From: Ylistrum balloti
Lineage: Eukaryota
Direction of reading: 5' to 3'
Length of the DNA stretch: 64,000 bases
NCBI RefSeq assembly: GCF_031769215.1
Contig: NW_026782351.1
Location: 806,001-870,000, forward strand
The translations under genes were made by a program, and so were the position numbers. Shown piece by piece: positions 1-64,000 of the stretch. Below the pieces are notes generated by a model. It saw only the letters and a list, made by a program, of their open reading frames with translations. It did no database searches and had not been told where the DNA came from. How positions within the stretch are numbered: the stretch's first letter is position 1; each line of letters starts with the position of its first letter.

Positions 1-300
1 TTGACAGTGATCCATCGTCGATAATCTGTCAGTGATGGCATTAAGAAAAGAGCACGGAAGCGATAGCAACAGACCGACGGGGTCTGTCTTGGACAGTACC
101 TGAGAGACCCCGGAGTTTGCCGTGTCCGTTCCAGAGAGCTGGCCCAATGCTGGCAACGTACCGGACGTACAGAGCCATGCTTCGCCAAAGGCAGGGATAA
201 TGGGCACCCTTCGCCTCTTCTGAACACTTCTAACATAGGTTAAAATGGCAGTTAGACCTGTTAACCAACCAGCTAACCGATTAAGTTTAAAAAAAAGACG
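1..300 (-). CDS. Possible exon or 5' end of an unidentified gene running off the left edge
   Basis: 1-230 is GC/CpG-rich against an AT-rich background. One minus frame is stop-free from 300 to 1 (RLFFKLNRLAGWLTGLTAILTYVRSVQKRRRVPIIPAFGEAW...STMDHCQ) and a second is open from ATG 236. No family recognised and the frame is ambiguous. Confidence 0.3.
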
Positions 301-1379
301 TTACAAGATAAATCTAACCTTGGCACACGTATATAACGGGTCGGTTTAACACCTCGCGTTCATCAAAAGCCAAAATCGTTTTCTTCATTTAACAAAACCT
401 GATATTTTAGTTGATTGTTGATCATGAGTAAACATTCCGGTCAATATTTCTGGACAAAGACAAACAGCCAACTAAGTTTCTATCGTGTTTTCAAACATTT
501 GAAAAAAGTCAATAAATGATCCCAGCTAAGGCAGTTCACGATTGTCGCAGGGTTTGATATCTATTCACACGATATGCCAGTATCTACATCCCAAATTTTC
601 TCAAAAGAAATGTCAACACAAACTTACTATTTTTCAGACTTTGAAATCGAAATGGATTGAAGTGGAATCTATGAACTGTCGTCTAAAGCAAACATGAATC
701 TATTAAAGTATGTTTATAAACATAAATCAGAATTCAAAATCTGTTAATTTTACAATACATGCCCTCAGAGTCACAGTATGAGCCGAATAAAAGGTACGGG
801 GAAAAGTCAAACAGCGAAGGTAGAAAAGTGAAAGGTGAAATTTTCCCCTTGCCGTACTTCTTTGGCAGAATTTCCTGTCAACTAAGAGTTAAAACCAACG
901 CGGTCATGTTGCGCAAAGGTAGTAGCACATCCTGTACCCCGACTTTTGGGAGATAATATCGAGTCCCAAGGAAAAAATGAAACTAAAATGTATTAGATTT
1001 GTGTGAATGACAATCAAAAAATGTTGATCAAGGAAGGGTGTCTACAAGACGAGCACAATATTAGGTGGTAACAGAATACTTCCCTTCCATTGAATTACAA
1101 AAAAATACATCCTAGTTAGTCACTGGTATATTGACAAAACACTAACACAAAAAACGCAAATTTTGAAAGGCATACGTCATGCTGGGCTGTTTAAGTGCAT
1201 TTAGTAAATAATTTCGTCCTAAACACGATAACAGAATATTATGCAATCAGTTGAGGGTTTCACAGGAAAGTAATCAAATCACTGACTGCCCTCAAGAGCA
1301 TGATGAAATCAGTACGTTCCCGGAAATTGATTCAAGGAAAACCAACAGGGTTTTCTTAGAGGTTGCAGAAAATTGATAT

Positions 1380-1700
1380 GAGCATGAAGTGAATGACGTC
1401 CTACATGGAGCTAGATGGTCCATATTGATTACAAGATTGAAAATCAGAATAAAATGGCTGACAGGCGACCATAAAAAGTTCTTATCGCTTTTTCTCGGAA
1501 GTATTGGATAAATCGTATTCATACGTCGGTTCCCTTTGGTCGCAAGCCGTGCTTTATTCATTTGGGGATCGTTCGGAAAGACAAAATGGCTGACAGATAG
1601 CCACCTTGGATTTTGACAGTAGTAAATTTTAACTATTTCTTCGGAATTCTGGATCGTTCTCTTTATGTTAGTAACCCTCGATTTTCGGACGTATTAGAAC
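1380..1700. mobile_element. Degenerate non-autonomous Helentron/HINE-like interspersed repeat fragment
   Basis: AAAATGGCTGACAG occurs twice about 130 nt apart, followed by GCCACCTTGGATTTTGACAG. The same core recurs near 26450, 26600, 37690, 46990, 56340 and 56590. Family label is by recollection; boundaries approximate. Confidence 0.55.
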
Positions 1701-4700
1701 GTCATGAAAAGACATCAGGTAAAGAAATTAGTAAGGATCATACGATAATGGGCACAAAAATCCTTCTTTTTCAGTTTGTTATAGAATGTTATTATCATTA
1801 CTTTGAAGTTTTTAGTTTCTTTAAAAAAAAAATAAATACTCAAATTCCACTGCTAAATTGAGTTGTGTTAACATTCATATATAATTTGTACACTACCCAA
1901 ACTAGTGCCTGTACTTACCATTTAAATATTCTTTATCCAAATAAGTTAAGATCTTTGACATGGTGGTAGCCCTGTCAGGAGTACTATGAAAATTGATAAC
2001 CTTCAATGATGCTGATTGTGCTCAACCTTAACACGATTTTGATACTTATAACTTTAAATAAAAATGTTTTAACTCTGTATCTGTAAATGAATACTAAAAT
2101 ACATTCATTGGTATAGGTATCATTTCCTTATCCAGGTCTTCAAAATAGTAGGTTTGTACTTGGAGGATTGTGGCAGTAACAAATTTGTATCATGTTATCA
2201 GCCAAACAATAAACAAATAATATAAGACAGAGCATCAGTCACTGACAAAGTCGTTTTGTCATTTTTTTAATTTTTTATCTTTTTTTCCACCATAGTTTTA
2301 CTTGCCCTTGTCCACACTGTCATATCTATCTACACCAGTCACTAGCCACAGACCAGGCCGGACATATGCCAAATCCATGTCTAGTGACTGTTGTCAATGA
2401 CAAGCATGAGCAGAGCACTTTACATCTGTACAAAAATAAGACATGTATACAGAGTGTTGTGCACTCAAATAAAACCAATGTCTTGATCGAAAGCCAGCTC
2501 AGTCAGTTCACACCGTCCACCATGACTATTTCTATCACATGATGAGAGAATCAGCTTCCCTGATTGGTCAGACTACCTTCCAAACATGATGTAAAACTGC
2601 CCATCTTCACACATTCTCTCTCCCTCTGGTCACACAGAACAATGTTGAGGACACCAATCACACATGAAATTGTGCTCCAGGCTTGAAAAATCTGTACCAA
2701 GACATCTGTGGCTGTACAACCAACATGTGACAACACTCATTTCTCGCTCTAGAAGTATTCAGTCACAATCTATCTATGGCACACATCAAGAGACACGGCA
2801 CAATGATTGCTAGAAGTTGATAAATGCTTTGTATACCTAAAATGTATCAAAGTTTTTTGAAGATATTCAGATTTAACTGAGTTGTTTTCTCTTTAAAGTT
2901 CAAATAGGAAAAATCAGTAATAAATGCAAGTTAAAGAAAATAATTGTTTTTGACTGATACTTTTAAACATTACACCTCATATGTAGAGTACACACTAAAG
3001 ATTGATTGAATTAAAAAATTCTGAACACAATTTGTCTCATTCACTTCAACATTTATACTTGCTTGAATAATTAACAAGAATAAACCAGGGAGGATATGCA
3101 TGCATATTTTTTTTTCTTCTAAATGGCCCGTATTCTATTAATCTTCTTAATTTCAATACCTCATAAGAGAAATGTCCAAATAAAAATTACAATAGATGTC
3201 AAGAGATTACTAACAATATTTAACAAATTTCACATAGTGATATTATAGTCTCTTACAATACAGGACTACAGGAAGAAGACTGAGTAAAACTGATAAAAAT
3301 TCTACATTTATACACTCTCACACTTTAAAAATTGCTTTTACTATGGATTGCACCTACAAGTCTTCACTCACAGACACACCCTCTTGCGCAAACAACATAA
3401 AAATTCACACACACAGGCCTGTTTCTACAGGGAAAGACCATTGGTCCACAATATAATTGTTCTATACATCAATGAAGTAAATGACTGTGAGAGTTCTAAA
3501 ATATTCAACACAACAGGTTTAATGATGCAGCACTTTCGAGACAAACAAAATTTGTTAACAATTGAAAATAATCTCTGTGCTATCAACCAAAATTTCAGTA
3601 CATCACAGCCGATCAATGCATACCACCTTAGTACCACCACATATCAAGCCCTTGACTGTAAATTTCACTAACCAAGGACAACAGTAGATATCAATGCCCA
3701 GGTTAGTCCAATTCACTATACACAGGCTTGTAAGTGACTCACTTAATCACATTCATACAGCCCTGAATGTATAACATCACTTGGTAACAGAGGACTTCAA
3801 TGTAGCCGAGTAAAAAGATTACATAATCAACAACTACAATGCCAGCTTTATGCAAAGTAATGATGGCAAGGTGCATGTTCTTCTGTGCTATGTTATTACA
3901 CTACCTAAAACTTATTTTAATTTAAGTTAATGGCTTTACTTTTATCAAATTTCTATTTTTAATTCTGTTTTGTTAGTAAGTTGAAGAGTTGTAATATATG
4001 ATCGTCCAAATACAACACAAATTATGTAATCAGACATTAGATTTTGCCACATCTTCTGTCTTGCCAAATCAAATTTATCTTGAAATTTAGTTTGAAATAG
4101 ACACAAGGAAACAAAGAATGCACTTGCTAACATTATAAGCTATCATATCAATATCAATCACCTCCTTAATCTTATAGGATCACAGTTCAACAGCAGCAAT
4201 AAAGATTTTAAATTACAAAATGGTAAACTGAATGAAACAAAATCTGTGCACGAACATAATGATTTAGTATCCAATACATGTAATGCTATGTACATAGTAC
4301 ATGTGAATACTGTGATATTAGGTGGGATTTATACTACATCATTGTAGTAGGCCCAGGAATTCTGTTTTGATATGTGTAGCAGATTATCTGTCATGACTAG
4401 ATTTCTACTTACAGACAGGATTCTTGGTACAGTAATCAAGGTTTGGCACATATCTACAGTGGCTTCCAATGTCTATAAATATCAGTAAAGGATGAGTATC
4501 GTTACAACTACTAAGGTGGCCATGCTCCCAACCTGACAAGCCAGGCCATAATGGATGTCACACTGGGAACAAACCATATCAACTGTACAAATATGACAGG
4601 CAAGTGCACTTTGGTTTGGACAATTTAGTAAATAAAACATCAAGATTGTGATGTCAAATTACCATTTTGTCTGCTGTACCATACAAATGAGGGTAATGAA

Positions 4701-5448
4701 ATAAAAATACTGAAATATAAGTTTGCAAGAGTAATATAGGGAAATTTCAGTTAGTTTACAAAAGAGAGGGGAAAAATAATACCAAAGCAATATTGGAGAA
4801 AACTGTAGAATAATTTTGTTTTTCACATTGTAATGCAATATGAGATTCTGTTCAAAGCTGCCACATATCTCATCCAACCCTTGAAACAATAAAATCATTT
4901 GACAGCCAAATGGAGCACAAAGTCATTTAAGCTCAATCAGCTACACAGTCTCAAACCAGGAAAAAAATAATAATACAAGCACTCTAAACAGATGTGATGT
5001 GAAGATTTCAACATTCCATCAACTATCAAGAATGACCACAATAATCAAGTTTGATAAGATTGCATTTTTACCCTCCCTAGAAGTAAGTGAGATCAGGTAG
5101 TCTAAGAGGTTCCTGCCCCATAAAGTACAATATACAGTGTATCACAATATGCTGCCTAGACAGACAGCCTATAAGGCTGTCGTCAACATGTCCTGCAACA
5201 TGCTACTGCATGTCATCTGTCACTTTAGGAGGTAATGGGCAAACAACACTTTCATATTGGTAGATCACTACAGTTGAATATACATGAAAGTTGAAATCAA
5301 CAAATGAACTCTTCACTATGTACCATTCACACATCATCCTCACACTCGTCCTGATCAGGTCACTCATGATTGGCAGTTGTAGCAGATCCATGGAAACTGA
5401 ATCATTCATGAAATAGAACTCGTTGAGAATTCCTTTGTCACACTTAAT

Positions 5449-22365
<16,917 letters not shown>

Positions 22366-24172
22366 AGCTATGAATATTCGTATGTGAATGATAGACGCAT
22401 GCTCTAATGCTCAAATGGTACCAGACTATCACTTTTATGGTACCGAAAAAGTGCTTTAATTTATCTTTCTATTCAGTCTTTAATCCAAAATGGCTTCTCT
22501 CTTCGTTATATACCACCTCGAATTATATGAGTACGCGCAAAAAATAGTCCCTGACCCTTTTCTCAAAGTAACTTTGAATATAACAGATTAATTGAAAGTA
22601 TTTCATGAAAAGTCTTTGAAAATCAATTGTTATTTGAAAGTAATCATGTAATCGTGATTTAATTTGTCATTTTATTAACACATTTTGATGCCCACTAATT
22701 TCTCGAGAACTACTTATGGAAGTTTTATTACAATGTATCCTGGGATAAGTATGGTTTACGCATGTGTTGTTTACAACAAGAGACCTATTTCCGACAAACT
22801 TGACAAGATTCCTGTGAATGAGAGAGATGGTGTGTAGCCGAGTGTTATATCTATACGGTAGAATATAAAAGGTAATTTTACTTGAGTCAAACATATAAAT
22901 TCTCGATTATTGCTATTCTGAACTTCCTAGCTATAATAATGCATGTCCTGACACCAGAAACCCGACTGTGCAAACTCATGACAAGTCATGTTTCATCTGA
23001 TCACTTCTGTATAACTTACTGTTCAGTTTACTATCTCCAGTATTGTAATTAACCAACTTCATGTATAAAATTTAGTATTGTTTGGACATGCAAACTTGAT
23101 ACGTTGTTTACTTCATATATCAAGTCTCTCATGCACATTAGTGGAAGACTGGTTATGAACAAGATGTTCAATCTACAGCAACCAAACTTCACTGATATCC
23201 AGTAACAGTGCAGTATATTGATTTCTAAATAAATTGAATTATCGGTTTTGATTAGTATAATCCGAAATGTTTTAATAAGACTAGCAATCACAATTTTTTT
23301 CTTTGTCATAGTTGGTAACATGACATGGACAAAATATATGACAGATTAATATAATCTTTTACATGTGCAATGTATGTTCAAGATAGACTTGTCTCAGTTG
23401 AGGGCTTACATTCTGTAACATTCATAGACTTAGATTAATTGATCTTGAACATTTATAGGTAATAAATTCCTTTTCTCCTACATTATAACATGTGTAAAAA
23501 ATGCATAAACCTTTCTCAACAATTTTCATCTCTAAGATTGTCCTAGTCAATTATATTACCCCACTTAGCAGTTATGTATCTGGAAAGACCATTTAAGATG
23601 ACATCATTGTAATTCTGCTGTCACTTGGTGCTAAATAACGCACAAATAACTGACGAAATATAAGATTTTATACTTAACATTTATGATTCCATAGGTAACA
23701 TAATGTTGACAAATAAGTGACTATAAACACTTAACAGACAGATTAGAAGATAAATCTAGCACTAGGTAGGACATAGAATTTCCTGTCATTTAAAAAGAAA
23801 GATATAGTCCTTAATATAATGAGGTTGTCTTTCTCTATAAAGGCTTAAGAGTAGCTCATTTGGAATTCTTTCTAAGATAAAAACAATGATATTATGAATA
23901 ATAAGTCCAGTGCTTTTTGGACTTTTTATTAGATTTGGATTATATTGAAGATGGGAAAAGGAAATTTCAGCAAGATCCTTTCAGAAATTCAAGATATATC
24001 TACATTTGTTGTCTTTATACATTTTATTCAATACATTTACTCTGTAATTTTTTTCAATCCATGTATCATGGTATATATATGTGTGTAATGTTTACAATGC
24101 ATTTGATTTTGATGTCTGTGCAAAATTATTTTATTAAACTAACGTTTGCCTTTCATGTTTGAAGTAGGAAAG
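22366..24172. promoter_or_regulatory. Head-to-head CNOT3/CEP131 interval, probable bidirectional promoter plus 5' UTRs
   Basis: Divergent ATGs at 22365 (-) and 24173 (+). CpG-enriched around 21850-22900. YY1-like GCCATTTTG (minus) at 22486-22494. Acceptor at 24166-24167 just before the CEP131 ATG implies an upstream non-coding exon (candidate donor at 22872). Confidence 0.5.
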
Positions 24173-27100
24173 ATGTCTGCACGAAGCAGTAGCAGGAGTA
24201 AGATGGGCCGTGGAGAAGATGTGAATCTTAGCCTGACTGGATCACAGATATCTTCTGTTAGAAAGTCTTCATCTAGTAGGCAATTTAACCTTCCTGGTGA
24301 TAAAAGAGGATCAGGCAAGGTTGGTTTGCAATTGAATTTACCCATCGGTATATGATGTATATATCCTTTTATATTTTTTCTGATGAAGATATATATATGT
24401 AGATGTCAATTGAATATTTTAGGATATTCCAGGATATAGAAAAACATGAATACTACTACTTTTCTAAGGATAATTAATCTTAACCTGACATGTTCATCAC
24501 AAATTTGGGAAGGATGTCTTAACACATTTTAAAGCAAATATACTTCTTTTTCAGGAAACATCACATAGCACACACATGAAGAAAAATTCTGCTGATGGTA
24601 AATATTTCATGCATACTATATTTTATTATGAAATTGAAAACAATAACAAAACAAAGAACAAATCCACCCACCCCCGCTCAAAGAAAAAAATTTGGTAATG
24701 GGTATTAGTTTGTCATTGATATGTCATCATGGCAAAAAGACCATCTATTCTTAACCTTATTGAAAAGAGATCTGATGAAAGGATGGTGCATTAAATACAC
24801 AAATGATTATGTATTGCAGCACCAAACTTGAGTGACAGGAGTCAGAAGAGTGCTGTGTCCTCAGTGAGTAAAGCCAGCAGCAGGAAAGGCAAGTCACCAG
24901 GGTATGTACTTTCAACCTTTTATTATCAGATTGTAACCTGTTCAAATTGTCTCGTCTTGAGAAGTACTACATGGATCATTTCATAGGTAGGTTCACTTTG
25001 GTCCCAAGTTACATATAGTCAATTTTTACACAAATTGGGAAAAGAAGATTACTGATGCATGGAAGTCTTGAATATTGATTTTGTAATTGCAATTTTTCAG
25101 AAAGATCTGAATAGATATTTCTCAAATTTCTTTTTATTCATATCTGTTGTATATGTTCAGTGTTGAGGCTGGTTTTAAGAACAAGATGACTGACGGGCAG
25201 TAATTTTGGATTTTGAAATTTATGTATGTACTGAGACTTTCTTAATTTTAATCTATTTTCTTTGGTAAAGGAAATAACCATGTGACTAATTCATCTGCCA
25301 GTGTTTGTAAGAGCAAATAAGAGTAAATTATGGAAAAGCAGACAGAAGGTACCAGGGTATATGAATAAAAGAAAGGTTTACAGTAAGACTTGAACAAGTG
25401 TAAGGAGAATTTTACCAGATGTTCTGCTTCATCAGCAATGCCTGTGTAAATCTTTTGACAATCAAAGTAGATAATGTGACATTTTCAAATGCAAACAAGT
25501 TTCATTTCTCAATGAGATCAAAGTGATGACTATAAAATTGTCTCTAGAATCCCTGTGTTGTAAGTAAACGTTTTTGTCCGCTATTGACATTTTGCATGGA
25601 TATTGTGCACAAAATCCTGCTGGGGTCATTTGTTCTACATACTTTAAGGTTTAGATGCATGGGAAATTAATCTGAATATTATTTCATGTATGTATAACGA
25701 TCATATCTTACTTGAAATTTGTCACCATTTATGTCACAGGTTTTGCTTGGAATTCATGTCAAAAAAGTTAATATTGATGATTAGTGCTTTTTTTTGTACT
25801 TATTTCATTCTAATTTCTGTATACCAACAAAAGGAATATTCATTTACTGAACAACATTTCACCAAATATCACCAGTTTGTTGAGTAATTGTATAAATTGA
25901 GGGGCACACACTAAATATTTATCAGGGTAGTGAATCCTAAATGTTTTATGCAAAAAAGTAAAGATCCCTTCCTATAAACTGTATATATTTTAATTACTTG
26001 CAAGAAAGAGAGAGATACACAGATAGACCTTTGATGACGAGTATAAGGAAACATGTTTTTAACAAAGAATATTTAGGTTACAGATATTGTTTTAAATTAG
26101 CATTTGATTAATAGCTGTAGAAACATGAAATGTAATAAGCTGTATTCCATGAGCAAAGTTTGCTAATTTGTGAATATTTACTGAGGTTATGTCTTGTCAA
26201 AACATGATTTTAATCGGGTCAAATCATGTAAATAGTTTAGATCCCTTAAATCACAACACATGACATTGCTTATTGTAAATAGATGAATACATCAAATCAT
26301 GATATGACCATGTACTTATGTGTGGGTAAGCTTGTTATCGCTATTTCTTGAGAATTACCACACAGATCTTTCTCAAATTTGATGTGTAGGTTCCCCTTGG
26401 TCCCTGGTTTTTTCCAGCCAATTTTAGGTCTGATCAGGAAAAACGTAATGGCGGACAGACAGCCACCTTGGATTTTTACTTTGAAAGTTTGTTATCACTA
26501 TTTCATGAGAAGTACTTTATAGATCTTTCTTAGATTTCAGGTGTAGATTCCCCTTGATCCCTAGTTTTGATTTTGGGAGTAATTCGAAAATACAAAATGC
26601 CATCCAGGTGACCATCTTGGATTTGGCAGTAAAAGATTATTATTGCTAAATCTGAAAAGGATTAATGTTCAAATTTCATTAAGAGCAAAAATGGAGAAGA
26701 GACGAGAAAAGATTTAACAATGACGGGCACCAAGATCCCTCTATGAACTCTTGTTTTATTTATTTTTAACTGTTCAATCAAGTATGTCATTATTTTCATT
26801 TTTTTAAGGGAGGACTTCTTAGCACTTTTTGAGACATCGATGCAGCCAAAATTAAAGGCAAAATCAAAGCAAAAGCAACCTTCACCAAATGCTGTCAAGG
26901 TCCTGTGGCAGGAATCTGTAAGTCTTCAGCTTAATTACCAGGATTTTAATAGATAGGTGGATCCGAAGGATTCTAGCAGAGCTCCATATATGATAGGTAC
27001 TAACCACTAACTAAAGGATGGAGCATCAACACCAAGGATTCTGTGATCGGTAGTTTTATTAGGTTGACATGTTTCGGCTAGCTAGACTAGCCGTCATCAG

Positions 27101-30100
27101 AACAACGGTACAAGTATTGGCATAGCTTAGCTTAAAATCACGGTTCAGTCGTGACGTTATAACGCATTTTCTTGATCACTTGATGATAATAATACAGTTC
27201 GTTACACTATACAAAGTAAAGGAACAAAGGTAGCTATAGATTATATAAAATACAAAAGTGGTACAGCGATGCTGTTGTGAAAGTAGATTACAAATAATAG
27301 TTACATTGAAACACAATGTGCAAATATACATGTATTCTCACTTGACGTTTGTGTACTTTTGCGATTGATTTGTGAAATGTGTGACAGAAAATATTTGATG
27401 AAAATATTTCTAAAAAGTTAACAATTCTTTATATAAATTTCATTTCAATTGTCTTATTGATTTTTTAAGTTCATTAGTCTCTAGCACCATACCAAGCTGT
27501 TCAAGTCTTTTAAGTCAACGGTCAAACAACCTGATCAGTAGTTTATTATACATCAGTAATTTAGTTTGACAATATCTGGAGATTCGAAAAGTTTATCACA
27601 GTTTTCTAAAAAAAAAAACATGTTCTTATGATTGATTGTCAAAAAAGTTATTTCAGGGTTACAAAATAGCTTTGTCATTGTAATATTGATAACTACATTA
27701 CATTTTTAATTTAGTACATATTATGAGCTTATCTTTTGGATTACTTTAGTTTACCAGCTGTTATGAAAGTTATATCTCTGAATTCAATTTACACTAACAA
27801 ATGATATCCAATCTAGTATTCATCAATTTTACATCTTATATTCTGTATAGTTTAATGTTCTTAATAGTAAGTAAACTGTGCAAATGGATTTTTCTTTTAT
27901 TTAGCCTCATAAAAGTGAACTGGAAAGCCAGAGAAGTATTAATTCAACGCAGAGGGTCAACAATGACGGAGGCAGTCTCCTGTCACCTATCATGCAACAG
28001 AACTTCTTTCAGCCAAGTAGTGTTCACAGTAGTTCAGACTCAGATGAGGATGGTATACTATCTTCAAGTCTGAATAAAATACATTCACTTCAGCGGAAGT
28101 CACATTCAGCAAAATCTGACAGCTTCAAAAACAAAAAATCTAAGGAGAAAACAAGACCATCTCATGTAAATACCACAGAGTCTGGTGTGGGCCATATAAA
28201 TGGTGTAAATGGCATAGCAAACAATATGGTAACATCCGTGAAGTCACCAAGGACAAAAGCTTCTTTGTCAAGTATAGAAAATTCTTATCAGAATATAAAG
28301 CACAAAACACCAGTGAATCAGGTGAAGGAGGGATTGGCTAATCAAAGATATGTCAGTTCAGCTGAGGAATATGTACAAACATTGACATCTGCAGCAATTA
28401 AAATACAAAGGTGGTATCGCAGAATTTGTGCCAAGAGGAAAAGAAATGAAGCTGTGCAAATGGCAGGAGAAGCAGCAATCAAAAGACTTTTAGGACAGAA
28501 GAAAAAAGATCTAGATGAACACAAATTAGATCTGGATTTTCTGAATGAAGAAGATAGGAGAATTGAGGAAAGAAGAAAGATTAGGGATGACAAAGCAAAA
28601 CAGGCACGACAACAGGCAATTCAGGTAAAGAGTGATCACCATTAGGCACTGATTTCCTTGTAGGTTCAAATCGTACTAAAGAAATTTGCTTGTATCTATA
28701 CCATGATGTTGAAATATTTTTTATAAGAATGGAACTCATCTGCAGTGCCTACCTGAGAATGTTGTAGTTCTTTGAAAGTTTAATTGGTGTAATAATTAAA
28801 AAAAGTAATAAATAGAAGTTTGTAGCAATGTCAAACTTGTTTCTTCAGGAATTAAAAAAGAAAAGGGAAGAAAAAAGAGATGAAGTAAAACAAAAAGCAG
28901 AGGTAGAAATATCATATTTACAAGCAAGTGGCAAAATTACAAAAACTCCTGCAAAGGCTAATATTGGAAGGAAGAAATCCCCACTTAAAAGTTACAGTAG
29001 TTCACAGAAGGACAATAATGTAGATAGAGATACAGAGGCAAAGGTAAAATCAGCACGCTCAGGTACATCAGACATGAAAACCACATCAGCACGCTCACAG
29101 GAAGGGAGCGAAGAATTTCTTGAGGTATGTCATAAAATTTTAAACTTTAATTTGAATTTTATAGCAGTCAGTTATATTTGATATATCCTTTTTTATATGA
29201 AATGTGGTATTGAATCTTTCGCTTATTACAAAAGATTCTTATTCTTGAATGAAGGAAATTTAGTATTTTGTTTTTAAACGAACATTATTTTTGATATTCT
29301 TCATCTCACACAATGAGCCTTTGGGGGAAGACGCACATTTTGAAAAAGTAAATGAAGAATGGGCCATATCAGTAGTCAGCAGTACAATTAATTGTACATG
29401 GACAAATCAGACTCTAGATATTTTTATTTTGTTCATTATAGCAAGAGTCTAATCTCTAATTTGTCCATGTACAATTAATTAAGATATTTTTGTTTTGTTC
29501 AACCAGTTGATGGTTCTAATAACCTTTCATGTGTTGACGGGCTGTTCAGAATGTAGTAATAATAATAATGATAATTAAGTTTTGTTCAAGGAAAAAGAGA
29601 GAATTGATTGATGAGGATATCACTGTGTTCAGCATTTATGTAAACAAATTATAGTGAATACTGATATAAGATTGATATATGTTTATTTGGTAGTCGGCGA
29701 GTAATGTGAATCAGATGGACAGTAATCGTGACAGTGATGCTCACACACTTACTGACCTGAATCAGGGATATCGAGGGCCAGATAGTGAGGTCACCAACAA
29801 GTCTACACTCAATGACCTGCTAGAGACCCTGAAGAAGCTTGAGGAAGAGGAGCATTTAGTCACTCCTAAGCCAGAGAAGAAGAATGCATGGTGTAGGTCT
29901 ATTAGTATGTCACAGTATAGGGTTCAGAGTTTGGTATGATACATAATATTCTACATCAAAACCAAAAGCATAAAGAATATCATTTAAGATTATATATATA
30001 TTTGAATATGAAATAGAATAGAAACAATTACATATAAGTTTAGTGACTGTCTTAGGGAGAAAAATTACAACGGGTCATTTGCAGGCAGCTAGTATAAAAT

Positions 30101-44437: not shown

Positions 44438-44515
44438 TCTATGTAATGTAAATATCCTGTACTTTTTATGTATATGATTTATTTCTTTGTAAAACTTATG
44501 TTTGTTAAAATCTAA

Positions 44516-44521
44516 AATAAA
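44516..44521 (+). terminator. Distal candidate poly(A) signal of CEP131
   Basis: AATAAA preceded by TGTA-rich UTR-like sequence and followed by a T-rich tract (44536-44548). Confidence 0.45.
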
Positions 44522-44707
44522 ATAACCTTATATCACTTTGTTTCTTTAAAAAGCAGGAAAATGACAAAAATAGTAAATCCTTTGAACCAAATTCTTTTTC
44601 AGAGTTCCGGTCATAGTGCGTCTGTTCTTGTTGTTAGCATATCCCTGGTCCGCACTTTTCCATATTAAAACAGAAGGGTTCACGCCATTCGCTCAAAGTT
44701 TGGTTAC

Positions 44708-47700
44708 ATGGTTGACGCAATCATAATGTTTCACCATGTGCGAGTTAGAATCTCTCAGCTGTTATTGCCACTTTCGGAAACAGTACGAGTTCGTAATTTT
44801 TCAAAGCTGCAAGTGTCTGTTATTTCAAACGGTGGATTTAGCACTCCAAAATCGATCCTGGTGAAAGTGGTTCATGCTGAAAAACAAGAAAAACAATGCA
44901 TCGATGGACGTTATTACACACCTAAGAATTACAAGAGGTTAACATTACACACTACCTGTCATTGGTCCTTGGTTTATATCAAAATCTATCAAACAGGCAT
45001 GGGTCGTGAATTAAAAAAATATTATAACTACTAGCTCAGGCGATTAATTGTAAAACTAAAGGTGCGGCCCCGGTTCCTCAAAAGTTAGTGTGATTTGACA
45101 AGTGGTTAGTGAAAATTGTTTTATTACTACTACTGAACAACCAAGAGTGTTAAATATAAAACAATCACAATATATCTGACCTGTCTCAACAAATATACAG
45201 CTGTGAAATGATGAACCATTTTCAGAAATCTGACAGCTTGTGTTCTGATATAGTGAACATGTAATACATACGACACGTAAACATACCGGACACATGGGGA
45301 CAAATTATTCCTAGATCAATATATGGTACTTGAGAAGTGGGTGGTTAAAGCAAGTAGAAAATACTTGAAACTCATTTTTTTGTTAAAAGAAGGGAAAAAA
45401 TAAAAGATTTGTGACATGTTGGTAATTATCTTCATCTAAATCTTATCCGACTGGGGTACAGCTGAAATAATGCACACTGTCAAAGGCAGTATGCTAAATG
45501 TTGACGTAATGTTTAGGTCAGTATGGTCATTATGATGCCTGGTTACAGCTGTGAATATGACAGTGCCCAATATGCATTGTGTCAATTTGCTTCACATCTA
45601 TATTAATGAAAAGCTGGAAAGAAATCAGGATGATAATGCAATTAATTTGTTACATGGAAATGATATGTATGCAGTAGTATATTTGTGTATATGCAGCTAC
45701 ACACCTGGGGATCCATCATTTGCCTATGATATCCTTCATAATGTCTTACTACTATTTCCTGCGAAGAACTTGGATATCATTCTCTTCATATTTATAAATT
45801 CCCCCTGTCTTTTGATCTACTATTTATTGAGCTATTGATAAAGTAAAAATCGACTTTTTGGATTCTAACTGAAAAGGCTTTTTGCCAGTGTTTCTTCGAA
45901 GAAATGGAGGGAACCTTTTTGCAAATTTCAAAAGTGTATGTGACAGCTTTCTGACTAGAAGGACTGTGTTGCATATGAAGGATGTGATAACTCTCCCTTC
46001 AGGTCCATTCTTACGTACTTGAAAGAATTAGAACTAAAGAGCATATTTAGAGAGTAATACAAAATGAATTGTCAGACTTTGATATCGGGGCATAGCCACA
46101 ATTTTTCTAAGAATACTAATATATGATGTCCCCAATTTCTTTGTGATATGAAGTGCTGTAGACTGTAAGTATGTGTGATGATAAAATTGACGAAGTGGAT
46201 GCGTCATGTTTTTACAGTAATTGAATATTATTTTTCACATACAATTTCCCATTCCTGTGTTTAGATCTACTTAGTTGTCTCTGATTGTGCCAAAGTTATG
46301 AGGATTTTTGGCCTGCTTTTAGAACATGACATAGACATTGTTAGCCTAACAAGTCTGTAAGACTGATAATTTCAAGATGTAGGAACAAGTTATTGCACTA
46401 GTGTTAGGGAACAGGCCTGTAGAAATAGAAAATATATTTAATCTAGAAAGAAAATTAGAAATACGTAGATCTATAAATGCAGTTGAAGTTCTACACCTGA
46501 ATTCAATCTAAACTAGACTTGATGAATATGTATCTTTCTTTTACAGTTACCTGTTTAACTGCGGGGAAGGTACAAAACGAATTTATTCCATAAGCAAGTA
46601 AGTAAAGCTTGTGTTTCTGAGATAGAGTGAGTGAGAAAAAACAGATGGTCTGTTTATTTACTCATTTTCAAGGAAGTATGTCAAAGGTGTAGGTCACATT
46701 GAGTTCAAAGGTCATATTCCTTGTATATGTAGTAAGTTCCAACTTGGTGAAGGTAACGGTAGGTCTATTTTTCATCCCATTTGCAGCTGTGTGTATTTAG
46801 CCCACCATCATCTGATAGTGGGCTATTCAAATGCCTCTGCATCTGTGGTCCGTCCAGGCGTCTGTCCGCCATCTGTAAACAATATTTGTTATCGCTATTT
46901 CTAGATTGATCTTAAGCAAATTGCATATGTATGTTCCCCTTGGTCCCTAGTTGTACCCATTTGATTTTGGGAATGATCAAGAAAACAAAATGACCCACAG
47001 GCAGCCATCTTGGATTTTTTCAATGAAAACTTGTTATCGCAATTTCTTGAAAAGTCATATGTATGTTCCCTTTGGTCTCTCCTTGTGCTTGTTTGCTTTT
47101 GACCAGAAGAAAAAAATGGCTTCCAAATGGCCATTTTAGATTTGGAAGGTGAAGATTATCATTGCTGTTTCTGCAAAGGAATGTTCAAATGTCTTATCAT
47201 TTAGAGCAAAAACAGAGGGGATAAGAAGGGAAAAGATCCAACTTTTAGGGCAAAGCAGTGTTATTAAGTTCTGTTTTAATTAATAGCTAAAGTAAGTATC
47301 TAGTCTATTACTTCTGACTTGCAGAGAGTAGATAATTGAATTTAGGATTAACAGTATTGTTTTGCTTACTACCTTCAGGTTAGTAGACTGAAAGTCAATG
47401 TTATGCTGAGTTACATTATCTGTATATCAAGAGATTTTAATCTACATTGATTCAACATAGCCTATGATTTTTTTACCTTTACTCCAGTTTACGGTGGTTT
47501 AGACTCTATACTTAAGTTTGAACACAGCATCTCCCAGTTTCACAATATTAGTAGTTGCAAATTCATAAGGAATTTAGAAAAAAAAAAAAAAAAACAAACA
47601 AATAAAACCCAGTTAAACAGACATTTGATATGAAATATCTTACTTGTCCATATCACCTTGAATTGAATTAAATGGTGGAGAAATATGTACCATTTGATTT

Positions 47701-50700
47701 ACTTTCTTATAGATTGTCTTCCAACTTTATATTTAATTGTTAATGAAAGAAGTTTTATAATGTACACACTTTAAATATGTAAATAAGTTGTCAACTATTC
47801 ATGAATTTTTCAGACACAAGAAGAATGCCATTGAAGATATTTTTATTACGGTCACAAATTGGGAGAATTTAGGCGGATTGAAAGGTATGTACCTTGTAAG
47901 TTCTGATAGTACTGGGACATACACTTTAAATCAGTTCTTCCTGTCAACATCCTGATGATAAATGTCCAACACTTGATGTCTCCTTTGTGGTGTCTTGATA
48001 ATTACCAATGATAGGTAGACATTCATCTGAAGTTATTTTTCAGAATATCAGCCTTGCTCCAAATTAAAAAAAATTGATTAGGTGAATGTCTCCAGAATGG
48101 GATTTGAGGTGTTGAGAACATACTGAATGGTGTATAAAACTGATGTTGAGGTTAAGGAGTAGATATACTTGTACAATTTAGTTAGATTATGATATGACAC
48201 AATTTTTATATTGATTACTGATTTCCATAAAATTATTGAAATTTATCTTACCAGGGTTACACATATTGCGTGGACATTAATTCATTCTTTTATTATGTAT
48301 ACAGGTTTATTTACTGAACGAGTCAAGTATTTTGAAGGTGAATTCTTCCGTAAAGAGCTTAAGTTATATGGTCCAGAGTTAATGGTAAGACTATATTTTA
48401 TCACATATTAAGTGTTAGACCCTCACACATGTACTAAACAAACCACAGTGCATATAATGTTATTCAACCATTAAAAGAAGACAAGACTTTAAACACGGTT
48501 TTCCTTGGGGTACAGAAAAATTGGAAAGAAAACTATTAGCAAATAAAACATTTGAAGATTTAGTAATAGTTATAAGACTACAGGGCCATACCTGGTCTTC
48601 TTATACAAGTTTCTTTATGTCTAAGTGCGTAAAATAGTATATCATAACAATGCTGGTGTTTGGGGTTTCATCTTAGGTGTCCTATTCTACTAATATACAG
48701 CATGACAAAGAAGTGAAGCACCATTTTGAATTTGTTACAGAAAACAATACTCTACATACAGAATTATCTTGCTTTGTTTTGCTGGGTTTATGACCCGTAG
48801 ACAGCCAGGGTGATTTTTAGGTGGGGTCTCCTTGTGGTAGCTGGTTGCTACCTCCCTGAACAACATACAGGGAGGCCCATTATATTCTATCCAGAGTAAT
48901 AAGGGTAAGGTGTCTTGCCCAAGGACGCAATCACATAAGCAAAAAACTGGTCATTTTCTCAGCTTCCAGGGAAAAGCAAACCAGTACCATGCACATCAGA
49001 TCTTCATCAGACATTGCATAGGTCAACATTCTAACAGACTGAGCTATTGCAGCCTTTCTGAAGTATCCTTTGTGTATGTATCAAAGAAATGATGTTTTTC
49101 TTTTTCATTGTGAATACAAATAAAGGAGAGAGAGAGAGAAAAAATAGAATTAAATCTGAGAAGTATTTTCTAGCTCTCAGCTGAGTTATAGAAACCATAT
49201 TCAACATTCATCAAAGGAACTGGTCAATCTGACTTGTATACTATTATACAAGTCAGATTGACCAGTTCATTTGATATCAATGCTTAAACTGAACATTATT
49301 TACAGGAGGAAGGTAGGACTAATTCTAATTTTAAATTCATTTGTGAAATCAATATTTGACTTTTTCATGAAAATATCTGTTTTTATTCCAACAGTTGGAC
49401 CGCTTCTATGTTGGTAAAGCTCCAGTTTACAGTGAGTATGCCATTGTTACATAGGGTACATTCTAAACCTGGTATTAATGATGCAGTGTAGGTCCTCTTT
49501 AGCACTCTAGTTCATGCATATGCTCAATACACATTACAGTGAATAAGAAATTGTCTTTGAGAGTTTCACCATTCATTTAATTGGCAAGACCGACATGTGT
49601 TATTTGATGAGACAGACTCATGTTTCTTGGAAAGACTTAAAAATATAACTTCAACTGAACAATATCCTCCATTCAGCTGTACTATACCTGGACACATATA
49701 CCATTTACAAGTATGTGTACTGTACCATGTATAAAATGTTTTCTTGTCAGAATGAAACATGGTACCTGTATAGTTGTGGGTGTCATGATACCTTTAAAAT
49801 TACTTTTATTGTTGTCAGAATATACATTTGAAATTGTCCTTAAAATGAAAGAAATCAGTATATCTGAAAAAGGTAGTGCAATGTTATTGTTCTGAATGTA
49901 AGGCATTTAGGTCATCTGACACAAAGATAGTAATTTTGTTTTGTCCATTGTCATGTTCCATGCATAAACTTTTTTCACATTTTAAACTTCTCAAATTCCA
50001 TCAGTGGGGTCCAGCTCATATTTTCCTGAAATCACCCTGAGATCTGTTGATTATTGATTCTGATTTTTCTAAAAAAAAATGTGTATAATTTTTTGATACC
50101 ATTGATGTTTTTAAAGGTTTGGTAAATGCAACAATGGATTCATTCCATGAAGATGAACATGTACAGATAAAGTTCATACCATTTTTTCCTGAACTGTCTG
50201 ATGAAGATTTTAAAGGATATCCACCCAGCGTTATCGATGAAACAAAAAGTGGGTATACTTGATTATTGTCATGATAATATGAAGTTACAATGGCCTCTTA
50301 TAAATGAAGATCAATTAAACGTATTGAAAAAAAATGCCCTTTAATCTTTGTTTAAAATTCTATGGCTGTTGTTATGTTACCCTAACTTACACCTAGTCCT
50401 TAATATGTATTTAATTCTAATGAACCTCTATACTGTATCATTACTAATGCGTAATTTACCAATAGACTGGAAAATTGAAGGAGTACAACCAAAGATGAAG
50501 CGAAGAATGTCCTCCATAGTGTACATACTAAAGGTGAGAGCTACCTTTCTATCTGAGAGACTTGCTGTCAGTTTAAAGTCTGATTACATATGAAGGTGAA
50601 AGGTCAGAGTTGTTAGCTCCTTAAACTTCCTGGAATGGTTTCTGAACATTGATTCAATGAAAGGTAACCAGCCTTGCACCTCATACATTCTCTGTGTATG

Positions 50701-53700
50701 ATGTATTAGTAAAAGCTCCAGGTCAGCGATCCTCCTCTCCTTCATTTGATTTTGTGCTTTCATTTCTATTATACGAAACATTAATAAGGGTCATGTACAC
50801 ATCCTATCAAAGATTACAAACATGACATATTATTTTGTTTGAACAAAGTGATATGTAGTTAAGATTCATTTTTAGGATACATGATAATATCCAGAATTGT
50901 GTTGGTTTTCAATTCATGGTAAATATTTCTTTGACAGTTGAGAGGTGAAAATAACACTCAGCCAGCTATCATGAGTAAGTACATCAGTTGAATTAAGAAT
51001 GATCTACTCTTTCTAAATATCAAGAATGAATCATATATATGATGTATTGATGATCCTGACTGATATTTTGATCTGTGTGAGTTTAAAAATGGTTATGTCA
51101 GGAATTTTAGTTATCAGTCCTTCAACTGCTTTTTTTCCTTGTAAAGGAATAGGGAGCTTTATGTGTTTTGAAACTTTTTCATTTTTATCCCTGTAAAGAA
51201 GTTTATGTCAGTTTCTAAGAAGATGTTTGGTCTGTAGCAACCAGATTGTTGTATAACTAGACAAAATATGTGGTGTAACTCAAAATCATGATAAACATGC
51301 TTGTTGATCATAGAGATTTTCAATGTTGTCTTCGATATTGGGTTAAATACCTGAATTTTTTATATGGAAAACCCCCCCTTTTTTTACTCATTTTATTTGA
51401 ATTTTTTCTCTCATTTTTCTTGTGTTTTTGGACTTCATTTGTCATTTTGAGATTTTGAGAGGGTCAAAGAGGGATCAAACAGTTGATGGAAATCTTGTTG
51501 CAAATGAAGAACAAATAACAGAACTCATGTAGCTTGTACTAAGACAAAATGTATATTTTGGCTTTTCTAGTACTTGATTGCCCAGATAAGAGGTACTTAA
51601 GCAGCCTGTTGGAGTCAGAAGATTTGAAGAAATACCAAAGTGCACAGGGAACATACGTATTCCACTTATCTCCTACCAGTGTAGTAGAAGATCCTAGATA
51701 CAAAACATTCATTGACAGGTAAATTGAAATGTATATCTTTGATTTTGCTGTGAAACACAGATATTACCTAATTGTTCTCTTTTACATAAAGCTAAATATC
51801 AGTCTAAAAACAAGTACTTTTAAGTGGGTATTCAGTATGGTGATGTCTGTCCTCTTCTTTCTTCAGATTTCATAGTTCAAACGAACATATTCATGTGAAA
51901 GAAACGCAAGAACAGCCATTTCACTATCCAATCAGCACTATCCAGACTGCTCTTAATGAATTGGACAATCATGTTTTCCCTCTGCTGCCTTCCTCGGCAA
52001 ACCGGAATGAACACAAATATACTGTATTACGAAGTAAGATGAATAAAGACAAAGTACTGTCAATGACAAGTGGAAAAACTCTAGAGTTTGCCAACAACTC
52101 TGTCAAAATGATCAACAATTTCAGGTTGGTATAAGCATGCCCAGGCATCCAAAATGTAACAAAATCAATAAAAGTTTGTAATTGTCAGGTATCCTGGTGA
52201 CAAATAGTTACATGAATGTAAGGATGATTGACATGGGTTTGTAAATATCTGGTATCCAGGCGACAAATAGCTACATGAATGTAAGGATGATTGACACAGG
52301 TTTGTAACTATCTTGTATATTCCAAAGGGCCAAGTGACCTATTGGCATACCATGGTGTTTCTGGTCCGTCAATTTTTTCAACATATTGCTACTAGCCATG
52401 AGTAACTGAATGTATTTCGACCAAATTTTGTCAGAAGCATCCTTTGGGAAAGTAAAAAAAAATTTGTGTAAATAGTAGGTATAAGCCCCCAAGGGCCTTA
52501 GGGGTAGGGTCAAAATTTGGTATAAATGGTTGGTCTCTGTCCCCTGGGGCAAGAGGGATTGGGCCAACTAGAAAAAATAATTCAAATTCTTTAAAATCCT
52601 ACTCATTCTATAGGGATGATTGGGTTTGACCAATTTTGTCTTAAGCATTCTTTGGTAATGGGTAATCAATTTTGTATAAATAGTGGGTCTTAGCTCCCTG
52701 TGGTAGATAGAGCAATGCCAAAAATTCAAAATAGAGCAAATTCTTAAAAATCTAATTCTCCTGTAGGAATGATTTGGTCTGAAGTATGAATGGTTTCGTT
52801 GACCCCTGGGAAGTTTTCCCTTGTGTGCTTGGATATTTTAGAATTACTTTTCCTTTAGTTTTAATGAAGCAATTTCACTCAAGCAAAACCTGATGAACAA
52901 TCCAGGCCCTATGGGCTTCTTATTTTCTTTGCCTGCACTCGAGCATCTTCATTCCTTAAGAGACTTTCATCAAATCACACTTAAAATGACCAGAATATCT
53001 TGGACAAGTTTGAGTTTCCGGATTGGTAGGTCAAGGTCAAGGTCAAGGTCACTTAATATTTTTAGAAATTTGTTGTAAGCACTCTAGCAGCTTCACTCCT
53101 TGAGGAATATTCACCTATTTTTACACATTCTTTAAACACTTACATATGTGGAACAAGTTCAAGTTGTGGGTTGTTGGGTTGAGGTAAAGGTTACTTACTG
53201 TATTTATATTTTTTGAAAATCATTGTCATCACTCTGATGGCTTCAATCGGAAAGAGATTTTCATCAAAATTCACACACTTTGAAAGCACAAGTTCCAGTT
53301 TCAGGGTTGTTGGGTCAAGGTCAAGGTCAGCATTACTATTGCTCTAGTGATTTCATTTCTTACAGGATTTTGACCAAACCTCACACACTTACAAATGACT
53401 ATAACACATTGTTACACATCAGTAATACTTGTCATACTTACTTATTGCTTTGTTCCATTAACATAAGTTACAAACTAATTGTATATTTTTCTTTTTTCCA
53501 AATTCCACCAGACAGTACCACCTTTATATGGTGTTATGTAAATGAAGTTTAAATATAACTAATGATTTATGTATGTCAGTGATGATGGAAGAAGTTATCA
53601 TATTTAAATTGACCTTTCTGTTTTATAATTAGGGATGTAGCTGTTTCTTATAAGAATGGCATCCAGAAATTACAGAATGCTGATGAGAAATATCTTGGTT

Positions 53701-56700
53701 CAGTCAAAGAATTTGTAAAAAAACAAAAGCGAGATAAAGGTACAAAAAAGTCTTATTTCTTATGTAAAGCATTGCATTACTTTGTGTTTGTGCTGGTTAT
53801 TCAGGTTTTGGACATAATGAAGGAGTTCTGGGGCAATCATTTCAAACTATTAAATGATTGTGTCTCTATTACATTCATTTGTCAAGTGTATTACATTTGT
53901 GTCATTTAAACTCACGTCAAGTTGAAAGTTTAAAAATGTCCTTGAATTCTGATAACTTTACATATACTTAAATTTGGTAGTGCATTGATATTACTTGATA
54001 ATTCATTATGTTATGCTTTGGAAACAAGATTGATGTCCCTTCATTTCCAGTTAGTTTGAACAAGTCAGTAACACTGCCAACAAGTTCCATTCTTGATAGT
54101 TTTTACTGAAAATTTATAGTTAAAGATGAGAATACTTGGAAGGGTGAAGATACATCTATTTATGATCTACAGAACATTTCTTCTGAAAACACATGGCTTT
54201 GTGTGTCTACATATGCAAATGTCATGTAGATCTTGCTGTATGGATCATCATTTGTAGATAGTGTCTACTGACTCAAGGATTTTTGTTTTGCTATGATGAA
54301 GGAATGGAAGCAAGACTTAGGTGTTATTGTTTTGTTTGCATTTGAACCAAACATTCATCTAGATCAGTTTCTGAGAAAATAAATGACCAAACTAAAAGAT
54401 ACTTTGATTAACTCAAATTAGGGCAAAATTTGAGATAATGAGTATTGCAGACCATTTTAGTTGACTTTGAGAATTATCTACAAATCTTCATAAAAAAATT
54501 CTGATTCACATTCCTTCAACAAAAAAAAGTTATTTGATGTATTAAACAGGCTTGTAAAGGATTTAATCAGAATCTGTTTTTGTGTAATTAACCAGTCATT
54601 ACAGACATTGTTATTTTAATGAGACAAAACAGGGACTTAAAGATATATAATTTTGTGGAGTTCTTGTCATCATATGTTTGTACATAAGAGAATTGAAACA
54701 TAATAGATATACTTGTAAATTTTCAGTGGTATACCCAGTTATAACATTCCTAGGGACTGGAGCTACAACATCCACCCTGTTGAGGAATGTGACAGGAATA
54801 TACTTGGAGATAGAGTAAGTTTCAAGGCTGATGACTTTATTCTCTGTATTTAAGAATCTTTCACTCTCTTGGAGATTAATGGAAAACCTTTCACTGGTAA
54901 TAGCAGATAGAGAAGTAGGTATTTTGTTTTACTGGGAATGGTAGATAGATAAATAGGTATCTTTTATTGGTAATGGTGATAAAATGGATATTTTTCACTG
55001 GAAATGGTAGATAGATAAATACATGTAATAATAGATAAATAGCAAACATTTCACTGGTAATGGTTATAAATAGGATGTGTTTCACTGGTAATGGTTATAA
55101 ATAGGATGTGTTTCACTGCTAATGGTTATAAATAGGATGTGTTTCACTGCTAATGGTTATAAATAGGATGTCTTTCACTGCTAATGGTTATAAATAGGAT
55201 GTCATTCACTTGTAATGGTAGATAGATAGATAGGAGATCTTTCACATTCTGACACTTTCTTCTGCCTTACAGCTCATTGCATTGTTTTCACACATTTTAG
55301 CCCAGACGCTGCCATTCTGTTGGACTGTGGAGAAGGCACTTTCATGCAGATGTACCACCACTTTGGTAGTGAGACGAGCAAAATGCTAAGAAAACTCAAG
55401 TGCATCTTCATTTCTCATCTACATGCCGACCACATTGTGGTTAGTGTGAGCCAATAGTTCATACTTTGCTGAGTTAATTAGTAGCACTTTAGTTTCTATG
55501 TGAAATCAAAATTTTAATATTTTGTTTCTTGATGTGAAACTATCTACCGGTATATGAATAGCAAGCATTAGTTTTTAAATTTTTTGTTTTTTTGTACAGA
55601 CTGTACCATTGTACCATTTTATCAGTAGAGAAATCAGAATATTCGACCAATGCTTTTGTTTTTCACATAGAACGAAGAGTTTTAAGAAAAAAAATTCTGA
55701 GTTTCAATTTATTTGTATTGTTCCAGGGTTTAGCTAGTATTCTTAAGCAGAGACACTTGGCATTTAAGGAGATTGGAGTTCCAGTGGAGCCTGTTGACAT
55801 CATTGGAGAGGATGACATGACCAGTTTAATCTATACCATAGAATACTTTGTACCTAATATTTTGCAGGAGACAGTGTAGGTTTATAGAAAATCAGAATAT
55901 TTTGACTTGTGGTCTGCTTTCATCAGCAGCAAAAAGCTTGTATAAGATTCCTCATTTAGACTCAACAGATTTAGATCATTTAGTCCTTGTATACACCATA
56001 ATATTCAATCATTTAATTTCTACAACATGGTTCACTGGTCAAGATTAAAGAAAGGACATACCGGACAATTTCTGCAAAGAAAATCTAACACTTGTTTATA
56101 TTCACATCATGTTATTGGGAATTGAGAGTTATACACCTAATCATACCCAAGCGAAGAAGTTTTGGGGTGCGGGTATACTGGAATCACCAATCTAGATTAA
56201 GTATACACCGTCAACTTCTGCACTTCATTAACTTTTGGTGGTCATCAATAGTCAAGGTTAGTCTCAACTTCACCAGCATAGTCAGTTCAGGTCCAAGATG
56301 TGCATATCTCAATATGAACTAGTCTGAATTTCAAAATGGCTACCAGCAGCCAGTTTGGATTTTGGTATTGAATTTTGTGATGGCAATTTACTGCAGGCTG
56401 CGACATATACTGTACACCAGTTTCGCTCTATAAAAATTTAATGATTTTAAGGAGGTAGTGGAAATTTCACTACTCCTGACTGGAAAAGTGTCACTTAGGG
56501 TAAAGACAAACTTTAGATTGATCCAAAACATATCTATTTATTATGGGGCCAGAGATTTCCCCCTATACAGTAATAATCTGAAGATGGCTGCTAGTAGCCA
56601 TGTTGGATTTTGACATTGGAATTTTGTTATTGTTATTTCCTAAGAACTAATGTAGTGATCGTCATCAGATATTGTGGTTCAGGTAGGGTCTTAATCATGT

Positions 56701-59700
56701 ATGTCACATTGTAAACTTTCTTGGACATTCAAGATGGATGCCATTTTGAATTTGATACTCGAAGTTATTCAGTCTTTCTAGGTCACCATAACAGAATCTC
56801 AGGGTGACCTTTTGTGATACCTTTTTGTTCGGCATTGTCAGTTGTACGTCAGTAAAATTATAACTTTTTCTACTTCTTCTGGAAAACCCCTGAACTGATT
56901 TCACTGAAACTTGGTAGAAACCATATATGGCCAAAGATTTACCAAAACTGTATATTGTATGGTCCCCTGAGGGATGGAGCTAAAACGGTCAAACTGACAT
57001 AAATTTCAGAAATCTCAATATCCAAATATGGTTGAATCAAGTTGTGGATGAAAGGACCCTAAGGTGTTTAACCAAAATTGTTAACTTTAATACTCCCAGG
57101 GTCTTGCATTTCCCCTTGGGAGGGAGTAAAGTTTACTATAGTTTATATAGGAAAATTACTTTTTTGAACATAATATGTTTATTTTTATTGGAAAAAGATC
57201 AAACTTGGTTAGAATTGTTGGTATAGAATGAGAATTTGATGTAATGCACTTATTGACCCTAGCCAAAAAGGGTCAAATTTACAGAAATTTCAAAAGTTTT
57301 GGGTAAAATCTAACACTCTTCATGGATGGAAGGGACATAAAATAAAAATTCTCAATTCCTACACAAATAACATTTCTCATCTGTATACTACATTCACTCC
57401 CGTTGTTTGTGAGTTAACTCGGGTTACTATTTAGGCCCCCTTGGCCTCTTGTGTATGTATAACTGATAGTGCTACAAATCTTACTAAGAACAATAGATCA
57501 TAGATTCATCAAATTCACCATGAATATCTTCTGCATTACAAACATTGCTAACTATGACATTACGTAGAACTTAGGGATTGACTCCAAATATCTATTTACA
57601 ACTGAAATAAAGTGTTTTAAATGTAAATTTCTGCATTCCCTTTCATAAAAACAATTCATTATGATTTACTAATGTGACTGTAGGATGATTGGCCCTGAGG
57701 ATCCTTGGTTTTCTGTTCAGGACTGAATACTGTAGCTCATTTTTATCTCTTTTTAGTTTACATGTATCAAGGAACTTCAGATCAAAAAGGTACATGTCAG
57801 AAATTCATACAAAACTGAACTTGCAAGAGGTAAGATTTCGCAGTTTTATTGACATCAAGGGGGCATTGTGTCTTAACAGCATTCACTATTTTATTTTTTA
57901 TTTTTCATAAATGTTGGTTACTGCTAATAATAACTTATTTTAGTGACCTACAAGTTAGGACATTTCATTGACCTTGACGTTTTGGTAATGTTTTGGGTTT
58001 AGTCAAGGTCATTACATTGACATCAGTAAAACTTGCCATCTTGACTTCAGACTTGCTATCAGTTGTGAAATTGGATCCTTGCGTTTGTTGAACTGAAAGG
58101 AAGGAATAAAAACATTAATTACTAATGCAGCTAATGCATTATTCAGACAGATGTTAATGAGTTTGACTGACTATTTAAGTGGTGTGTTACATCTCAAATG
58201 AATTTGTATCAGTATGTGGTATTAGTTGTGCCATTACTTTGCCTCTTTCCTGTGTTAATCGGTATTCATGCTTGTTTTTCAGTTGACAACTGTTAAAGCT
58301 CTACACAACTTTGGTCGTGCACATTCTGTTTCCATCAAACATGACAGTGGTTGGCACCTAGTGTTTTCAGGAGACACCATGCCATCCGACAGTCTCATTA
58401 GGCTTGGTGAGTTCCCCTCTCTTCTTGTTGAATAATTTAAAGGCTGCTTTAGAACAAACATTTCTTATTGGGTACAGGCCCATGTTCGGCATCCCATCCT
58501 CCTATTTTTCACATCTCCATTCAGCATTATTGTAAAAAGAAACATTGAATAAGAACTCATGCATAATGTCAGTTTTGTTTAAACTGCATTTATCTGTACA
58601 CCAGAATTATTAACAAAGACCATTAGATAATTTTTACTTTTGTGCTGCTGTTTAGTGTACAACACCATGTCTACGTACCTAATTGTGATATTATAATGAC
58701 CTGTTAGGTGTAGAAGATGTGTGAAGTATAGAGGGAAACAGCTCTTGCCCCATTACTGGTAAAATAGGATACATGTTCTCCGGTAATTAAAAGAAAATAA
58801 ACATTAAGTGTTTAAAAGTGATTCAAATGGGTAGAAAGTAAGTTGTGATACCTGCTAGAAAAAAATCCTTAAATTTGTTCACTCGGTAGAAAATCTGTTT
58901 TTTATTGGACAGGTTTTAGATGTGACATACTAATACATGAAGCCACCTTTTCTACACAAGCTGCAGCTGGAGCCAAGAAAAGTCATCACAGGTAAACATT
59001 ATCATTATTCACATTAACTAGCTATGAAATGTTTTGAATCTTTCCAAGTAATTCAGAATGATTCCTTGTCAGTTTTACAGCCAGCATGCAACTAGTCAAA
59101 GCCAGGAACAGTTCAACACTTGAAAATACTAACCTTTTGAGATTTTAACATCACTCTTTCTGACAAGTCAATTTGCAATGAAAATGTTATATTGCATGGT
59201 CACATAACAGTGTACCATGCAATGATATTTTTTCTCTTGAAATATAACAGAAAATGATTCATTCAATTACAAATAGAGCAAACACAGCACATGATGTAAT
59301 AAACAAAATCATACCACAGAATCTTAAACTTTCTTTAGGAAAAATATTTTAACAAGTCTCTGATTTCAGTACTGTAGAAGAAGCAGTGACAACGAGTAAA
59401 CGTATGAAAGCCAAGAAAACCATCTTAACTCACTTCAGTCCACAAACTCTACTGGATGAGAAGAAGTTGATCTTATCACAGACTGATTTAACGATTGCAA
59501 TGGACCATATGAGGGTAAAATTAGTTTTTGGAAGGAAGAAACAAAACATTATATTTTATCATTAATGCTTCAGTTTTTAGTTTTAAAAGTGTGTAATTAC
59601 ACCAATAATTAACACTATTGTTAATTGTTTTTTGTTCTTACCCCATTAGCAGCTAGCTCGCTACAGTAATAAAATCTCCTAAAAATCTGCCATTTTTCCT

Positions 59701-59912
59701 ACAGGCTTTTCTTGGTGCCTACTTTTATAAGTCGGTGATATTTTGTCAATTTATCAGGCTTTCTGAGAAAATGCTGGCATGTTTTATCCAAGTGATCCTA
59801 AATGTTATCATTCTTTTTATTTCAGCTTCAAAGGAGTGATCTGGAATACACACCTCTTTTCAATCCGTTTCTCCTGGAGTTATCAAATTATACGTTCTAC
59901 AGATGGCGTTAG
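44708..59912 (+). CDS. ELAC2: Divergent long-form ribonuclease Z (ELAC2/tRNase ZL-like metallo-beta-lactamase), 700 aa
   Basis: Exons: 44708-44937, 46547-46597, 47814-47884, 48305-48384, 49395-49431, 50117-50248, 50466-50533, 50938-50974, 51571-51718, 51867-52124, 53633-53739, 54727-54814, 55301-55439, 55727-55875, 57757-57829, 58283-58406, 58913-58991, 59370-59514, 59826-59912; sum 2103 nt, phases consistent. Motifs YLFNCGEGT, IFITVTNWENLGGL, LDCPD, YPVITFLGTG, LLDCGEGT, SHLHADH, FSGDT, IHEAT, HST, THFS, AMDHM. Ortholog versus paralog is unresolved. Confidence 0.9.
46796..47150. mobile_element. Helentron/HINE-like non-autonomous element
   Basis: Subterminal hairpin AGCCCACCATC/GATAGTGGGCT (46799-46824), then a GTCC-type microsatellite, then tandem core units. 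This is the usual HINE layout. Confidence 0.65.
48775..48940 (-). mobile_element. SINE fragment
   Basis: GC-richer block ending AAGGTGTCTTGCCCAAGGAC, a motif I recall from invertebrate SINE bodies. Not verified. Confidence 0.4.
49210..49275. repeat. Near-perfect 31-bp inverted repeat with a 4-nt loop
   Basis: GAACTGGTCAATCTGACTTGTATA (49217-49240), CTAT, then its exact reverse complement (49245-49268). Extends 6 more bp past one mismatch. Confidence 0.95.
52188..52316. repeat. 63-bp tandem duplication
   Basis: GGTATCC.GG.GACAAATAG.TACATGAATGTAAGGATGATTGACA at 52188 and 52251. Confidence 0.85.
52325..53480. mobile_element. Adjacent degenerate HINE-like repeats, with GGTCAAGGTCA motifs
   Basis: AAGTGACCTATT head, repeated GACCAA(A)TTTTGTC..AAGCAT units, and GGTCAAGGTCAAGGTCA runs near 53030 and 53313. 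Boundaries approximate. Confidence 0.45.
54889..55245. repeat. 31-bp minisatellite (TTCACTGSTAATGGTTATAAATAGGATGTGT) with longer degenerate flanking units
   Basis: Near-identical copies from 55050 at 31-nt spacing. Confidence 0.9.
56330..57240. mobile_element. Two HINE-like repeats (about 56330-56640 and 56775-57240)
   Basis: AA(A/G)ATGGCT.C.AG.AGCCA..TTGGATTTTG cores and subterminal inverted repeat AGGTCACC/GGTGACCT (56780-56810). Confidence 0.5.
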
Positions 59913-59951
59913 ATGACCTGATGATAAGTGAGATCTCAATGTATACTATAG

Positions 59952-60800
59952 CACAGGTGTCAATGAACATTAAAAATACACTAGTGTCCATGAATGGTGT
60001 ATCAATACAGAGATGTTTGTGAATCCTGTTACCATACAAAGAAGTCCATGGATGGTGTTACGATACACAGATGTCCATGGATGGTGTTATGATACACAGA
60101 CGTCCATGAATAGTGTTACGATACATAGACTTCCATGTTTGGCGTAACAGTACACCAAAGTCCATGGGTGGTGTTATGATACTCAGAGATCCATGAGTGG
60201 TGTAACGATACACAGAGGTCCATGGATGATGTAACAATACACTGGTGTCCATGAATGGTGTTACAATACACTGAGGTCCATGGATGATGTAACAATACAC
60301 TGGTGTCCATGAATGGTGTTACAATACACTGAGGTCTATGGATGATGTAACAATACACTGGTGTCCATGAATGGTGTTACAATACACTGAGGTCCATGGA
60401 TGATGTAACAATACACTGGTGTCCATGAATGGTGTTACTATACACTGAGGTCCATGGATGATGTAACAATACACTGGTGTCCATGAATGGTGTTACAATA
60501 CACTGAGGTCCATGGATGATGTAACAATACGCTGGTGTCCATGAATGGTGTTACAATACACTGAGGTCCATGGATGATGTAACAATACGCTGGTGTCCAT
60601 GAATGGTGTTACAATACACAGACGTCAATGAAAGGTGTTACAATACACAGACGTCCATGAGCGATGTTACGGTACACAGAGGTCCATTATTAGTGTAACA
60701 ATACACTGGAGTCCATTATTGGTGTTACCGAAGCATCTTGACAAGACTTCAACAAATCATGGTTTACACATGTCGATGAATGTGTTACATCAAACTTTGC
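59952..60800. repeat. 29-bp minisatellite with a homogenised 58-bp A/B dimer core
   Basis: GAGGTCCATGGATGATGTAACAATACACT alternates with GGTGTCCATGAATGGTGTTACAATACACT from about 60215 to 60620. Monomers are diverged on both flanks. Confidence 0.95.
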
Positions 60801-61899
60801 ATATAACTTGCCAATTTCCATATTTTGTGAGTTGCACCGCACAGGTGTCCATGTTGTACACTCGTACAATTTATAGTTACACTAGTTAGCCTATTGTGGG
60901 AGGTCCTGAAGACCCAGTAAGTTTCGCACCTCCTGTGCATGAAACAATCAAGATCAAAGCTAAACCTGTGATATTATTGTGAACTTCAGTCTTACAATTG
61001 TGTTAGTCTTTTTTTTTTATCTTAATGAGGTCATTACTGTTGGACATTAATTATGAAATATGGGTAATATGAATCTCCAATATTATCTTCCTACCTCAAA
61101 GATGAATTTTTACAGTGATGATGCAGGGATTTGAAATATGAGAGGATATATTCGTGTTTACACATCTTACCATATTCAGTGACATATTTGCTGATTATTC
61201 TCTTAGTAATGTGCATTACCGGTAAATGAAGATTAGGGATTGCAATTTTGATTTGTTTACATTAATGGCAATAACCTGTTAACTTTTCATAGGTGATAAC
61301 ACACAGTTCCTTTTGCCTGCTTGTAATTGCTATGAATAAACCATATCTTACCACAAGATTGGGGCTCAAAGACCAGAATTATACAAAATAATTTGATCTG
61401 TTTGTCTTATAACAGGCTTAACCAGCATGCCACCCACCATTCAGATTAATATTAGATATATTTCATTTAAGCATTACAGATTTTAATATACAAGGACATC
61501 AGTCAGATACATATATGATATATTGAAATGTCCAACCTAGTCATATTTTAACATTTGATTTCTCAATTTTAAGATATTTGCAATGAGTCATATTTACAGA
61601 GAGATGTATTATGTAGAGTACCAATCGAACTATTTGCGCTGTGAGATGTCAACAACACTTCTTATTTATTTGTATTATTTATATGTTTTAATGATGTATT
61701 TGTAATAAATGGAACTGTAGAGAAACAGTCAATATAGTTTGGTTCATGTATGCTTAAAACCAATCATGATAGTTATAGTCAGTTTCAGAAAAATGTACCA
61801 TTGGTTCATATATAATTTACTGTACCATCATGATAGTTCTAGTCAGTGTTGGAAATATGTATTCTTGGTTCAAATACAACATACCAGTCATGTACCAAT

Positions 61900-62700
61900 A
61901 AAGCAAGGACAGTTATAAAAAGGCTCACCAGGAGCTTGGACAAGATGGAAGCTGTTGGAGCAGAAACTTACATGGTATGATCTGTGGCACAAGAGACATA
62001 TGAGGATTTAATTCCTGCAATGATTGATTTTTGACGCTCTACCTTTACCGGGAATTAGCCGACATTCTTGTGAGATAAAAAAGAAAAGGAAGCTGCAGAC
62101 AAGGTACAAACCATCATTCATACGGTTGTAAAAGCAGGGGAGCAGGAAAATGATGCTGCAGCAGAAAACACTGACAATTGGGGAGAGGAACAGTCATGGG
62201 AGATGGGAGTAGACCTAGAGAAGAAACAGGTGTTTCTGGATGTAATGCAGACAACATATGTCCAGATGTGTTGATAGGACCCCATAATCCGGGCAGATAT
62301 TAGTCATCCAGCTGATTGTGCCCTGGGAGGAGTGATGTGACCAGGCTAATGAGAGGAAATGAGCATGCAGAACTCATGATATTGTGTAGGGAGGGAGAGT
62401 GACTTACTTGATCGTTTCCTGTAGAAGTAGGATGCAGAGAGTTCCCAACAACCTCAGCCTGGAGGACACTATAGACTTTGGGTGTATATGAGAAGACTGG
62501 TAAGATGGCAGTGTGCAGATTAGCTGAGGCTGCGGAACGTGCATCATGCTGGTTGTGGAGTAAACTGGAGGAGACTGGAGGCCATCCAATGATGTTTAAT
62601 GAGTTAATTGCCACTGTCAACCCATCAACATGAAGACGTTCCAGGACAAGGTTTGAAATGTCTAGAGGTTGATGAACCCGACTGTTTAGGTGCACAGTTA
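61900..62700 (+). mobile_element. Decayed HERO-like (R2 superfamily, RLE) non-LTR retrotransposon 3' fragment
   Basis: Broken frames give GAWTRW..KLTWYDLW, VVKAGE, SWEMGVDLEKKQVF, VIQLIVPWEE*CDQANERK, FPVEVGCREF, LAEAAERASCWLW. Multiple stops and frameshifts; the zinc-knuckle region appears deleted. Confidence 0.85.
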
Positions 62701-62861
62701 AGCCGGTTTCAGAAAACTATTCGAATGGATGCTAAATAGACATTTTGCCTTACTGGACTTGTCAGATACTATTAACAAATTTTAATGAAATGGCACTGAA
62801 ATTAAGTTGATAATTTCCTTAACACATTGATAGCTTATAAGTATGCAAGGACATAGTTTAA

Positions 62862-63237
62862 TACTACGTGCAAACAGCTAGATGGAATTGCTGCTACACC
62901 GCCGACGTCCTCAGCCAAGGCCATCCTTCATCGCGTGTTTCGACCCCTTACTCGGTACACTCTCAGGATGAGGGGTCCACAGTGGTGACCAGTCTCTGCG
63001 TGTCGGTGGTGGGTCTCCAGCTACTCTCGTCCCCCTTCATCCAAACGCAACAGGATGCCCTCTCTGCTGCCTGGGTGAGCCGCTGCACTGCCCTTCTTCT
63101 AGTACAGCCGGTAACACCCAATGCACTGAGCATTTTCCAAACAGATGCTGCTGGGAAGCCTCTACACCCAATCTCTACCGGGAAGTTCCAAGTTTTCCAG
63201 CCTTTCTCCCTGCATTCTGCTAGTAGCTCTTCATACT
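62862..63237 (-). mobile_element. Young 5'-truncated HERO-like insertion with a 22-bp target-site duplication
   Basis: Stop-free frame 63235->62963: YEELLAECREKGWKTWNFPVEIGCRGF...LTQAAERASCCVW...*. Exact AGTATGCAAGGACATAGTTTAA at 62840-62861 and 63238-63259. Confidence 0.92.
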
Positions 63238-63900
63238 AGTATGCAAGGACATAGTTTAACAATTCAAAAGTGACAAACTATCAGTAAACTATATATAAAT
63301 TGTATTTTATGTTTTGTTCGCCATGGTGATTAGTGAAGATGATTTATTGCAGTCTTGTACAATCCTTCAGCCGTTTAAGTTAGTTCTAGGTGATTTAGAT
63401 TATGATGACAAGGCAAAGAAAAAGAAGGCAAACAAATAGAAGCACATGGCAATGTCAGCTTTACAATAAATATTTGAATGTTAAAGTTTGGTATTTCATC
63501 TGAAGAAGTCTTGGGGCCGTACTGGTTTGAGAGAAAAGAGAAATTACTGACAATGCCTAGGCATCAGATATAATAAAACACTTAAATATCTTCTGATGAA
63601 CTGAAGTTTGTAACATATTTGACTAGTGGCCTCCTGTCACTGGCTCTGAAAATCATTTGGATTCACCTCATAAAAGGGGTACAAGTATAATATAGCTTAT
63701 TGACGAACAGTCTCTATAAACAGCAGTGTTTTCTCTCCACAACTGTGGTGGCATGACTAGCTTGTATATGGAAGAGCAGAATACTAAATACAGGTAAGTT
63801 TTCTATCTATTACACAAAACAAACTCCTGTACCAGTATTTCTAACTTTATTTTATAACTGTGAATCACGCTAAAACATGCTTCGGTCCATCTTCCAAACC

Positions 63901-64000
63901 AAAGGCTCAGTACTCCACAGAGTTGGTGAAAGGCTCAGCACTCCAGAGAAATGGTGAAAGGCTCCGCACTCCACAGAGTTTGTGAAAGGCTCAAAACTCG
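63901..64000. repeat. 28-bp minisatellite running off the right edge
   Basis: AAAGGCTC at 63901, 63929, 63957 and 63985. Confidence 0.85.

What the first reader, a model, noticed from the sequence alone, without database searches (positions are those of the whole stretch)
50466..51718. Long-form RNase Z with no flexible arm (exosite)
Seen: the spliced protein reads ...MSSIVYILK-LRGENNTQ-PAIMILDCPD..., and no phase-compatible arm-like exon was found in introns 50534-50937 or 50975-51570. Established: in ELAC2/tRNase ZL about 55 aa lie between the equivalent strands (human AFICK-LHLKRGNF...GLPVG...LCTPPDPG-AAFVVVECPD). This is the flexible arm that binds the tRNA elbow and strongly lowers Km. 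Inference: this intact 700-aa gene encodes an arm-less ZL nuclease that cannot read tRNA in the canonical way. It may be a neofunctionalised paralog, for example one for degenerate mitochondrial tRNAs presented by partner proteins, or for a non-tRNA substrate.
Basis: partly seen in the sequence, partly recalled or inferred. Interest (0 to 1): 0.85.

Follow-up and report, generated by a model that had tools for sequence, protein, structure and literature searches.

The report
Scallop RNase Z lacking its tRNA arm
Scallops keep, under selection, a version of the tRNA-trimming enzyme ELAC2 that has lost the arm and tail helix that normally grip the tRNA but still has its cutting centre, so it must find its RNA target some other way.

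Summary
The window (Ylistrum balloti, saucer scallop) holds a 19-exon, 694-aa ELAC2/long-form RNase Z gene at 44726-59912 (+). It is identical to the annotated "ELAC protein 2-like".

- **Arm loss.** The ~50-aa flexible arm is replaced by a 37-nt micro-exon (50938-50974). Other molluscs encode the arm in three small exons. Scallops lost two of them and kept a shortened third, with the same splice phase.
- **No hidden exon.** An arm profile finds those exons in abalone and chiton. It finds nothing in the window, the Pecten maximus ortholog or a neighbouring second Ylistrum copy.
- **Conservation.** Pecten has the same 19 exons and the same micro-exon. dN/dS is about 0.21-0.26.
- **Motifs.** All zinc and catalytic motifs are kept. 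[quoted passage not shown]

Most likely this is an active nuclease that no longer reads the tRNA elbow.

"Paralog" is not shown. No arm-bearing ELAC2 from any scallop, oyster, mussel or clam appeared in three searches, so this could be the scallops' only long-form enzyme. No RNA data were available.

Arm-less "tRNase Z-like" proteins were catalogued before in green algae and basal land plants; I found no animal case in the papers searched.

The parts
44726..59912 (+). Whole gene: 19 GT-AG exons, CDS 2085 nt, 694 aa. It is the annotated 'zinc phosphodiesterase ELAC protein 2-like' of Ylistrum balloti.
   Evidence: Exact exon map and translation check. Pfam Lactamase_B_4, Lactamase_B_2 and Lactamase_B all score above their gathering cut-offs.
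44726..44937 (+). Exon 1 (aa 1-70). The N-terminus is Arg/His-rich and nearly free of acidic residues, like a mitochondrial presequence. A charged 20-28 aa insert, specific to this lineage, sits just before the YLFNCGEG strand.
   Evidence: Alignment. This is the least constrained part of the gene (dN/dS 0.43-0.59). Residues 1-25 have low pLDDT.
50466..50533 (+). Exon 7 (aa 195-217), ending ...IVYILK in phase 0. It is homologous to the canonical exon that ends ...ICK, just before the arm.
50534..50937 (+). Intron 7 (404 nt). No arm-like coding sequence in any frame.
   Evidence: Arm HMM on the six-frame translation. The DNA contig is colinear apart from a 10-nt insertion and a 1-nt deletion.
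50938..50974 (+). Micro-exon 8 (37 nt, LRGENNTQPAIM plus 1 nt, phase 0 to 1). It is a remnant of the third of the three ancestral arm exons and now forms a short hairpin loop.
   Evidence: The donor is in the same phase and position as the 52-nt third arm exon of chiton and abalone. Pecten has the same 37 nt with the same splice signals, 70% identical against 47% in the introns. The AF2 model has strand 211-218, loop 219-227, strand 228-231.
50975..51570 (+). Intron 8 (596 nt). No arm-like coding sequence.
51571..51718 (+). Exon 9 (aa 230-278), starting (I)LDCPD. It is homologous to the canonical exon that starts VLECP, just after the arm.
   Evidence: phmmer aligns residue 226 onward to human ELAC2 residue 304 onward.
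54727..54814 (+). Exon 12. The P-loop is degenerate: PxKxRN has become TSTLLRN, so the equivalent of human Lys495 is lost.
   Evidence: Motif table. The role of K495 is described in PMC11602120.
55301..55439 (+). Exon 13. Motif I (LLDCGEGT) and motif II (HLHADH) are intact.
58283..58406 (+). Exon 16. The motif III His is kept although its surroundings are rewritten. Motif IV (SGDT) is kept.
58913..58991 (+). Exon 17. The HEAT motif and the His of the HST motif are kept. The equivalent of human K700 is not.
59370..59514 (+). Exon 18. The motif V His (THFS) and AxDx (AMDHM) are kept. The QRY of HFSQRY, which holds the equivalent of human R728, is lost with a 4-aa rewrite.
59826..59912 (+). Exon 19 and the stop codon. 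The protein ends about 13 residues after ...PLFNPFL, so the basic C-terminal helix and tail of canonical ELAC2 are absent.
   Evidence: C-terminal comparison. The role of the helix is described in PMC11602120 and PMC11996679.

Best explanation
This is a real scallop-lineage gene of the ELAC2 (long-form RNase Z) family, and selection maintains it.

Shown:
- The flexible arm was removed at exon level. Of the three small ancestral arm exons, two were lost, together an in-frame 120 nt. The third was shortened from 52 to 37 nt and keeps its splice phase.
- The protein still has both metallo-beta-lactamase domains and every zinc-ligand and catalytic motif.

Inferred:
- It is an active zinc-dependent endonuclease that can no longer clamp a tRNA between arm and helix.
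- It most likely still cuts RNA 3' of a helix. Recognition would run through the two-domain body, a partner protein, or both.
- It probably works in mitochondria. The N-terminus looks like a presequence, there is no second start codon, and there is no basic C-terminal tail.

Open: whether it sits beside a canonical ELAC2 or has replaced it in scallops.
For: - Gene model and arm absence.
- Exon homology and phase.
- Pecten maximus ortholog (70% aa identity) has the same 19 exons and the same 37-nt micro-exon with conserved AG|...|GTAAGT.
- dN/dS is 0.21-0.26 at dS 0.75-0.89. The N domain gives 0.17-0.24 and the C domain 0.18-0.27.
- Of the differences listed in exons 5-10 between the read contig and the assembly, 3 are synonymous and 1 is not.
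- Motifs I-V, HEAT, HST and AxDx are kept in both species. The equivalents of K495, K700 and R728 and the helix are lost.
- The AF2 model has pTM 0.82. Its best structural matches are human ELAC2-tRNA complexes (E 1e-49, TM 0.71). The Atlas model agrees.
- Pfam domains score above their cut-offs.
Against: - There is no expression evidence. The one public run that holds the region is DNA.
- In human ELAC2, deleting the arm abolishes (PMC11996679) or lowers (PMC11602120) pre-tRNA cleavage. Residual tRNA activity here is therefore an assumption.
- Mitochondrial targeting rests only on N-terminal composition.
- A dN/dS of about 0.2-0.25 is only moderate constraint. One maximum-likelihood estimate for the C domain was unstable (0.68).
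- The stem branch is about ten times the median branch (3.17 substitutions per site). That fits a change of function as well as a change of recognition mode.
Confidence: 0.5

Rival explanations
1. This is not an extra paralog but the scallops' only long-form RNase Z. The ancestral ELAC2 evolved very fast in this bivalve lineage and lost arm and helix. Pre-tRNA 3' processing is then done by this arm-less enzyme, by the short form ELAC1, or by both.
For: - Three large searches ranked canonical ELAC2 of gastropods, cephalopods, a chiton, unionid mussels and Solemya at the top. None listed an arm-bearing ELAC2 from Ylistrum, Pecten or any other pteriomorph or imparidentian bivalve (one search scored 4571 ELAC2 proteins).
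- The only other Ylistrum ELAC2-like gene is also arm-less.
- Intron positions and phases match canonical molluscan ELAC2.
Against: - Only the best 120 hits are listed and the prefilter works by shared words, so absence from the lists is weak evidence.
- The genome itself could not be searched.
- The tree does not place the scallop clade inside molluscs. The AU test gives p = 0.019 against molluscs plus scallops as one clade. That points to an older paralog, or to long-branch attraction.
- Synteny with the chiton, abalone and unionid loci was uninformative.
Confidence: 0.35
2. This is a neofunctionalised paralog that has left tRNA metabolism. It keeps the RNase Z catalytic centre but acts on another RNA or on a small phosphodiester substrate.
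For: - Every element shown by mutagenesis to hold pre-tRNA in human ELAC2, apart from part of the N-domain basic patch, is gone: the arm, K495, K700/R728 and the helix arginines (PMC11602120).
- The stem branch is very long.
- The gene was duplicated locally.
- Arm-less tRNase Z-like proteins of algae and basal plants were judged unlikely to have tRNase Z activity (PMC3161902).
Against: - No alternative substrate-binding module or new domain is visible.
- The equivalents of K99 and K101 are kept in Ylistrum.
- RNase Z enzymes with the arm removed still bind and cut pre-tRNA, with altered site choice. This rests only on the title of Minagawa et al. 2008 as cited in PMC3433465.
- A canonical copy, which this reading needs, has not been shown.
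Confidence: 0.25
3. This is a decaying or catalytically irrelevant duplicate, on its way to becoming a pseudogene.
For: - Constraint is only moderate (dN/dS about 0.2-0.25).
- The neighbouring copy B shows decay: the motif V His has become Asn, the gene model is split, and exons 14-15 were not found.
- There is no expression evidence.
Against: - All 19 exons are open, with GT-AG sites, in two species separated by dS of about 0.8.
- All catalytic residues are kept in both species.
- Exons are 70-82% identical while introns are 47% identical.
Confidence: 0.05
4. The missing arm is an artefact: a missed exon, an alternative isoform or an assembly error.
For: Arm-less isoforms or partial models of arm-bearing genes do exist among vertebrate annotations, for example the Gekko, Macaca and Turdus entries.
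Against: - The arm HMM finds nothing on either strand of the window, the 56-kb Pecten locus or the paralog locus. The controls were positive.
- The structure is the same in two species and in a paralog.
- A read-derived contig is colinear with the region.
Confidence: 0.03

Closest known systems
Human ELAC2 (long-form RNase Z; PDB 8RR3, 8Z1G, 9EY1)
   Same: Both have the two-domain metallo-beta-lactamase fold (Foldseek E 1e-49, TM 0.71). Both have an inactive N domain with the tRNase Z N-terminal Pfam domain. The C domain carries HxHxDH, motifs I-V, HEAT, HST and AxDx. C-domain identity is about 30-35%.
   Different: The scallop protein has no flexible arm (human 250-298) and no C-terminal helix (human 772-792). 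The equivalents of K495, K700 and R728 are lost. It has no basic tail and no second start codon. Its stem branch is about ten times longer than the median.
tRNase ZL-like proteins (TLPs) of green algae and basal land plants (PMC3161902)
   Same: [quoted passage not shown] Their function is unknown.
   Different: The scallop gene has an independent, animal origin, with intron positions of metazoan ELAC2. The plant survey gave no evidence on selection or exon history, and it judged TLPs probably inactive.
Capitella teleta CteTRZ2, 'tRNase ZL-like' (PMC3433465)
   Same: It is a lophotrochozoan ZL-like protein with a defective arm, found beside a normal ZL. Its size (738 aa) is similar.
   Different: It is reported only as lacking the GP motif, not the whole arm. 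No relative of it ranked near the scallop proteins: the best non-scallop hit is 34% identical and has an arm.
Arm-less short-form tRNase Z of Basidiomycota (PMC2942849) and the Thermotoga maritima type
   Same: Both are natural RNase Z enzymes with a missing or much reduced arm. The TM type also lacks the PxKxRN motif.
   Different: Both are short forms that work as dimers. The TM type keeps an arm of about 30 aa with a basic cluster and has variant HEAT and HST motifs. The scallop protein has no arm at all, and its HEAT and HST motifs are normal.
Engineered arm deletions (human ELAC2 delta 250-298 and delta 249-302)
   Same: Almost exactly the same segment is missing.
   Different: The engineered proteins lose or lower pre-tRNA cleavage in vitro (PMC11996679, PMC11602120). 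The natural scallop protein has been kept by selection since before Ylistrum and Pecten split.

Membership tests
Long-form RNase Z (tRNase ZL / ELAC2) | Two tandem metallo-beta-lactamase domains, the N-terminal one inactive | tested here: met
   Pfam PF13691 scores 35.8 bits (cut-off 27) and PF12706 scores 59.8 bits (cut-off 27). The AF2 model matches human and yeast long-form structures over the full length.
Long-form RNase Z (tRNase ZL / ELAC2) | Catalytic motifs in the C domain: motif I Asp, HxHxDH, motif III His, motif IV Asp, HEAT, HST, motif V His, AxDx | tested here: met
   All are present in Ylistrum and Pecten. H469, H471, D473 and H474 fall in invariant alignment columns.
Long-form RNase Z (tRNase ZL / ELAC2) | ELAC2-type flexible arm (about 50-62 aa with a GP motif) in the N domain | tested here: not met
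   There are 6 residues where 262 of 273 relatives have about 50. The arm HMM scores -1.2 bits against a median of 74. There is no arm exon in the locus.
Long-form RNase Z (tRNase ZL / ELAC2) | PxKxRN loop (P-loop) | tested here: not met
   Only RN is kept. The Lys is Leu in Ylistrum and Thr in Pecten. The Pro is kept only in Pecten.
Long-form RNase Z (tRNase ZL / ELAC2) | Basic C-terminal helix that feeds the 3' trailer into the active site | tested here: not met
   The protein ends 12-13 residues after the conserved ...PLFNPF(L/F)L, while canonical proteins run on for 35-60 more.
Long-form RNase Z (tRNase ZL / ELAC2) | Endonucleolytic removal of pre-tRNA 3' trailers | not testable with these tools
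   This needs an enzyme assay.
tRNase ZL-like proteins lacking the arm (TLP, as defined in PMC3161902) | ZL-sized homolog that lacks one or more conserved tRNase Z elements, typically the flexible arm, while keeping the others | tested here: met
   694 aa, arm absent, catalytic motifs present.
Thermotoga-type (TM-type) tRNase Z | Short arm of about 30 aa with a basic cluster, and variant or absent HEAT, HST and PxKxRN motifs | tested here: not met
   There is no arm of any kind, HEAT and HST are canonical, and the protein is a long form.

The most novel reading that the evidence does not exclude
Scallops, and perhaps a wider set of bivalves, have no canonical ELAC2 at all. Their only long-form RNase Z lacks both tRNA clamps, the arm and the C-terminal helix, yet still matures mitochondrial and possibly nuclear tRNA 3' ends. 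It would do so by a recognition mode not seen in any characterised RNase Z, for example by reading the acceptor stem alone or through a co-evolved partner.
Probability: 0.25. Interest if true: 0.8.

Novelty: new variant of a known kind. Interest (0 to 1): 0.6.

Why it matters
The flexible arm is the signature substrate-binding module of RNase Z, and removing it from human ELAC2 abolishes or lowers tRNA processing in vitro. Scallops offer a natural protein in which arm, C-terminal helix and several tRNA-contact residues are gone. It has been kept intact by selection, with a complete catalytic centre, in at least two genera.

That makes it a ready-made test case for two questions. Which parts of the long-form enzyme are really needed for substrate recognition? 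Can RNase Z enzymes take up other substrates?

If it turns out to be the only long-form enzyme in scallops, it would show that essential tRNA 3' maturation can be rewired in an animal lineage.

The exon history also gives a clean example of a protein module being deleted by exon loss.

Tried and rejected
- **Hidden or alternative arm exon.** Rejected by the arm HMM on six-frame translations of the window, the Pecten locus L002 and the paralog locus L001, with positive controls. The one weak L001 hit (E 10) lies upstream of exon 7 and is chance.
- **Misassembly.** Rejected by a colinear 3716-nt read-derived contig and by the identical structure in Pecten.
- **Pseudogene.** Rejected for this copy.
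- **RNA evidence.** The splice junctions therefore remain unconfirmed by reads.
- **Search for a canonical scallop ELAC2.** Three homology searches, two name look-ups of unnamed hits (the named ones are nemertean, frog, coral, monitor lizard, oomycete, hemichordate, fungi, fish, sea anemone and insects) and the scan's own notes gave nothing either way.
- **Synteny as a test of orthology.** CEP131 - gene - APH is conserved between the two scallops. The chiton neighbours differ, and the abalone and unionid flanks showed no identifiable neighbour within 10 kb.
- **Unnamed exon-sized fragments most like the scallop exon.** P0004 (loci L005 and L006) comes from an unknown organism with very short introns, not from a scallop.
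- **Phylogenetic placement.** It is unresolved within protostomes. The AU test is marginal and confounded by the long branch.
- **Literature.** No paper links ELAC2 or RNase Z with bivalves or scallops.
Full report
**What is there**

The + strand of the window between 44.7 and 59.9 kb carries an ELAC2-type gene. One exon (55296-55433) matches human ELAC2 residues 507-551 at E 4e-15.

A search of 1.8 billion representative proteins with that exon returned a 694-aa protein, P0001. All of its residues are encoded exactly in the window. I resolved all junctions. The gene has 19 exons, every intron is GT-AG, and the 2085-nt CDS translates to P0001 plus a stop.

A source names the protein 'zinc phosphodiesterase ELAC protein 2-like [Ylistrum balloti]', the saucer scallop. 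It lies on scaffold JAUZWB010000470.1 at 850726-865912. CEP131 is upstream and an APH-domain gene is downstream.

**The observation**

- In an alignment of 273 long-form RNase Z proteins, 262 have about 50 residues between these two strands. The scallop protein has 6.
- A profile built from those 262 arms scores a median of 74 bits on 362 of 376 proteins of 430 aa or more. It scores below zero on the scallop proteins.
- The other proteins without an arm hit are two unrelated proteins, vertebrate isoforms or partial models, an oomycete cluster, one metagenomic protein and one unidentified 857-aa protein.

I ran the same profile on six-frame translations. It recovers the arm exons of abalone (L003) and chiton (L004) at E 1e-7 and about 1e-4. 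It finds nothing in the window, in the 56-kb Pecten locus or in the paralog locus.

A 3716-nt contig built from reads of the one public run that holds this DNA is colinear with 48524-52229. It differs by about 1% substitutions and a few small indels.

**How the arm was lost**

In chiton and abalone the arm is encoded by three small exons. They lie between an exon ending ...ICK (or ...LCQ) and an exon starting VLECP (or VVECP).

From the splice sites I read these sizes:
- The first two arm exons together are an in-frame 120 nt in the chiton.
- The third is 52 nt and ends in phase 1, inside the codon before LECP.

The scallop micro-exon ends at the same position in the same phase, and its last residues (PAIM) align with the canonical KAII. 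So micro-exon 8 is the shortened third arm exon (52 down to 37 nt), and the first two arm exons are gone. About 135 nt, or 45 codons, were lost.

**Conservation**

Pecten maximus has an ortholog, P0151 (702 aa, 70% identical).
- It has the same 19 exons and a 37-nt micro-exon with the same AG|...|GTAAGTACA signals.
- Exons 7-9 are 70-82% identical at the nucleotide level. The introns between them are 47% identical.
- Over 688 codons, dN/dS is 0.21 (NG86), 0.26 (YN00) and 0.25 (ML), with dS 0.75-0.89.
- Both domains are constrained, at 0.17-0.27. One maximum-likelihood estimate for the C domain (0.68) was unstable.
- Within Ylistrum, the listed differences in exons 5-10 between the read contig and the assembly are 3 synonymous and 1 non-synonymous.

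A second Ylistrum gene, P0002, lies 15-35 kb away on the opposite strand, beyond the APH gene. Its gene model is split into two pieces.
- It is also arm-less, with a micro-exon of 31 nt by my reading of the splice site.
- It shows decay. The motif V His has become Asn, AxDx is altered, and exons 14-15 were not found.
- Arm loss therefore came before this duplication.

**What is kept and what is lost**

Kept in both species: motif I, HxHxDH, the motif III His, motif IV, HEAT, HST, the motif V His and AxDx.

Lost:
- the Lys of PxKxRN (human K495);
- the Lys two residues before the HST His (human K700);
- the QRY of HFSQRY (human R728);
- the whole basic C-terminal helix and tail.

According to PMC11602120, these residues, together with the arm (R250, R251, K279) and helix residues R781, R782 and R785, form the surfaces that hold pre-tRNA. 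Mutating them lowers cleavage. The equivalents of K99 and K101 in the N domain are kept in Ylistrum.

PMC11996679 reports that deleting human residues 250-298 abolishes processing of a canonical mt-tRNA. It also abolishes processing of a degenerate, TRMT10C-SDR5C1-dependent mt-tRNA, because the arm also contacts TRMT10C.

The AlphaFold2 model has pTM 0.82 and mean pLDDT 78. It shows a strand (211-218), a nine-residue loop (219-227) and a strand (228-231) where the arm would emerge. Its best matches are human ELAC2-tRNA complexes (E 1e-49, TM 0.71) and yeast Trz1. Pfam places the protein in the tRNase Z family, with scores above the cut-offs.

**Interpretation**

The conserved catalytic centre under purifying selection argues for an active zinc nuclease. 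The loss of both clamps and of the trailer-guiding residues argues that it cannot bind tRNA in the known way.

The N-terminus has several Arg and His residues and almost no acidic ones. There is no downstream start codon and no basic tail. This suggests a protein that works only in mitochondria, but that is inference from sequence alone.

**Paralog or ortholog**

This could not be settled. Three searches listed canonical ELAC2 from gastropods, cephalopods, a chiton, unionids and Solemya. None listed one from any scallop, oyster, mussel or venerid clam. Only the best 120 hits are shown, and the genome could not be searched.

In the tree, the scallop pair sits on a stem of 3.17 substitutions per site, against a median terminal branch of 0.35. 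It falls inside protostomes but is unresolved there. An AU test marginally rejects grouping it with molluscs (p = 0.019). The group was chosen after the tree was seen, and a long branch is involved.

Microsynteny is conserved between the two scallops but was uninformative against other molluscs.

**Comparison with what is known**

- Arm-less 'tRNase Z-like proteins', including ZL-sized ones, were catalogued in green algae and basal land plants and judged probably inactive (PMC3161902).
- Arm-less short forms occur in Basidiomycota (PMC2942849).
- One annelid ZL-like protein lacks the GP motif (PMC3433465).
- No paper in the library links RNase Z or ELAC2 with bivalves.

The scallop gene is thus a new, independently derived animal variant of a loosely known kind. 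Here it is documented with its exon history, its selection and the concurrent loss of the C-terminal helix.

**Limits**

- There are no RNA reads, so splicing and expression rest on conserved exon structure and on the public annotation.
- There was no whole-genome search.
- Function and localisation are inferred.

Noticed in passing
L001:10001-30235 (Ylistrum scaffold JAUZWB010000470.1, about 880984-901218, minus strand; not in the window): This is a second arm-less ELAC2-like gene, 15-35 kb beyond the APH gene and convergent with the window's gene. It is annotated as two models, of 454 and 169 aa. Its micro-exon is 31 nt. The motif V His has become Asn and exons 14-15 were not found, so it is probably decaying.
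   Followed up: partly
window 52274-53437 and 48782-48975: Contig depth in the DNA run jumps from about 10 to 200-750 here, with many internal joints. These stretches are high-copy repeats, presumably transposable elements, inside introns 10 and 4.
   Followed up: no
L004:19713-20450 (Liolophura sinensis ELAC2 intron): Several partial copies of the exon that encodes motifs I-II (KYMLLDCG ... LENLTAVFV) lie at a spacing of 312 nt just upstream of the real exon (20462-20599). This is a tandem array of pseudo-exons.
   Followed up: no
window 44726-44937 (exon 1): A charged insert of 20-28 aa, specific to this lineage, sits directly before the YLFNCGEG strand. Paralog B and canonical ELAC2 lack it. 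Human R82, which contacts the tRNA stems, lies at this spot. The insert is poorly conserved between Ylistrum and Pecten.
   Followed up: partly
proteins P0403, P0467, P0213, P0247 (vertebrate entries): Some annotated vertebrate ELAC2 isoforms or partial models lack all or part of the arm. Arm-skipping transcripts may exist in arm-bearing genes, or these entries may be annotation artefacts.
   Followed up: no
search results: No ELAC2 from any pteriomorph or imparidentian bivalve appears among the best hits, while other mollusc classes, unionids and Solemya do. ELAC2 may be unusually divergent across these bivalves, or the word prefilter may have missed them.
   Followed up: partly
window 1-44000 and 60000-64000: CEP131 lies upstream and an APH-domain gene lies just beyond the window's 3' end. 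The order CEP131 - ELAC2-like - APH is the same in Pecten maximus.
   Followed up: partly

What the first reader, a model, noticed from the sequence alone, without database searches (positions are those of the whole stretch)
54727..59514. Catalytic residues intact but tRNA-contacting motifs rewritten in the RNase Z homolog
Seen: metal and acid-base motifs are all present (LLDCGEGT, SHLHADH, motif III His in ALHNFG, SGDT, HEAT, HST, THFS, AMDH). The PxKxRN loop reads GATTSTLLRNV (P to S, K to L), and HFSQRY reads HFSPQT. Established: PxKxRN and the motif V Arg are near-invariant substrate/CCA-proximal residues in tRNase ZL. Inference: selection kept the nuclease chemistry while changing specificity, possibly losing CCA anti-determination.
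Basis: partly seen in the sequence, partly recalled or inferred. Interest (0 to 1): 0.7.

Follow-up and report, generated by a model that had tools for sequence, protein, structure and literature searches.

The report
Scallop ELAC2 copy without tRNA clamp
Scallops keep, under purifying selection, a copy of the tRNA-trimming enzyme ELAC2 whose metal-dependent cutting centre is complete but whose residues that normally grip the tRNA end are nearly all replaced, so it probably cuts something other than ordinary pre-tRNAs, or finds them in a different way.

Summary
Window 54727-59514 is exons 12-18 of a 19-exon gene (44726-59912, +) in the scallop Ylistrum balloti. It encodes a 694-aa "ELAC2-like" protein.

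- **Catalytic residues:** all are present (motifs I-V, HEAT, HST, AxDx, and the loop Arg-Asn).
- **Changed loops:** the PxKxRN loop reads STLLRN and HFSQRY reads HFSPQT. Independent DNA runs confirm the sequence.
- **Ortholog:** Pecten maximus has the same 19-exon gene (70% identity, dN/dS about 0.2). It also lacks the loop Lys and the motif V Arg and Tyr (PTTLRN, HFKSQA).
- **Where conservation is lost:** among 118 columns at least 90% conserved in 205 canonical long RNase Z proteins, all 13 catalytic or scaffold residues survive. Of 11 published tRNA-end and CCA-contact residues, 8 are lost in both scallops (p = 7e-4).
- **How unusual:** Lys loss alone is not special. Arm-bearing pteriomorph bivalve ELAC2s and S. 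pombe Trz2 lack it too. Arg-to-Gln in motif V has no parallel among the intact proteins compared.
- **Selection pattern:** the two loops differ between the scallops, which looks like relaxed constraint rather than a new motif.

The scan already reported this same gene on this window for its missing flexible arm (s1-254156).

I could not establish whether scallops also have a canonical ELAC2, or whether this gene is expressed. My verdict is a new variant of a known kind, of moderate interest.

The parts
44726..59912 (+). Whole gene: 19 exons encoding the 694-aa ELAC2-like protein P0001 of Ylistrum balloti (contig JAUZWB010000470.1, 850,726-865,912)
   Evidence: The spliced translation matches P0001 exactly. 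The database name is and the contig position.
44726..44937 (+). Exon 1. It carries a 25-28 residue Arg-rich N-terminal extension ending in VRNF|S (Pecten: VRDF|S). This resembles a mitochondrial presequence with an R-3 cleavage motif (inference only).
   Evidence: Sequences; AlphaFold puts a helix at residues 2-12. No targeting predictor was available.
54727..54814 (+). Exon 12, start of the catalytic lobe. The P-loop GTGATTSTLLRN is at 54753-54788. Relative to human ELAC2, S490 is Ala, P493 is Ser and K495 is Leu; R497 and N498 are kept.
   Evidence: AlphaFold pLDDT is below 50 for residues 414-418.
55301..55439 (+). Exon 13: motif I (LLDCGEGT, 55317-55340) and motif II (HLHADH, 55416-55433)
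   Evidence: This exon matches human ELAC2 residues 507-551 at E = 5e-15. D438, H469, H471, D473 and H474 are invariant columns.
55727..55875 (+). Exon 14 (GLASILKQRH...)
   Evidence: 84% identical in Pecten.
57757..57829 (+). Exon 15 (LHVSRNFRSKRYMSEIHTKLNLQE)
   Evidence: The Pecten gene has an exon of the same size.
58283..58406 (+). Exon 16: motif III His (58304-58306) and motif IV SGDT (58367-58378)
   Evidence: H558 and D581 are invariant columns.
58913..58991 (+). Exon 17: HEAT (58936-58947) and the HST His (58987-58989). The position equivalent to human K700 is Ser.
59370..59514 (+). Exon 18: motif V HFSPQT (59431-59448). His and Phe are kept; Q727 is Pro, R728 is Gln and Y729 is Thr, followed by a 3-residue insertion. 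AxDx (AMDH) is at 59497-59508.
59826..59912 (+). Exon 19: a short C-terminal helix (residues 675-693) that stops about where the basic part of the human C-terminal helix (R781, R782, R785) begins
   Evidence: The exon is conserved in Pecten (DL.YTPLFNPF.LELSNY). Helix prediction; alignment.

Best explanation
This is a functional ELAC2-derived gene, conserved in scallops and seen so far in Ylistrum and Pecten. It keeps the two-lobed long RNase Z fold and a complete two-zinc phosphodiesterase centre. It has lost the parts that dock a pre-tRNA:
- the Lys-Arg pair that clamps the acceptor stem on both sides of the scissile bond (human K495 and R728)
- Tyr729 and Gln727, which position that Arg
- K700
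- the CCA-reading residues S490, Q92 and T127
- the flexible arm
- the basic distal part of the C-terminal helix

Shown: gene structure, motif content, orthology with Pecten, purifying selection, concentration of losses on published RNA-contact positions, and retention of the fold.

Inferred:
- The protein is still a metal-dependent hydrolase but is a poor or non-canonical pre-tRNA 3' endonuclease.
- It is probably a paralog that took on another phosphodiester substrate, or a partner-delivered one.
- It is possibly imported into mitochondria, because the N-terminus looks like a presequence.
- Its core is unusually basic, so an RNA substrate bound in a different way is the most likely case.
For: - **Gene structure:** the 19-exon map is exact, and the Pecten ortholog has 19 exons, 15 of them of the same size, with CEP131 and APH-domain genes flanking in both species.
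- **Selection:** dN/dS is 0.20 with dS about 0.9, and about 0.18 over the catalytic half.
- **Conserved columns:** of 118 columns at least 90% conserved in 205 canonical proteins, 83 are kept in both scallops, including all 13 catalytic or scaffold residues. Of 11 published tRNA-end and CCA contacts, 8 are lost in both and 2 in one (Fisher p = 7e-4).
- **Motif V:** the Arg is Gln in both scallops, against 213 of 215 Arg elsewhere. The two exceptions look like broken gene models.
- **Residue roles from the literature:** K495 and R728 form the acceptor-stem clamp, and P493L and Y729C are pathogenic (PMC6764886). S490, S726, Q92, T127 and K700 read the CCA end, and the HFSQRY motif is central to both cleavage and anti-determination (PMC11649783). 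The K700A/R728A mutant has lowered activity (PMC11602120). Arm deletion abolishes cleavage, and the arm and C-terminal helix contact TRMT10C (PMC11996679).
- **Fold:** the AlphaFold model has pLDDT 83 and pTM 0.86, and its best structural matches are human ELAC2 (TM 0.72-0.86).
- **Missing arm:** the arm region is a gap in the alignments, and no arm-like remnant is in the introns.
- **Sequence confirmed:** independent DNA contigs agree with the exon sequence.
Against: - No expression evidence: no RNA run holds the stretch.
- No enzyme assay.
- A canonical, arm-bearing ELAC2 elsewhere in scallop genomes was neither found nor excluded. The three word searches are lossy; they also missed all oyster ELAC2 proteins, and the search with P0152 as query did not return the scallop genes themselves.
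- Some tRNA-facing residues are kept: K99, K101, the GP motif, and K731 under one of two alignments.
- The protein is more basic than canonical ELAC2, with an N-lobe net charge of +8 (Ylistrum) and +4 (Pecten) against a mean of -5.3. It may therefore still bind tRNA.
- Functional tRNase Z enzymes without the loop Lys exist, such as S. pombe Trz2.
- Only two orthologs were available, and dS is close to saturation.
Confidence: 0.6

Rival explanations
1. It is still a tRNA 3'-processing enzyme, either the only long RNase Z of scallops or a mitochondria-dedicated one. In this reading it holds tRNA through other surfaces or partner proteins, and the changed loops are tolerated.
For: - The constrained tree joining the scallop genes to the pteriomorph ELAC2 clade (Mytilus plus P0152) is not rejected and is slightly better (lnL +2.5, p-AU 0.60).
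- That clade already lacks the loop Lys while keeping the arm.
- S. pombe mitochondrial Trz2 works with the loop PTWRRS.
- The N-terminus resembles a presequence.
- K99, K101 and the GP motif are kept, and the protein is basic.
- No canonical scallop ELAC2 was retrieved.
Against: - Arm deletion abolishes cleavage by human ELAC2.
- In human ELAC2 the arm and the C-terminal helix are themselves the contacts to the mitochondrial TRMT10C platform (PMC11996679).
- Loss of R728, Y729 and Q727 is not seen in any intact tRNase Z of 219.
- The stem leading to the scallop pair is very long (3.6 changes per site).
- The chiton canonical ELAC2 has different gene neighbours, which is weak evidence.
- The failure to retrieve a canonical copy is uninformative, because the searches were lossy.
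Confidence: 0.2
2. It is a dedicated non-RNA phosphodiesterase. One candidate is a mitochondrial protein deAMPylase that erases SelO-type AMPylation. Another is an enzyme for small substrates such as 2',3'-cyclic phosphate ends.
For: - E. coli RNase Z and yeast and human ELAC2 remove AMP from AMPylated SelO substrates using the same active site (PMC12663964).
- This gene has an intact active site, lacks the tRNA clamp, and has a presequence-like N-terminus.
Against: - Exosite deletion lowered deAMPylation in E. coli RNase Z (PMC12663964).
- The basic surface fits nucleic acid better.
- Nothing in the sequence points specifically to a protein substrate.
Confidence: 0.1
3. It is a catalytically silent scaffold or regulator (a pseudoenzyme) that keeps the metal site for folding only.
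For: - The neighbouring copy 2 has Asn at the motif V His position, so the lineage tolerates loss of a metal ligand.
- The P-loop is modelled as disordered.
Against: All 13 catalytic or scaffold residues are kept in both species over a dS of about 0.9. That includes the proton-relay Glu and His of the HEAT and HST motifs, which are not needed for folding.
Confidence: 0.07
4. It is a decaying pseudogene or an artefact of annotation or assembly.
For: No RNA evidence was obtained.
Against: - Nineteen open exons with GT-AG (or GC-AG) borders are conserved in two genera.
- dN/dS is 0.2.
- Four independent DNA runs agree.
Confidence: 0.03

Closest known systems
Human ELAC2 (tRNase ZL; PDB 8z0p, 9ey0-9ey2, 8rr1)
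   Same: - Two tandem metallo-beta-lactamase lobes.
- Best sequence match in the PDB (E = 1e-70) and best structural match (TM 0.72-0.86).
- Motifs I-V, HEAT, HST, AxDx, the GP motif and the loop Arg-Asn are present.
   Different: - 29-31% identity, against 37-52% among canonical molluscan proteins.
- No flexible arm.
- K495, R728, Y729, Q727, K700, S490, Q92 and T127 are replaced.
- The motif V loop is 3 residues longer.
- The C-terminal helix is cut short.
- The N-terminal extension is short, with a single start codon.
S. pombe Trz2 (mitochondrial tRNase ZL)
   Same: - A second long RNase Z in one genome.
- Variant P-loop without the Lys (PTWRRS).
- Mitochondrial.
   Different: Trz2 keeps the motif V Arg (HFSQRS) and is a working tRNA 3' endonuclease. 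The scallop protein has lost that Arg.
Arm-bearing pteriomorph bivalve ELAC2 (Mytilus trossulus P0279; unnamed transcript P0152)
   Same: - Probably the closest canonical kin.
- Their P-loops already lack the Lys (PGAFRN, PSLLRN).
- Tandem ELAC2 duplication also occurs in Mytilus.
   Different: They keep the arm, HFSQRY, K700 and a long basic C-terminal helix.
Metazoan ELAC1 (tRNase ZS) with the PxPxRG loop
   Same: A natural RNase Z with a rewritten P-loop, thought to act on substrates other than pre-tRNA 3' trailers (PMC3433465, PMC13692180).
   Different: ELAC1 is a single-lobe homodimer that keeps the arm and HFSQRY. The scallop protein is a long form.
Capitella teleta tRNase ZL-like protein lacking the GP motif, and the second tRNase ZL of Lottia (PMC3433465)
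   Same: Extra, partly degenerate long-form copies in lophotrochozoans have been noted before.
   Different: The scallop gene keeps the GP motif but lacks the arm and clamp. I did not compare these sequences directly.

Membership tests
tRNase ZL / ELAC2 (long-form RNase Z) | Two tandem metallo-beta-lactamase lobes, a pseudo-catalytic N-lobe and a catalytic C-lobe | tested here: met
   Pfam Lactamase_B_4 (35.8 bits, cut-off 27) in the N-lobe and Lactamase_B_2 (59.8 bits) in the C-lobe. The AlphaFold model matches human ELAC2 with TM 0.72-0.86.
tRNase ZL / ELAC2 (long-form RNase Z) | Catalytic motifs in the C-lobe: motif I Asp, HxHxDH, motif III His, motif IV Asp, HEAT Glu, HST His, motif V His, AxDx Asp | tested here: met
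   D438, H469, H471, D473, H474, H558, D581, E601, H617, H639 and D663 are all present in Ylistrum and Pecten.
tRNase ZL / ELAC2 (long-form RNase Z) | PxKxRN loop | tested here: not met
   STLLRN in Ylistrum and PTTLRN in Pecten. Arg and Asn are kept, Lys is lost in both, and Pro is lost in Ylistrum. About 15 of 219 otherwise canonical proteins also lack the Lys.
tRNase ZL / ELAC2 (long-form RNase Z) | Motif V loop HFSQRY with the substrate-clamping Arg | tested here: not met
   HFSPQT and HFKSQA. Arg is Gln in both scallops, against 213 of 215 Arg elsewhere.
tRNase ZL / ELAC2 (long-form RNase Z) | Flexible arm (exosite) in the N-lobe | tested here: not met
   The arm columns are gaps in both scallops. 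The protein has 111 residues where human ELAC2 has 178. tblastn finds no arm-like remnant in the introns.
tRNase ZL / ELAC2 (long-form RNase Z) | GP motif in the N-lobe | tested here: met
   G134 and P135 in LYGPE.
tRNase ZL / ELAC2 (long-form RNase Z) | Long polar C-terminal helix that lines the acceptor stem | tested here: inconclusive
   A helix of about 19 residues is predicted (675-693). The protein ends about where human R781 lies, and 1-2 terminal basic residues remain: RWR in Ylistrum and KR in Pecten.
tRNase ZL / ELAC2 (long-form RNase Z) | Endonucleolytic removal of pre-tRNA 3' trailers, inhibited by a CCA end | not testable with these tools
   This needs an enzyme assay.
tRNase ZS / ELAC1 (short form) | A single lobe of 280-360 residues with a PxPxRG loop | tested here: not met
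   The protein has 694 residues and two lobes. ELAC1 matches the C-lobe only (E = 4e-17).

The most novel reading that the evidence does not exclude
Scallops have turned a duplicate of the essential tRNA 3' endonuclease into a mitochondrial phosphodiesterase that no longer uses tRNA shape to choose its target. It could be a dedicated protein deAMPylase, or an RNase for non-tRNA RNA ends. The more radical version is that this arm-less, clamp-less protein is the only long RNase Z scallops have. In that case, tRNA 3' processing in scallops would run on a recognition mode not yet described.
Probability: 0.15. Interest if true: 0.85.

Novelty: new variant of a known kind. Interest (0 to 1): 0.55.

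Why it matters
Structural work on human ELAC2 concluded that cleavage and CCA discrimination use the same residues and could not be separated by mutation (PMC11649783). This gene is a natural experiment on that point. Evolution kept every catalytic residue under selection while removing the arm, the Lys-Arg clamp and the CCA-reading residues.

Assaying it would show what the bare ELAC2 active site can do on its own. It could also point to a physiological non-tRNA substrate of RNase Z. That question was reopened by reports of a deAMPylase activity of RNase Z (PMC12663964) and of new ELAC1 substrates (PMC13692180). The gene also adds to evidence that pteriomorph bivalves duplicate ELAC2 repeatedly.

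Tried and rejected
- **Expression:** two run searches found only DNA holders and no RNA run. The laid contigs show no splice joints. Expression is untested.
- **Canonical scallop ELAC2:** three word-index protein searches, with P0001, a unionid protein and the pteriomorph transcript P0152 as queries, returned no scallop or oyster canonical ELAC2. The last search did not even return the scallop genes, so this blank means nothing. The single exhaustive search was used to obtain full-length relatives from one exon. The Atlas look-ups added nothing.
- **Unnamed fragments:** I tried to identify the organism behind P0004 and P0152 from their contigs. One is a compact gene of an unknown invertebrate with a canonical P-loop. 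Neither is informative.
- **Synteny:** the chiton canonical ELAC2 has other neighbours. The Mytilus trossulus locus shows no other called gene within 10 kb, and the Mytilus galloprovincialis locus shows only further ELAC2-like genes. Two look-ups failed. This is weak evidence either way.
- **Phylogenetic placement:** the free tree leaves the scallop pair unplaced on a very long stem and attracts it to other long branches. Only the constrained test was usable.
- **Rejected:** pseudogene, mis-assembly and wrong exon choice.
- **Weakened:** a simple 'mitochondrial platform replaces the arm' idea. In humans the arm and the C-terminal helix are themselves the contacts to that platform (PMC11996679).


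Full report
**What is there**

The window has no N and is AT-rich animal DNA.

An exhaustive search with the exon carrying motifs I and II returned a 694-aa protein with 100% identity, P0001. It is named 'zinc phosphodiesterase ELAC protein 2-like [Ylistrum balloti]'. A spliced map reproduces P0001 exactly from 19 exons at 44726-59912. The finding's coordinates are the start of exon 12 and the end of exon 18. The gene lies at 850,726-865,912 of contig JAUZWB010000470.1, between a CEP131 gene and an APH-domain gene.

**Check of the observation**

All catalytic motifs are present:
- motif I (LLDCGEGT)
- HLHADH
- motif III His
- SGDT
- HEAT
- HST
- motif V His
- AMDH

The P-loop reads GTGATTSTLLRN and motif V reads HFSPQT.

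Contigs of four DNA runs from two studies cover the stretch. Among the differences listed (19 more were not shown), the only exonic ones are two synonymous changes, so the sequence is real.

In 219 other long-form proteins the canonical residues are common but not equally so:
- P-loop: P 213, K 204, R 219, N 212
- Motif V: S 212, Q 204, R 213 of 215, Y 210

**Relatives**

Pecten maximus has an ortholog, P0151 (702 aa, 70% identity). It has 19 exons, 15 of them of the same size as in Ylistrum, and the same flanking genes.
- Its P-loop is PTTLRN and its motif V is HFKSQA.
- The loop Lys and the motif V Gln-Arg-Tyr are therefore lost in both species, and Gln replaces the Arg in both.
- Pro is lost only in Ylistrum, and the motif V Ser only in Pecten.

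Pairwise dN/dS is 0.20 (bootstrap 0.16-0.25) at dS of about 0.9. It is 0.18 over exons 12-18 and 0.14 over the last exon. This is a gene under purifying selection, not a relic.

**Are the substitutions special?**

Only partly. The loop Lys is also missing in proteins that otherwise look canonical:
- the arm-bearing pteriomorph proteins P0152 (PSLLRN) and Mytilus trossulus P0279 (PGAFRN)
- S. pombe mitochondrial Trz2 (PTWRRS)
- heterobranch gastropods (PNRIRG or PNRIRA)
- a hemichordate, a spider and an orthonectid

All of these keep the motif V Arg. Loss of that Arg appears otherwise only in two models that look broken.

**An unbiased view of what was lost**

I took every alignment column that is at least 90% conserved in 205 canonical proteins, which gave 118 columns.
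- The scallop pair keeps 83, loses 30 in both species and loses 5 in one.
- All 13 catalytic or scaffold residues are kept.
- The lost-in-both set contains Q92, T127, S490, K495, K700, Q727, R728 and Y729 (human numbering from the alignments), plus the arm columns.

These are the residues that published structures assign to the tRNA end:
- K495 and R728 clamp the acceptor stem beside the scissile bond. P493 and Y729 position them (PMC6764886).
- S490 and S726 read the first C of the CCA end.
- Q92 and T127 read the second C of the CCA end.
- K700 holds the phosphate between them (PMC11649783).

Of the 11 such residues that are conserved, 8 are lost in both scallops. Among the other 107 conserved columns, 22 are lost in both (Fisher p = 7e-4).

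Kept on the tRNA side are K99, K101, the GP motif, and K731 under the MAFFT alignment but not the HMMER one.

**Fold and other tRNA-binding parts**

With a 66-sequence alignment, AlphaFold gives pLDDT 83 and pTM 0.86. The best structural matches are the human ELAC2 structures. The P-loop (residues 414-418) is the one short segment inside the catalytic lobe with pLDDT below 50.

The flexible arm is absent, and no remnant lies in the introns. The scan reported this before for the same gene (s1-254156).

The C-terminal helix is present but short. It ends about where the basic residues R781, R782 and R785 of the human helix begin.

**Origin**

The scallop proteins share only 29-31% identity with any canonical ELAC2, whereas canonical molluscan proteins share 37-52% with each other. 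They sit on a very long stem.

A tree that forces them together with Mytilus and P0152 is not rejected and is slightly better. This fits the shared loss of the loop Lys.

A second, more degenerate copy lies about 15 kb downstream on the opposite strand.
- It diverged before the Ylistrum-Pecten split.
- It has Asn in place of the motif V His and a different P-loop.

Whether scallops also have an arm-bearing ELAC2 could not be settled. The word searches are too lossy to read a blank.

**Mechanism**

- **Shown:** an intact hydrolytic centre and fold, maintained by selection, combined with loss of the known tRNA-docking elements.
- **Inferred:** the protein still hydrolyses phosphodiesters, but it cannot clamp an acceptor stem or read the CCA end as ELAC2 does.
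- **Relaxation, not a new motif:** the two loops differ between the two scallops at 3 of 7 and 4 of 7 positions. Over the whole protein, 29% of positions differ. This looks like relaxed constraint.
- **Charge:** the core is unusually basic. The N-lobe net charge is +8 in Ylistrum and +4 in Pecten, against a canonical mean of -5.3. An RNA substrate bound in another way is therefore my first choice.
- **Published alternative:** RNase Z has a reported protein deAMPylase activity (PMC12663964).
- **Location:** the N-terminus (Arg-rich, with VR[ND]F|S in both species) resembles a mitochondrial presequence with an R-3 site. This rests on my own knowledge of such motifs and was not tested.
- **Platform idea weakened:** handing tRNA recognition to the mitochondrial TRMT10C platform is less likely, because in humans the arm and the C-terminal helix make the contacts to that platform, and arm deletion abolishes cleavage (PMC11996679).

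**Verdict**

This is a new variant of a known kind. It is already annotated as ELAC2-like and was already flagged by this scan for its missing arm. My literature searches found no description of it.

Noticed in passing
L001:10001-30235 (same contig, about 880,984-901,218, minus strand; outside the window): A second arm-less ELAC2-like gene lies about 15 kb downstream of this one, in convergent orientation. It is annotated as two genes (P0002, 454 aa, plus a 169-aa product). All catalytic-lobe exons are open, but motif V reads TNFVNED (His replaced by Asn), motif I reads DCGSG and the P-loop reads GTAGRDHVRRNN. It has no N-terminal extension.
   Followed up: partly
L001:22818-24791: A 26-bp minisatellite of about 76 copies fills the intron of copy 2 where the annotation splits the gene in two.
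   Followed up: partly
L008:10001-35141 (Mytilus galloprovincialis): Three consecutive called genes, each with an 803-aa ELAC2-like product, form a tandem array. Mytilus trossulus P0279 and M. galloprovincialis P0297 share only 53% identity, so Mytilus carries distinct ELAC2 paralogs.
   Followed up: no
P0152, P0279, P0285, P0286, P0302 (proteins): The P-loop Lys is missing in otherwise canonical, arm-bearing ELAC2 proteins of pteriomorph bivalves (Leu or Ala). It is Arg, with the Asn replaced by Gly or Ala, in heterobranch gastropods (Aplysia, Elysia).
   Followed up: partly
window:57105-57271: This intronic segment has a contig word depth of 2,600-5,000, against 10-20 for its flanks, in all four DNA runs, with many loose ends. 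It is a very high-copy interspersed repeat.
   Followed up: no
window:54931-54996 and 55049-55219: All four DNA runs skip 66 bases in intron 12 relative to the assembly. A 31-bp tandem repeat of 5.5 copies lies just downstream.
   Followed up: no
window:59975-60728: A 29/58-bp minisatellite (13 copies of 58 bp, 85% matches) begins 63 bases after the gene's stop codon.
   Followed up: no
P0266 (Solemya velum, 1331 aa): Two separate parts of this protein match the same exons of the window gene (for example residues 476-526 and 1022-1064). It looks like two tandem ELAC2 genes fused by annotation.
   Followed up: no
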